Below are positions 1 to 64,000 of a stretch of DNA of 64,000 nucleotides, piece by piece (position 1 is the first letter of the stretch; every line of letters starts with the position of its first letter). The stretch is taken from the NCBI GenBank assembly GCA_963772455.1, contig CAVYXJ010000006.1, positions 23,721-87,720 of the forward strand, in the 5' to 3' direction. The notes under the pieces are model-generated. The model was not told the DNA's origin and made no database searches. It saw nothing but the letters and a program-made list of their open reading frames with translations. Both the position numbers and the translations under genes were made by a program. The DNA comes from Candidatus Bathyarchaeota archaeon. Its GTDB lineage: Archaea > Thermoproteota > Bathyarchaeia > Bathyarchaeales > Bathycorpusculaceae.

Positions 1-295
1 TTTTTATTGGGTCATTGGGGCTTCAAGTCTTGTTAGATTTGCGGTTTAACTATTAAGTGTTAATCAATAGTCAAGCTGTGTTAAAAAATAAGTATTTGTG
101 AGAAGAAGAAGAGTGAAAAATTTGCACTTCTTCTACCCATACCAATCTTCTTCTCTGATAAAAAAATTTTATTCTGTATCTTCAGGTGCATGCTCAATCC
201 AATCGCCCTCTTTGACACCCGCAAGATGTTAATTCTTATAGGTGACATAGAACTGATTAAAAAAGAAAAAAACGGCAGATTTCATTAAGGGCGGC

Positions 296-529
296 TTATT
301 CTTCCATCATTATTAATGTTAAAGTTGATCGTACTCTGCTGAGTGATCTTATTCTGCGTGTTACCATTTCTTTGAGTTTCTCCATTGAGTCAGCTTTAAC
401 CTTAGCAATTATGTCGTAAACGCCGTATGAAAAGTATGCTTCCTCTACGCCCTCAATGGTTTTGAGTTCTTTGACAATATCTTCTTCTGCTCCTGATTCG
501 ACGTTTATTAATACAAAGGCTTGTGGCAT
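296..529 (-). CDS. Stand-alone Lrp/AsnC ligand-binding (RAM) domain protein
   Basis: 77 aa, AFVLINVE...GVYDIIAKV...I..L.RV.ST.T pattern of the AsnC C-terminal domain; no HTH. Confidence 0.9.
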   Translation of the reverse strand: MPQAFVLINVESGAEEDIVKELKTIEGVEEAYFSYGVYDIIAKVKADSMEKLKEMVTRRIRSLSRVRSTLTLIMMEE

Positions 530-659
530 TTAGAATCTCCAAGTACTTAGTACAACACTTGTGATTAATATCTTATGCGTAAAATCCCTTTTTTGTCTCT
601 GAAACCAAAAATCATATGAGCTTAATGCGCCTATGAAGTTATTTGAGGAGACATAAAGT

Positions 660-995
660 TTGGTTTATTGTACAAGATGTGGAACCCTCAATCCGGATAC
701 TGCAATAAATTGTTCTAACTGTGGGGCTCCTCTCGCTGGACCTGAAAGTAGACCTTATTCAAGGTACGAAAGACGAAGATATTACCAAGAGAATTATGGT
801 TACTCACATAGAGGAGGGGGTATTGGGCTTCTCATAGCAGGATTATTCATTATCCTAATTGGGTTAGCAGCCTTTGCTGGTTTTACGGCTTTCTGGAATT
901 ATTTCTGGCCGATTGTAATGATTATTGTTGGCGTATGGATTCTTGTGCTAGGTTTACGGCGCAACCGCAGACGTAACCAAACTACACCATCTTAA
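660..995 (+). CDS. Zinc-ribbon membrane protein
   Basis: N-terminal CxxCG...CxxCG followed by two hydrophobic helices. Confidence 0.8.
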   Translation: MVYCTRCGTLNPDTAINCSNCGAPLAGPESRPYSRYERRRYYQENYGYSHRGGGIGLLIAGLFIILIGLAAFAGFTAFWNYFWPIVMIIVGVWILVLGLRRNRRRNQTTPS

Positions 996-1105
996 TTATT
1001 CGGATGTACAGAATACAAACTTCAAATTGCACGATTTTACAGTTTGGTACACAAAAGAGTTATATTAATTCGGCATGAAAGATGTAAGATATTGCTGGGA
1101 AATGC

Positions 1106-2735
1106 ATGGTTAAGTTCATTTTCGTAACAGGCGGTGTGCTGAGTTCCGTTGGCAAAGGTATCTTAACTTCCTCTATTGGAAAAATGCTTCAAGCAAGAGG
1201 ATTAAAGCCTACAGTTGTAAAAATAGATCCTTACGTTAACATTGACGCGGGAACAATGAACCCGTATATGCATGGCGAAGTCTTCGTTACTGATGACGGT
1301 GGCGAAACTGACTTGGATTTAGGCTGGTATGAACGATTCTTGGATTTAAGCCTAAAACAAGAAAACAACTTAACCACAGGAACAATTTATCAGATCCGTT
1401 ATTGAGAAAGAACGGCATGGAGATTTCTTAGGGCGTTGCGTCCAAATTGTTCCTCATGTGACTAACGAAATAAAAAATCGCATTAGAAACGCTGCTAAAA
1501 TGGTTAATGCTGACATAGTCTTAACAGAAGTTGGAGGGACAGTTGGCGACATTGAGGGCTTGCCGTTTCTAGAAGCGATTCGTCAAATGCGTGTTGAAGA
1601 AGGTTATGAAAATACTTTTTATGTTCATGTTGCTTTGGTGCCCGTCTTAGACGTTACCGGTGAAATGAAGACTAAGCCTCTCCAGCACAGTGTAAATGAA
1701 TTGAGGCGAATCGGTATCCAACCAGACACAATTGTTGCCAGAAGCCCCACAATGATTGACGCTGAAGCACTAAGAAAAATAGCTTTATTCGGCACGATTC
1801 CTGAGAGTGCAGTCTTCTGTTCCTACAACGCTGAAACAGTATATCAAGTTCCTCTAATTCTTGATAAACAGGGTATGGGCGACTTTATTTGCCAGCGTTT
1901 AGGCTTAAAATGTGACGGTAAAGATTTTGGGCAGTGGCAAGTTTTTGTCGACGGTATGATTAATCCTGAACATGAAGTAAAGATCGCATTGGTTGGTAAG
2001 TATGCTGGATTATCAGACAGTTACGTTAGCATGACTGAAGCTCTACGTCATGGAGGGGCAGCGTGCAAAACAAAAGTCTGTATTTCTTATTTAGAAGCAG
2101 AAAAATTCGAACGTGAACCCCAATGTGTTAAAGACTTGTCGAATTTTGATGGAGTTTTCGTTCCTTACGGATTTGGTCCAAGAGGTACAGAAGGAAAGAT
2201 AGCGGCTGCTAGTTATGCACGAGAGAACGATATTCCTTTTCTTGGTATTTGTTATGGCTTTCAGTTGGCTGTTATCGAATTTGCTCGAAACGTTTGCGGG
2301 TTGAAAGATGCTAACAGCACAGAAATCAATCCTGATACGCCTTACCCAGTTATTGACTTAATGCCTGAGCAACGTGGAATAGAGATTAAAGGTGCAACTA
2401 TGCGTTTAGGTGCTCATAAAATAGTTTTACAAAAAAATACGTTAGCTAGTAGCATGTTTGGGCAAGAAGAAATCCATGAGCGCCATCGACACCGCTTTGA
2501 AGTTAACCTTGACTATATCCAAGTGTTGAAAAATAATGGTTTGTGCTTTACAGGGAAGAGTACTGATGGCAAAAGAATGGAGACTTTAGAGTTACCCGAT
2601 AAATATTTCTATTTTGCCTCACAGTTCCATGGAGAATTCAAGAGTCGCCCAGGAAGACCTTCACCGGAATATGCAGGGTTCATTCAAGCTTGTGTAAATA
2701 AGAAGCTTGGCAAACCAAAAACGCCCATTTGTTAA
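1106..2735 (+). CDS. pyrG: CTP synthase, split by an apparent indel near 1395
   Basis: [47 protein letters not shown] motifs; ORFs 1106..1405 and 1458..2735 are joined by one frameshift. Confidence 0.97.
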
Positions 2736-2779
2736 AGAGAAATGGTTAACTAGAAAAGGCTATAATGCTCAGTTGATAC

Positions 2780-3094
2780 TTGACCTTAAAGGAACGATTA
2801 AAAATGGAACCTACTGGAAAAAGAGATTCAAATGCATATAGCAAGAAAATGACTGAAAGCAAGGATGAACTTACTGTATTACAAGAAGAGCTTAACAACA
2901 TAATTGTTCGATTTGTTCTGCGTGCTCTGCGTATCTATCAATCAACAAGACCTGAGCCATTGCGTGTCAACGAAATTGCATTGCTTGTCCGAAATGAAAT
3001 CAAAAATGTTTTGACAGATTTGAATGATCAAACAAACACTGATGTCATCGCAAAGGTGGCAAAAGAAGCTTGGGCAAAAGAAGCCAAGCAATAA
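2780..3094 (+). CDS. Hypothetical helical protein
   Basis: 104-aa ORF after pyrG followed by a T-rich tract; no recognised motif. Confidence 0.65.
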   Translation: MTLKERLKMEPTGKRDSNAYSKKMTESKDELTVLQEELNNIIVRFVLRALRIYQSTRPEPLRVNEIALLVRNEIKNVLTDLNDQTNTDVIAKVAKEAWAKEAKQ

Positions 3095-3202
3095 TTTTTC
3101 TTTTTTTATTAAGTTCTGTATGATTTTTGTAATTAATTTTTAATTAATTGAATTTTTTTAAAAAGATTAATGGGAAGAAAAAAAATTTGTGTGCTTACTG
3201 CG

Positions 3203-3625
3203 TTATTTTCGGCGACAGAATTCTTCCATTATCGACATCAATTTTGGAACCGCGTAGACTATGGCTCTATCATCTAGTAAGCCTACTAGGGCGCCTTGTT
3301 TGTCGACAACTGGTAAGTGTTTGATGTTCCAGTGTTTCATTAGTTTTGCTGCTTCTTCAACGGTTGCGTTTTCGTCAATGACTACGAGTGGGTTTGTGTA
3401 GACCATTCTTGCGATGACTGTTTTTAGTGGGACGTTAGCTTCAACTGCTCTGATTAGGACGTCTTTTACTGTAATGATGCCGGTTGGTTTGCCGCTTTGG
3501 ACGACTAGGATTGCGTCTTTGTCGAATTTGTTCATTATTGCAACTACTTCTTGCATTACTGTGTTGTTGTTTACGACTTTAACGTCTTTTTGCATGATGT
3601 CTTTTACGACGACATTACTTGCCAT
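3203..3625 (-). CDS. CBS-domain pair protein
   Basis: VKDIM, GIITVKD, EAAKLM...IKHLPVVD. Confidence 0.92.
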   Translation of the reverse strand: MASNVVVKDIMQKDVKVVNNNTVMQEVVAIMNKFDKDAILVVQSGKPTGIITVKDVLIRAVEANVPLKTVIARMVYTNPLVVIDENATVEEAAKLMKHWNIKHLPVVDKQGALVGLLDDRAIVYAVPKLMSIMEEFCRRK

Positions 3626-3684
3626 TTAATTTTCACCTATAACGCTATGAGAGAAGCAGTTGTTGTTTATCAATTTTTTGTTTA

Positions 3685-4257
3685 TTGCTCGCATTAAGTG
3701 CAATGCTTAAAGCCTTCTTTCATTTCTTTCATTTTAAGGCGACAGCTTTGGGTAACAACGATTCTAAACCCAACCAACAGTTCTGTGCAACTTTAGATAA
3801 AGCAAAAAACTACGCTGAAGTCTGGAAAATCGTGAAGGAAACCGCAGAATTTACTTTAGGCAAACGTAGAGATAGCATGATGTTGTTTTTAGATGATTTA
3901 CCTCTTCAACTTGGCGCCTACTATCCAGTTGGAACTAACAATATAGTTTTAAACCGCGCACTAGTGGAAATTGTAGAGGCATCTATGAGCGATAAACCCA
4001 CAGTCAACGCATTAATTTACAATCTTTTGCTCCACGAATACCTTCATGCACTTGGCGATTTATCTGAAACTGGCGTCAGGCGGCAAGTTGTGGAAGTTGC
4101 AAAGAAAAGTTTCGGTGAAACATATATTGCCACGGTAATTGCTTGTAAGTCTCCTTGGGTTTTGCTTAAAGATATTCCGCTTGGACCATATAACGCGCCA
4201 AAGCGTGTTATGCAAATTGTTCATGATTTTGAGAAAACAAGTCGATATGTCGTTTAG
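3685..4257 (+). CDS. Putative zinc metallopeptidase-like protein (true start probably downstream)
   Basis: LLHEYLHALG HExxH motif. Confidence 0.65.
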   Translation: MLALSAMLKAFFHFFHFKATALGNNDSKPNQQFCATLDKAKNYAEVWKIVKETAEFTLGKRRDSMMLFLDDLPLQLGAYYPVGTNNIVLNRALVEIVEASMSDKPTVNALIYNLLLHEYLHALGDLSETGVRRQVVEVAKKSFGETYIATVIACKSPWVLLKDIPLGPYNAPKRVMQIVHDFEKTSRYVV

Positions 4258-4351
4258 GTTAACGATGTAGATAATTGGTTAACCTGCTTCAAGAGTTGGA
4301 ATTCAAAGCTTAAATGATACAACCCCGTTTCAATTCCAAAAGAGGCAAAAG

Positions 4352-5273
4352 GTGTTGGCTAACCAAAAAATATCCGATGGCGACTACGTTCTAATTTACT
4401 TAGACGCACGCAGAACATACATGATTAAGATGCAAGCAGGACAGACTTTTCACACGCACAAAGGATACCTGAAACTTGACGAGGTCATCGGTAAAGAATA
4501 TGGCGAACCCATCAAAAGCAGTATGGGTATCTACTTCACTACCCTCAAACCTAGCTTAACCGATTATATCATGAAGTCCAGCCGCAACACACAAATCATT
4601 TACCCCAAAGATGCTGCATTAATTGTTATGTTTAGCGGCATTGGACCAGGAAGCCGAGTTATTGAATCCGGAACTGGAACCGGTTCACTAACAACAGCTT
4701 TGGCACATTACGTTGGATCAACAGGTAAAGTGTACACTTACGAACTTCGCAGTGAATTTCAAAAAAACGCTGCCAAAAACTTGGAACGAGCAAAACTGAT
4801 AAGCCATGTTGAAATGAAAAGCGGCGATGTCACATTAGGCTATGAAGAGCGCGATGTTGATGCCGTAATCTTGGATCTTGCAGTTCCTTGGTTAGTTGTT
4901 CCGCATGCCTTCACAGCTCTTAAACCGTCAGGTGTTCTTGTTTCATTTAGTCCAACAATCGATCAAGTAGTAAAAACCACTGAGGCACTTCGCGAAAATG
5001 GATTCGTGTTCATTGAAACAATTGAATGTTTGATGCGTACAATGCAGGTAGAACGTGGAAAAACGCGACCAAATACTATGATGACTGGACACACTGGTTA
5101 TATTACTCATGCAAGAAAAATCATTATGCCTCCAGTTCAAGAAACTCCCCAGGTGTCAATACAAGGAAGAAACCGTAGTCAGGAATGAGCTTCAGCAAAA
5201 CGATTTGCTGAAAGATCTAGTAGAATCTCAAGATGAAAATGTTGAAGAAGTGGCAGAAGAAGAATCTGCCTAA
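4352..5273 (+). CDS. trmI: tRNA (adenine-N1)-methyltransferase, TrmI/GCD14 family; acidic tail reached through an indel near 5165
   Basis: TQIIYPKD, ESGTGTGSLT SAM-binding motif, LDLAVPW, GHTGY; the alternative frame continues EETVVRNE...EEESA* to 5273. Confidence 0.93.
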
Positions 5274-6896
5274 GCTCTATTTTTCATTTTTCGTTGTTTT
5301 GATTCAGGCAATGGCATGCTTAGTGACCAGACGGCTTGTTTTAGTTGTTCGCTCTTTTCGCCGCGTGTTAAGCCATAGTAAGCTCCAAGTATTTTGCCGA
5401 AGTATGGGATGAGGACTTGGTCAAATGTCTTGTAGATTAGTGGGTTGGCGAGGCGGTTTTCTAGGAAGGTTGGTTTCCAGATTTTAACATTGTATTCCCA
5501 GCATTTAATGAAAAAGTCCCATCTTGCTTTGGATAGTGAATCCATTTCGGCGCCTTTTTTGTTCATCAAGACGCAGTTTTCGAGTGGTACAAAGAAAAGC
5601 GGGACGTAGAATGCGTTGAAATCTTTGAGTTTATCCATTAATTCCAGTGTTTGAAGCATGTCTTCTTCTTTCTCATCTGGTAACCCAATAATCAGTGTTG
5701 CCAGAGGATACCAGTCATTATCGTTTAAGATACCGAAAGCGTTGGTGACGACTTCTTGCCATTGTTCTGGTTTAAATGGCAACATCTTTCCTGCCATGTA
5801 CTTCTTCATGAGACGTGGACTTCCAGTTTCGACGCCTGTTTCAGCTGTAATAATTGGTTTTTTACCGAAAGAATACCAGCTTTTCTCAATGAGAATTTCT
5901 GATAGTTGTTTAATCATTAACGGATCATGCCAAATAGGAGCCAACGACATGTGTGACGCTTGGATGCTTTTTACACCAGGGTAATCAGCCACGCTCTTAA
6001 CTAGTTTAACAACAGCTTCTCGGTTAGGAATGAATGTTTTGTCAGTTGTGCCATAAAGGAAAAGATCTTCTGTGATTAGAGTTATGTGGTCACTGCCTTG
6101 GGAGGTACTTAGAGCCACTTCTTGCATGATTTTTTCTATAGGTACATCGACTTTATTTTGCATGGTTGGTGTACAGAATTGGCAATTGCGTCCGCATCCT
6201 TTGGAAATTTCAACTGCGCCGTGGACTGCTACATTCTTGTTCAGAGGCATTTCTTGATTGTAGTTCCAGTTGCTTAGGGATTCATCAGCTTTAGCTATAC
6301 GTGGAATTGGTTCTCCATTTACAGCTTTTTTGAAGATTTCCAATATTGGTTTTGGTCTTCCACCGATAAGAACACAATTTACGCCGTAATTGTCAGAAAC
6401 ATGTTTGCGTTCAAGCTGCCATGAACCAAAGCCCCCTACAATTATTTTTGGCTTATATTTTCTGATGCTAGGGTGCATGATAAGTTTCTTAAATTCGATG
6501 GCGTTTAGTGGTTCGCCGCCTCCTACGATTGAGGAGTATGTTTTGCTTACGTAGCCCATACCTGTTGGGTCCATGGAGGAAATGCCAACAACTTTTGTTT
6601 GTGGGCCTATGAAGTTTTGTAAATCGTCAGGGTGAACTACTGCGATATCTTGCGGTGAAAAGCCGCCTTCTAGAAGGATAGCTTCAACTTTTCGTAGTCC
6701 GTATGGAGCGTAGTTGGCTTGTCCGTCAGGTTTGCGTCCACAATGTGGATAAAGTGTTTTTCTGACGTATGATAATGGAAGAGGACCTTTGCCAAAGCCT
6801 CCCACGAATGCTATGAATGGATTATTGAAAAAATCGCTCATTTCTGTAGTATGATGCGGTTAGAACGATTTTTCTGCCCAATACTGCTGATGCCAA
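5270..6896 (-). CDS. B12-binding-domain radical SAM protein; N-terminus frameshifted near 6850
   Basis: GCGRNCQFC CxxxCxxC motif, APYGLRKVEA, GVETGS; upstream frame encodes a KIVLTA N-terminus. Confidence 0.88.
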
Positions 6897-7323
6897 CCTT
6901 GTTTTCCTCTTAAATAGGCTTAATGATTAGTCCATACCCCTTTTAAGAATTACTATCGATTAGTATGTTGGCTTTATGGCGATTACCTAAATTTGGTACG
7001 GTACTTGTTTACTGTTTCTTATTCTTGACACTTTTCCTTTGGCGGAATTTGATATTCATTATTATAGTTCTTTAAAAACGAAAATCACGTTCAAAGAGTC
7101 ACGTTTTTATTGAATTTTTTAAGTGGGCATATAAATCAAATTTTAGCTGTCTCCTTGCAGTTAGAGTTGTCGGGATGGAGAAAGGAATTTTGGTTTAGAA
7201 AAAATTTAGTACGAAAGTTAAAATTGGAAGCTTTTAAACTCTGCGTTTTAGCTTATAAGTTAAAACAATTTTTTATACCGTTGCTTACTCAGTGAAGTCA
7301 GAGATAACTTAGGAGAAATTATT

Positions 7324-7974
7324 TTGGTTAATCATTTCATAGATCGATGGACAAAAAAAGAGAGTGAGCCATCTATTGCATCAAAAATTAAGAATGTTGC
7401 CAAGCCTCAGCAAGATTTGAAAGAGCAAATAGGCGCGGTAATTCAACGTTTAGATTTTCAGACTCAATCTTTGGATAGGGCAGTAAAACGTTTTGAGGTA
7501 CGTGATGGAGATATCTTTCAACGTGTTGTTAAGGCAATGACTGAAAGAGATACTGCAAGAGCGAATATTCTTGCCACAGAACTTGGGGAAATACGTAAAG
7601 TTGAAAAAATGTTGTCCCACGCTTCTCTTGCTCTGCAGAGCGTTTCAATGAGGCTTAGTACAGTTTCAGAAATGGGTGACGTAGTTTCAGTTTTGAGTCC
7701 TGCAAAAAGCATGTTAAACAGCATTCGCTCAGAAATGTGCAGTGTTCTTCCAGAAGCAAGTCAAGAACTTGGAAACATCGGAAATCTACTCTCAGACATA
7801 GTTACTACGACTAACCAAGGAAATGATATTCCAGAGAATAATATAATGGCAAGTGCAGATGCAATGGCAATTCTAGAAGAAGCAGAGGTAGCTGCTGAGA
7901 AGAGGCTTGGTGAAAAGTTTCCTGAGATTGGTTCGGGAGCTGTTATGAATAGGCGAACGAGCATTGAAGTATAA
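7324..7974 (+). CDS. Snf7/ESCRT-III family protein, CdvB-like paralogue
   Basis: Helical protein with ELGEIRKV..ML...L..V..RL.TV.E.GD and a C-terminal AILEEAE..AE..L..KFP, as in TACK CdvB paralogues. Confidence 0.85.
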   Translation: MVNHFIDRWTKKESEPSIASKIKNVAKPQQDLKEQIGAVIQRLDFQTQSLDRAVKRFEVRDGDIFQRVVKAMTERDTARANILATELGEIRKVEKMLSHASLALQSVSMRLSTVSEMGDVVSVLSPAKSMLNSIRSEMCSVLPEASQELGNIGNLLSDIVTTTNQGNDIPENNIMASADAMAILEEAEVAAEKRLGEKFPEIGSGAVMNRRTSIEV

Positions 7975-8078
7975 TGCTTGACACCATATTTGAGAATCTG
8001 AATAGGTGTTAACGTTTCCAGAAAAATTATAGCACTCACTAAGTGAGAGGTCCTCCCTTTTTAGATCAAATTGTCTAC

Positions 8079-9200
8079 CTACGCAACTTGAAGCATGCTG
8101 ATCAATATTGATGTTAGCTTTCCGAGAAGAAAAGTCAATCCAGACAAGAATAAGCCTGCTATAATTAACTCTATTACTTTCTTTTTTACGTCAATTTGAG
8201 CTACAACTGCAGCCAATGAACCTATTATCGAAAGCAAAATTACAGTGATTATCACCGAAGCTAAAATCGAAAAATCTATCGAATAACCAAGTAGAAACGG
8301 CAATAAAGGTAAGATTGTTCCAATAGTTTTGAACAAACCGTATTGAAGTGCATTTATGAATGGGTCACCCAAAGTTTTCTCTCCAATTCCATATTCTTCC
8401 TCAGCAATTATTCGATCAAGCATGTTTTTTTTAAGAGCTTCAAGTGCAATTGACTTAGCAATTTCTGGATCGTAATTCTTGTTCTTCATGTACTTTTCAA
8501 TTCTTTTTTGATAAGCTTCGGGTGCGCACTCGCAAGTCAACTTTATGCGTTTAAGAATGTCTTCTTTGAGCCGTTTTTCGGTTCTTGTGAAAAAGTAGGA
8601 ACCTACAACTGTACTCAAGGTTGCAGCAACCCCAACTATTAGACCTGCTACGCCGATAAAAATAGAATTTGCATAGACTCCTGAAAGACCAATGGCTGTA
8701 GAAAGCACAATAACTAAACCATCACTTGTCTGAGAGAAAATGGGTCCTATTTTATTTATGAAAACCTTGTATTTGCCAGAGTACTCAACAAATTCTTGTT
8801 CATGTGCCAGTTCATCCAACAAGAAAATCTTAACGTTCTTTTTTTCAGTTGGAGAAAGCAAATCAGACTTAGATACTTTCAGAAAAATCTCAATGACTCT
8901 GCGTTCCCCAGACTCTAAAAGCTTCAAGGTTAATCCTAATCCGAGTAAACCGTAAATGAAAGCAAGAAAAGAAACCTGAAATTGACTTACCTTTACATTG
9001 TTAGGGTCGATTTTTCTATCAAGTAAGAAATTTCTCCAAAAAGCAGAGTGCCCTTTCTCTACCTCAGAAAACTCTAGTAACTTTTTTGAAATATCATCTT
9101 TACGGAACTTTTCGGCAAGCTTTAGATAAATGAATGCTACTGTAAGCTCTGTTTTTAGTCCTCTTTTAGCGATATTAATGACGTCGGACTCAGAAATCAT
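8079..9200 (-). CDS. Ferritin/rubrerythrin-like domain fused to a VIT1/CCC1 iron transporter
   Basis: ExxH pairs (EKGH, ELAHE) at the N-terminus, DGLV motif and multi-TM C-terminus. Confidence 0.85.
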   Translation of the reverse strand: MISESDVINIAKRGLKTELTVAFIYLKLAEKFRKDDISKKLLEFSEVEKGHSAFWRNFLLDRKIDPNNVKVSQFQVSFLAFIYGLLGLGLTLKLLESGERRVIEIFLKVSKSDLLSPTEKKNVKIFLLDELAHEQEFVEYSGKYKVFINKIGPIFSQTSDGLVIVLSTAIGLSGVYANSIFIGVAGLIVGVAATLSTVVGSYFFTRTEKRLKEDILKRIKLTCECAPEAYQKRIEKYMKNKNYDPEIAKSIALEALKKNMLDRIIAEEEYGIGEKTLGDPFINALQYGLFKTIGTILPLLPFLLGYSIDFSILASVIITVILLSIIGSLAAVVAQIDVKKKVIELIIAGLFLSGLTFLLGKLTSILISMLQVA

Positions 9201-9394
9201 AAGTTTAACATCTGCTTTATCATGCCATTAAAAGATATGTGACTTCACGATGCAACTACATTTTAGAAGATTGTATTCAAGTGACTGAGTCTTGGCCGTC
9301 TATAGTCTAATTAATTTAGTTTGTGACCCGAATCAGAACCAACAACTCCTTATATCATCGAAAGCAACAATTTTTTTGTATTCTGGTGGATTAA

Positions 9395-9922
9395 ATGAAA
9401 AAAATGTTAATTTTGCTGGAAAATGGTGTTGAAGATTCTGAGTTCATTTATCCTTATTATCGTTTTCAGGAAGCAGGTTACAAAATGGATATTGTTGCAC
9501 CAAAAGCAAAAAAGGAATATATTGGAAAACGCGGAGGAACATTCATCTCGGAATTTTCGCCCAATGAAATTGAGTTGGATCTTTACGATGCGGTTATTAT
9601 TCCTGGTGGACAAGCGCCAGACAAAATGAGAATTCATCAAGATATGGTAGATATAATAAAGTCGGCAAATGGCAAAGGAAAAGTTATTGCTGCAATTTGT
9701 CATGGACCGCAGATGCTCATTGAGGCTGATATTGTTAAAGGGAAACTGGTTACAAGTTGGCCTTCTGTTAGAACGGATTTGAAAAATTCAGGAGCAAGAG
9801 TTGTTGACGAAGCTTCTGTTGTTGATGGAAACATTGTGACTTCTCGTTCTCCTAGTGACTTGCCAGAATTTTGTAGATCAGTGTTAAATCTTTTGGCTAC
9901 TTGGCGCGACAATTCGGCATAA
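9395..9922 (+). CDS. pfpI: PfpI/DJ-1 family protease/deglycase
   Basis: EDSEF.YP, IPGG, AAICHGP, TSRSPSDL. Confidence 0.92.
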   Translation: MKKMLILLENGVEDSEFIYPYYRFQEAGYKMDIVAPKAKKEYIGKRGGTFISEFSPNEIELDLYDAVIIPGGQAPDKMRIHQDMVDIIKSANGKGKVIAAICHGPQMLIEADIVKGKLVTSWPSVRTDLKNSGARVVDEASVVDGNIVTSRSPSDLPEFCRSVLNLLATWRDNSA

Positions 9923-10061
9923 TAAAATTCAAGTGTCATGCGGAGCTTCACATGTTGGAAGGACAAACGCATGCTGTTGCTTCTGAAGTTATTGCTCCAG
10001 TGTTAATTGAATTTTTTAAAAAATAAAGTATCTATTTTCTTTTTGTTGATCGTTCTTTTTT

Positions 10062-10110
10062 CGCCTGGGAAACCTATACTTCTTCGATAATATAGGATTT
10101 CCCAAGACGT
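10062..10110. other. Intergenic bulged inverted repeat
   Basis: TGGGAAA-CCTATA-N12-TATAGG-A-TTTCCCA (10066..10104), with imperfect extension. Confidence 0.6.
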
Positions 10111-10284
10111 TGCCGTCTGGGTAACTCTGAGCTTTCATCCAAATTAATGTCAAGCTAATGCCTTCTCATCATTCGGCAACACAATAATTACGTCAGAAAG
10201 ATAAAAGGATTGATACATCAAAGAAAAATTGTCAGGGAACACTTTTATTTTTCGAAACAGATAATCAATGCAGGAGTTTAGAAA

Positions 10285-10858
10285 ATGGATTTTGTTGGAA
10301 GTCAAACCGAAAAGAATCTTTTAGCAGCGTTTGCAGGAGAATCCCAAGCGCGCAATAGATACACATTCTTTGCTAGTGTCGCAAAAAAAGCCGGGTATGA
10401 ACAAATTGGAGCGATTTTTGAAGAAACAGCAGGCAACGAGAAAGAGCATGCCGAACTATTCCTTAAGCATCTCAAAGGCGGAATGGTTGAAATAAAAGCT
10501 TCGTATCCAGCAGGCTTAATCGCGTCAACTGCTGATCATCTTAAAGCTGCAGCTGAAGGAGAAAAGTTTGAGTGGGGAACACTCTACCCGAATTTTGGAG
10601 ATATCGCGGAGAAAGAGGGTTTTCCAGAAGTTGCTCGAACATTCCGAATGATTGCAAACGTTGAAGTCTACCACGAGCGCAGGTACAACAAATTACTTGA
10701 AAGTCTTCAACAAGGCAAAGTATTTAAAAAAGACGCACCGGTGAAATGGAAATGCAGAAACTGCGGCTTAGTCATCGAAGGATCAAATGCACCCGATATG
10801 TGCCCAACTTGTCAGCATCCCAAATCATACTTTGAAGTTTCGGGTGGAAAACTACTAA
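10285..10858 (+). CDS. rbr: Rubrerythrin; true stop probably 10858 after an indel near 10840
   Basis: AFAGESQARNRY, EKEHA, WKCRNCG...CPTC rubredoxin-like domain; shifted frame gives the typical ENY* end. Confidence 0.95.
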
Positions 10859-10955
10859 CAAACACACTTTTTTCTTTGTTTTATTTTCCAATTGGCAAAA
10901 TTACTGAGATTTAAGTTCTCTTATTGCAAAAAATTACTTTTTGGTTTTTTCTTTT

Positions 10956-11219
10956 TCATATTCCTTTACCATTTGCTTTAGCTTCTTTTTCCAATTCTAA
11001 TTCATATGCATGTTCATTGACCATTGGCGGCATTTCATCTTTCTTAACTAAATCATTAGGTTGTACAATACGTCTTTCACCCGTTTTGACGGGGACTTTT
11101 TCTCCTTCAATGCAATCTTTAAAATCTTCCAATGCTTCAACAATCCAGTATCCTTCACTTTCTGTAACAACCTTAACTTTGTATAATCCTTTATAGTAAA
11201 ATTGGCTCATTAAAACCAC
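10956..11219 (-). CDS. Hypothetical small protein
   Basis: 87-aa ORF with plausible composition and an upstream AT-rich promoter region. Confidence 0.6.
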   Translation of the reverse strand: MVLMSQFYYKGLYKVKVVTESEGYWIVEALEDFKDCIEGEKVPVKTGERRIVQPNDLVKKDEMPPMVNEHAYELELEKEAKANGKGI

Positions 11220-11308
11220 ACATATAGTTTGGTTTTTAAGTAAATAACTTTTACTTGAAGTTGAAATATTAAATCTTGCCTTCTATTTCTACAACAAGTC
11301 AGAAGGAT

Positions 11309-13061
11309 TTAATTGCGGTTGTCAACTATGTTCTTTTTTTCTTTGAATTCAGTTTTTTTGCAGACATCAGAAATTAGCGCGGATGGCTGGGGGTATTGTG
11401 AAGATACTGAAAACCCTAGTGTATTTGGGTTCTCCAGCTTTCCTTACATTCATCAGATTTCCTCCTCCATTCAAATATCCTTCAACGAAAGCTTTGGCTA
11501 CTGCTTCTGCCTTACTATTGGTATAATATGGTTCAAGATAGTGTCCAGTGTAGTAGAGAAAGACTGCTACATCCCATGCTTTGTCTCCTTCTTTAGTTGC
11601 TTGTTCAAAATCTATTAGGAAAATAGTGCCATCGGGTTTTACGAGAACATTATCAGGTTTTGTGTCTCCTAAAGCGACGTTGTATGAGTGAACTTTTGCA
11701 AATACCTCGCCCACTTTGCCAACGGTATTGAGGACGGTTTGGATTGTCGAGGGGTCAGTCGATGTTGCTATTCGTTTGATGGCTTCGGATAGATTTTCGC
11801 CTTCTATATATTCCATGAAGACTAATACGTTCAGCGTTGCTAACGTGCAAAATCTTGGGAACATTAATACCTTCATTGTGCAGAAATTCGTTGATTGCAT
11901 ATTCTCTGGCTAGACGTGCTTGACCAGCTACTGAAAAAGATCTGGCTCCAAAAGACCACAATGTTAAGGGGAACCATTTCAAGCCCGACCAATCTTTAAA
12001 GCGTTTAGCCAAAAATTTGGTTTCTCCTTGTGTGACTATGTGTTTTAATTAAGTAAACGTCATTTAACATTCCGCCGATGGGTTCTACTTCTATGTTAAC
12101 GTTCTCTTCTTTGAGTAACATTTTCTTTGCAAATCCTTTGATGTCAATTCTATCGGAAAGTGAAACCAATCCTTCTGAAGTTGGAAAGAAAATGTATTTT
12201 TGTGGGTCAATGAATTGGAATGTTGGGTTGGTGGGCTTTAACCAGTTGATCTTTTGGGTTCTTAGAAAGACTTCTGTGTTTTGTGATACAATGTTCATTA
12301 ATTGGGGTAGAACACCGAAAATGGCCGTGAAGAGCGTTCGCGGCATATTTTTTGATAAGTTAATTATTTTGAGTCGTGGATCTTGACATTTAGAAATAAA
12401 TTTTTTTGTGATTGCATAAGTAACCATTTTGGTTGCTGATTATTTCTTCTATCTCAAGTTGTTTTAGAGCTTCGTTGTAACTGGCTAATTCGTTTTCTTC
12501 GTTTTGTTGAAGGTTACTTGTCAAGTTAGCAACGTCGTAAGCCTTTAAGGGAAAAACTCGAATACGATTAGAAAACACCTCATACATGAAGTATTGAGGC
12601 TTAATCTGAATAAGTTTTACAAGCTCGGGAAAATTTACAACTAGATTCTCAAGCAGCTCAAGAATCAAACGTTTCTTTAAGGAAACTTCTTTTTCACGCA
12701 GGTAATCTTTTCCTAATAGTGGTAAGTGAGGGAAAGACAAGTTTACTTGCAATTGCTTCACCCAAAAATCCTCTATCTATATCTCTTTCAAAAATCCATT
12801 GATCCACTGCGAAAACAAAAATTGTCTTGTTGTTGACTGTTTTTAGTAACTCATTAGTCTGGGTTGGAAATCGTGTATAACGAGCATTACTTCCTGAATT
12901 ATTCTTTGGTTTGATGTTTTCATTGAGTAGTTGTCTACTAGGGCTATTGCAGCGATTTTTGAAGTACCGGCAATGTGTTTGCAGAACTCTATAGAGTTTG
13001 GCGAGTCATCTCGTAGGCTTCGTTGGTTTGCTTGCGTCAACCTTTCACCCTGAGCGTTCAC
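11309..13061 (-). CDS. Large protein with a C-terminal Bud32/RIO/Kdo-like kinase domain, fragmented by several indels
   Basis: Consecutive minus-strand fragments 12843..13061, 12390..12761, 12005..12427, 11755..12012 and 11367..11900; kinase motifs GGMLNDVY, MEYIEG, GDTKPDN, IDFE. Confidence 0.75.
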
Positions 13062-13175
13062 ATAGCAATTGGGCTTAGAGGTATTTAAAAGAGGTTTTAT
13101 TCTTCCTATGGAAAAGACCGGATGTTTGAAAAATCAATTACAAAGTAAATTTGCTGGCAAGCTCTAAGAGACTTG

Positions 13176-13585
13176 TCAGTTTATGGTACTTGTAATGCTA
13201 ATTTGTTTCTGTTTTTTGTGGTAATCGTGCCCATTGTTGGTTGATGTTATCTCTTGAGTGTTGCTTGTTATTTTGTTGCGGATTATGTTCAGTGAGTCTT
13301 CTGTGTAGTTTAACATGTTTTGTCCGTTTGTTGTTAGGTTGTAGACTTTTCTGGTCGTTCAAAATCTGTATTCCAGTTGCTGTCTATGAAGCCCTTTTTT
13401 TCAAGGGTGCCCAGAAGTGGGTATATGGTGCTTGGTCCGAAATATACGCCGAAGTTTTTTCGGATTTTGGTTATTACTTCGTATCCATGCATGGGTTTGT
13501 TGTTTAGTAATTGTAGGATTATTAGATCTAGTAGACCTTTCATTAGTTTGGCTGCAACTTCTTTTTGTGAATTTCCTGTGAACAT
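13176..13585 (-). CDS. PadR family transcriptional regulator (indel near 13350)
   Basis: PMHGYEVI...GPSTIYPLLGTLEKKGFI; shifted frame continues RKVYNLT. Confidence 0.88.
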
Positions 13586-13642
13586 TTCTTTCTCCTCGAC
13601 TTGTATTTTTGTAGAACAGTTTTTCTGTTATACGTGTATACA

Positions 13643-13664
13643 ATATGTCCTTATTCGGACATAT
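13643..13664. promoter_or_regulatory. Candidate PadR operator palindrome
   Basis: Perfect ATATGTCC-N6-GGACATAT between the divergent padR genes. Confidence 0.6.
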
Positions 13665-13823
13665 CTTGATTACTTAGTTACTGTAAACCTCGATATAAAT
13701 CCTAATACATAACATAAGCATACCAAGACATATTACTGCACAGAATAAGCTTGGAAACTAATAATAACCTAAATAAATTTAAACATCAAACCATAAACAG
13801 ACACCCGAAAACAAGGAAAATAC

Positions 13824-14144
13824 ATGTCAGAAACCTACAAGAAAGAAATTGTACAACACATAATCAGAAACTTATTAGGCATTCAACTTTTACGAATTAT
13901 ACACGCCCAGCCGACATGGGGATACAAAATCAAAAAGCAAGTCGAAGCGGATTTCAACGTAAAACTTCGGCATGGCGCTCTCTACCCAACGCTAAATAGT
14001 CTTGAAGAGAAAGGTTTTGTTGAGAGCAGTAAACAGCAAAAAGACGGTCGCGCCAGAAAAGTGTATGCTATAACTGAAAATGGCAAAATGTATCTTCAAA
14101 CTTACTACAGTATTCTTCGAGGGCAACTTGAAAGTAGCAAATAA
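13824..14144 (+). CDS. PadR family transcriptional regulator
   Basis: WGYKI...GALYPTLNSLEEKGFV...RKVYAITENG. Confidence 0.92.
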   Translation: MSETYKKEIVQHIIRNLLGIQLLRIIHAQPTWGYKIKKQVEADFNVKLRHGALYPTLNSLEEKGFVESSKQQKDGRARKVYAITENGKMYLQTYYSILRGQLESSK

Positions 14145-14259
14145 CCAACTAATTAGAAATCTCAATATTTTAGCCATTTTATGGACGAGATGTAACGCTT
14201 TTGTGAATGAACAAAAAAGCTTTTATCCTAATAACAATGACAGAAATTGAGGAAATAAA

Positions 14260-14911
14260 ATGACTTTAGAATCAAGCAAAATATTAGGCGGCATCGGCGC
14301 AATACTAATGTTCGTAGGTAGTTTTTCCAACAATTAATTATTTAGGCATAGTCGAAATTATAGGCGTAATACTACTTTTGGTTGCATTGCATAATCTTTC
14401 TACCATTTACGGGGAAAGAAGCATATTTAGAAATGCCATTTATGGTGTAGCAGTTGCAGTTGTAGGAGCCATTATCATAGGTGTACTTACGTTTGCAGTA
14501 GTTCTGTCAAACCTTAAGGATTTAATAACCCAACTTTATCCAGGCTGGAATGGTGATTGGTCAACACTTCAGGGCATGACCCCAAACACAACCAACATTG
14601 ACCCAACAGGCATCTTTCCACTTCTAGGAGGGTTACTTGTTGTTTTGGTAATTGCTTGGGTTTTAGCCATAATCGCCTCGTTCTTCATATATCGCTCATT
14701 AAAACAAGTTTCAAATAAATCTAATGTAGGCTTATTCGGGACTGCTGGACTGATACTTCTAATAGGCGCCGTAATTCCGGGAATTGGGTTAATTCTTATG
14801 TGGGTGTCTGCGTTAATACTGGCAATTGCATTCTTCACACTTAAAACTCAAGAACCAGCAACGGCAGCCCCTACTACTCCACCCCCACCAACATATTTAA
14901 AGACAAACTAA
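14260..14911 (+). CDS. DUF996-like membrane protein (indel near 14325)
   Basis: Starts MTLESSKILGGIGAIL at 14260; multi-TM; FGTAGLILLIGA motif; Pro/Thr tail. Confidence 0.75.
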
Positions 14912-15093
14912 ATCCTTTATTATTTTTTTTATTTTTAAAGAAGAATACTTTATTTTAGAAACAAAAATGATTATAATTAAAGAACGTTTCAGGTATTATT
15001 TCAAGGTCCAGAGCAATTTAGTATTGCTTTGAATAGTTTAGTTTTATAAGTAGTGTTCTCTATTTCTTTTGTAGGAATAAGCAATTTTTTAGG

Positions 15094-16576
15094 ATGATTA
15101 AAATGAGTAACTCAAATAATTTTGAAATTGCTGGGTTGCCTTTTGAAGTTATTATTTATAATCTGCCTGTCGGAATGACTATTATTGAAAAGTCAAGTGG
15201 TAGAGTTGTCTTTGCAAATAAGGTGGCAGTGGATCTCTATGGGGTTAATCCAATTGGTTTACATGCACCAGGACCCTTCAAGTTTCTCAAGCTTAATGGA
15301 GAAGTTTTTCCTATCCAAGAGCTATCCGCTAGTCGTGCCTTGATTGATGGTGAAACGGTTCGCAATCAAGATTTGATAATTGAACAGCCAAATCTAAAAA
15401 GGATAATTATAACCGATACAGCAATTCCCATAAAGAAAAATGGTGACGAGATCGTTGGTGCTCTGGTAATATTTGAAGATATTACAGAACGTAAACGTAT
15501 GCAAGAAAAACTTGAGGAATATGCAACTACCTTAGAAAAGCTTCTCGATGAGCGGACAAAGAAAATTTCGGAAAATGAACAAGACTATAAGGAGTTGTAT
15601 GAGAGTTTTGGAGAAGCTTTTATTGCAACAGATTGGGAATTCAATGTTATACATTGGAACAAAGCTGCGGAAAGAGTTACAACTGTAAAAGCAAGTGATG
15701 CTTTGGGGAAGAAAGTTTACAACGTTTTGCCTGAAATGATGAATGTTGATGTTACTCCTTATTTTGAAGCCTTATCGAAAAATAAGCCAGCGCGTTTTAT
15801 GATGAATACGGTAAGTAGAGAAACTCATCAACCCTCGGTTTTTGAGATTTCAACTTACCCTTCAACTAAGGGAATTATTATCATAGTTGAAGATAAGACT
15901 GAAGAAGAATTAAACAAACGTTTGTCAGCTATTGGTCAGACTGCAGGGATGATTGGACATGATATACGTAATCCACTTCAGGCTATTCTTAGCGATATTT
16001 ACCTATTGAAGACCGATTTAGCTAACATGCCCAAATGCAGTACAAAGGACGGAGTTGTTGAGAGTTTAGTAAGTATGGAAAAGAACATTGAATATATTAA
16101 CAAAATTGTTGCAGACCTTCAGGATTACTCCCGACCGCTAAATCCCTAATTTTCAAGTTACAGATTTATCGCTACTTCTTTCTACTGTTCTAAAAACAAT
16201 TAGCATTCCAGACAACATAAAAGTTTCAATAGATAACAAGATTATCAAAAGGGTTAAGACTGATGCTGAATTCCTCCAAAGAGCATTGACTAACTTAGTT
16301 GTCAACGCGGTTCAAGCTATGCCGGAAGGGGGACAATTGAGTCTCAGATTCAAAGTAGTCGGTAATAAAGTATCAATTTCGGTTGAAGATACCGGGATTG
16401 GTATTCCTGAAGAAATTAAACTTAAGATATTTGTTCCTATGGTGACGTCGAAAGCTAAAGGTCAGGGTCTTGGTTTAGCCGTAGTTAAGCGTTTAGTTGA
16501 AAAATTGAATGGAACCATTTCTTTCATAAGTGAAGAAGGTAAAGGAACAAAATTTACTATAGAACTTCCTTCATAG
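15094..16576 (+). CDS. Cytoplasmic PAS-PAS sensor histidine kinase (indel near 16146)
   Basis: Two PAS domains, GHDIRNPL H-box, NLVVNAVQA N-box, DTGIGI and GQGLGL G-boxes. Confidence 0.92.
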
Positions 16577-16822
16577 TTTTTTTGTTTTTTTCAAATCTGT
16601 TATGCTTTTTGGTATTTCCAGTTAAGAGTATTTTGATATTTTCTTATTTCGTAATAGCTTAGAGACCGATTATTATTGAGTATATAGCTACTACGCCTTT
16701 CTGTGAAAGGATTGTCAAAGATTGTTAACCTCTGATTAGTTTTTTATATTTTGAAAATATAAATATTTTTCAGACATCTCGAGATATAATCATAAAATAG
16801 ATTTTGTAAAAGAACAGATTAC

Positions 16823-17518
16823 TTAGATATGAGGAGGGCTACTTTCAATTGTTTTTTTTGGGCATTTTTTTCGTGCCATAACCATTATTGAAATAACTAT
16901 TGACACTGCTAATATTACAGTTGCTAAAGACATCTGATAAGACACTGTTGAGTTTTGCACCTCAGACTGAGGACTCCACATGTTAGTAGCATTTGCATTG
17001 AACATAACAACGAAGCTTGTAGTGTTTTCCAGAGAGTAAACGAAAAAGCCTGTATTTTTATCCCACTCCTTGTAGACTTTTCCTGGGTCGCTTGCATGTG
17101 TTACAGTTCGACTTGAACCTAACAATGTTTTTTGCTCTTCTCCCTCAATAGTTATATTAGTTTTCTTTGAAGCATCAAAAAATTTATCTCCCATGCCAAG
17201 GTTTGCAGGAATGATTACCCAACCATAAATTTGGCCTTCAGTTAAATCAAAGGACCAAATAGAACTTGAGAAGATACCATTTACTGACAAGGAAGTCTTG
17301 TTTACTTGGAACGATGCACCATTAACCTCCAAAATTTCAGTTCTATACCATGTAAGATTCCGTAATGGATCCAAAGGAGGTCCCGTCATTCTAATGTTAT
17401 ATTCAATCCAATCACCTTTTTTGACACCAACGGAAAACTCGCCGTAAGTAAAAGTGGGTAAAGCCATGACTGAAACAAAAACAATACTTACGAAAACTAA
17501 AGCAGAAAATGTTTTCAA
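16823..17518 (-). CDS. Secreted/membrane-anchored hypothetical protein
   Basis: Signal peptide, GVKKGDWIEY motif, C-terminal TM helix plus basic tail. Confidence 0.75.
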   Translation of the reverse strand: MKTFSALVFVSIVFVSVMALPTFTYGEFSVGVKKGDWIEYNIRMTGPPLDPLRNLTWYRTEILEVNGASFQVNKTSLSVNGIFSSSIWSFDLTEGQIYGWVIIPANLGMGDKFFDASKKTNITIEGEEQKTLLGSSRTVTHASDPGKVYKEWDKNTGFFVYSLENTTSFVVMFNANATNMWSPQSEVQNSTVSYQMSLATVILAVSIVISIMVMARKKCPKKTIESSPPHI

Positions 17519-17723
17519 GTTCCATCGACTACTGCAGGGACTTGCAGCTTTAAAGGGATTTTCGTAAAGAAACCTTGACTGATTAATTCGATGGTTCCGA
17601 AATGTTTAGTATAATTTTATTTACTAAATTTTCAGGTCGCCGTGTTCTTAAGTCTTAGAGCACAGTTAGTTTGATGGCTAACTCTATTCGATTGTTCATT
17701 TTTTTTTCTTCATCTCAGCGAAA

Positions 17724-17788
17724 GCCCTTTAGAGACTGGGATGAGCCAGATTCGTTGGGGAATGTTGTCGCCGTCCCAGCTTTAGGGC
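17724..17788. repeat. GC-rich hairpin repeat, copy A
   Basis: GCCCT..CTGGGATG / CGTCCCAG..AGGGC inverted arms; 17751..17779 matches 19103..19131 at 27/29 nt. Confidence 0.75.
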
Positions 17789-17856
17789 AAAGTAATTTTC
17801 AGGGTCTAAATTACTAATGAATTGCTCTAGTTATAAGATTTTTCAATATCTACACT

Positions 17857-18276
17857 TTGTTTGCTTACAATAATAAAACGTTAGTTTTATATTTTCAAAT
17901 GAAATACAAGGAGACATGGAAAATAGGATCTGTAATCCTACAAACTAAAGATGGCATTAAGCTTACAACTGAACAATTTATCTATCAGGGTAAATCATAC
18001 CCTATCAAAACTATGAAACGGGCATGTTTAAAGGAAGGTAACTATAAGAACGCTGACAAACTCCAAATCGAATTTAGAGATGGAAGAATTGAAGAATTTT
18101 TTCTAAAACCTACAGTTACAGTCAAAGAGGTATTAGCTGACCGCCTTGCAACTTTCAAACTTACTCCGATGAGTCTTATGCAACGAAAAATGACTGCCCA
18201 AATATTAGAATGGGCAGCCAGCATAAACGACCTAATCAACAAAGCTAGCACCGATTCAGTCTCCAGTGTTCTCTAA
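17857..18276 (+). CDS. Hypothetical protein with a possible PH-like fold
   Basis: Beta-rich pattern ending in a W-containing helix (EWAASINDLI). Confidence 0.55.
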   Translation: MFAYNNKTLVLYFQMKYKETWKIGSVILQTKDGIKLTTEQFIYQGKSYPIKTMKRACLKEGNYKNADKLQIEFRDGRIEEFFLKPTVTVKEVLADRLATFKLTPMSLMQRKMTAQILEWAASINDLINKASTDSVSSVL

Positions 18277-18390
18277 GATAAAGGTAATGTGTTTAGTCGG
18301 CGGCAACCCTTGAGGTTGTTCGCTTCCAACCTTTCTTTCTTAGTAAGAAGCGAACATTTCCTTCTTTTACAATTAAGAATTAGTAGTGCA

Positions 18391-18442
18391 AAAACAGATT
18401 CCTTAGTGCGAGGAGGTGTCTTTAGGGGTTGTACTCGCTACC
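18391..18442. repeat. Non-coding direct repeat, copy C
   Basis: First 26 nt match 19021..19046 at 22/26; TCGCTACC lies at the same offset in both copies. Confidence 0.65.
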
Positions 18443-18470
18443 TGAGTGTTTTTGCTTGTAAGGGCAACCT

Positions 18471-18923
18471 TTACCATTTTTCTGGGCTTTGATATCTGAA
18501 AATGGGCGAATTCTTTTTTGCTTTTTCAACTTCATTAAACATATGGAAATATTCATTTTGCTTCTCTTTGATTAGTTTCTCAATAATTTCAACTAATTTT
18601 TTAGGTTCAAAAGGCTTTATAATGTATCCATCAGCTTTTTCATTTACGGATATTGCAGCATTTTCAATTGAAGGTTGCCCTGTTATTATTATCTTAATCA
18701 TTTTTGGTTGAATTTCCTTCAATATGTGAAGTAAGTCTGTCCCTTTTACGTCGGGCAGATTAACATCGATAAGAGCAACATCAAATGGGGTTTTTTTGCA
18801 GAGGTCGATGGCTTTTTTACCATTTTCTACAGTGTAAACTGAATAACCTTCATTTTCCAGAATAAAGGAAAGTGTTTTTCTTATTTCCTGGTTATCGTCA
18901 ACTATTAGTGTTTGAACAAACAA
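18471..18923 (-). CDS. Stand-alone response regulator receiver protein
   Basis: LIVDD, ALIDVNLPD (phosphoacceptor Asp), IITG, YIIKP. Confidence 0.93.
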   Translation of the reverse strand: MFVQTLIVDDNQEIRKTLSFILENEGYSVYTVENGKKAIDLCKKTPFDVALIDVNLPDVKGTDLLHILKEIQPKMIKIIITGQPSIENAAISVNEKADGYIIKPFEPKKLVEIIEKLIKEKQNEYFHMFNEVEKAKKNSPIFRYQSPEKW

Positions 18924-19020
18924 GAATTATTGCTCCTGAATTTTTTTAGTGCTCCAACCCAAAAGTTATACTAAAAGGAATATTTGCCTTGTGAATTGGA
19001 AATATGAATTACTTATTTTG

Positions 19021-19134
19021 AAAACAGAGTTCTTAATGCGAGGGGGGTCAAGGAATATGTGTGTTCGCTACCCTAAAGCTTTACATTTCGGGTCGGCGTT
19101 TTTTCGTTGGGGGATGATGTCGCCGTCCCAGTCT
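19021..19134. repeat. Composite non-coding repeat, copy B (C-like 5' half plus A-like hairpin)
   Basis: Shares sequence with 18391..18442 and 17751..17779; GGGTCGGCG/CGCCGTCCC stem. Confidence 0.7.
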
Positions 19135-19313
19135 GATTGGAAGATGATGAACAAAAAATTGACAGACCCCACTTTCCAAAAGTAAAGTATAACATTCTTA
19201 AAAAAGGGTGTTCCGCTTGGAGAACAAGGTGTTCTCTGGGGAGAGTAATATTTCAGCACGTTATTATCTTCACAGTGAATCATAATGGAATTTCAACTAA
19301 ATGGGTGTCAACT

Positions 19314-21202
19314 ATGAAAAAAAGAGTGACTCTAAAAATCCTAACCTTAGCAATAATTTTGTTCTCTGCTATTTGGATGTTTAATACCCAGACAAGTCAT
19401 GCTTCAAAGACTTTGGTTGTTCCACAGGATTACTCGACTATCAATGGGGCTGTTAGTGCCGCTTCTTATGGAGACACTGTGATGGTGCAGAATGGAATTT
19501 ACCGCGAAAACGTGATAGTTAGCAAGTCAATTTCTCTTTTAGGTGAAGATGCAAAAAACACAATAATAATTGGAACTGGAGGCGGTAATCATGCCCTTGC
19601 AGGAATCACAATATCCGCAGATAACGTGAAAGTTTCAGGGTTCACTATTGAAAGCCTCAACTACACAAGCTCAAATCTTTATGCTACTGGCATCAACATC
19701 CAAGGTGACCACTCCACTATAACAGGAAACATCATCCAAAATAATTATCTAGGTATCTTCTGTTCCATCCAATCTTTTACAGAAATAACTGGAAACACCA
19801 TAAGCCATAATTTTAAAGATGGAATGCGATTTTACGGTGGATCCCTGAACGAGATTTCTGACAATAACATAAGTGGGAATGCAGGGTCAGGAATTGCGAT
19901 TGCTGGTTACTCTAACACAATTTTGAGAAATAAACTGGAAAATAACCTTCGAGGCATCGGTTTAGGTTCAACCTACTCTGTGTTGTCTGGAAATACTATT
20001 GAATCAAACCTTGAATCAGGAATTTATTTAGCTGGTTCAGAAAACACCATTTCCTCCAACAATCTTTCTAATAACAAATGGGGAATCTACATTACCCCAC
20101 AGTTAGCTGCTTCACATGCAAACAACATCTATCATAATAATTTCAATAACATTTTTAATGCATTCGACAATTCTTCTGCCATAGTTGAAAACTGGGATAA
20201 CGGACCTAAAGCAGGCGGAAACTATTGGAGCGACTACACCTCAAGATATCCAAACGCAACCGAAATAGACAATTCAGGAATAGGAAATACTCCATATCTG
20301 ATTTGGGCGGATAACATCGATAATTATCCTCTTGTAGCACCCTATGATATTACAGATCAAGCCGACACGCCCTTGGCAATTCCGCCGGCGACTGCAAACC
20401 CAAACAGTATTGTAGCCTCTTGGGCATTCGATAATGTGGACTCCAGTGGCATAACTCCTGACGCAACTGGTCAAAACCCAGCAGTGTTAGGATCGACGAA
20501 CGGAAACAAATCTTTCAATCCAGCATTGGTAGATGGGAAATTTGGAAAAGCACTACAATTCAACGGTGAAGCTTACGTTAATGTACGGGTTGCCCCAAGC
20601 ATAGAAACACTCAATGACCTTACAATTGATACTTGGGTTAATGTACAATCCTTTAAAGAAAATGTGGCATATAACAACATCATCGTTGAAGTTGTGAGAA
20701 CCACTGATGCAACGCCAACCCGGACACTTGGCCTTGCCACTAACGGTGAAGAACCCCAAAATACAAGTTCCCCAGTCGTCGGTGCTCTTCGTGCATATGT
20801 TTTCACAAAAGACGGAGGTTTCAACGAAATTGCGACAACGCAACCAATTCCATTAAATCAATGGATTCACGTTGTTTTCACGCGCAGCGTAAACAATGGA
20901 ATGCACATTTACGTTAATGGACAAGAACAAGCAGTCAAAGTTACTTCAGGAGTACGCTAATCCTTCAGGCACTATTATGCGGCAAAACGAAATTTACGTG
21001 GGACACGACGCAGTTTGCACAATAGATGAACTTAGAAATCAGCAATTCAATTGAACAAGCTGCTCAGCCTTTGTGGATGCAATGGTGGCTTTGGACAGCA
21101 ATTATCTTTGCTGGCGTTGCAGGAAGCGGTTTACTGGTTTATTTCACGAAACGTGGCAAAGAGTCTGTAATCCAAAACTATGCTAGCTTGATGGATAAAT
21201 AA
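19314..21202 (+). CDS. Surface protein with NosD/right-handed beta-helix repeats, LamG-like domain and C-terminal TM anchor (indels near the 3' end)
   Basis: Signal peptide, VPQDYSTI..A, repeated N.I..N..GI, GGNYWSDY, DNYPL, GKFGKALQFNG, QWIHVVF. Confidence 0.88.
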
Positions 21203-21286
21203 GTACCTTTTTTCTTTTTTTATATTTAGAAATTAGAATAATAAATGTAAAAAGTGGATTAAATTAAGTGCGAGAATTGGGCAAGA

Positions 21287-21418
21287 CTATTTTTTGCCTT
21301 TGCTTGCGTGTTTGGCTGGAAGTGAAACCTGTTTTCTCTCTTTTCGTTTCTGTTCTTTTTCACGTACTATTTTTTTGTGTTGTTCTAAACCTTCAGCTTT
21401 CTTTGCTTTCCTAGACAA
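21287..21418 (-). CDS. Small basic protein, 43 aa (absent from the ORF track)
   Basis: TTG-start ORF MSRKAKKAEGLEQHKKIVREKEQKRKERKQVSLPAKHASKGKK. Confidence 0.55.
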   Translation of the reverse strand: MSRKAKKAEGLEQHKKIVREKEQKRKERKQVSLPAKHASKGKK

Positions 21419-21699
21419 TATCTTCAACCTTAGCAAGCAATAGAATCATCCGTACTCAAAAACCATGCCCCATAAACAAGGCATTGTCGCAATATTTAAT
21501 AGCAGAAAAGTTTACGCCTATTTGGAGAAGAATAAAAGACGCCCTCAGTTGAGAAACGTTGTCCAAAATGTGGTTCTAAAGCAGTTGAAAGAAGGAATAA
21601 TCAAGAATTCTACTGCACTGACTGTAAAGAAATTTTTTATTTTGTTACTCCAGCATGTGGTTCTCAAACTGATTTAAGCAGATATGATCTATAATCCAA

Positions 21700-22461
21700 T
21701 TAGGAAACAATTATGTTGTCTATTATGAAGCCTGATGCACCCGTTGGAGTAGGCAAGTCTATTACAACTTGATTGAATGATTGTCCAGTCAAATCTAGTG
21801 TTAAAGTTCCTTCAGGGTAAACGTCGTTATTTTCAATTCCTCTGGTAGTTATTGGTGAACCAATCGGATTTGAGGTGGAATCAAGGTATGCACTAATTCT
21901 TGATGGCACTTCCTGTTGATCCGGCGTCCAGGATCGTTGAGTTCTTCTGTTTTAAAATTCAGTGTAATTCTATGTATAAGGCTGCTAAATTGAATATTTA
22001 GGGAATCGTGGTTGACGGTGTTTGGCCACAGAAAGTTGCCCGTCAATTTTTGTGAGTTAATAATGCCTCCTATTGAGGCAAGACTTGTTGTTGATTGTAG
22101 TGAAAATGCTCCGCTTGAAGGACTGGAGCTGAAGTGTGCTGTTAATCCGTTGTTTGTTTGGTCAAAGGGGATTGTTGTGTAGTTGAAACTATGGGTGTGC
22201 CGGTATCAAAGTCGAAAGTGGCGGGATTTGTTGTAGGAGATGTTGTTGGACTATGAAAAGGGTAGGTGTTTGAGTGGATATAGGGGTTTGGGAGACAGTC
22301 GGTGATGATGTCGGTGTGGAGGTGGGCGTTGGTGTTGGATTTGGAGAGTTTGTTGAAGGCATTGGGTCATTATAATGTATCATGCAGTGGCGATGGCCAG
22401 AATAATGATTATGGCAAACGCAACTATTTGTTTTGGTTTTAGATGAGCTGCTTGCGGACAT
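21700..22461 (-). CDS. Membrane-anchored extracellular protein with Pro/Thr linker, fragmented by indels
   Basis: Fragments 22189..22461, 21849..22046 and 21700..21909; PTPTPTSTPT linker; ends GFIIDNIIVS. Confidence 0.6.
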
Positions 22462-22637
22462 TTTTCACAAACTCTCTTTAGCTTATGGCAATGTAAGGTA
22501 TTGCTTAAATGCGATTGTTAAATCAACATGCTACCACAATATTGTTTCTAAATGGTTAAGAAATGAGTTTAGGAAAATTTTATTATGAATGTTGGTAAAT
22601 TTTCTTTTGGTTTAGATTGTGCTCAACCAGTAACTTT

Positions 22638-22673
22638 ATATGAAATAATGTTCATATGAATTATTATTCATGC
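22638..22673. promoter_or_regulatory. Tandem ArsR/SmtB-type operators overlapping the TATA box
   Basis: ATATGAA-N6-TTCATAT followed by ATGAAT-N4-ATTCAT, just upstream of the arsR-family gene. Confidence 0.75.
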
Positions 22674-22692
22674 GATTTTAGGATGTGAACAA

Positions 22693-23020
22693 ATGAAAAA
22701 AGGGCTAACAAAAATCTGCCACCACTTCTTCACCAACCTAGGCAAACCCAACCCGACTCGCCGCCCTCGAACAATTAATGGACAAACCCATGAGCGTAAA
22801 CGAACTCGCAGAAGCATTGGGACAAGAACAAAGCATGATCTCACACAACCTCAAATCCCTTCTCGAATGCAACCTCATCACCATCCAAAAACAAGGAAAA
22901 AAACACATCTACACAATCAACCAAGAAACCCTTAGCCCAATATTTGAAGCCATCCAAAACCACGCAGAAAAATATCTGTCCAACAGGCGGAAAATGCCTA
23001 AAAGAGGAAAACTAACATGA
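22693..23020 (+). CDS. ArsR/SmtB family repressor (indel near 22745)
   Basis: FFTNL.NPTR..., MSVNELAEALGQEQSMISHNLKSL. Confidence 0.88.
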
Positions 23021-23667
23021 TAAAAAGAAAAATAGTAAATATTGACGAAAACCTCTGCAATGGATGTGGCAACTGCATCCCCAAATGTGCAGAAGGCGCA
23101 CTCCAAATAGTAAACGGCAAAGCAAAAATAATCAAAGAAACCTACTGCGACGGCTTGGGCGCATGCTTGGGACAATGTCCCCAAGGTGCAATAACAATAA
23201 CAGAACGGGAAGCCCCGGCTTTTAGTGAAGCTGAAGTCCACGAACATCTAAAAAACAAAGCAACCGCATCCTCATCAACAGCCAGCCAAACTGCCGCATC
23301 TTCGCAGAAACCCCAGTGGCCTATAAAACTTAACCTCGTTCCAGTCAAAGCACCGTTTTTTGAAAACGCTAACTTACTATTGGCAGCTGATTGCGCACCT
23401 GTCGCCCTCAAGAAATTCCATGACTTCATAGCAGGAAAACGAGTTATCATAGGATGCCCAAAATTCGACGACGCAAGAGTCTATGCACAAAAACTAACAG
23501 AAATCTTCCAACAAAACAATATCGCCAGCATAACAGTTGTCCACATGGAAGTGCCCTGTTGCACAGGATTAAAATGGGCAGTCAACAAGGCGCTTGAAAA
23601 TTCAGGCAAAAAAATTCCCACTAAAGAATTCGAGGTCAAGATTGGAGGTGAAGTAGTTGAGCTCTAA
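23017..23667 (+). CDS. 4Fe-4S dicluster protein with a Cys-rich C-terminal domain
   Basis: CNGCGNCIPKC, CDGLGACLGQCP, QWP, AADC, GCPKFD, MEVPCC. Confidence 0.9.
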   Translation: MIKRKIVNIDENLCNGCGNCIPKCAEGALQIVNGKAKIIKETYCDGLGACLGQCPQGAITITEREAPAFSEAEVHEHLKNKATASSSTASQTAASSQKPQWPIKLNLVPVKAPFFENANLLLAADCAPVALKKFHDFIAGKRVIIGCPKFDDARVYAQKLTEIFQQNNIASITVVHMEVPCCTGLKWAVNKALENSGKKIPTKEFEVKIGGEVVEL

Positions 23668-23908
23668 AGAAAAAGTTGAAAAGAACCCTGAAACATGTCC
23701 AGGCTTACGCGACATGTTACAACCAAAACCAGCATACATCAAATGTCACGTTTGTGGTGGAGATTTGGAAATCTGGAGCGACGAAGACAAAACAACTTGT
23801 CCAGAATGCGGAGCGGAATGGAAACGCCCAGACAAATCAGCTGCATGCCTAGAATATTGTCAATATGCAGACAAATGCAGAGGCATAATAGAAACACGTA
23901 AACGTTGA
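23657..23908 (+). CDS. Small Cys-rich zinc/Fe-S binding protein
   Basis: CPG, CHVCG, CPECG, CLEYCQYADKC; overlaps the upstream stop codon. Confidence 0.8.
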   Translation: MSSKEKVEKNPETCPGLRDMLQPKPAYIKCHVCGGDLEIWSDEDKTTCPECGAEWKRPDKSAACLEYCQYADKCRGIIETRKR

Positions 23909-24373
23909 AATAAAGAATCAACCTTATTTTTTCTTTATCAAAAAAAATTAACATACTTTCAAAACTTTCTTTTATTCTGAAGCCTTTTGAAATCTGGTAC
24001 AACCAAAAAATAAAAATATTTGCACGCGTCATTTTAAATTAGGGGTACCTGTTTAAACAAAAAGTTTTCATTGATGGCAAGATCCTGCATGAATGTATTT
24101 AGATGAGATTAGATTCCGAACCAAAGTTTAAGAAAACTAATAACTTACAGCGGCTTTAAAGTTAAAATAATGTCTTAGTTCATTACAAACTAATATTCTG
24201 AGTGACTTAACAACAGCCAAACAATCGCATACCATTCCTATAAAGGAATAAGAGTAAAAATAACGTAAATCTGCAACCATATGCGCTCTTATTTATGACC
24301 TCTGCGTGTTTAAATATTATAAAAAGCATCATAACTAAATTGTGGGAATTGAACTCGCAAGGAGAGAGCGATA

Positions 24374-25180
24374 ATGAAGGATACATTCATTTTCTTTGGC
24401 AGAGAAGAAGATATTTTAGTAATAAAGCCATTTTTCAAAGATTTTGATGTAACTTCTGACATATCTAAAGCTACCAAAGGAGTTGTAGTTGGCGGAGATG
24501 GATGTATCCTAAATGATTCAGTAAAGTATCCAATATTGCAAAACCAACTGCCAGTAATTAAAGTTCATTTTAGATCAAATTCTTACAAGTCTTTAGGATA
24601 TACAATGGATGTCAATGTTAGCAACATTAAAACAGCCATAACCGACCTTGAGAAAGGATTGTATTTAATCAACAAAAACAGATTATTAGAATTAAATGTT
24701 GACGGTAGAATTTATTATGCCCTCAATGATGTAGCAATTAATGCTAAATTAAATCGAAGTATACTTATGAAAACATACTTGGAATCGCATAAGTACAAAG
24801 ATAGCTTATTGATTCCGACTCCTAAATGCACTGGCTTAATGGTTTCATCTGCATATGGTTCTACAGCCTGGAACTTAGCGGTTGATGGTGCTATTGTAAT
24901 AGAAGATAATATCGATGTAATGTTGCTTACATTTCGAGAGTCACCATTAAAACCAGACCACTTTATTTTATCAGATAGAGTTACCCTAAATATAGAATCC
25001 AAAACACCCTTAGTCGCAATAATAGATGGCAAATTTTACGAGATAGATGACTATGAACAACGAATAACTATTAAACTGTCAGAAAAAATCATTCCTACAA
25101 TTAGAACTAAGAATACCTATGAAACAATTACATCTAAATTAGAAAGACTAACAGCATTTCAATTTGAGCAGATAAAATAG
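24374..25180 (+). CDS. Divergent NAD(+) kinase-like protein
   Basis: GGDG, ALND, GLMVSSAYGSTAW, IDG motifs of the ATP-NAD kinase family. Confidence 0.75.
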   Translation: MKDTFIFFGREEDILVIKPFFKDFDVTSDISKATKGVVVGGDGCILNDSVKYPILQNQLPVIKVHFRSNSYKSLGYTMDVNVSNIKTAITDLEKGLYLINKNRLLELNVDGRIYYALNDVAINAKLNRSILMKTYLESHKYKDSLLIPTPKCTGLMVSSAYGSTAWNLAVDGAIVIEDNIDVMLLTFRESPLKPDHFILSDRVTLNIESKTPLVAIIDGKFYEIDDYEQRITIKLSEKIIPTIRTKNTYETITSKLERLTAFQFEQIK

Positions 25181-25292
25181 TTTATTTTGCTCATGAGATA
25201 GAAAGGAAGTATTATTCACCTTATTCGTACAATAATCAAAAGAAAGAACGGAAAGTTGCGCCAAAAAAGACGGCTCAACTTAGAATGGCAAT

Positions 25293-26172
25293 TTAGCACT
25301 GTTTTTCTTCACTGCAACTGATATTAACGAGCATTGCAGCAAATAGAAACGCTATAGCAATAGTCGCGGGCAGTTCTGGAATTGTAGGTGAAGGGCTAAA
25401 ACTCGTAGGAACAGGTGTATTCGTTGAGGTTAAACTTGTTGGAGATGCGGTAGTTGTTGGAGTTTGAGTGATTGCTACTGTATATTCGGATGTTGCCTCG
25501 TATTGATCAGACTCAGCCACTATTACCATGCTTGTATACGATTTGCCTGCGGTAATAAAGAATCCCATTTGAAAGGTACCTGTTTGTCCGGGGTCCACAT
25601 TATAGGGTTGTGCTGTACTACTTGTTACGGCTACTACATTTCCAGTTCCGCTTGGTCCATCATAGACAGTGGCATATACCCTAGTATAAGTGGCTGTTTC
25701 GGCACCAGTGTTCTTCAACGTTCCAGTTATCATCATGTTATTGATGATGTTTTCTTCACTTGTAGCAGACGCTATTTCAAGGGCTTGAGGCAACGGTTCG
25801 GATGCCATGGTAAGATCCATTAGCTCCACTTTGTAAGAGGTCACTAACGATCCTGCAACTGCAGCAGTTCCTGCAAATGGAGCTTTTCTTCCTGGCAATA
25901 TTGTGTGGATTAATGCATCATGTTCATCTTCGTCAATGCCTTCACTTGATGTGAATGTTATTTTAACGTAGACGTTTTTGGCTGCGGTGTCTCCAGTGTT
26001 TTTAACTTCTCCGTACTACATTGTAGAAGCCTGCAGACTCAAGTATTCCCTGGTGGTTTATGATAGTTATTTGTTCTGCTGCTTTAACAGGTTCTACTGT
26101 TAAAGCGAACATAGTTGACATCAAGGCTAATATTGCAACATATGCAAGAAACTCAATTATTTTTTTAGTCAT
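25293..26172 (-). CDS. FxLYD-like surface protein with a PEF-type C-terminal sorting signal (indel near 26015)
   Basis: Signal peptide from 26172; repeated G..KNTG..A and ATVYD; Thr/Pro linker; IPELP plus TM helix. Confidence 0.75.
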
Positions 26173-26487
26173 TTTTATCACAGTTTTGAATTATCCGATT
26201 TAATATTTAAGATTTAAGGTCGAATCAGTATCGAGTCATGTGTCTCCAGCAACAACCAAAAAGAAACTAAAGCACAAACAATAAAAAAGATTGAACAAAG
26301 AATTGTTTGACCAAAAGGAGAAAAATAGATTTGGAATAACCTAAGTCTGTTTAAACAAATATATTCAACCTAATTGAACCAAAGATAACCGATGTATTTC
26401 TGGTTACCATTTGCAACTATCCAAGACTCTTTTATTTTTTTAACTTGGAGTAAGGTCAGTCGTCGTAGTGGTTGTTGGATTAAATTT

Positions 26488-26521
<34 letters not shown>

Positions 26522-26650
26522 TAAAGTATGAACTCAAGCGCGCGCATAGGCGTGAGAGTTGATACTTTTATAAGCTCACACATAAACATTAGAAAATGTA
26601 AAGTAATAAATGAGAAAGTCTAGAGGGCATGTGGAGTTGGAGGGAATTGG

Positions 26651-26848
26651 ATGAAGTACAATTGTAGGATGTTTAGATCTACAAGGGAAAATTGGGAAAA
26701 TCCAAAGAAGCTTGAAAAAGTAGTTGTTACTTTTGAATCTAAGACATTAGCTGAGGCTAAGGAAAAAGCACGACATGAGGCTCAAATGCTGGATATGCAA
26801 AGTGCTAATAAGATTGTACGAGAAGATCGAGATAGAAGTAGATGGTAA
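26651..26848 (+). CDS. Hypothetical small protein
   Basis: 65-aa ORF preceded by GGAGG. Confidence 0.6.
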   Translation: MKYNCRMFRSTRENWENPKKLEKVVVTFESKTLAEAKEKARHEAQMLDMQSANKIVREDRDRSRW

Positions 26849-27082
26849 ATGGCAACCAATTCCTTGGATTTGATACCTCGATCTGTTTCTCAGTCACATT
26901 TTGGCATTCAACCGATACAACATGTAGGAGAGAGTAAGTTCGTAGTCGTATGAGTTTGCGAGAGCTATTCTATCGTGATAAGTTTGTTATGATGTAATTA
27001 TGTAAACGCTTGGTGATTATTTGCCGCCCAAGGATTCAAATGAGAGTGCAAATCATCAAATAATCCTTAACGTGTTCTACTC

Positions 27083-27625
27083 TTAATTTATGACTTTTAA
27101 TATAATCTTCCATTTGATTAGAAATGATTCATTAGCTAAAGTTGCATCACTTAAGACTACGTAACCATCTGTTTCAGTATTTCCACTCCTCCATTCAACA
27201 AATCCTTTGAATATTTTTGGATGACAACTGGGAAATTGTTTTGAAAATTCTATTGCTTCAGCCAAAATCATAAAATCGTTCCTTAACTCCTGAAAATCCG
27301 GACGTTTGAGGCAAAATTGAGGGAAAGCTGCATTTCTAGAAGGGTAAAGCTTTGTTTCGAGTTTCTTCAATAATTGAAAGCTTTGTTTGAGTTCTCGGAA
27401 GTATTTCAGCACATTAATGCCTCGTTGGGTGACTGCAAAGACTATTTTAGCTTTTCCAATGGTTCGCTCTTCAACTAAGCCTTGTTTGACTAAGAAGTTC
27501 AAGTCTTCTTTAAGCACACTGCAATTAAGATTGGCCTTGTACATTATAGGTGTCAGTTTTAGAGGACCTTTTTGCGCTAATACGCTAATTATTTCAATGT
27601 ATATTTCGAGATGACTGCGTCTCAT
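27083..27625 (-). CDS. ArnR1-like winged-helix regulator; C-terminal extension probably an indel fusion with a second ORF
   Basis: MRRSHLEIY..I...LT.IMYKANLN...L..L...GLV...VT.RG. Confidence 0.8.
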   Translation of the reverse strand: MRRSHLEIYIEIISVLAQKGPLKLTPIMYKANLNCSVLKEDLNFLVKQGLVEERTIGKAKIVFAVTQRGINVLKYFRELKQSFQLLKKLETKLYPSRNAAFPQFCLKRPDFQELRNDFMILAEAIEFSKQFPSCHPKIFKGFVEWRSGNTETDGYVVLSDATLANESFLIKWKIILKVIN

Positions 27626-28060
27626 AGTGAGATCTCCATTTCAATTCAGTAAGATTGAAGAGTATTTATAAACCTTCTTATGCTTTATTCAAGCAATTAT
27701 TCTTTTTATTGACAATAATTCAAATATATTATAAAAATGAATTAATTATATGCATTTATTATATAAAAATTTGTTTGAAATATAAAATGAGATTTAAGAA
27801 AAGTATCAAAATTGAAACTTTTTGTAGGATTTCATTTATGTTTGATAAACTTAGAAAGCTGAATTTATTCACATGTCTCATTTGTGTTTCTATGACCCAA
27901 GAATCATTGATTTTTCCATTGAAAATAAAGCGTCTTGACTCAAACTCTTATAGTAAATCTGAATTTGTGCTCTTCAAAAGAATTGAAGCAATGGCTTTTT
28001 GTATAAAATTAGTAATCGATAATAACTACTGAGAATATACGGATTAACAAGACACATGAG

Positions 28061-28841
28061 TTGGTTCAATTGGATTATTTGTCACCCATTAGATCTGAAC
28101 TTAAACTAAAGATTTTATTAAACCTCTTAAATGGGGAGAAAAAAATATCTGAACTCAGGCTTGATGCCGAAACTCGAGATACCACAATTCTTCACGTTCT
28201 TGAAGAATTTGGTGATCTTAACCTAACAACAAAGACTCAAGGACTCTACAAACTATCGCCACTAGGCATAATCGAAGCCAAAATTCTTAAAGAGTTCATT
28301 TCGACTACTGAAGTTATTGAAAAGTTTAAGGATTTTTGGTTGTCACACAATGTAGATGATATACCAGCACACCTTCTTCAAAACATTAGGCGCACTAAAA
28401 GACTCACAATTAGTTCGAACACAAGCATCAGAACTAGGCATTGTTCACCAAACATTCATAGAAACCATCAAAACTTCCAAAAAAATAAAGGGAATATCTC
28501 CCATATTCCACCCAGACTTCATATCTTTGTTTGGACAATTGCTTGAGCAGGGAAGTACAATTGAGTTAATAATCAGCAGCGAGGTTCTCAACAAGATTAC
28601 GGGTTTTGTCGATTTTGAATTAGTAAACAAATATTTGGCAGAGGATAAGCTAAGAGTTTTTCTAAATGACGATTTGAAGATTGCTCTTGCTTTGACTGAG
28701 CACAGTTTCTCGCTTGGACTTTTTGCTTTATCTGGAACATACGATGATAGCATGGACTTGCGGTCAACTAGCACTGAGGCAATTAAGTGGGGTGAGCGTC
28801 TTTTCGAAGATGCTGTTAAGAGTAGTCAAAGAATTGGTTAG
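28061..28841 (+). CDS. wHTH plus DUF1724 (FilR1-like) transcriptional regulator (indel near 28385)
   Basis: RSELKLKILLNL, DFWLSH...IP, GISPIFHP, SLGLF...G.YD, AIKWGERLF. Confidence 0.82.
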
Positions 28842-29009
28842 AATTTGTAATTTAAGCTATTATTTTATTTTTTTATTGGATACAATCGGCTAGTATTGCT
28901 TTTTTAAAAATTATTTTATAAAAAATCGAAGCCTTATTTTGAATATGGATTAGTGATTCATAAGTTTCATTACATATTTGAAATCCATATTTGTCTGGAG
29001 AGAGGCTAA

Positions 29010-29922
29010 GTGAAAGACCAAAACTTTCACATAGAATCAACTAACCTGAAGGCGGATATGGGAAATCTTGTTTTAGAAACATACGGAGCAATATTCAAAG
29101 TTCTAAGGTTTATGGTGTCATCTTCAATTCTTTTAGCTTTAAATGGAGTTATGGTAGTAGTTTTTGGCTTTTTTTTAGACAGCGCCACAATTGTGCCTCC
29201 TTTACTTTTCGCAGCATTTCTAGTTACCTTTGCAGTTTACGGTTTAAACAAATTCACCGATAAGGCTGAAGATTCAATCAACCGACCTGAAACTTTGCCA
29301 AGAGCCTCAGGTTATTATTTGGTTTTCTCTATCGTGTCAATGATAATTGGTTTTTTGATAGGTCTATTAGAAAGTATTTTGGCTTTCTTTGTTCTTTGTG
29401 CTCCCGTCATGATTGGCGTGATTTATAGTGTAAGAATTTCAAAATCAATCCCAAGGCTCAAAGAGATTGTAGGCGTCAAAAGCCTTGTAGTTGCAGTAAG
29501 CTGGGCTTTAACAGGTTGTCTTTTGCCTGATTCTTTTTCCACGGCTAAACTTCAGGTAATTGTTATTGTTTTTGTTTATATTTTTATTCGAGTATTTGTA
29601 GGCACGATCCTGTGCGACGTCTTGGATACGAAGGGTGATTTAGCAACAAGAGTAGAAACAATACCTATAAGGTTGGGAAGAAACAAAACCAAAAAGCTCT
29701 TAATTACTTCTAAACAGCCTTGGAATTCTTTTGCCAATCTATTGCGAGGCAACTGGAATACTCATTCGTTTCGTGCCTGCGCTACTATTTGGAGTTTTAT
29801 ATGGATATTTGGCAATTTGGTTTTTCTTTAAGAATAACTGCAAAAGGTTTACTGCAGGGTTAATTTTAGATGGCGAATGGATTCCCATAGTCATCATCAT
29901 TTTCTTACTTATCAGATTATAA
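29010..29922 (+). CDS. UbiA family prenyltransferase (indel near 29710)
   Basis: NKFTDKAEDSINRP and DVLDTKGD...VETIP Asp-rich motifs; multi-TM. Confidence 0.88.
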
Positions 29923-30143
29923 AACAATCTCTCGTCTAATGCTATGCCAGTACCAAATATTGCTTCATTAGACTCTCCTAGATAAAATTTTAAGTTCTAT
30001 TAAAAAGCAAATTTGAAAATACCTAGATTCCTATACATGTTTTATCAAATAAAAAGAATTAATCAATGTCTCCATCAAAAATAATTAGAAATCCGTTTTT
30101 CAAACAACATCTTTCGATCTAAAAATGAATGTTATAGGTACGG

Positions 30144-30180
30144 GCCGGATTCGGACCGGCGACCTTCTGCACGTCAAGCA
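30144..30180 (-). repeat. Duplicated 3' part of tRNA-Val (att-like site)
   Basis: 37 nt identical to 31472..31508. Confidence 0.92.
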
Positions 30181-30316
30181 TCAGTTATAATTTTGAGGTG
30201 ACTACATTTCTGTTTTTTGTGGTCACCTATTTGGAAAATTTTTTTAAGTCGCACGATATTCTTTTAACATGAGGTCCAACGTTGGGCGTTATGTTGTTTT
30301 CCTTAATTGCAATATG

Positions 30317-30643
30317 CTAATGTAGGGCAGCGTAATATAGGGCTCGATTTTTTAATTCAATGTTCAAAGGTGGCAGATCATGTTTTAACAATATATTATT
30401 TAGAAGCAGTCGTCCGACTCTGCCATTGCCATCTTGGAAAGGGTGAACAACTTCAAACTGGTTATGAACTACAGCCAGCCAAAACAAGAGGCGAGCACAT
30501 TGTTCTGTTTTTGTTATACCATTCGCACCAAGTTCTTTAAGCAATGAGTTAATTTGTTGTGATGGAGCTCCCGATGAATAATATTTCCCAAGGCATCCGC
30601 AACCATTCTCCACAACCTTTGCATTCACGGAAATCTCCAGCAA
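30317..30643 (-). pseudogene. Fic/Doc family fragment
   Basis: HPFQDGNGRVGR Fic motif; N-terminal part missing. Confidence 0.8.
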
Positions 30644-30649
30644 AATGTT

Positions 30650-30943
30650 CTTGAAATTCTTGAAGACAATCGTGAAGTTCTCGAATAGCTCATCAACCAG
30701 AATACGCGAACGCTCTTACTTTTCCTGATTTTGTCTATAAACAATAAAGCGGAAGGAAGACCTTTTGTAGATCGTATATAAGTCAATGCATCTGATCAAG
30801 TCCGTAATCTGAGGTATTCAGCGATATCGTGTTTGCCAGTGGCTATCCTTGAAAGGACTTCGCAGGCAGCTTCATGATTTACATCGTCTTCAACTTCGAC
30901 AGCATACTATGCACTTGTGTCACGAAGTGAAGGTTTTCCTCAT
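30650..30943 (-). pseudogene. VapC/PIN toxin remnant
   Basis: Reads DTSA*YAVEVEDDVNHEAA with an in-frame stop and further disruptions; lower boundary approximate. Confidence 0.65.
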
Positions 30944-31091
30944 ACAGGTACTTATCGTGTTCTGCAGATCCGCGATCTTTTTTGCCCGTTCGTTTTGAAC
31001 TATGGTGGACAGTGAAGAAGGGGTCTTGGGGATTTATTTTTGCTTCAATTGTAGTTTTACTGCTTTGTCTGAGAACCTGTTTAATGCTCAC
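30935..31091 (-). pseudogene. Antitoxin remnant upstream of the PIN fragment
   Basis: DPFF...GSAEHDKYLY C-terminus typical of archaeal VapB-like partners; overlaps the vapC start. Confidence 0.55.
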
Positions 31092-31460
31092 GAGTTCTTT
31101 TTGGCGTATTCTTCAAGAATGGGCTCCATTGGTTAGAGTCTCTCTGAGAAAACACGAACTTTCTTTAACCCTGTTACCGTCCTGAATGAAAGATGAACAA
31201 TCGCAAATTTAATATTTTGCCAAAAAATACAAATGTGCTTGATAGCTCCCCAATTATTTAACGTATTTCATTCATGCGAGGTGAAAACGTTGAAAAATAT
31301 AATGGTCTAAATCTCTATTTGGCAATGAATTTGTCGATGATCTAAAGCTCCATGCTTTAACCTCTCAAGAATATTAGAAAATGCTTTAAAACAATCGATT
31401 GCAAAGCTATCAAATAACAATTCTGCACAAGATAGTTTATCACCTAAAAATAAAGTTAAT

Positions 31461-31538
31461 TGGTGGGCCGAGCCGGATTCGGACCGGCGACCTTCTGCAC
31501 GTCAAGCAGATGTCCTAACCAGGCTAGACGACCGGCCC
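31461..31538 (-). tRNA. tRNA-Val(GAC), CCA encoded
   Basis: Reverse complement GGGCCGG TCGTCTAGCCTGGTTAGGAC A TCTGC TTGACGT GCAGA AGGTC GCCGG TCCGAAT CCGGC TCGGCCC A CCA folds as a cloverleaf. Confidence 0.95.
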
Positions 31539-31703
31539 ACAGTCTACAATTTTTCTACGATTTCCTATATAGGCACTTCGTCTTCTGACGCGTTGCAATA
31601 CTTGATTTTCCAGCTGGTATTAAACTATTTCCTCACACTTAATCAATATAAGAGTAGTTTTAAAGCACCTCTCACATATTATGATGTGTTTGGGTAAAGG
31701 GTT

Positions 31704-32954
31704 ATGGTTGCAACCGACGAAGTATTATCGCTACTAGTCGAATTCATAAACAAAAATTCTAACGTCGTCGACATCCAATGGGACCGCAGAATGAGCCCAC
31801 GCCTAATAGTTAACCCTTACTCAGAAAAATATGAAGAAAGACAAACCGTAGCTCACTATCTCCTATTGGCGGCATCAATTCTTGACGATACCGTAGTAGG
31901 TTATCCAGAAAATGCTCGAATGTTAATGGTTTATTTACATGAGGCTTTTGGCAGCAACTTTTTTGAAATTAAAAAAGCACATCTGTTTGAAGAAGAAATA
32001 GTGAAAGCTGATTTTTATCATGATTTAGGTCCAAACAAAAAAGCTGCATCAGAAATCTTAGCCCAAATTAATTTGTTCGTTAAATATAAAGCAGAAAAAA
32101 ACTTGCTAAAGTATGCTCAAAAATTCACTAAACCCAAAGACTTCATCGATGATATGGCACAAAACGTTGTTGCTCTCAGTGGACCGCACAAGGATCGCGC
32201 TTGGATTTATCTACGGTGGATGGTGCGTCCTTCGCCTGATCTTCAAATCTATGATCATCTCTTGCCTGAAGATCTCTATGTTCCTTTAACCAAAGAGAAT
32301 GCTAACGTAGCAGCTAGCTTAGGAATAATAAATTCTGCTTCACCTAGCCTTTGGCGCGATGAGAAAACAGAGGCAGAAGCACGCCAAAAATTAACTGATT
32401 TTGCAAAACGACTCTTTCCAAAAGACCCTGCAAAAGTTGATTATCCATTCTTTCTTTTAGGCAGATGGCTAAAACAAAAAACCCTAAACCGTTACACACT
32501 AAAAACAGCTCTCGACTTCCTTGATCGTATGCAAAAAATCACTGGGCAATCCCAAGCTTATTACCAAAAAATGAGTCGCTACAAAAGCGGGTGGGAAAAG
32601 AAAACTGCCCTGACTCTTTTGAGAATGCATATTCCCTTTGGTTATGAAACCATTAGTTTTCCTTTACCAAATGAAGTTTATACTCCAGATTTTATTTTGG
32701 AAAAAACTGTTAATGGCAGAAAAATTATTCTTGAACCACACTTTGAAATGACTAAGCATCAAGCCCGAAAATATGCACTTTTCAAACGCACCTACGGTCA
32801 CAAATTTCTATTAATCTTAGTCCTCAAAAACGATTTGATATCAATGTATCATCAGCGCAAAATATTAACTGACGATGTTTGCGATGACGTTTGGCCTATT
32901 GAATTTGTTCATCTATTAGCAGAGAAGATAAGACGTGGAACCTACGGGCAATAA
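31704..32954 (+). CDS. DUF2400 (HhH glycosylase-like) domain fused to a T7 endonuclease I-like PD-(D/E)xK domain
   Basis: YLRWMVR..PDL, L.VPL, FPKDPAKVDYPFFLLG; then YKSGWE...IPFGYE...YTPDF.L...IILEPH. Confidence 0.75.
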   Translation: MVATDEVLSLLVEFINKNSNVVDIQWDRRMSPRLIVNPYSEKYEERQTVAHYLLLAASILDDTVVGYPENARMLMVYLHEAFGSNFFEIKKAHLFEEEIVKADFYHDLGPNKKAASEILAQINLFVKYKAEKNLLKYAQKFTKPKDFIDDMAQNVVALSGPHKDRAWIYLRWMVRPSPDLQIYDHLLPEDLYVPLTKENANVAASLGIINSASPSLWRDEKTEAEARQKLTDFAKRLFPKDPAKVDYPFFLLGRWLKQKTLNRYTLKTALDFLDRMQKITGQSQAYYQKMSRYKSGWEKKTALTLLRMHIPFGYETISFPLPNEVYTPDFILEKTVNGRKIILEPHFEMTKHQARKYALFKRTYGHKFLLILVLKNDLISMYHQRKILTDDVCDDVWPIEFVHLLAEKIRRGTYGQ

Positions 32955-32995
32955 AGCCGGGTTAATTAAACTGATTACCCTTGTAGGTGTGATTT

Positions 32996-33364
32996 GTGAT
33001 GGAGCAGGACAACTTCAAATCATTAGTAGTTTGGCTTATTCTTAACGGAAAACCAGAGGAAGCTCTTGAAATATTGTCAAAAAAATACCAAGTTAAAGTT
33101 CCCAATTTGAAAGTGGGATTACCCAAAGGACACAAAATAACCGCATACGGCTGCTATGCATCTAAAAACCAGACAATCACCGTTCTAAACAGCGATGTAT
33201 TAGTCAATCCGTTTGTTATCATTCACGAATTCTACCATCACATTCGAAGCAAATCTGTTGATAGAATGCATAAAGGAACCGAAAAAGGCGCTGACAAATT
33301 TGCGCTCGACTTTATAGCGGAGTATCAAGAATTCGCTAAAAAAATTCAAAAAAACAATCAGTAA
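32996..33364 (+). CDS. Small HExxH zinc metallopeptidase-like protein
   Basis: G.Y......I strand, IIHEFYHH, downstream E..AD.FA. Confidence 0.75.
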   Translation: MMEQDNFKSLVVWLILNGKPEEALEILSKKYQVKVPNLKVGLPKGHKITAYGCYASKNQTITVLNSDVLVNPFVIIHEFYHHIRSKSVDRMHKGTEKGADKFALDFIAEYQEFAKKIQKNNQ

Positions 33365-33777
33365 AAATCTTCATCTTCACATTCCAAAGCAGCAGTCACT
33401 TCAATAGGCACCTTATCCCCGTTTGAATCATAGGCTGCTATGCAGCTTTTTCCCTCATATGGGTAACCTACAATCATGAGAATGCGGCCAAAAAAATAAT
33501 TTAAATCTGTATCGCTTGGCGAATTGTTGCCGGTTGGATGTGAATGCACGGTTCCAACAATTGAGAAATCTCCAGCAAACATGTATGGGTTAAAGTGGAC
33601 TGCGCCTTCTTCATGAGCAGCAAACGGAGCTAGAACTAAATCTGTTACACTAATGATGCCTTTGCTTTTTTTACCACGAAGTAGCAAGAAGCTTTCGCGT
33701 GGATAAAGTTCTTTGGCGCCTGCATATATGGCATCTAAAATGTTGCTTGGAATATTCACAGTTAATGCTGCTTTCAT
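33358..33777 (-). CDS. JAB/MPN+ (JAMM) metalloprotease
   Basis: YPRE and GTVHSHPTGNNSPSDTD (E...HxH-x7-S-x2-D). Confidence 0.92.
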   Translation of the reverse strand: MKAALTVNIPSNILDAIYAGAKELYPRESFLLLRGKKSKGIISVTDLVLAPFAAHEEGAVHFNPYMFAGDFSIVGTVHSHPTGNNSPSDTDLNYFFGRILMIVGYPYEGKSCIAAYDSNGDKVPIEVTAALECEDEDFY

Positions 33778-33946
33778 GCAAACATCGTTTATGTTTGCAT
33801 TTTAAGTACTTTTTCCCAACGATCCATTTACTTAGAATTCGGTATGGAAGAATCGTTTAATGAAGTCTGAAATGCTTAGTAGCAAAGAAAAAACCACTGC
33901 GGTAAACATTTAAGACACAGTGAACTAGAACTGTAGAATCGTAAGT

Positions 33947-34031
33947 GCCGAGGTGGCAGAGTGGTTAACGCGCGGGCCTTGAGAGCCCGTGGAACATCCG
34001 TTCCGCATGGGTTCGAATCCCATCCTCGGCG
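33947..34031 (+). tRNA. tRNA-Ser(TGA)
   Basis: GCCGAGG acceptor stem, CGGGC-CTTGAGA-GCCCG anticodon arm, long variable arm, GGTTCGAATCC; CCA not encoded. Confidence 0.95.
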
Positions 34032-34075
34032 CTCTTTTACTGAAAATATATGCCGTTTTTCTTTATAAATTTAGT

Positions 34076-34510
34076 TTATGCTTTTTTCTTTAAACGCAAT
34101 GTTTGTTTTTCTTTCAAAATGTCTTGTATCTGGGTTACGTTTACAATTCTTGTTTTCTTGAATTGACACAACGCCAAAAGATGCTGATCCCCTGTAACTA
34201 TGAACTCAGCTCTTCCACTATACGCCATGTTGAGGACTATGTCATCATCGGGGTCTTCAGACAAGACTTTGAATCGAGCGTTATCTGGAACCATTTTGGA
34301 CATCCGAACTAAACTCGAAACAAATCGATCAACTTGAGAGCTCGTTACAGTGAACTTATCCCTCGATATTACATCTGCAAGTTCAACAAGCATTTGGCGA
34401 GATAAAATCACAATATGCTTATCCAAAAGCTCTAAGACAAGTTTTCTGGGTTTTCCATCGTAGATTAGCGCTGACACTAAAACATTTGTGTCAATGACCA
34501 CGCGAACCAT
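34076..34510 (-). CDS. PIN domain toxin (PIN_3 type)
   Basis: VVIDTNVLVSAL, DPDDD, IVTGDQHLL. Confidence 0.92.
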   Translation of the reverse strand: MVRVVIDTNVLVSALIYDGKPRKLVLELLDKHIVILSRQMLVELADVISRDKFTVTSSQVDRFVSSLVRMSKMVPDNARFKVLSEDPDDDIVLNMAYSGRAEFIVTGDQHLLALCQFKKTRIVNVTQIQDILKEKQTLRLKKKA

Positions 34511-34511
34511 T

Positions 34512-34712
34512 TTATTCGCCTTTGGATACCCGTTTCACACGTCGATAAGCTTGAACTTCGTTTAGAATATCCTCTTCTGTTGGTTTCTTTGTTCCTTTGG
34601 TCTTAAGGTCGATTTCTCCAAAAAGCTCTTTTAGGTCTTCTAAGGGTGGAACACTGAGTTTTGCTAGGACAAGTTTGTCGTCTTTTTGGTATACAATTAT
34701 TTTTGTGTTGGT
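34512..34712 (-). pseudogene. AbrB/MazE-type antitoxin lacking its N-terminus
   Basis: Open frame TKIIVYQKDDKLVLAKL...TEEDILNEVQAYRR* abutting the PIN start; no in-frame start seen. Confidence 0.6.
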
Positions 34713-34769
34713 GTTTTTTGTGGTAGACCGACAAACCGGCAGTTGCCAACATTATACTAAGGAGTTGGT

Positions 34770-35546
34770 CTAGCGCAAATGGCCAATTACTCTAATTGGC
34801 TTATTCACTTGGCGCATTAGATTTGTAACATTGCTTTCAGAAAGGCTCGCTAAAGCTACTGTTGCTGGACCTGCAGACTTGTTTACGTCTACCTCCTGTT
34901 GTTTAACAATCGTGTAATTCAGCTTAGAACCTTGTGCAAGTGTTTTAAGCTCATGTGCTATCCCCGTTGATCCCACAGGAATCACTTCATGAACATATGC
35001 TAATTCTCTGATCTTCAGGATATCCGTTGTGTCTACTATTTTTCTCTCCTTCTCGGCTGGAAGAACTTCGTTTCCAACTGAGGGGTTACCCAGAGCCACA
35101 ACAACGTCACCTGGAAGAGAGGTGCCAATTTTTAGTTTCAATCTACTGCAAGTTCCAATAACAGTGACACCGATACCTGTTTGCTCTACAATAATGTTTT
35201 TTTCTGTACTGCCTGTCACTGCAAGTTTAGGATCTAAGCCAGCTTTCTTTGCTTCAGATCTAATTCCACTTAGGATTGATGCACCAGTCGGTTTAGGCGC
35301 AACACCCAGAGTATCCACAATGCAAACTGGTGTGGCGTTGATAGCAAGGACTTCCATGAGGGCTGTTCTGGCTGTAAATTTTCCCAGAGTGAAACCACTA
35401 ACCTTGATTTTGTCCAGAGGATTTGGTCCTATGCCACCAGCGGAGTCGCAACCGATGACTAGGATTTCATCGTGTGCTAACTGAAAAAGAAGAACATCCC
35501 GGTTAGTTTTTATTTGAGAAAGGACTGAGAGGGGGTTTTTGGTCAA
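34770..35546 (-). CDS. cblS: Alpha-ribazole kinase (PurM/AIR synthase-like fold)
   Basis: RD, GCDSAGGIG...D, GKFTARTALMEV, TGSTEKN...QTGIGVTVIG, PVGS.GI, KSAGPAT. Confidence 0.82.
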   Translation of the reverse strand: MTKNPLSVLSQIKTNRDVLLFQLAHDEILVIGCDSAGGIGPNPLDKIKVSGFTLGKFTARTALMEVLAINATPVCIVDTLGVAPKPTGASILSGIRSEAKKAGLDPKLAVTGSTEKNIIVEQTGIGVTVIGTCSRLKLKIGTSLPGDVVVALGNPSVGNEVLPAEKERKIVDTTDILKIRELAYVHEVIPVGSTGIAHELKTLAQGSKLNYTIVKQQEVDVNKSAGPATVALASLSESNVTNLMRQVNKPIRVIGHLR

Positions 35547-36088
35547 GTCTTCAGTTTCCTTCTAACTGCAAGGTAGATGATGCCTGCGACGACAGCGTTT
35601 AACGTTGCTGCAACCACTAGAAACGGTGCGTAGCCAAATGCGATTATCCAGCCAACGTTGATGTCCTCAGCTAACCAAGGTACGAGAGGAAAAACTAAAG
35701 CAGTGTTAATTGCAACACCTGAAACAAGTGCAGGTATAACTCCAAACGACTTATGCATTTTGTTTAACAAGCCAATTGCCGCTGCCGCTAAAGCCATGCC
35801 GATAGCTATTGGAATATGCAGTATACCCAACGGAAAACCACTTGTTGCTGCTGTCGCTAAATGTCCTAACCCGCTTACAAAGGCGCCTTCGGTGGGTCCA
35901 AAGAGTAATGCTACAAAGAAACCTGGAAATGAGTCAAACGCAAGGCTTCCAACTGGACTTGGGATCTTAATAAGTGAACCGACTACACTGAGAGCTGAGA
36001 ATATGGCTAATCGCGCGGTCCGAATAGCGGGGGAAGTTTTGAGTATTGATGCCGTTTTGGTTTCTGGATTTGCTGGTTTGGGTATCAT
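35543..36088 (-). CDS. cblT: ECF S-component, CblT-like alpha-ribazole transporter
   Basis: IKIPSPVGSLAFDSFPGF, GHL.TA..SGFPLG..H; overlaps the cblS start. Confidence 0.8.
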   Translation of the reverse strand: MIPKPANPETKTASILKTSPAIRTARLAIFSALSVVGSLIKIPSPVGSLAFDSFPGFFVALLFGPTEGAFVSGLGHLATAATSGFPLGILHIPIAIGMALAAAAIGLLNKMHKSFGVIPALVSGVAINTALVFPLVPWLAEDINVGWIIAFGYAPFLVVAATLNAVVAGIIYLAVRRKLKT

Positions 36089-36488
36089 TATTTCACCGTT
36101 TTAGTTTTAATTGAAAATGAATGGGATAAAAGCATTTTCATATGTATTACAATTGTAGTGTGGCATTGTTTTTTTGTTTTTCTTCGTTGTATTGATTGGG
36201 TTATTGATTGTTAGTTGTGTTTTTTAATTTGTTTGTTTTTCATTGTTTTTTTTGGGTAAAATGGCTTTTTACCGTTTAGTTTTTCTCTTTTACCATTGAA
36301 TTTATGCAAGGTGTTCAAAAGTTGCCGTTTACGTAACAGAGGCATAAAACATTGGATAATTTATTGCCCAAACCTAAACTTGCTTCACTACTTAATTTTC
36401 CCCAAACTTACAATACTCTTACACTGAATCAAAGCATACATAAAGAACTGCCAAGCCAAAAAATTTAGTCAAAAAAATTTGACAAGCT

Positions 36489-37235
36489 TTAATCAAGATC
36501 TCTTCGGAAGCGACCTGCTCCTCCTCCACCCGAGCCCCCTCCACCAAAGCCTCCTCCTCCACCACCGCTACGTCCACCTGAGTAACCACCGCCATAACCT
36601 CCTCCTCCACGCGTGCGTGCTGCAACAAATGCAATAATTACGATTACTGCAATGACAACAAAGATTATGAAATCTGTGTCGAATTGTACATTGTTGTCTT
36701 CAGTTGCGATAGCTGACGTTCCGATTGCTGTTTCAGCAATAGCTTTAACTCCCTCTATTGCTGCTCCTGAATAGTCTCCTTCTTTGAGCGCTGGCATAAC
36801 GTAGTTGTCAAGGATGCGTCCACTTCGTCCATCTGTAAGGTTTCCTTCAAGTCCGTAACCAACTTCGATACCGCTGTGTGGTTTACCGTCTGAACCTGCA
36901 ACTACTAGTACAAGAAGAACGCCATTGTCTTTTTCTTTATCTCCTATTCCTACAACTCCGCTTAGTGATTCATCGTTGAATATTATGTTTCTTGCAATTG
37001 CTGTGTCAGAGCCTCCTCCGTAGTCATCCAAGTTTGTAAGTGTGACTACAACTATTTCGGCTGTTGAGTTACGGTCAACTGCTTCACAGTAGTTGTTGAT
37101 TATTGTCTCAATTTGGGCATCAAGAATGTTTGCCCTATCGTAGACGTATGTTGGTCTAAGAGCTTGAACTTGAGCAATTGATGCCGAAGCTACTAAAAGT
37201 AAAAAAATAGTGAGGGTTAAGAGTTTCTTATTCAT
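36489..37235 (-). CDS. TPM domain protein with Gly-rich tail
   Basis: VYDRANIL, EIVVVT, IG...KDNGVL, IEVGYGLEG.LTD, FGGGGSGGGGA. Confidence 0.92.
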   Translation of the reverse strand: MNKKLLTLTIFLLLVASASIAQVQALRPTYVYDRANILDAQIETIINNYCEAVDRNSTAEIVVVTLTNLDDYGGGSDTAIARNIIFNDESLSGVVGIGDKEKDNGVLLVLVVAGSDGKPHSGIEVGYGLEGNLTDGRSGRILDNYVMPALKEGDYSGAAIEGVKAIAETAIGTSAIATEDNNVQFDTDFIIFVVIAVIVIIAFVAARTRGGGGYGGGYSGGRSGGGGGGFGGGGSGGGGAGRFRRDLD

Positions 37236-37819
37236 GGGAAGTCCACAACAGGTGGATTCTCGATTCCATCATTGCCTTGGTAATACTCTTTTTTGGGCTG
37301 TCCAAACATGCTACCTGGGAACGTTTGTACTGCTCTGTTGTAGTCTCCGATTGCTTCAATGTAGTTACCTCTTGCTACTGTAATACGATTTTGTGTTCCT
37401 GCAAGTTCATCCATTAATGTCTGGACAACTGTGACTGATTTTAGTTCAGGATAGCTTTCCATGGTTGCTAAGAACTGTCCTGTTGCTATGTTGAGGTTAA
37501 CTCCTGCTGTGTCTTGATTAAGCTCGGACTGTGCAAGTGAGTTTAGCCAAGCCGTTCTTGCGTTTGTAACGTTGGTTAAGACTCCTGCTTCAAATGTCAT
37601 GTAGCCTTTTGCTGTTTCAACTAAGTTTGGAATCAAGTCTGCTTGTCTCTGGTATTGGTTGCGTACTTCAGACCATTTCTGGTCTACTGTCACACCGAGA
37701 CTGATGATGTTGTTGTTAATGGCAATAATGACTCCTGCAATGACTGCTATGATTGCAACAACTATAATGACAATGATTAGCGCACCTATTCCTTTTTTGT
37801 TCTTTCTCAAGTTTTTCAT
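37232..37819 (-). CDS. lemA: LemA family protein
   Basis: QYQRQADLIPNLVET, E.YPELK, ELAGTQNRI.VAR..Y, FP. Confidence 0.93.
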   Translation of the reverse strand: MKNLRKNKKGIGALIIVIIVVAIIAVIAGVIIAINNNIISLGVTVDQKWSEVRNQYQRQADLIPNLVETAKGYMTFEAGVLTNVTNARTAWLNSLAQSELNQDTAGVNLNIATGQFLATMESYPELKSVTVVQTLMDELAGTQNRITVARGNYIEAIGDYNRAVQTFPGSMFGQPKKEYYQGNDGIENPPVVDFP

Positions 37820-38214
37820 CTAAATTCTTCCTTTTATGTTGCTTGTGATTAATGCAACTGTGATTCTTCAGCGCATACTAATGCATTGTTCTTGCTGTTT
37901 AGCGCGTTGTTTTGTCCCTGAATTATTTTTTGGGTGTTCTTGGCGCAGATTACTTACATTGTTTTGTGTTATTAAGTTGAATGGATAAGAATCAAGAGGG
38001 TTGTACTTAAGATTTTTTCGTTATTTGCCATTAGTTCTTTTTAATTTTGGGAATAGCATTCGCGCTATCAAATACTTTGCAAACAATGTTCGTGCGTTAA
38101 AAATTGCCTTCTATGTTTTGTTCGATTGACATAAAATGACGGCTGAACAAGGTTTAAGACTACAGGGTAAACTTTACATTATTGTTCCTTCTAATGTTAG
38201 GTAGGTGAAACCAA

Positions 38215-38442
38215 ATGTCAGTTCCTTTCTATATGATTCTTCGAACAGAGCCTAAAAGGTCTCAGTATGTTGCTTGTGAGACACTTAAAATTGAAGGCGT
38301 TAAAGTTTCACATTCAGTTAAGGGAAATTATGATGTAATTCTCTATGCAGAAGGAAAAGACTTTGAGGATTTAAAACGTATCAGGTTGGCTGTGGAGAAA
38401 ATTAAATTTCTAAAAGAAACTGAAACATTAATGCATGCTTAA
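38215..38442 (+). CDS. Stand-alone Lrp/AsnC ligand-binding domain protein
   Basis: IEGV...H.V.G.YDVI...TETL. Confidence 0.82.
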   Translation: MSVPFYMILRTEPKRSQYVACETLKIEGVKVSHSVKGNYDVILYAEGKDFEDLKRIRLAVEKIKFLKETETLMHA

Positions 38443-39000
38443 TTTTTGGATAAAAATCAATAGGGTTACTGCATTTCGTCTTCTTTTAGCGGGTCTCTGT
38501 GTTGTCTACGGTCACGTTCCGTGTCGCAAACGCTACGTGGGGCATGTTTTGCGGATATAATATCATCTCGCTTTGCAACATTAGGCGATTTTATGTTGTT
38601 TGTTGATTGAAGTTTGCTAAGATTTTTTATAACCATTTTTAACAGCACCTCTCTTTTTTCTTTTAAATCAATTATAACAGTGTGATAAGTGGTAGAATTA
38701 AACTTTCCTTTCTATTACTCGATTTAAAATAATTACTTTGAAAAGCAGTATTATTATGCGGGAAGGGTTACCATTAAGGGAGGTGCATTTCCACCTTTCA
38801 TTACTTCGCCTTTCAATCTTCAAACTTATTCAATTGTCCTAGGCATTTCAGGCATCACCATTACACTGGTAAGCATAATTATGATTGGTAGATTAAAAAC
38901 AAAACAAACCCCCATCGAAATCTTGTCAAGATAATTGCTTTCAGAGGCATTTTAAAAATAATATAGTAATAATAATTAAATATGCATTTTAACTTAAACC

Positions 39001-39264
39001 GTGACTATGACAAACATGACTATCTCCATTCCTTCAGAGCTATGCGAGAAAATGAAGAAACATTCAGAAGTAAAATGGAGCGAAGTTGTACGAAAGTCGA
39101 TAGCAGACTACATCAACAAAATGGAAATAGTCCAAGGAGGCGTTGTATCTTCAAGCATACTGGTAGCCATGCTCAAAGACTCTAATCTAGATTTATCCAA
39201 TATAACTCTCGAGAAAGCAACTGAACAATACGAAAAAAGTAGGGACCTCGAATGGAAGAGATAA
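39001..39264 (+). CDS. Ribbon-helix-helix antitoxin-like protein with no adjacent toxin
   Basis: MTNMTISIP.EL..KMKKH.EVKWSEVVRK.I. Confidence 0.75.
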   Translation: MTMTNMTISIPSELCEKMKKHSEVKWSEVVRKSIADYINKMEIVQGGVVSSSILVAMLKDSNLDLSNITLEKATEQYEKSRDLEWKR

Positions 39265-39362
39265 TCTAGAAATGATTTTTAAGCTGAAATTGAACTAGTT
39301 TCTGGTAATTGCTGGAAGCTAATTTTTGTGTTTTTAGATTTATTTGTTTTTTACTGTTTTAA

Positions 39363-39800
39363 TTATGTATCTTTATTTTCAGAATCTATCCTTTTGAAAG
39401 ACTGTTTGAATTTTTCTCCATTCAGCAACTCAGGCTCGATTAGTTTTGCGTAAGGATTGACTATATTGTTTTCTGTGGGGAATTGTATGCTGCATGGTGG
39501 TTGTCGTTTTAATTCTGCTTTCTGTTCTTTTGTCATTTTTATACCAAATTTGTGTACTTCATCGTGACAGGGTTGCCTGCAGAGCCATATGAAAGGTGGC
39601 TTATGTTCACCTGTGAGCGAATGTTTAGTCATTTCGTTGCCTACTCTACCGCATTTAGCACACTGTTTTAGTTTCTTTGTGGGTCTTGGTGTCTTGATTT
39701 TTGACCTGTATTTGGCGCCGCGAAGAGCGTGGCTGTAGTCTTTGAAAACTTCTTCTTTAGTCATTTCTGTGTGATCTTTAGTTTCTTCTTTGATGTCCAT
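39363..39800 (-). CDS. HNH-like zinc-finger protein
   Basis: CAKCG...H...LCRQPCHDEVH. Confidence 0.55.
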   Translation of the reverse strand: MDIKEETKDHTEMTKEEVFKDYSHALRGAKYRSKIKTPRPTKKLKQCAKCGRVGNEMTKHSLTGEHKPPFIWLCRQPCHDEVHKFGIKMTKEQKAELKRQPPCSIQFPTENNIVNPYAKLIEPELLNGEKFKQSFKRIDSENKDT

Positions 39801-40134
39801 GCTTCTCCCTTTAGATTGGATAATTAAGTTCTTTAAAGAGCTATCTTTAGCTCCGATTTTTTTTGTTATACAATAAGCGTTCTAAACAAAAACTGATGTT
39901 TACTGATGCAGAGGTAAAAACATTGGGTAATTATTGTACGCTTGATTTTCTACAAGTTAGGAGCGGTAATACGAACCGTTTACGGGTTCTCTCAAAAAGT
40001 CACTTTCCGAAAACAGTTCTTTGCAGTTTAATGCGAAGTTAAGAGGAAGAAGCGAGTGTTTAATGTTATTTAATAGATATTGAAGACCTCGTTCGTCGGG
40101 TTGAACTTATTTTAACCAATTCTAAAGGTTCGAT

Positions 40135-42216
40135 TTAGGATTTGAGTAATTCCAACATTTTGTCAATGCTATTCGTTGGGGGCATACAAGTTTGGTCACG
40201 GCAAACGTAAACTGTGGGCTTGTCATTGATTTTCTCATAAACCATCCCGGAAACTGTTGATTTTTTTTCGGGTGTCCATATTGATATAGTTAAGTTGGGA
40301 ATGTACATTTTTCTTAAAGCTGTGAGAATGGAGATTGTGTTTTTATCTGAAGTGTCTCCCACTAAAACAATATTGAAGGTTGGTCCAAGGGCAAACTCAA
40401 TCCCCGCCAGCATAAAAGTATGCCCAAGCAATTGACCATTGATTTCATCAGAAAATGCCTTGAGCAGTTTATTTGCATACAACTCAAAGCTTACATCCCC
40501 ACTTAAACGCGCTAAACGTAGCAAATTGTAGAGTGCAACAGAGTTCCCCGAAGGCACTGCTCCATCATAAGTCTGTTTTAACCTGGGCACCGAATCATCG
40601 GCACTTTTAGTTGTGAAAAAAAATCCTCCGTTTTCTTTATCCCAAAACTCCTCAAGCATAGTTTTAGTTAATTCTACGCTTGATTTAAGATATTTCTCTT
40701 CAAAAGAAGATTCATACAGCTCAATTAAACCGTAGACCAAATAAGCATAGTCATCCAAAAACCCATTAACAGCCTTCTCACCTTTGACAAAGCGATGGTA
40801 TAGTTTGCCTTCAGGCGTTTTCATTTCTTTGAGAATAAAATCTGCAGCTTTAGTTGCCGCTTGCAAATAATTCTTGTTACCTAGAACCTGATTTGCCTTT
40901 GCTAAGGCAGCAATCATCAATCCGTTCCAATCTACCAACACCTTGTCATCCTTGGCTGGGCGAACTCTTTTCTCTCGAACTTGGAAAAGTAATTTAGAAA
41001 TTTTTCCAAGTTTAGCTATGAGCTCATCGATTGATATATTCGATTCAGCAGCAACTTGTTCCAGCGGCATGGACAAGTGAAGAATGTTCTTTCCAGTTTT
41101 GCCCTTGGGCGGCTCAAAGTAGTTGCCTTCAGCCTTAACACCAAATATATTGATAGCTAAATCCGCATCTTCCCCAGTAGCTTGCTTGACTTCATCGAGA
41201 GTCCAAAGATAAAATTTTCCTTCTTCGCCTTCACTATCCGCGTCTTCAGCCGAATAGAAACCTCCTTCAGGGGAAGTCAAATCTCTTAGAACATATTCAA
41301 TGGTTTCTTTTGCAGTTATCATGAATTTTGGTGCTACAGAAGACTGGTAAGCTTCAAGATAAGCTAAAATTAGCAATGCTTGGTCGTAGAGCATCTTCTC
41401 AAAATGTGGTACCAACCATTCAGAATCTGTTGAGTAACGGTGAAAACCTAATCCCACCTGATCAAATATGCCGCCTAACCTCATAGCACGCAACGTCTTC
41501 TCAACCATTATCAAAGCGTTTTTCTCTTTTGTTCGATTAGCATATCTAAGAAGAAAGAGCAGGTTGTGGGGTGAGGGAAATTTGGGTGCTCGACCGAATC
41601 CGCCGTTTTCCTGGTCAAAACGCAAGAACAATTGATCAAAAGCATTACTAAGCGATTTTTTGTCCAGTAGACTTTCAGGTTCTGATGGAAATTTTACCTT
41701 GAATTGTTCCCTGATTTCTTTGCCTATCGATTCCATCTCAATTTTTCTTGTTTTCCATATTTCCCCAATCTGGGGTACAAGACTTAGCATGCCAACTGTG
41801 CCATAACGGTTTTCTTTTGGGATGTAACTGGCGACGAAAAATGGGTTTTTGTCGGGAGTCATGATTACGTTAAGTGGCCAGCCACAATTTCGTCCCATGG
41901 ATTGGCAAACAGCCATGTATGCTGCATCAAGGTCAGGGCGTTCTTCTCGATCTACTTTAATGGAGATGAAGTTTTGATTCATAAGGTCGGCTACTTCGTT
42001 GTCTTCAAAGCATTCTTTCTCCATTACGTGACACCAATGGCATGTTGAGTATCCTATTGAAACAAAAACTGATTTGTTCTCTGCTTTAGCTTTCTGGAAA
42101 GCTTCATCGCTCCATGGATACCAATCAACAGGATTGTAGGCATGTTGTAGAAGATAGGGGCTTTTTTCTTTAATTAGCCTGTTTGGTTTTCTTTCAGTTG
42201 ATGAAGCTTCTGGCAC
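40135..42216 (-). CDS. YyaL/SSP411 thioredoxin-domain protein (DUF255)
   Basis: [38 protein letters not shown]. Confidence 0.95.
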
Positions 42217-42284
42217 AGAAAAAACACAATCTCCAATTTACAATTAGCTACTGAAGCTTATTAGAGTTAACAAAGAAGAAGAAT

Positions 42285-42920
42285 TTAGTAGTAATGTGTG
42301 ATTGTTGCAGTAACGTTGTTTGGGTCAGATTGGTTGATGTTGCCCATTCGAATTTCAATTGTTCCAGGTAATAATGGGAATAATGCAGTCCCAGTTGTTC
42401 CTATAGTTTGGTTAAAATCTAAGTCGACCCCGCCAAAAGTGTAGAGTACTTCTGCAAATGTAGTGTTAGCCGACGCAGTGGCTTGAACCACCACGTATCC
42501 AGCATAGTCAACTTGGGCAGTTCCGAGATTTGTTGTAACATTTGCATCTTGGCTAAACGAATTATCATACCATACTTCTGAAATTCCTAATTGGGCAATC
42601 TTTTGCAACGCGGAATAATCAGAAGATAAGTATGTTAGTGTATCGTTCAAAGCAGATAGTTGAGAATTTAAATAAGCAATTTGTGAAACATATGTTGTTG
42701 AATTAACCGTTGATAGTTGATATTCTAAAGCATTGATTTGAGATTGCAACGAGTTAATAGTATTGTCTTTCTCAGTTAATTGCGTTTGTGAATTATTTGG
42801 TACATATAATGCTATTACAACAACTAAACTAGCTGCCAGAATAACGCAGACTAATGCTAATGCAATGACTTTCAGATTGCTTTTATTTCTAGCTGGGTTT
42901 TCTTGAGTCATCTGGTTCAT
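42285..42920 (-). CDS. Membrane-anchored coiled-coil protein
   Basis: N-terminal TM helix, heptad segment, beta-rich C-terminus. Confidence 0.75.
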   Translation of the reverse strand: MNQMTQENPARNKSNLKVIALALVCVILAASLVVVIALYVPNNSQTQLTEKDNTINSLQSQINALEYQLSTVNSTTYVSQIAYLNSQLSALNDTLTYLSSDYSALQKIAQLGISEVWYDNSFSQDANVTTNLGTAQVDYAGYVVVQATASANTTFAEVLYTFGGVDLDFNQTIGTTGTALFPLLPGTIEIRMGNINQSDPNNVTATITHYY

Positions 42921-43019
42921 CTGCTTTTTCTCTACCTTAGATATTCTCCCTTAAATGTCTATTTCCAGATTGTACCCAACCTTCTTTCAAAATGAGAAGA
43001 AAGGTAACTGCTTTAGCGT

Positions 43020-43448
43020 TTAATATTTAACACTCAAGTAAAACATTACTAGCAATGCTGCCATCTCGAAAAGGTCAGGTAGAAATGCGAAAGGACCTAA
43101 ACCAAAAGTTCCAAACCCAGCAAATCCAATTACAAATGGGCTCCACGTTATGTCTTTTATGAGAAAGAATGAAGCGAAAAGCGTTAAACCAATAGTAAAT
43201 TCAGATTTCGTTTTCAAATAGATACTTACGTAATTTGCAATTAGAACTAGGGTAAGAACAATGTTAATAGTTGAAAACACCGTTCGAGCAATATAGTACA
43301 ATTCAATGTCAGCTGGGTTAGGCCTATACTGTCTTATGATGAATGGAAAATCTAAATTTCTTTTAAGAAGCGCTAGCATAACTGATGCAACAGCAGTTAA
43401 AACTATCAAAACAACGAGTAATGTCAAGATTTTTTGTTTTCTATTCAT
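43020..43448 (-). CDS. Small four-TM membrane protein, probably co-transcribed with the wHTH regulator
   Basis: Hydrophobic helices, YLKTKSEFTIGL motif. Confidence 0.8.
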   Translation of the reverse strand: MNRKQKILTLLVVLIVLTAVASVMLALLKRNLDFPFIIRQYRPNPADIELYYIARTVFSTINIVLTLVLIANYVSIYLKTKSEFTIGLTLFASFFLIKDITWSPFVIGFAGFGTFGLGPFAFLPDLFEMAALLVMFYLSVKY

Positions 43449-43479
43449 CTATTTCTCCCTCTTACATGATCTCCTTTTT

Positions 43480-43782
43480 CTACTTTTTCCCGATTTTCTT
43501 CATAATCTCCTCAAACAAAACGTAATTGTCTTCCATTGTTTGAGAAAGAAAATATGTTGCGCCATACCTGTCTCCAACTGCAATAATTATTTTATTTTTC
43601 TCCAAAACCTCAAGGTGATGGCGCATCGTCTTGTAATCCATCTTTATTAAAGTAGCCAATTGATTAGCGTTCTGCGGCGTATCTTTTAGCGCTTCAATCA
43701 TTTTTGCCCGAGTGGGTCCGCCTCTAGTACCTGCAATAAGCCATCCTAACAGGTATTTTAGCGAACGTGCATTTGCAGACAT
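43480..43782 (-). CDS. Archaeal ArsR-like winged-helix regulator
   Basis: GTRGGPTR, P.NANQLA...DYKTMRHHL.VL, YGATYF. Confidence 0.9.
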   Translation of the reverse strand: MSANARSLKYLLGWLIAGTRGGPTRAKMIEALKDTPQNANQLATLIKMDYKTMRHHLEVLEKNKIIIAVGDRYGATYFLSQTMEDNYVLFEEIMKKIGKK

Positions 43783-43869
43783 ATAGACCGCTTCATGTTT
43801 TGAGATTCTTGGTCTCTCTTAATCTTACTAAAGTAATAAATCTGTTCTTTTATCCTCAAATATTTTGAT

Positions 43870-43900
43870 AATTGGTGTAAAATTGGATTCAATTTGGGTC
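43870..43900 (+). promoter_or_regulatory. 11-bp-phased TTGG direct repeats upstream of a TATA-like box
   Basis: TTGG at 43872, 43883 and 43894; TTTAATAA at 43917; similar arrays at 44634..44662, 42965..42979 and 57691..57709. Confidence 0.55.
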
Positions 43901-43971
43901 TAATATTGAAAAATCATTTAATAATTTATCGTTCATCCGTTTTTTGAAAATTAGGAGGTGAAAAACAAGAT

Positions 43972-44526
43972 TTGAACACAAAATCTAAAGCCATAACTTT
44001 GCTTTCAATTGTACTGGTCGCTTTAGTTGCAGGATCAATTATATTGACCTTGCAATCAGTCAAAGCAGACACGACTAATACAGTTGCAACTGATTCAGAA
44101 ACTACACTCTCAGCCATAGACTCATCTGATGTTAATCGTTTGAATGAATTTAATGGATTTGCACAAGGACAAATGATGATGGGAATGGAACCCCGATTTG
44201 AAATGGGTCACAGAGGAATGAACCGAGGTTTAGCAGAATTTGGCTCTAACGGAATTCAGCTAAGCAGCGACTTCACCGCAAACGTAACTAATATAGCCGA
44301 AAATGACAGCGATGTACAAAATCTACTCAACCAAGGCTACAACATAACCTCAATCCGCCCAAACATTAACACAACAATAGACGGCAACGGAAACGTAGTA
44401 ACAAAAGCCTCAACTGCAGATTTAACATTAATAGGCACAAATGGCCGCGCACAAGTAATAGTTGATCTCTCCCAAGCAAAAGTAACAAAGATCGTGACAT
44501 TAACCATTACAGAAATCAACAAATAA
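43972..44526 (+). CDS. Secreted hypothetical protein
   Basis: Signal peptide, Met/Gly-rich segment. Confidence 0.78.
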   Translation: MNTKSKAITLLSIVLVALVAGSIILTLQSVKADTTNTVATDSETTLSAIDSSDVNRLNEFNGFAQGQMMMGMEPRFEMGHRGMNRGLAEFGSNGIQLSSDFTANVTNIAENDSDVQNLLNQGYNITSIRPNINTTIDGNGNVVTKASTADLTLIGTNGRAQVIVDLSQAKVTKIVTLTITEINK

Positions 44527-44828
44527 CCACTAACCACTTCTTTTTTTTAACTCACTTTTTTAATTTTTTCTGTTTTATTTTAGTAGAACGGTTTTGACGG
44601 GTGGGCTCTCGGTTTTCTGTCACCTGCTTCCCAATTAGGGATAGATTTGGGTAAGATTTTGAAAAATTGTTTAATAACTAAACGAAGTTAGGCTGGATAA
44701 GCAACCAAAAAGAGATTTGACAAATGGAAAATAGAGCCATAAGCCCAATAACTGCCCAAATTATTGAGTATCCCCTCCAAGTCTCTTTTTGGTTGCCAAA
44801 ATGATTTAGAATAATGGAATGAATAATT

Positions 44829-46251
44829 ATGGGAATAATAAGTAGAGCTATAAGAAACATTTCAAGAAGAAAAATACGTGCATTGCTAGTAATTATCGCT
44901 TTAGGCTTTTCGATGGCTATCATGGTTTCAATTCCAGCCGGTGTTATAGCTAATCAGCAGACATCGAGCGCAATGGCATCAAACCTGAGCAACGTGATTA
45001 GCCAAACTAGTGACACGATTAATAAAACAGCAACTCAAATAGACTGCAGTCTTGCGCCGGATCTTTCAGGTTTTGGTTTTGCACCACCTGATAACGCAGG
45101 CGGCGGAGGAACATTCCCAGGTAGGAGCCCTCCAGCTGGGTTTGATCCCAGTCAATTTGGAGGTGGCGGAACCGCTGGTCAGTTTGGTGGTGGAGCATTT
45201 GGAGGTGGACAAGCAAATCCAATGAATGAAAGCCTATACACTGATATCAACAGCTACTATCTCTGGTGTGGCAGCTGTTGAGCCATATCTTCAAGCCTCT
45301 GAAGGAAGCGATCAAACAGTAACCTTTATGGGTCGAAGCTTTACTCGTCAAACAACCGAGTACACTATTGAAGGCATACCATTAACTTCGAATCTTGTAG
45401 ATAACTACAATATTCTGCCAACGAACATAACTGCTGGAAGAAACCTTCAGGCCGGCGAAAGTGGGGTTGTCTTGCTTAGTGAAAATAACTCGGCGTACTT
45501 TGGAGTTGGAGTAGGCGATACTGTCAACATTTTGGACCACACCTTCACAGTAGTTGGTATCCATGGATCTTCTTCAGTTTCAGACAGATTGACACTTTAC
45601 ATGAACCTTTCAGACGCTCAAACAGCAACAAACAACACAGGGTACATAACTAGCCTTCGAGTTTTTGCTACAAGCAGTGACGTGGTCACACAGGTAGCTA
45701 CCTCCATTAGTTCATTGCATTCAGAACTTACAGTTACTACTGACCAAACCCGCTTAAATCAACTTCAAACCCTACAAACAACCTACAATGCTCAATTAGC
45801 AACTGCCCAAGCATCTAATAGCCAAACATATGCAACTGCTATTGAAGAAATTGTCGTAGTGGTTGTAGCAACTAGCTTGATAGTGCTATTTGTCATGCTC
45901 TACACTGTCAAGGAAAGAACTAAAGAGATTGGCACGCTTAAAGCAATTGGGTTTAGCAACTCTGTTGTGATGAGCCAATTTATGCTTGAAGGTGTCTTGT
46001 TAAGTATGATTGCAGGCGTAGTTGGCATTGTAATAGGCAGCATAGCAGCACCCACGATTTCATCACTTTTGCTTCCCAGCACTGGACTTTCAGGGACCAT
46101 AAGAATCAGCGGATTATCAGTTGCGACTTTGAATCCTGAACTTATACTGGCGTTATTTGGTGCAGCAGTTCTACTTGGAACGTTAGGAAGCCTATATCCC
46201 GCATGGAGAGCAGCAAAAATTAGACCTGCAGAGGCGATGAAATATGAGTAA
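44829..46251 (+). CDS. MacB/FtsX-type ABC permease (indel near 45250)
   Basis: RNISRRKIR, GRNL, ERTKEIGTLKAIG, YPAWRAAKIRPAEA. Confidence 0.93.
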
Positions 46252-47053
46252 ACCCGTACTTCAAATTGAAAATCTAAACAAAACCTACATGTTAGGCAAA
46301 CGTGAAGTCCCCGCACTAAAGGGCCTAAATCTTACAGTGAATGCTGGTGAGTTCGTAGCGATCATGGGTCCTTCAGGTTCGGGCAAAACAACGCTACTAA
46401 ACATCATAGGTGCAATCGACAAACCTACAACTGGCAAAGTGCTCTTAGACGGTATAGATGTGGGGAAAATGCCTGAAAACCAACTCTACAAGATACGCCG
46501 AGATAAGATGGGATTCGTATTTCAAACTTTTAATCTGTTGCCATATCTAAGCGCTCGTGAAAACGTCGAGTTACCTATGGAGGGACGAGGTAAAACAAAG
46601 AGCGAACAAAAAAAACGAGCAAGCGAACTCTTAGCTATGGTTGGGCTCTCAGGACGCGAAAATCATCGTCCCCAACGTTTGAGCGCTGGAGAACAACAAC
46701 GTGTCGCAATTGCGCGATCTTTGGCAAATAATCCCGCGTTTATTCTTGCAGATGAGCCGACTGGAAATTTGGATAGTCAAAATAAGCAGGAAATAATCAA
46801 GCTGTTAGCCAACCTGAACCTGACCCAGGGGACAACTATTATCATGGTTACGCATGATAATCAAGCCGCAAACCATACTGAACGAATGCTACTCCTAAAA
46901 GACGGAAAAATAATCAAAGAAAAAGAAGGACTGCATATGGCAATGAAGAAAAACAAGTGTCCCAACTGCGGCGGCAGCATTAAAACCGGTGATGATATTT
47001 GCCCAATCTGTAAAAAACCGCTTATTGCACCTGAGGAGCCTTTCTTATCCTAA
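46244..47053 (+). CDS. LolD/MacB-type ABC ATPase with a C-terminal zinc ribbon
   Basis: [30 protein letters not shown]; CPNCG...CPIC. Confidence 0.95.
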
Positions 47054-47092
47054 AAGACGAAAATGCTAAATATGGTTTAATTTGAGGTTTTT

Positions 47093-48325
47093 ATGGAATC
47101 CTCCCCATTACCCTCATCTTCTCCGTCTTCAATCCCTGCTCTTCCCCCTCCGCCAAAAAGGCGCAAGCGTCTTTCAGCAGTCATGATTGTTACTCTTTTG
47201 CTCGTAGGATTACTTGCTGGAGGTTTAATCGGTTACGCAATAACTTATTCGGACTTTAACCAAAAACTCAGTAACCTTCAAAGCCAAATAGGGCTCTCAC
47301 AGAGTTCAGGCAACGGATCCCAGCAAACATTCATCCTTAACGACAATGTTTCGCTTTCTAGTCTCTACCAGCAGGTAAAGTCCTCAGTTGTTGTAATCCA
47401 GGACCTTGTGCCTACGCAAACCTTCTTCAGGGGAACCGCTTACAGTCTGCAACAGGGTTCAGGATTCATAACTGAGGTAAATGGGCAACTCATTATCGTC
47501 ACCAACAACCATGTAATATCCGACGCAATCAACGTAACCGTCACCTTCGCAAACGGCGATGCTTATCCCGCAAAAGTGCTAGGCTCCGACGCACAAGCCG
47601 ACCTTGCTGTCCTCACAATTTCCCCTATGCCAACAGGATTGACATCACTAACGCTTGCCAACTCCGACGCTTTGCAAGTTGGACAACCAGTAGTTGCTGT
47701 CGGTTCACCTTACGGTCTGTCAGGAACATTGACCACAGGCATTATCAGTTCCTTGGGGAGAACAATCACTGAGGATTCAAGTTCAAGCCCAAGTGGAAAT
47801 ACTATATCTGATATCATCCAAACCAGCACAGCCATTAACCCTGGCAATTCAGGTGGTCCACTTATCACATATAGCGGCGAAGTCATCGGTATAACTACTG
47901 CCGGCATCAGCAACTCGCAAGGTTTAGGGTTTGCCGTTCCTTCAGACACAATAATCCGAGAGTTACCGTCGCTAGTCAGCTCTGGCTTATACACAAATCA
48001 TCCATCCATAAATGCTCAGGGCACAGACATGAACTATCAAATTGGCCAAGCCATGGGATCCAGTATCACCTACGGATGGCTGGTTGAGAGTATTTCAACA
48101 CAGAACGGGCTTAAAGGCGGCAACACTCAAGCAACCATTCTTGGCTCAACCGTTACCTTAGGCGGCGACATCATAACAGCAATCAACGGGGCAAGAATCA
48201 CCAATACCGACGACTTACTATCATATCTTGAAGAGCACACGACACCAGGACAAACAGCGCAGTTCACCGTAGTCAGGAACGGGCAATCTCAAACAATAAG
48301 TGTAACCATTGGAAAACTATCCTAA
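47093..48325 (+). CDS. htrA: Membrane-anchored HtrA/DegP serine protease with PDZ domain
   Basis: GSGF, TNNHV, DLAVL, INPGNSGGPL, GDII..ING. Confidence 0.93.
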   Translation: MESSPLPSSSPSSIPALPPPPKRRKRLSAVMIVTLLLVGLLAGGLIGYAITYSDFNQKLSNLQSQIGLSQSSGNGSQQTFILNDNVSLSSLYQQVKSSVVVIQDLVPTQTFFRGTAYSLQQGSGFITEVNGQLIIVTNNHVISDAINVTVTFANGDAYPAKVLGSDAQADLAVLTISPMPTGLTSLTLANSDALQVGQPVVAVGSPYGLSGTLTTGIISSLGRTITEDSSSSPSGNTISDIIQTSTAINPGNSGGPLITYSGEVIGITTAGISNSQGLGFAVPSDTIIRELPSLVSSGLYTNHPSINAQGTDMNYQIGQAMGSSITYGWLVESISTQNGLKGGNTQATILGSTVTLGGDIITAINGARITNTDDLLSYLEEHTTPGQTAQFTVVRNGQSQTISVTIGKLS

Positions 48326-48417
48326 AACCTCTAAACACTAACGATATAACTAATTTTTTTTATATAAAAGTCTAAGCGCTCTAATACTAAATAGAAAAAA
48401 GAAGGTTATGCGTTAGA

Positions 48418-48498
48418 TTACTCTTCGTCTTCTTCGCATTCGTCGCAATCGCAGTCGCATTCTTCGTCTTCATTTTCTTCTTCAAAAAATACTATCAT
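48418..48498 (-). CDS. Small acidic Cys-rich peptide, 26 aa (absent from the ORF track)
   Basis: MIVFFEEENEDEECDCDCDECEEDEE*; upstream TTTTTATA box and downstream T-tract. Confidence 0.6.
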   Translation of the reverse strand: MIVFFEEENEDEECDCDCDECEEDEE

Positions 48499-48675
48499 AA
48501 AAGATTCCCGAAAAAGAGTATACACTCTCCTATAAAAACCGAGCATTCTTTTTGAACTTAAAAGAGAGATTTCACATCAAAGCAATAATAAGTAATCAAC
48601 TGACCAGAGTAAAACAAGAAAAACTGGAGCAAAAGTTTTAAAGGTTTCAGTAATGCGCATGTTTATGATACAAAG

Positions 48676-49404
48676 TTGAAGTTACTCATAAGTCCCATGA
48701 ATGAAAAAGAAGCTTTGCAGGCAATCGCAGGAGGAGCTGACATAATTGACGTTAAAAACCCGCAGGAAGGACCTTTAGGCGCAAACTATCCATGGGTTAT
48801 TAAAAAAATACGTGAAATTACACCTAAAAATGTTGAGGTTAGCTGTACCCTTGGCGAGGTTCCTAATCTTCCAGGTTCCATTTCGCTTGCAGCTTTGGGT
48901 GCGGCTTCGCTTGGTGTAGAGTACATTAAAGTCGGGCTTTACGGGTTTTCAAACGATCAAGAAGCTATTTATCTTTTGTATAATGTCAACAGGGCAGCCA
49001 AAGAGTGCAATCCACGAGTTAAAGTGGTAGTTGCAGGATACGCTGACGCCGAACGAATCGGCGGATTAGATCCAATACAGATTCCCGAAATCACTCTCAA
49101 AGCACACGCAGATGTCGCAATGCTTGACACAGCCATCAAAGACCACAAGAACCTTTTCGATTTCTTAAATGCGGAAAAAATAAAGAAATTTATTGATTAT
49201 GCTCATTATCTTGGTTTGCAAACTGCTTTGGCAGGGTCTTTGCGCAAGGAGGATTTGCCGATTCTATATGCTTTAGGTGCAGACATTGTAGGTGTACGGG
49301 GAGCAGCGTGCTCAAACAGCGACCGCGTCTCAGGTGAACTAAAAACCGAACTCGTTCGAGACCTAGTTGAAGTCATCAAACAATCTGCAGCAAAGAAGGT
49401 TTAG
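48676..49404 (+). CDS. mfnB: (5-formylfuran-3-yl)methyl phosphate synthase
   Basis: LLISP...EA, GADIIDVKNP.EG.LGA, YIKVGL, MLDTAIKD, ALAGSL, VGVRGAAC. Confidence 0.93.
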   Translation: MKLLISPMNEKEALQAIAGGADIIDVKNPQEGPLGANYPWVIKKIREITPKNVEVSCTLGEVPNLPGSISLAALGAASLGVEYIKVGLYGFSNDQEAIYLLYNVNRAAKECNPRVKVVVAGYADAERIGGLDPIQIPEITLKAHADVAMLDTAIKDHKNLFDFLNAEKIKKFIDYAHYLGLQTALAGSLRKEDLPILYALGADIVGVRGAACSNSDRVSGELKTELVRDLVEVIKQSAAKKV

Positions 49405-49407
49405 CCA

Positions 49408-50526
49408 TTGCTTCAAAATGGGTCAAGCAAGAAAAAAGTTTTAGAAGAACTAAACGAAATTCGCAGACAAAATCAACGTTATGAAGACGGCAAAATCCTC
49501 TGCTCAATGTGCACAAAACCACATCCTATAGCAGAAAAAGCCTACAAAATGTTTATTGAGTCAAATCTCGGTGACCCTGGCCTTTTCCCTGGAAGCGTAC
49601 AGCTTGAAAAAGAAACCATCAACCAGCTGGCAACGATTCTTCATGGTGAAAACTGTAGCGGCTTCATTGTTTCAGGGGGAACTGAGGCGAATTTACTTGC
49701 ACTTCTTGTTGCGCGAAATAGTTCACAGAAGACTCAGCCCGAAGTAATTTTGCCTGAATCTGCTCATTTTTCTTTTACCAAAATCTGTAAGATACTCAAC
49801 CTAAAGCCAGTTTACATAGCCTTGGACGACGCTTTTAGAGTTGAAATATCCGAAGTAAACAAAAACGTCAATCAGAATACTGTAGCTATTGTTGGAACCG
49901 CGGGGACATCAGAATTAGGTGTTATTGATCCGATTGAGAAACTCTCAGAAATTGCAGCTAAAAATAGGTTATATTTACACATCGACGCTGCTTTCGGTGG
50001 CTTGGTCCTTCCTTTCTTGCCAAATCCTCCGAACTTTGACTTTGAGCTAGCTGAGGTGCAGTCAATAACTGTTGACCCTCACAAAATGGGGATGGCGGCA
50101 ATTCCTGCAGGAGGGATTCTATTCAGAAACAGCCAAACCCTGGATTTTCTAAAGAATGAAACTCCATACTTAACAGATCATGTTCAACATACTTTTGTGG
50201 GAACAAGAACCGGAGCTTCTGTGGCTTCCGCATGGGCAGTTTTCAAACATCTAGGAATTAAAGGATACAAAAAAATAGTTGAGCGATGCATGCGAAACAC
50301 CGCAATCTTGGCTGATGGATTGGAGAGCGCCGGTTTCAAACTTGTAACTGCGCCAAAACTTAACATAGTGACATTTCGCAGCGAAAACACAAAAGCAATG
50401 GCGGCAAACCTCAGACAGAAAGGATGGTTTGTCTCATATATTCCACGGTACGATTGCATCCGCGTCGTTCTGATGCCCCATATCAAACAACGACACGTTC
50501 AAGCTTTCCTAAGAGATGCATCCTAA
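49408..50526 (+). CDS. mfnA: PLP-dependent L-tyrosine/L-aspartate decarboxylase
   Basis: SMCTKPH, NLGDPGLFPG, SGGTEAN, HIDAAFGG, TVDPHK. Confidence 0.93.
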   Translation: MLQNGSSKKKVLEELNEIRRQNQRYEDGKILCSMCTKPHPIAEKAYKMFIESNLGDPGLFPGSVQLEKETINQLATILHGENCSGFIVSGGTEANLLALLVARNSSQKTQPEVILPESAHFSFTKICKILNLKPVYIALDDAFRVEISEVNKNVNQNTVAIVGTAGTSELGVIDPIEKLSEIAAKNRLYLHIDAAFGGLVLPFLPNPPNFDFELAEVQSITVDPHKMGMAAIPAGGILFRNSQTLDFLKNETPYLTDHVQHTFVGTRTGASVASAWAVFKHLGIKGYKKIVERCMRNTAILADGLESAGFKLVTAPKLNIVTFRSENTKAMAANLRQKGWFVSYIPRYDCIRVVLMPHIKQRHVQAFLRDAS

Positions 50527-50581
50527 ACCCAAAAGCTTTAAACATTCTATACGCTTTCAATTCGAATCTTAGGGAGAACGC

Positions 50582-51805
50582 TTGAAGACTATACTTTACG
50601 AGCACGTTTCTGGCGGCGGATACGCTGGGCATCACATTTCTCCAGACATTTTAGCCGAAGGTTTCGCAATGTTGCGCACAGTGGCTTCCGATTTTAAAGC
50701 AGCAGGGCATGATGTAACTATACTGCTAGACGATAGAATTTCAAAATTAAATCCTCCAATTAACGCGGACTGCACAGTACCAGTTATTTATCCGGAGGAA
50801 ACCAACAGATTCCTAACAAGTCTTGCTTCAATTAATGATGCAAGTTATATTATTGCGCCAGAAACCAGGAAAATCCTCGAAAGTTACGTTGCACTTATGG
50901 AAAAAACCGGCAAAATCTCACTCAACAGCCAATCTAACGGAATTAAACAAGTCGCTAACAAAATCAACCTCCAAAAAATTTTACAGAAAAATCATGTGAA
51001 TACCCCTGATAGCCTTGTCTTTAGCCTAGATGAAAATTTAACCGCGATTAAGAGAGAAATCAAAGAAAAACTTTGTTATCCAATAGTATTCAAACCTGCC
51101 GATGGGGTAAGCTGCAATGGCTTAAGCATTGTTAACGATGATTCGCAAATAACATCTGCTATTGAGAAAATAAAAGCTGAGTCATCTGCAAAACAATTCA
51201 TTGTTCAAGAGTTTATTATTGGGGAAGCAGCAAGCGTAAGTTTACTTGTTTCAAACGGCAAAGCTTTAGCAATCAGCTTAAACAAGCAAAACGTAAATGT
51301 TGCCTCGCCAAACAGACCTTCAAGCTACCTTGGGGGTTGCGTTCCTTTTGATAATTCCCTCAAAGAAGAAGCATTTCTGATGGCGGAAAAGGCGGTGGAG
51401 TGCTTTTCAGGTTTAAGAGGTTATGTCGGGGTGGACTTTGTTTTAGGCAAAGATAAACCGTTTGTTGTGGATGTTAACCCACGATTAACCACTTCATATG
51501 TGGGGTTGAGCCCAACAGTTTGCTTTAATGTTGCCCAAGCCATAATAGATGCGGTTTCAAGATCTCGCCTGCCGACTAATTTTGAAACAAAAGGGTTTAC
51601 ATGCTTTGAAAAAGTCGAATCAACCAAACCAACTGACGCCGCTTTCAAACAGTTGTCTAAGGTTGCCGCCGTTGTTTCTCCGCCTTTTACATTGGCCGAT
51701 AGTGATAAAGTGGTTTCGATGGTTGACGGTCACGGACGATCTTTGAAGCAAGCAGGTCTGCATTTAGAAGAAGCTAAAAAGTGTTTGCTCGATATTGTTG
51801 GTTGA
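50582..51805 (+). CDS. mfnD: ATP-grasp tyramine--L-glutamate ligase
   Basis: EGFAML, IIAPET, KPADGVSC, QEFI.G, GYVGVD, VNPRLTTSYVGL; operon context. Confidence 0.85.
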   Translation: MKTILYEHVSGGGYAGHHISPDILAEGFAMLRTVASDFKAAGHDVTILLDDRISKLNPPINADCTVPVIYPEETNRFLTSLASINDASYIIAPETRKILESYVALMEKTGKISLNSQSNGIKQVANKINLQKILQKNHVNTPDSLVFSLDENLTAIKREIKEKLCYPIVFKPADGVSCNGLSIVNDDSQITSAIEKIKAESSAKQFIVQEFIIGEAASVSLLVSNGKALAISLNKQNVNVASPNRPSSYLGGCVPFDNSLKEEAFLMAEKAVECFSGLRGYVGVDFVLGKDKPFVVDVNPRLTTSYVGLSPTVCFNVAQAIIDAVSRSRLPTNFETKGFTCFEKVESTKPTDAAFKQLSKVAAVVSPPFTLADSDKVVSMVDGHGRSLKQAGLHLEEAKKCLLDIVG

Positions 51806-52889
51806 GGAAAATAGTTTGGGGACTGTGCTAGGGATAGATATCGGGGGAGCAAACACTAAAGCTGCCCTGATTACTACACACAACGGTAAACTGCAGACTG
51901 TCAAGGTCGCCGTTGAGTATTTTCCGGTTTGGAAAGAACCGCAAAAACTTGCCCTGATGCTCTTAACTCTTGCAAAACAGCTAAACATAGGGCAACTTGA
52001 CGCTCTAGGCATAACCATGACTGCGGAATTATCAGATGCCTACAATACAAAGCGAGAAGGCGTCCATCAAATCCTATCAAGTGTCAAACAAGCCTTTCCA
52101 AACCAACCAATCTTCGTTTTAGATACCCAATATAGAATGATATCAATTAAAGCCGCTGAAGAGAAGCCGCTTTCGGTGGCAGCTGCAAATTGGGTTGCAA
52201 CAGGTTGGCTAGTTTCCCAAAAAATACGTGATTGCGTCATAGTTGATGTAGGGAGCACAAGCACGAGCCTAATCCCTATTTTACATGGGCAAGTTGCTGC
52301 GAAGGGTAAGACTGATTTGGATAAGCTTCTTTGTGGAGAATTGGTTTACACTGGAAGTCTAAGGACTAATGTAGCTGCCATTGTTGATCATATTCCAGTT
52401 AAAGGCGGGGTCGCAGGCGTTTCCTCTGAGCTTTTCGCATTATCAGCTGACATTCATTTGATTCTAGGCAATATTACTGAGGAACAATACATCTGTGAGA
52501 CGGCTGATAGGCGGGGAAAAACTATTCCTGAGGCTTTAGCCAGGTTAGCTCGTGTTGTATGCGCTGACATTGAAATGCTAAATCAGAAAGAAATCGTGAG
52601 CGTCGCAAAATATGTTTACGATCAGCAGATACAACAGGTCGCTGACTCCTTGGAAAAAGTCTACAATAAAATAAAAGAGCAAGAATCAGGCGAAATTCCT
52701 GTTGTTATCACGGGACTTGGCAAAGATTTTATTGCACGTGCGGCTGCAGAGAAAAACGGCTTTGAAATGATTATTGATTTAGCTTCATTAATTCATGATG
52801 ATGCTGCATTTGCTACTCCAGCGTTTGGCGTTGCTTTAATGACCGCCAGCAAACTTGAAGGAGACTTAATCCAGTGGACGTCACAGTAG
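51795..52889 (+). CDS. mfnF: Hydantoinase/oxoprolinase family methanofuran biosynthesis enzyme
   Basis: GIDIGGANTK, TMTAELSD, AAANW, DVGSTST, ELVYTG.LRT, ARLAR..CAD. Confidence 0.88.
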   Translation: MLVEENSLGTVLGIDIGGANTKAALITTHNGKLQTVKVAVEYFPVWKEPQKLALMLLTLAKQLNIGQLDALGITMTAELSDAYNTKREGVHQILSSVKQAFPNQPIFVLDTQYRMISIKAAEEKPLSVAAANWVATGWLVSQKIRDCVIVDVGSTSTSLIPILHGQVAAKGKTDLDKLLCGELVYTGSLRTNVAAIVDHIPVKGGVAGVSSELFALSADIHLILGNITEEQYICETADRRGKTIPEALARLARVVCADIEMLNQKEIVSVAKYVYDQQIQQVADSLEKVYNKIKEQESGEIPVVITGLGKDFIARAAAEKNGFEMIIDLASLIHDDAAFATPAFGVALMTASKLEGDLIQWTSQ

Positions 52890-53542
52890 TCAAAGTCGGC
52901 GGCAGCTTAGCTCTAAATCCACAGAAACTAAAAATCCTATGCCACAAATTAAGCGATATTTCCCAAAAACAAAATCTAACAATAGTTCCCGGTGGAGGAG
53001 AATTCGCCGATACAGTAAGAGACCTCGACGAGCGATTTAATCTATCTGTTCAATCTTCTCATCAAATGGCTATTTTGGCAATGGATCAATATGGTTATCT
53101 ACTGTCAAATTTAGTTGGCAACTCATTGCTAGTAGACAAACTTGAAAATGTTAAAAAAGTCTTGGATTCAGGGAAAATACCGATTTTCTTGTCCTCATCT
53201 TACTTTGCTTGCGCTGATCCTTTGCCGAATTCGTGGGACATAACTTCTGATTCGATAGCCGTTCACATTGCAGGTCAATTAGGCGCGTGTAGAATTGTTT
53301 TGATTACTGATGTTGACGGAATTTTTACTAAAGACCCACGAAAATTTGCTGATGCTAAATTGATTTCAATGTTATCGACTAAAGAACTCGAATCATTTGA
53401 AGAGCGAACGAGTGTTGATAATTACTTGCCCAAGCTGCTTTCAGAAAAAAAAATTGAATGCTATGTAATTAATGGGCTGTATCCCAAACGACTGGAAGAC
53501 ATTTTTGATCATAAGAAAACCATTTGCACTTCAATTGTTTAG
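52874..53542 (+). CDS. mfnE: Amino-acid-kinase family [5-(aminomethyl)furan-3-yl]methyl phosphate kinase
   Basis: VKVGGSL, VPGGGEFAD, H.MAI.AMDQYG, SWDITSDSIA, TDVDG. Confidence 0.85.
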   Translation: MDVTVVKVGGSLALNPQKLKILCHKLSDISQKQNLTIVPGGGEFADTVRDLDERFNLSVQSSHQMAILAMDQYGYLLSNLVGNSLLVDKLENVKKVLDSGKIPIFLSSSYFACADPLPNSWDITSDSIAVHIAGQLGACRIVLITDVDGIFTKDPRKFADAKLISMLSTKELESFEERTSVDNYLPKLLSEKKIECYVINGLYPKRLEDIFDHKKTICTSIV

Positions 53543-53840
53543 TGATCGGATTATTTCCCAAAGATGTTTCTGTGGCAACAGGCGGTTGTTGCAACAAACG
53601 TTTCTATTTATTTTCCAAAAATTATGAATCAGAATCCTTTTAGAAAAACCAGCTCAAATCAACTAGAAGAAGTTGCAGCAGCAGCAACTCGCTCCCCTGC
53701 GCCTGCTGTAACAACTAACCTGAAAGATTACTATTTAGAAAAATATATCGATAAATCCAATCTAAATAATCATAACTAAATGTTTGAAACTTGCCTTAAA
53801 TAAAAAGAAAAAATAGAAAAAGAAAATTTGGAATTAGCGT

Positions 53841-54005
53841 TTAGATCTTTTTCTTGTCGAGTACTTCTCGGAAAGTCTTGCCGCAGCAATCATAGAGTGC
53901 TATGGTAAGTTGTGTTCTTTTTCCTTTTTTGTCAGGTTTTCCTGCCATCTTCCAAGTTTTCTTTGGAGTTTTTACATCTTTTCCACAAGTTGGGCATTTT
54001 GCCAT
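53841..54005 (-). CDS. Cren7-like small basic protein with Cys ligands
   Basis: MAKCPTCG...PKKTWKM...KKG...IALYDCCGKTFR, parallel to Cren7 P.K.W.L...G...IGLF...GK.FR. Confidence 0.7.
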   Translation of the reverse strand: MAKCPTCGKDVKTPKKTWKMAGKPDKKGKRTQLTIALYDCCGKTFREVLDKKKI

Positions 54006-54311
54006 AATTAATCCCTGTGAGTGAATGTTATCATATGTATGTACATAAAACACTTTCGATCATCCATCTCTAAAATAGGCAAAATATATCTTCTTTATGT
54101 GAAATTTTATGTCAAGAAGCAATTTTTAGACGACAAAATAGGATAAAAAATGTCAAGATTGTGGTGCACAGAATCAAGCAGGCTGTTCTTAAATCTATTA
54201 TGCGCCAGCAGATGTTAGCCACTTATTTTATTTTTCGAAAAAAACGCTCTTATGTAGAAGTCAAATGGATGCAAATATTGCTTTTAGTCTTAAATTGTTC
54301 TACTTTTTCCT

Positions 54312-57300
54312 TTATTTTTTAGGGTGGTTTTCTTTGTTATTTATTTTTGAGAGCTTAAAGGGCCACCAATTATATTTTTGAGCTAAGCCCATGAGTGCCG
54401 GTACAAAGAACAATATTACGACGGTTACGTCGATTATGATTGCTGATGCTACTGCTAAACTGATTTCTTGTAATATAGCAATATTTGTTAGCATTAGTGA
54501 AGCGAAAACTGTGGCAAGCACTAAACCTAAGCCAAGGATCGTTACCCAGACTTTGTCTATGGCTGTTACTATTGCTTCATTGTCTGTTTTTCCGTTAAGA
54601 ACTTCTTCGCGGATTCGGGTTAAGAAAAAGATGTCATAATCTATTCCCACACCAAGCATAGTTACAACGACAAATAAAGGTCCGAAACTCAAAATGGGCA
54701 AGTTCAAAATCGAATAAAAGACTACACATATTATTGCTAAAGAGAATACAACGCTGCAGAGAATAGTAACTATCAAACGGAGCGGCGTGAATGCTGACCG
54801 CAACTGGAAGAATAATATAACGTAGACAGCGGCTGAAAGAATAGCGACTACCTCTGGAATCAAATTAGCCATGAAGGTTTGATTGTCATAAGATGACTGA
54901 GTTGTCCCGCCGTAATGAACGCTAACACCATTCATAAGCGGAAGTAGGCTGATTTTGTTCTCGATGTCTCTGAGAGAGCTGACTGCGTTTTGGCTCGAAG
55001 GAGAATCAGCTAAATTGACAGTTATCAAAACAGTTTTGTTGTCTTTTCCAATATTTAGAAACATTTGACTCTCATACTGTAACCTAAAGGTCTCACTCGT
55101 GTTTTCAATATTTGAGTAGCTAAATGCCTCTCCAAAAGGTCTCGTTGGACTTGAAACTGAAGTTACTCCTTTAGAGTCAGCGGCAACAGAAGTGATTTGT
55201 TCAATTTGATTAAGCATAGTTTGATTGAATTGATTATGTCCGTAGGTAACTTGCGAGGGCAAGGTAGCGACGATGGATGCTGGACCTAAGCTCCCGCTTC
55301 CAAAGCTATCAGATATTGCTGTGAGTCCCTGGTTGCTCTGGAAATTTGGAATAAGCTTCAAAAATTCATCGCTGGTGGGCGTGCTATATACTACGGCAAA
55401 CGAGCTCAATGCAAAAACGCTTATGATGATTACGATAGGGATTTTTCTTTTTAATGTTCCATGAGCAATACGTAATAGTATGCTTTGTTTACCATTTGAT
55501 TTGGGTTTAGCATGTCGGTTCAAACCTGGCCAAAAGATTTTGTCGCCTAATGCAATTTCAAGAGCAGGTAGCAATGTAAGTGAGGCAGCAAGCAAGATTC
55601 CAACTCCCAAAGCTATGGCGGTTCCCACATCGCTAAATATGGGGACATTTGCAACTGCCATAACAATGTAAGCTACAATTACTGTTATGCCTGCGGTTAG
55701 AACTGCTTGTCCAGCCCATTTAATTGAAATGCCAACACTTTCCTCAATAGATTTTCCTTGCTGTCGTTCTTCTCGTGTACGACGGAGTTGAAGCACAGAA
55801 TAATCTACAGCTAACCCAAGCATCAACAATACCGTCAGCGTTGGAGTTAGAAAAGTCACGTTTCCTTTACCAATGCCAACAACTACCTCGTAAATAGCAG
55901 CAAGCGCAACTGAAACAGAAATTCCGCCAATCAACACAGGAATTATTGCAGCAATCGGCGCCAAGAAGAGAATACCCACAATCAAAAGTGAAATTGCTAT
56001 CCCTGGCCCAACTGTGATTTCAAACGCAGGGAGAAATGCTTTTTCGATATCTTTTGATAAAACAGAGCCGCCTGTTACATAGACTGTTCCTAAGTCTTGC
56101 ATTCCAGAAGCTTCAATGTCCGCCCTAAATTGGTTGATTTCTCTTTCACTTGGATCTGACGAGAAACCAAAAATGACAAGCATTGTGTCGTTGGATGGAT
56201 TGACAAAGTTGGCGCTTAAATATTTTGAAGGCACATATGGAAAATCGGAAACCGAATGTGAAGCAACAAAACCATCTATGACTTTGGCTGTTTCTGTGAT
56301 GGTTGTGTTTGGGGAAAGTTGACTTAGAAGGTTTGTTAGAGCACTTCTGTTTATTCTAAAAAGAGGCGAATCTGCAAAGGTCGTTTGGGTTGCATTTGCA
56401 ATAAAGGAGCAAGCTAAATTCCATGTTTGATTGGCGGAGGGTGAATTGCCAAGTTGATAGGCTGAATTCATCAAATCTGAAACTGTAAAGCCCGCATCGG
56501 TTGCTGTCATATTGCTGTAACTTGTTTCTAAAAGTGTTATTGCATAGTTTGCAAGTGTGTTATTTGAGGGAGAAGCCCCCATATCATAAAGTTCATTGAC
56601 CACATCATTTGGAGAAGCGCCCAAAACTGAGGCGAGGTCAGAAGGAATACTTGAAACCATGGTCGAAGTCGCTAAATCTGCTATAGCTGATGGTTGACTC
56701 CAATTATTCACTGTTAAACCGGATACGACGAGACCTACCATCTGACTTGTTTGAGCATCTAAGTTGCTGGCTAGTTAACATTGCCGTAACAGACTGGTTT
56801 ACAGCGAAGGCTTCTCGATCCAGCTATGATGTGCTATTTGGGAGAACTTGGAAACTGGCAGACCAAGCTCCAAAAAACGCTGAATAAGTATCCAATCGAT
56901 GTTGGGTCTCCACCGAAATTGCCTGTTACATTATACGTGGTTGCATTTGCTGCGATGTTAATGTCATTTGGGTTGGTATCGCCTTGTGCAGCAAGTTGCT
57001 GTGAAACCCCTTGCCATACGCCTAACGAAAGCTGATGGGATTCCATAGACTAGTTGAGCTGTCTGGTTGATGCCATCTTGAAGTTGAAACAGGTTTGTGC
57101 TTAAAACAGAAAGATTATCTCTTAACATGTAAAGTCCCGAGTTTATTGAGGCAATGTTGCTCTGGAGGCTTGCTGTTTGGTTAAGAATTGCAGGGATAGA
57201 TGAGTTAAGTAGGCTGCTTTCCAACGTGTAGAAGCTGGTTTGTCCCGTGTAATTGCCAACGCCTTCGTCAGCGGCTAATGTTTGGTTAAGGCTGAGTAAC

Positions 57301-57605
57301 TGCAGCTTTAACTCATCAGAATACGCAGATGTATTTTGAATTACAACAATAATGCTGTTTGAACCGCTGCTTCCACTGCTACTATTGCTTTCAGAAGGGA
57401 ATTGAACGCGTATAATGTCTGCAGTTTTTTCGGCTTCGGTATTTGGTGGACCGCCAAATCCACCTGTTAAATCATAGGAAACGGATGCGAAGAAACTTGG
57501 AATAAGCAGAAGTGAGAATACCACCGCGATAACCCATGCCACGATAACAAGTTTGTATCGCTTTCGAATGAATCGATTAAGGGAATCAAAAAGTGATCTT
57601 GACAT
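54312..57605 (-). CDS. MMPL/RND family transporter, fragmented by indels between 56.7 and 57.0 kb
   Basis: VYVTGG, GLAVDYS...R.REE, GVGIDYDIFFLTRIREE; two TM bundles. Confidence 0.92.
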
Positions 57606-57765
57606 GTTTTTTTCCTGTAAAGTTAAACGATTATCATGATGTGTGATTGATTAATGCAGAAGTCGTTTTACTTCGCCTTTCTTAAGGATTACCCAAATCC
57701 TACCCAAAAATCTACGAGTAGAACAAGTCTAATCAAAAAATGCGATTAGTGGCGAGTTAATATGG

Positions 57766-57794
57766 TGGTGCCGAGGGATAGCTTGAAACCGTCG
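57766..57794 (-). other. Degenerate tRNA 3'-half-like sequence
   Basis: Minus strand GACGG-TTTCAAG-CTATC-CCTCGGC-A-CCA has T-arm, acceptor and CCA geometry. Confidence 0.45.
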
Positions 57795-57844
57795 TTTAGA
57801 CCGTCGTTTAGACCGTCGTTTAGACCGTCGTTTAGACCGTCGTT
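57788..57844. repeat. Tandem repeat (ACCGTCGTTTAG) x4.75
   Basis: Four perfect 12-nt units plus 9 nt. Confidence 0.95.
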
Positions 57845-57876
57845 ACAACAATATTTCAAAAACAAGTGAGTATTCT

Positions 57877-58311
57877 TTAACTAGAGTCGGCTAAGGGGTA
57901 TCGGCTCATTGCTGCAATCATCGTTTCGCTGAAGCTTCTTTTGCTAATGTGCCTGGCAAAATCGGAAGTAGCTATTATGCCTACTAAGACGGCTTTTTTT
58001 GTTACAGGAAGGCGTCTGATTTTGTATTTGACCATTTTTCTTGCGGCTTCTTTAATCGATGAATCTTCCTCAATTGTTATTAGCGGAGATGACATTACCT
58101 CATTGATCTTAGTTTCAAGCGATTTTTTCTGCGCCATAACCCGTCTAACCAAGTCTCTTTCAGTTACAATGCCCTTTGGTTCCTTTCCTTCCATCACTAC
58201 AAGATCGCCTACATCTTGTTGATGCATCAGTTTTGCAGTTTCAAAAACGGTTCTATGACCTTCAATTGTGATAACGTTTGTTGTCATAAAATCTCTGACA
58301 GTTGGCATCAA
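57877..58311 (-). CDS. CBS-domain pair protein
   Basis: VRDFMT, GIVTERDLV, IRRLPV. Confidence 0.93.
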   Translation of the reverse strand: MMPTVRDFMTTNVITIEGHRTVFETAKLMHQQDVGDLVVMEGKEPKGIVTERDLVRRVMAQKKSLETKINEVMSSPLITIEEDSSIKEAARKMVKYKIRRLPVTKKAVLVGIIATSDFARHISKRSFSETMIAAMSRYPLADSS

Positions 58312-58502
58312 CTTAAATGAACATAAAGTATCGTATAAAAGTTTTGTAGCTCCAAGCCTGGTTTGCGCTCCAATTCAATTTAACCAGATTTTTCTTGCCT
58401 AAAAATAGGAAAAAAGATCAATCACAATATGAATAATTGATCTGCTAACAATTCTCTTTAGGAGCGAATAACATTGGTTTCGTCTTTCTATTAGCCCGCT
58501 GC

Positions 58503-58557
58503 ACTTCTCAAAATTGCACATTTTACTTCTCAAAATTGCACATTTTACTTCTCAAAA
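58503..58557. repeat. Tandem repeat (ACTTCTCAAAATTGCACATTTT) x2.5
   Basis: Two perfect 22-nt units plus 11 nt, upstream of the Lrp-kdp cluster. Confidence 0.92.
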
Positions 58558-58593
58558 AGGCTCAAAAGCTACTCAAGCAGCTTACTGATTTCA

Positions 58594-58944
58594 ATGACCC
58601 ATATGGAGACCATAGATTCTTCAAATAATCACGGTCGGTTCGAAGCCTCAGTTAACATTTTTGTTGACCCGACTAAAAAAACTCAAGTTATAGATGCACT
58701 TTCAAAGCTCGAAAACATCGACGACATTTATGAAGTTAAAGGAGAATTTGACATTGTTTCGATAGTTTCGGCTTCATGCTTGGAAGAGTTCCGAAATGTC
58801 TTGCATAATAAAATCCTGAAGATTAAGGGTGTCAAAAGCACTGTAATCACAGTGGTTCTCAAAACTCATAAAAGACTCAAATCCGAAAGTTACCTTAATA
58901 TTAAGGGAGCAAACGTTCCTATTTCCTTAAAGAAAGGTATATAA
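58594..58944 (+). CDS. Stand-alone Lrp/AsnC ligand-binding domain protein
   Basis: YEVKGEFDIV...ILKIKGVKST. Confidence 0.88.
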   Translation: MTHMETIDSSNNHGRFEASVNIFVDPTKKTQVIDALSKLENIDDIYEVKGEFDIVSIVSASCLEEFRNVLHNKILKIKGVKSTVITVVLKTHKRLKSESYLNIKGANVPISLKKGI

Positions 58945-58980
58945 CACGCTTACCCGCTCAATTGAAGAAGATGACCACAT

Positions 58981-59289
58981 TTGTCTCGAATGTTTGCATT
59001 TGTAAACATCTTTGTAGAGTCCTCAGAAATGGACAACGTATTGACTGCTCTCGGTGAACTTGAAAACCTCGAGGAACTTTATGAAGTAACAGGTGAATTT
59101 GACATAGTCTCGCTTGTTTCAGCATCAGATATTGAAGATTTCAGGGAAGTTCTAAAGAATAAGATCATGAAAATTAAAGGCGTGAAGAGCACCGTAAGTT
59201 CTGTCGTTCTCAAGGTCCATAAGGGAACAAGATGTAACCTCACCGAAAAAGACAAAACAAGTTCAATTCTATTTTCCTCAAACCCATAA
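58981..59289 (+). CDS. Stand-alone Lrp/AsnC ligand-binding domain protein, paralogue of the upstream gene
   Basis: YEVTGEFDIV...IMKIKGVKST. Confidence 0.88.
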   Translation: MSRMFAFVNIFVESSEMDNVLTALGELENLEELYEVTGEFDIVSLVSASDIEDFREVLKNKIMKIKGVKSTVSSVVLKVHKGTRCNLTEKDKTSSILFSSNP

Positions 59290-59335
59290 TTACATAGTCA
59301 AAGGTGAGGATTGGGTATAATAGGTTTTGTAAAGA

Positions 59336-60990
59336 TTGATCGACATCCTTCAAGCTTTAAGTGTTATTCTTCTCCTTGTAACAACGATTTTGCTAGGGTG
59401 GCGTCTAGCTCCTTACGTAACCAAAGTATTTACTCGAGCCCCAAGTCGTATTGACCGGATTCTGAATCCTGTGGAAAACGGGATCTACAGAATCTGCGGA
59501 GTAGACTCTAAATCTGGAATGGGTTGGAAACGATACTTCTATTCTGCTTTATTACTAAACGTTTTGCAGATGGCTTCGGCTTTTGTGATTCTCGTTTTTC
59601 AAGATAAACTGCCGCTTAATCCTCAGGGCTTTCCAGGGCTTTCGTGGGATCTAGGATTTAATACTGTGATATCCTTTGGTACTAACACCAACCTGCAACA
59701 TTACAATGGAGAAACCACACTTTCCATTTTTAGCCAAATGGGTGCAATTCAGTTCCTTCAATTCACCTCAGCCATAACTGGACTATGCGTTGCAATAGCT
59801 ACGGTTCGTGGTTTCATCTCCAGCTCTAAGGATCTCGGTAACTTCCACGTTGATTTCGTCAGAACTCTTACCAGGATTCTACTTCCATTATGTTTGGTCG
59901 CCGCATTGGTTTTAGTTGCGCTCGGGGTTCCCCAGACTCTGAATGCATATTCTGTGGTCCAGACCTTGGAGGGAACAGCGCAGACGATATTGGTTGGACC
60001 TGTAGCTTCGCTTGCATCTATAATGCAATTAGGAACTAACGGGGGCGGATATTTCGGCGCCAACGCGGCACACCCATTCATGAACCCGAGTCCAATATCG
60101 AACATTTTTGAAATGTTCCTAATGATGATTTTGCCAACAACATTGATATTTGTTTTTGGAAGAATGCTTGGAAAGAAAAAAGAAGCTCGACCAATTCTCA
60201 TAGGTGCGTACGGCCTTTTCTCTATAAACCTCATAATAGGGTTTCTTCAAAACCTTCCTTCTGGCACCGGAATCGAGACAAGAATAGGCGGATTCTTCTC
60301 CGCGTTCTGGACAACCACAACCACCGCCTTCACTACAGGTTCCGTAAATGCCTCACTATCCGCTATGAACCCACTCAACATTCTTTCAGGCTTCATGGGC
60401 ATGTTAACTCAAGCAACACCTGGCGGCAAAGGGGTAGGGTTGATGTATATGCTAATGTACATAATCATCACAGTTTTCCTCGTTGGGCTGATGTCGGGTA
60501 GAACCCCTGAGTATTTAGGAATTAAAATTGAGGACGAGACGTGAAGCTTGTTATGATTGCATTTCTTATTCACCCCATAATAATCCTTATTCCAACGGTT
60601 TTAGCATACGCAACTGGAGCTGCAAGTTCAATTGGGGTAGGGACGAACTCTGTCGGTTTTACCCAGATACTGTGGGAGTTCACATCTAGCGCAGCCAATA
60701 ATGGGTCAGATTTCCTAGGCGCCTCAGCTAACAATCTATTCTTCAATATCTCAACTGGCATTGTAATGTTTCTGGGGAGATATCTTCCCATTTTGCTGTT
60801 GCTTGCGCTTGCAGGCTCGATGATAGGACGAAAGCGCAGTAGTGAAACTGGGCTCAAAACAGACAGCCTAATCTTCTCAGTTGTGCTAATCGCAAGCGTA
60901 CTTATAGTGGTCGTATTGACGTTCTTTCCCTTTCTTGCTTTAGGACCTATTCTTTCATTCTTCAACGGACTGGTGAATGGATTTGGCTAA
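59336..60990 (+). CDS. kdpA: K+-transporting ATPase subunit A (indel near 60530)
   Basis: TNTNLQHY, LGTNGGG, GRTPEYLG, SAANNGS selectivity-filter motifs. Confidence 0.95.
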
Positions 60991-63155
60991 AACTCCTGAT
61001 GAAAAGGTTGATAGAGTAGTCTTGCCGGAGCGGAAAGCCTCAGTCTTAAATTGGAAAGTGCTTCTGGATTCTTTGGTACGATTGAACCCGCGAGCTTTGA
61101 TTGCAAACCCCGTCATGTTCCTAGCCAGGTAACATTTTTCATAGTTTTAGCAATGGCAATATACCCGCAGGGATTCTATCCCGTTGCCAACCTTATCCAA
61201 AGACCTTTCTACGCGACAGTTGCCGTAATTCTCATAGTAACTGTGTGGTTTAGCACCCTCTCCGATGCGCTTGCGGAGAAGCAGGCAAAGAACACGGCAA
61301 ACAGTCTTAGAAAGCTTGAGACTGAAGTTCAAGCTAAGAAAATTGTCACAGAAGGTTGGACAAGAAAAACAGTTTTCATTTCATCTAAAGCATTGCAGAA
61401 AGGTGACTTGATCATGCTAGATAAGACGATTTGATTCCTTCAGATGCTGAAGTGCTTGAAGGAATAGCAATGGTTGATGAATCTCTTCTTACTGGGGAAT
61501 CTGTTTCTGTTCGCAAGGCGCCAGGCGACATGTTAATTGGCGGCTCAAAAATAATTAGCGATACTTTAACTGCAAAAGTGACGGTAAACCCTGATGAGAG
61601 CTACATCAACCAGATGATAAAAATGGTTGAGTCCTCTAAACGACCCAAGACGCCTAATGAACAGGCAATTACCACAATTCTAATCGGGCTAACGGCGATA
61701 TTTAGTATAATTATTATTTCCCTGCTAGGGCTATCTGTAGTTCTTCATCTTCAAGGCGACTTATCTGTCCTAATTGCACTCTACGTTTGCCTACTGCCAA
61801 CCACTATTGGCGCCCTTTTGCCAGCGATTGGACTTTCAGGCATATCAAGGCTTTATAAAAGAAAAATCGTCGCAAAATCAGGTAGAGCTATCGAAACAGC
61901 AGGTGATGTAGATGCAATTCTCTTGGACAAAACAGGCACAATTACAGTCGGCAACCGGCAGGCTATAGAATTTACAGCTTTTGGGGAGTGTACTGAACAA
62001 GACGTCGGTGAAGCAGCCTTTCTTTCTTCATGGCACGATGACACTCCTGAAGGTCGCAGCATTATAAGACTTGCTTCTGAAAAAGGTTTTATTCCTGAGG
62101 AATTGAACTCTTTGGCTCTTGCAGAAGTTTATCTATTCTCAGCCGAAACACGTACCAGTGGGGTTAAGATAGCTTGCAGCAGTGGGTTTATGCTTCCAAA
62201 AGGCGAAAAAGGCCACAGAGAACATGGCAGGCTTAGTAGAAAATTCGCAGACAGTGTTTCAGCAGATGAAGAAGCTTCTTGTCTTGAATCTGAGATTACT
62301 GTGATGAAGGGAGCTCCTAACGCGATCCTTTCAATTGTTGGATCGCCGCCACCAAATTTTACAAGCACCGCAGAAAGCATTTCTTTAGAAGGGGATACTC
62401 CAATTGCCTTAGCACGCAACGGCATGGCGATCGGAATGATTAGGCTGAAAGATGTCTTAAAACCCGGCATAAAAGACAAGATCCATTCCATTAAACTCAT
62501 GGGTATAAGGCCCGTTATGATAACTGGAGACCAACCACTTACTGCCAAAAGCATCGCATCGGAAGTAGAAATAGAAGAATATGTGCCTCAAGCAAAACCT
62601 GAAGACAAATACAGTATCGTTATAAAAGAGCAAGCCCAAACAAGAATTGTTGCCATGATAGGTGATGGCACTAACGATGCTCCTGCTTTAGCAAAGGCAG
62701 ATGTAGGTCTTGCCATGAATTCAGGCACTCAGGCAGCTAAGGAAGCTGCTAACATGGTTGATCTCGAATCTAACCCTGCAAAAATTATTGACGTTGTTCT
62801 CCTTGGCAAACAATTGTTAATGACCCGTGGCGCTGTCACTACATTTAGCATTGCTAATGATGTGGCTAAATACTTCGCAATAATGCCTGTCCTGTTCGCT
62901 GTCGCCGCTCCAAAATTGCAAACTCTAAACGTGCTAGGCCTCGGTTTACATACTGCCGTGCTGTCTGCTTTAATTTTCAATGCAATCATTATTCCGCTGC
63001 TTATTCCTTTGGCGATGCGAGGAATATCTTTCAAACCGTCAGATACTATGACTCTGTTCTTGCGAAATACGTTGATTTATGGAGTGGGCGGTGTTATAGT
63101 TCCGTTTATTGGAATCAAATTAATCGATATGTTACTTCTGTTCCTACACGTATAA
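60977..63155 (+). CDS. kdpB: K+-transporting P-type ATPase subunit B (indels near 61120 and 61425)
   Basis: TGES, KTPNE, DKTGT, TPEGRSI, GDGTNDAPAL, TTFSIANDVAKYF. Confidence 0.96.
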
Positions 63156-63169
63156 GGTGAAATGAAAAT

Positions 63170-63622
63170 ATGACATCGGGTAAGAAACGAAATTGGTGTT
63201 TAAGGCAAACAATATTCTTAACAATGGTTTCATTGGTAATTTGTGGCATAGTCTTTCCGATTGTAGTTACTGGTTTAGCGCAAGTATTATTTCCAAATCA
63301 GGCGAACGGAGAAATCGTTCAATTCAACGGTCGGGCAGTTGGGTCAAACTTAATTGCACAAAACTTCACTTTGCCTATTTTCTTCCATCCCAGAAATGAT
63401 TCTGCCTCGGGAGTAGACCCTGACATAACACTTCAAGACGCTTATTCACAAATTCCGCGAATACAAAACGCCACAGGCATACCTGCAGAAAATCTTAATC
63501 AAATAGTGAATCAAAGCATGGAAGGCACTTACTGGATTTTTGGCACCCGATATGTAAACGTACTTCTCCTGAACTTGGCGCTCGTAAAAGCTTATCCTAC
63601 GATATATAGCGAATTCCAGTAA
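63170..63622 (+). CDS. kdpC: K+-transporting ATPase subunit C (short form)
   Basis: FPNQANG, GSNLIAQ.F, SASGVDPDI, VNVL.LNLAL. Confidence 0.93.
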   Translation: MTSGKKRNWCLRQTIFLTMVSLVICGIVFPIVVTGLAQVLFPNQANGEIVQFNGRAVGSNLIAQNFTLPIFFHPRNDSASGVDPDITLQDAYSQIPRIQNATGIPAENLNQIVNQSMEGTYWIFGTRYVNVLLLNLALVKAYPTIYSEFQ

Positions 63623-63701
63623 CTTTGAGAGCAGGTTAGGAAAAAACAATAATTATCACTTTCCCTCCCAGAACATTGCAGGAAATGAAACTTCAAGTAA
63701 G

Positions 63702-63893
63702 TTAGTTTTCTAATTCTTGCTTAGCAAAGAATAGTGTTTCAAAATGTAGTTTAACATATTCGCTTCTTGATCTTTTCTGCTTAGAAGCTTCTTGATCTAT
63801 TTTCTCTAATACACGATTTGATAAGGCTATGGTTACGGGTTGTTTGCGACTGGAGCCATGAATCTCTACCGTATACTCAGCCCACTTGTGCAA
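63702..63893 (-). CDS. CopG/ribbon-helix-helix protein
   Basis: VTIALS..VLEKID..A....RSRSEYV. Confidence 0.75.
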   Translation of the reverse strand: MHKWAEYTVEIHGSSRKQPVTIALSNRVLEKIDQEASKQKRSRSEYVKLHFETLFFAKQELEN

Positions 63894-64000
63894 GACATTA
63901 TGCTTTTGGCTTGCCTTCTAAGTATTATCTCATTACTCTCCTTGTAGAGCACACATAATGTCGTAATTTATGCCCAATATTACAAAATAACCTCAAATTA

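Follow-up and report, generated by a model that had tools for sequence, protein, structure and literature searches.

What does a protein do in which a domain of the DNA glycosylase superfamily is joined to a nuclease domain? The question is raised by a gene of a Bathyarchaeia archaeon located within the window, i.e., the whole stretch of 64,000 nucleotides that was analyzed. A reading made from the sequence only had described the gene product as a DUF2400-like domain that lost its catalytic Asp, fused to a nuclease domain similar to T7 endonuclease I, and had taken it as a dead base reader that targets a nuclease. The gene, its two domains, its relatives and its genomic surroundings were analyzed computationally.

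Gene and domain architecture

The open reading frame is real. It starts with ATG, is intact and encodes 416 amino acids, arranged as follows:

31704..32954, + strand: whole gene, 416 amino acids plus stop; DUF2400-type HhH-GPD domain, linker helix and T7-endonuclease-I-like nuclease domain
31704..32489, + strand: residues 1-262, DUF2400 domain with the all-helical fold of the HhH-GPD superfamily, predicted to lack catalytic activity (Pfam DUF2400 and fold matches)
32490..32579, + strand: residues 263-292, linker, modeled as a helix with a loop of low confidence after it (pLDDT <50 for residues 285-291)
32580..32951, + strand: residues 293-416, PD-(D/E)xK nuclease domain related to T7 endonuclease I (profile match and domain model)

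The model of the full-length protein has a pLDDT of 92.3 and a pTM of 0.84. All motifs quoted in the sequence-only reading are present (LRWMVR at residue 170, PDL at 178, PLTKE at 194, DPAKVDYP at 241, LLGRW at 251, SGWEKK at 295, FGYE at 312, YTPDF at 326 and LEPH at 343). The GC content of the gene is 0.378 and that of the window is 0.388; its base composition is that of its surroundings. An indel artefact as the origin of the fusion was ruled out: among the 24 other genomes of the genus, 23 have the frame open over its full length and the last has it on two contigs, and the frame is unbroken at 52 of 57 genome loci, with a frame break at the other five.

The N-terminal domain

The assignment of the N-terminal ~270 residues to a DUF2400-like domain was borne out by a Pfam match, a confident model and matches to HhH-GPD folds. 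Pfam DUF2400 (PF09674) matched with an E-value of 4.5e-12 and 46.9 bits, against a cut-off of 25, through profile positions 101-223 of 225 only, and it matched 15 of 15 fused forms. The score of TIGR02757 was 44.9 bits, below its equivalog cut-off of 139.2. Since this cut-off is missed and that of Pfam DUF2400 is passed, the protein belongs to a divergent subfamily. Residues R171, W172, R175, D179, P194, D241 and D246 are invariant in both the N-terminal domain and the DUF2400 family. No other glycosylase Pfam family matched this protein at E-values up to 1. This includes PF00730 (HhH-GPD), a model that does find the two canonical HhH-GPD genes of the source genome (G000). A comparison of the DUF2400 profile with PDB sequences returned designed helical bundles only, at E-values of 0.02 or worse, and the link to known glycosylases is therefore visible by fold and hhalign only.

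The model of this domain has a two-lobed all-helical fold with a central helix-hairpin-helix, matched to the HhH-GPD superfamily with a Foldseek probability of 1.00, and no strand is predicted in residues 1-290. The best VIA-align match was Qng1 (7ulc_A, Z 16.0, 234 aligned residues, rmsd 3.6), and MjOgg (3knt_C, Z 15.8, 196 aligned, rmsd 2.9), EndoIII (1orn_A, Z 13.6, 195 aligned, rmsd 3.2) and Mag2 (4hsb_A, Z 11.2) scored below it. Mag2, a protein of S. pombe without the catalytic Asp, has an HhH-GPD fold that serves for binding damaged DNA and not for base excision; unlike the protein studied here, it is eukaryotic and has no nuclease domain. The queuosine-5'-monophosphate glycosylase Qng1 (DUF2419) and archaeal Ogg (Ogg2) are the closest in fold, but they share only 11-13% sequence identity with the domain, which lacks both of their catalytic residues. 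The model also lacks all of the Qng1 beta-hairpin insertions, which according to the Qng1 paper distinguish that enzyme from DNA glycosylases.

Loss of the glycosylase residues

Two elements of the domain bear on its catalytic competence:

32172..32231, + strand: residues 157-176 (ALSGPHKDRAWIYLRWMVRP), HhH-like hairpin and helix (hhalign places the family 'arKK' on EndoIII 'aRKT')
32289..32291, + strand: Thr196 (codon ACC), at the place of the HhH-GPD catalytic Asp in the family motif P-L/V-D-x-N/H (alignments and profile comparisons)

Within the hairpin and helix R171, W172 and R175 are invariant, and R171 and R175 make the helix positively charged. Where the DUF2400 family has the motif P-L/V-D-x-N/H and, preceding it, R-K-K, the query reads PLTKE and HKDR, with Asp164, Thr196 and Glu198 at the key positions. 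The change from PLDxH to PLTKE, with loss of the catalytic Asp, had been noticed from the sequence and was confirmed. When the query was aligned with 26 relatives (25 stand-alone Asp-type proteins among them), at least 90% of the rows had Asp in column 196, where the query has Thr. All 57 orthologous rows, that of the window among them, have Thr at this position. The catalytic Asp of HhH-GPD enzymes comes after a Gly/Pro-rich loop, and three profile comparisons agree in placing column 196 on this Asp of the EndoIII (IDTH) and OGG1-like (PVDVW) enzymes of the same genome. At position 164 the query has Asp where Asp-type relatives have the HhH Lys, a residue that acts as nucleophile or positions the ribose. 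An hhalign comparison of DUF2400 with an EndoIII family alignment, extending over 160 columns, put the K164 column on the EndoIII Lys and the D196 column on VDTH. This comparison is statistically weak (E 1.4e-3, probability 17%), and the residue equivalences therefore rest on the consistency between comparisons together with the similarity of the folds. The spacing from Lys164 to Asp196 in Asp-type DUF2400 proteins is 32 residues, equal to that between K199 and D231, the Lys-Asp pair of Qng1, and the Qng1 paper describes this Asp and Lys as the sole two residues invariant between Qng1 and HhH DNA glycosylases.

The distribution of these residues was counted among 150 representative homologues, 76 of which could be aligned at position 196 (46 Asp, 30 Thr or Ser). 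The Asp-type proteins have Lys164 in 43 of 46 cases and Asn or His198 in all 46; none of the 46 has the nuclease domain, and 39 of them extend to the end of the N-terminal domain. The Thr/Ser-type proteins that reach the domain end carry the nuclease domain in 17 of 21 cases, the other four being three fragments and protein P0127. At position 164, 16 of 25 aligned Thr/Ser-type proteins have Glu or Asp and only three have Lys. The loss of Lys164 coincides with the presence of the nuclease domain, and the idea of a dead reader is thus stronger than when first proposed, as the HhH lysine was lost too. The Thr/Ser forms make up a single clade (SH-aLRT 96 in a tree of 47 rows) and the derived state is retained over long branches. 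The dichotomy between Asp and Thr/Ser forms is a single evolutionary event and not many independent ones.

The stand-alone DUF2400/TIGR02757 proteins resemble the N-terminal domain, which passes the Pfam cut-off and has the same invariant residues, but they keep Lys164, Asp196 and N/H198 and often have a C-terminal Cys cluster, instead of which the protein studied here has the nuclease domain. The cluster was found in approximately 10 of the 26 relatives in the alignment of stand-alone Asp-type proteins, and hhalign places it on the EndoIII Fe-S loop.

The C-terminal nuclease domain

The putative active-site residues of the C-terminal domain are encoded as follows:

32595-32597, + strand: E298
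32688-32690, + strand: D329
32733-32735, + strand: E344
32739-32741, + strand: H346

When a profile of 21 relatives of this domain was compared with the PDB, T7 endonuclease I was the only match (four distinct sequences, best 1m0d_A with an E-value of 2.4e-8), and its alignment set E298, PD329 and E344-x-H346 opposite the E, PD and E-x-K of the phage enzyme. The resemblance to T7 endonuclease I that had been noticed, with the three acidic residues kept and His in place of Lys, was therefore recovered at the level of the family. The stretches S-G-x-E, F-x-Y-E, Y-T-P-D-F and E-x-(K/H) align with those of the phage enzyme (PF05367; PDB 1m0d, 1fzr and 2pfj). Scores with the Pfam model Phage_endo_I (PF05367) were all below its cut-off of 29.1 bits: 19 bits for the whole protein (E 0.0011), 21.5 bits for the domain alone and 26.2 bits for the best member of the C-domain family.

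The domain modeled alone had a pLDDT of 93.9 and gave matches to PD-(D/E)xK folds, which have an alpha-beta-beta-beta-alpha-beta core, i.e., Bax1 (Z 8.6, 109 aligned, rmsd 3.4), VC1899 (8.4), Can2 (8.4), PspGI (7.9) and I-Bth0305I (7.6), with Foldseek probabilities of 0.98-1.00 for Bax1, Can2 and PspGI. The ligand-activated nucleases Can2, Card1 and Cdn1 were among the fold matches. T7 endonuclease I is a domain-swapped dimer, an obligate intertwined homodimer. The C-terminal domain was modeled as a self-contained monomeric domain, for which the phage enzyme ranks 50th by Foldseek; it is also fused to a reader domain, and the catalytic Lys is replaced by His in 42 of 44 members of its family. 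In that family E344 is found in 44 of 44 members, H346 in 42 of 44, D329 in 39 of 43 and E298 in 39 of 40. The four residues are kept over clades that are just 30-40% identical, as would be expected of an active site. Lys at position 346 occurs in one relative only, P0258; this NUMOD3 homing-endonuclease-like protein belongs to the same domain family, and its Lys indicates continuity with canonical nucleases. A His for the Lys of the PD-(D/E)xK signature is unusual and counts against the assignment of these residues; nuclease catalysis by the domain is a prediction.

Comparison with END nucleases

A description of the exact pair, DUF2400 with a T7-endonuclease-I-like domain, was not found in the literature, where DUF2400 was named only in an unrelated context and the names TIGR02757, PF09674, CHP02757 and IPR014127 were not found. 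The statement of the sequence-only reading that such a fusion was not known holds for this pair of domains but not for the architecture. END nucleases, described in a preprint (Yee et al., bioRxiv 2025, PMC12191111), consist of inactive EndoIII- or Ogg-like sensors fused to PLD or NucS-like PD-DExK nucleases; they were tested as antiphage proteins and restrict phages with hypermodified DNA. As the preprint presents them, they share with our protein a polypeptide that combines a nuclease with an HhH glycosylase-fold domain without catalytic residues and that has no partner methyltransferase, and the fused nuclease keeps its active-site residues, in our case with His for Lys. In END-Mag the sensor, which most resembles archaeal Ogg, is combined with a PD-DExK nuclease, and the Ogg structures named for it (3FHG, M. 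jannaschii and T. maritima Ogg) are of the three proteins found just below Qng1 for the N-terminal domain. There are also differences from the END nucleases as described in that source. Our protein has its sensor at the N-terminus instead of the C-terminus and a T7-endonuclease-I-like nuclease with E-x-H instead of a PLD or 'NucS-like' one, and its host is an archaeon, throughout the genus of which the gene was found. The sensor belongs to the DUF2400 clade, whereas END-PaCF1 is aligned in the preprint to PF21790 and EndoIII; PF21790 had no match in our protein at E-values up to 1. END-Mag (MDV2503288.1) was not among the members listed for 20 clusters.

Distribution and selection

The gene was found in all genomes of two samples from the genus (24 of 24 and 14 of 14), and it occupies a single chromosomal position. 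Its pattern, whether core or patchy being a point raised in the earlier reading, is genus-wide but patchy above the genus, with presence in 8 of 70 genera of the family, 11 of 107 of the class and 4 of 161 of the phylum. The fused form also occurs among proteins of Nitrososphaerales MAGs. Both domains are under purifying selection in the orthologues, with a median dN/dS of about 0.05 for the N-terminal and about 0.02 for the C-terminal domain at saturated dS. A paralogue with 33-35% identity is found in 7 of 24 genomes of the genus, split in two of the seven, and its neighborhoods contain mostly housekeeping genes. Near a homologue with 35% identity (L126) there are BrxL and DUF499 genes and a weak PglZ-like ORF, at about 1.3-2.2 kb, as well as PIN and RHH genes. 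A distant subgroup (f24) has defense neighbors at one of five loci, the other four contigs being short. The gene matches none of the PADLOC models. In a search for sequencing runs that contain the sequence, no RNA run was listed, and every DNA run listed shares 0.20 or less of the sampled words. In a metagenome scan, the best 80 of 396 matches were close orthologues only (69-97% identical) and brought no new contexts for distant members. A viral origin was considered and rejected: 15 pattern matches were obtained among 2.9 million viral contigs, none of which encodes a relative.

Proposed function and alternatives

We propose that the protein is a two-module DNA endonuclease in which a dead base reader aims the nuclease at non-canonical bases in a restriction role of the END type, and we give this explanation about an even chance of being correct. 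The N-module, which in the model retains the whole HhH-GPD/DUF2400 fold and most invariant residues, would bind DNA and keep a non-canonical base in the flipped state. With Asp164 instead of the HhH Lys and Thr196 instead of the catalytic Asp, it would leave the glycosidic bond uncut. The C-module, with E298, D329 and E344 as putative metal-binding acids, would then hydrolyze the DNA backbone near the recognized base. The model, the folds and the profile uphold both domain assignments, and together with the loss of the catalytic pair they favor the targeting role that was first suggested. By analogy with END nucleases, the protein probably recognizes unusual bases in DNA and cleaves at these sites, and its most likely role would be a type-IV-like restriction of viral DNA with hypermodified bases. 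The precedent of the END nucleases (PMC12191111), the accessory-like patchy distribution above the genus and the BrxL, DUF499 and PglZ-like ORFs near L126 all point to defense. On the other hand, presence throughout the genus at one chromosomal place would suit a housekeeping gene better than a typical defense gene, the base composition is that of the surroundings, there is no PADLOC match, defense neighbors occur at just one of the five f24 loci, and the neighbors of the paralogue are mostly housekeeping genes.

The main alternative has the same architecture and mechanism in lesion-directed repair: the dead glycosylase domain would recognize an abasic site or a damaged base, in the manner of S. 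pombe Mag2, and the nuclease would nick beside it, as in an incision-type pathway. The syntenic genus-wide presence and the strong purifying selection suit such a role, as do the structural match to Mag2, which is homologous to glycosylases and binds DNA that is damaged, and the stand-alone Asp-type relatives, which resemble real glycosylases, Cys cluster included. Furthermore, no Xth was found in the source genome, where Nfo has only a match below the cut-off. However, a repair enzyme would be expected to have a wider and less patchy distribution, the paralogue shows decay, and the source genome already has an EndoIII and an OGG1-like enzyme, both with intact Lys and Asp. No complementary pattern with the AP endonuclease Xth emerged, as 89 of the 91 family genomes gave no match to Xth, with or without the fusion. 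On balance a repair role seems rather unlikely. We also regard as unlikely the specific form of it in which the protein, without a part in defense, is the founding member of a housekeeping incision-repair pathway of Bathyarchaeia and, patchily, other archaea, where a glycosylase without its chemistry would serve as the lesion-recognition subunit of a nuclease that derives from T7 endonuclease I and has a new E-D-E-H active site, with backbone incision in place of base excision. It is still less probable that the N-terminal domain reads no DNA base and acts as a sensor of free nucleotides that switches the nuclease on, in the manner of CARF-Can2, or as a non-specific DNA handle for a nuclease selective for junctions or branches. 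This would agree with the binding of queuosine-5'-monophosphate by Qng1, the best fold match, with the ligand-activated nucleases matched by the C-terminal domain and with the junction-resolving enzyme that is its closest relative in sequence. Nonetheless, the PD-(D/E)xK fold matches are generic (Z <=8.6), the model has no Qng1 beta-hairpin insertions and no strand in residues 1-290, the match to archaeal Ogg spans nearly the whole length of that enzyme (196 of 205 residues, rmsd 2.9), the positive helix residues R171 and R175 are invariant, and the source genome has Hjc for the resolution of junctions. Finally, the His in place of the catalytic Lys and the Phage_endo_I scores below the cut-off might suggest that both domains are inactive and that the protein is only a DNA-binding or regulatory factor, but the active-site pattern of conservation of E298, D329, E344 and H346 and the Lys-bearing relative P0258 make this very improbable.

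If the END-type explanation is true, the principle of a dead glycosylase reader with a nuclease extends to archaea, with a third sensor lineage (DUF2400) and a third type of nuclease. The uncharacterized DUF2400/TIGR02757 family would receive a testable assignment, the Asp-type proteins as HhH glycosylases with the Lys-Asp pair of EndoIII and Qng1 and the Thr/Ser-type proteins as readers. The family would also offer a clean natural case of neofunctionalization, in which loss of the catalytic residues and gain of a nuclease domain took place in one clade and both states were then retained. Such readers could serve as tools for mapping modified bases. The closeness in fold to the queuosine-binding Qng1 leads us to speculate that 7-deazaguanine DNA modifications are candidate substrates.

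Genomic neighborhood

The gene lies in a conserved block bordered by two tRNA genes:

31461..31538, - strand: tRNA-Val (GAC), upstream border of the conserved block
32996..33364, + strand: ORF of 122 amino acids, 41 bases downstream of the stop codon of the fusion gene, with the motif HExxH (IIHEFYHH)
33358..33777, - strand: Prok-JAB (MPN metalloprotease-like) gene, convergent (Pfam PF14464, E 9.3e-13)
33947..34032, + strand: tRNA-Ser (TGA), downstream border of the conserved block

The location between two tRNA genes, described earlier as having toxin-antitoxin genes nearby, was verified; a PIN_3 gene and a Fic fragment adjoin the flanking tRNA genes. The tRNA-Val gene is also found upstream at loci L009, L023 and L043. 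Gene content varies between genomes beyond tRNA-Ser, and the PIN, AIRS and ECF genes of the window are in none of the 57 genome loci. The HExxH ORF is kept at 54 of the 57 loci and the JAB gene at 52. At 13 of another 24 orthologue loci, most of them with 58-67% identity, the pair does not occur, and it is also lacking next to all seven paralogues and the five f24 homologues. A functional link with the two genes was rejected because of these absences, and the pairing, missing beside distant homologues, was treated as inherited synteny. It is possible that the HExxH ORF is an operon partner of the nuclease gene. This ORF had no Pfam match at E-values up to 10, and the one lead to its identity is Peptidase_M78, found in 10% of one atlas cluster (score 0.92).

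The target protein and its two domains

The target gene is a 416-amino-acid open frame with an ATG start, and its base composition matches that of the window (GC 0.378 versus 0.388). Loci up to 97% identical to it belong to records named as Bathyarchaeota or Bathyarchaeia MAGs. The frame is broken in five of the 57 genome loci (L054 and L062-L065), which could reflect assembly errors or decay. The gene occupies the following interval:

31461-31538, - strand, tRNA-Val(GAC), one border
31704..32954, + strand, target gene
32996-33364, + strand, 122-aa HExxH ORF, 41 bases after the target gene
33358-33777, - strand, Prok-JAB gene, convergent, beyond the HExxH ORF
33947-34032, + strand, tRNA-Ser(TGA), other border

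Residues 128-253 matched the Pfam family DUF2400 (E 4.5e-12, 46.9 bits, cut-off 25), while the TIGR02757 score was far under the equivalog cut-off. The full-length model was confident (pLDDT 92.3, pTM 0.84), and residues 3-275 were compared with known structures. The matches were Qng1/DUF2419 (Z 16.0, 234 residues aligned, rmsd 3.6), M. jannaschii Ogg (Z 15.8, 196/205 aligned, rmsd 2.9), EndoIII (Z 13.6, 195 aligned, rmsd 3.2), MutY (Z about 12) and Mag2 (Z 11.2), and Foldseek concurred with these HhH-GPD fold matches.

In the C-terminal domain (C-domain), residues 285-364 matched Phage_endo_I at E 0.0011 and 19 bits, under the Pfam cut-off of 29.1. This was the sole nuclease family that Pfam saw in more than one member, with matches, each below the cut-off, in 6 of the 21 C-domain proteins and 6 of the 15 fused proteins. 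A profile of 21 C-domain sequences matched four PDB sequences, all of them T7 endonuclease I (best E 2.4e-8), and aligned E298, P328-D329 and E344-x-H346 of the target with the E, PD and E-x-K of that enzyme. Modelled alone, the C-domain (pLDDT 93.9) resembled Bax1 (Z 8.6), VC1899 and Can2 (both 8.4), PspGI (7.9), I-Bth0305I (7.6) and Vsr (6.5), all PD-(D/E)xK nucleases; these Z values are modest and of a kind general to the fold. T7 endonuclease I ranked 50 among the Foldseek matches of the model; the specific tie to this enzyme comes from sequence, not structure.

Among the listed representatives, the putative nuclease residues were conserved (E344 in 44/44, H346 in 42/44, D329 in 39/43 and E298 in 39/40). 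Among orthologous rows (the window and 56 loci), Thr196 is present in 57/57, and E298, D329, E344 and H346 in 53/53 aligned; median dN/dS is about 0.05 in the N-terminal domain and 0.02 in the C-domain, with dS saturated and many pairs dropped. P0258, a homing-endonuclease-like protein, has the canonical Lys (E-x-K) and five NUMOD3 motifs. The E-x-H domain was also found in P0237, P0243, P0254, P0263 and P0267, where the N-terminus carries a conserved 'KFSGSG' and the C-terminus has CxxC pairs resembling zinc ribbons.

Loss of the glycosylase residues

The N-terminal domain (N-domain) of the target was aligned with 26 relatives, 25 of them stand-alone proteins with Asp at position 196 (Asp-type) and the other P0140, a truncated form with Ser. 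R171, W172, R175, D179, L191, P194, D241 and D246 are invariant in this alignment. K164 and D196 are near-invariant; the target has instead Asp164 and Thr196. The alignment was compared by hhalign with the EndoIII and the OGG1-like protein of the window's genome and with a 25-sequence EndoIII alignment. The D196 column paired with the catalytic Asp in all three runs (IDTH, PVDVW, VDTH), and the K164 column with the EndoIII Lys in the EndoIII-family run. Statistically these comparisons are weak, the best having E 1.4e-3 and probability 17%. According to the Qng1 paper, this Asp and this Lys are the sole residues invariant between Qng1 and the HhH DNA glycosylases, and the 32 residues that separate K199 from D231 in Qng1 equal the spacing from 164 to 196 in the target. 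In the single-EndoIII run, the EndoIII Fe-S loop paired with a cluster of Cys that many DUF2400 proteins carry at their C-terminus, which suggests that DUF2400 proper is a family of Fe-S HhH DNA glycosylases. Stand-alone Asp-type proteins with this cluster are P0176, P0185, P0195, P0203, P0212, P0229 and P0239-P0242.

These sequence and structure comparisons confirmed what the sequence-only reading had observed, a DUF2400-like domain that has lost its Asp, joined to a T7 endonuclease I-like nuclease. Its interpretation, a dead base reader guiding the nuclease, is supported as to architecture.

Distribution of the two types

A HMMER search of 1.84 billion representative proteins returned only 176 relatives at E <= 0.001. 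They are of four kinds: fused proteins (390-490 aa), N-domain only (about 250-300 aa), C-domain only (120-180 aa) and C-domain with other parts. When 150 listed representatives were aligned to the query-anchored profile, position 196 was aligned in 76, 46 of them Asp-type and 30 Thr/Ser-type.

Features of the two types (Asp-type; Thr/Ser-type)
Position 164: Lys in 43/46; Lys in 3/25 aligned, Glu or Asp in 16
Position 198: N or H in 46/46; no N/H among the six commonest residues, which cover 26/30
Nuclease domain: 0/46, of which 39 extend to the N-domain end; 17/21 of those reaching the domain end

Four of the 21 Thr/Ser-type proteins lack the nuclease domain: three are fragments, and the other, P0127, has a different C-terminus. 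P0148 and P0152, Asp-type proteins with a fused N-terminal DUF6884 domain, represent another uncharacterised architecture of the family.

A tree of 47 N-domains, 26 of Asp-type and 21 of Thr/Ser-type proteins, was built by maximum likelihood, and all Thr/Ser forms lie on one side of a single branch (SH-aLRT 96). The chemistry was therefore lost and the nuclease gained in what counts as a single event, the outcome of which is maintained in at least three deep sub-clades.

The target gene was found in 24/24 and 14/14 sampled genomes of its genus, in 13/91 genomes (8/70 genera) at the family level, 35/301 (11/107 genera) at the class level and 16/401 (4/161 genera) at the phylum level. Fused forms also occur among Nitrososphaerales MAG proteins, annotated just as 'DUF2400 family protein', and stand-alone Asp-type forms in other Bathyarchaeia genera (L131, L132). 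An 82% identical orthologue (L046) lies on a contig named as a Limnocylindrales bacterium MAG, likely a mis-binned contig. A paralogue, 33-35% identical, is present in 7 of the 24 genus genomes; in two of these it is divided between two overlapping frames (L070, 6518-7868; L071, 6235-7585), possibly through pseudogenisation or an error in assembly. Of the 91 genomes of the family, 89 gave no match to exonuclease III (TIGR00633), and Nfo matched only below cut-off in the window's genome.

Predicted function

According to a 2025 preprint (PMC12191111), END nucleases join an inactivated EndoIII/Ogg-like sensor to a nuclease of the PLD or 'NucS-like' PD-DExK type, and restrict phages bearing hypermodified DNA; END-Mag is a metagenomic PD-DExK member against phages with modified G. 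The target follows the same logic of inactivated glycosylase-like sensor plus nuclease, but differs in its DUF2400-clade sensor, its domain order, its T7-endonuclease-I-like nuclease with E-x-H and its archaeal host. END-Mag may itself belong to the family of the target.

Nuclease activity and base reading are predicted activities, supported at the level of architecture. We consider the chances about even that the target is a nuclease guided by a base reader and acts against viruses in the manner of END nucleases. A fused homologue in another family (L126, 35% identical) has, at a distance of about 1.3-2.2 kb, a weak PglZ-like ORF (E 2.7e-4) together with BrxL and DUF499/HmaC-like genes, and PIN and RHH genes are also nearby; this region (G222:C31, 8909-13730) resembles a partial BREX-like island. 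The four remaining loci in its group are on short contigs. PADLOC models gave no match to the target protein, and no relatives were found in viral contigs. The same reader-guided mechanism could instead serve repair, which we consider less likely. A nuclease that acts independently of the reader, or is gated by a ligand, appears unlikely. That the protein is non-catalytic seems very improbable.

Gene neighbourhood

The HExxH ORF, the Prok-JAB gene and the target form a conserved block between the two tRNAs. The HExxH protein had no Pfam match and a weak atlas lead to Peptidase_M78. This ORF lies beside the target orthologue in 54 of the 57 genome loci and the Prok-JAB gene in 52; both are missing at 13 of 24 further orthologue loci, mostly 58-67% identical, as well as next to the paralogues and the distant f24 homologues. 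We read the pairing as inherited synteny. A metalloprotease-like pair near a DNA-binding nuclease might also be a regulatory or processing pair.

The paralogues' neighbours are mostly housekeeping genes, and include a PD-(D/E)xK and SF1-helicase protein and a HerA-like ATPase. At L069, a 1450-aa PD-(D/E)xK and SF1 helicase protein (AAA_11/AAA_12; 1889-6241) ends 34 bases before the start of the paralogue, on the same strand.

Beyond the two tRNAs gene content varies among genomes; in the window, a PIN_3 gene and a fragment of Fic are found there. The Fic ORF (30317-30643, - strand, 108 aa) matches just profile positions 33-93 of 93, and a UbiA ORF (29010-29831, + strand) positions 3-192 of 250; their truncated appearance suggests that the variable region upstream of tRNA-Val is decaying.
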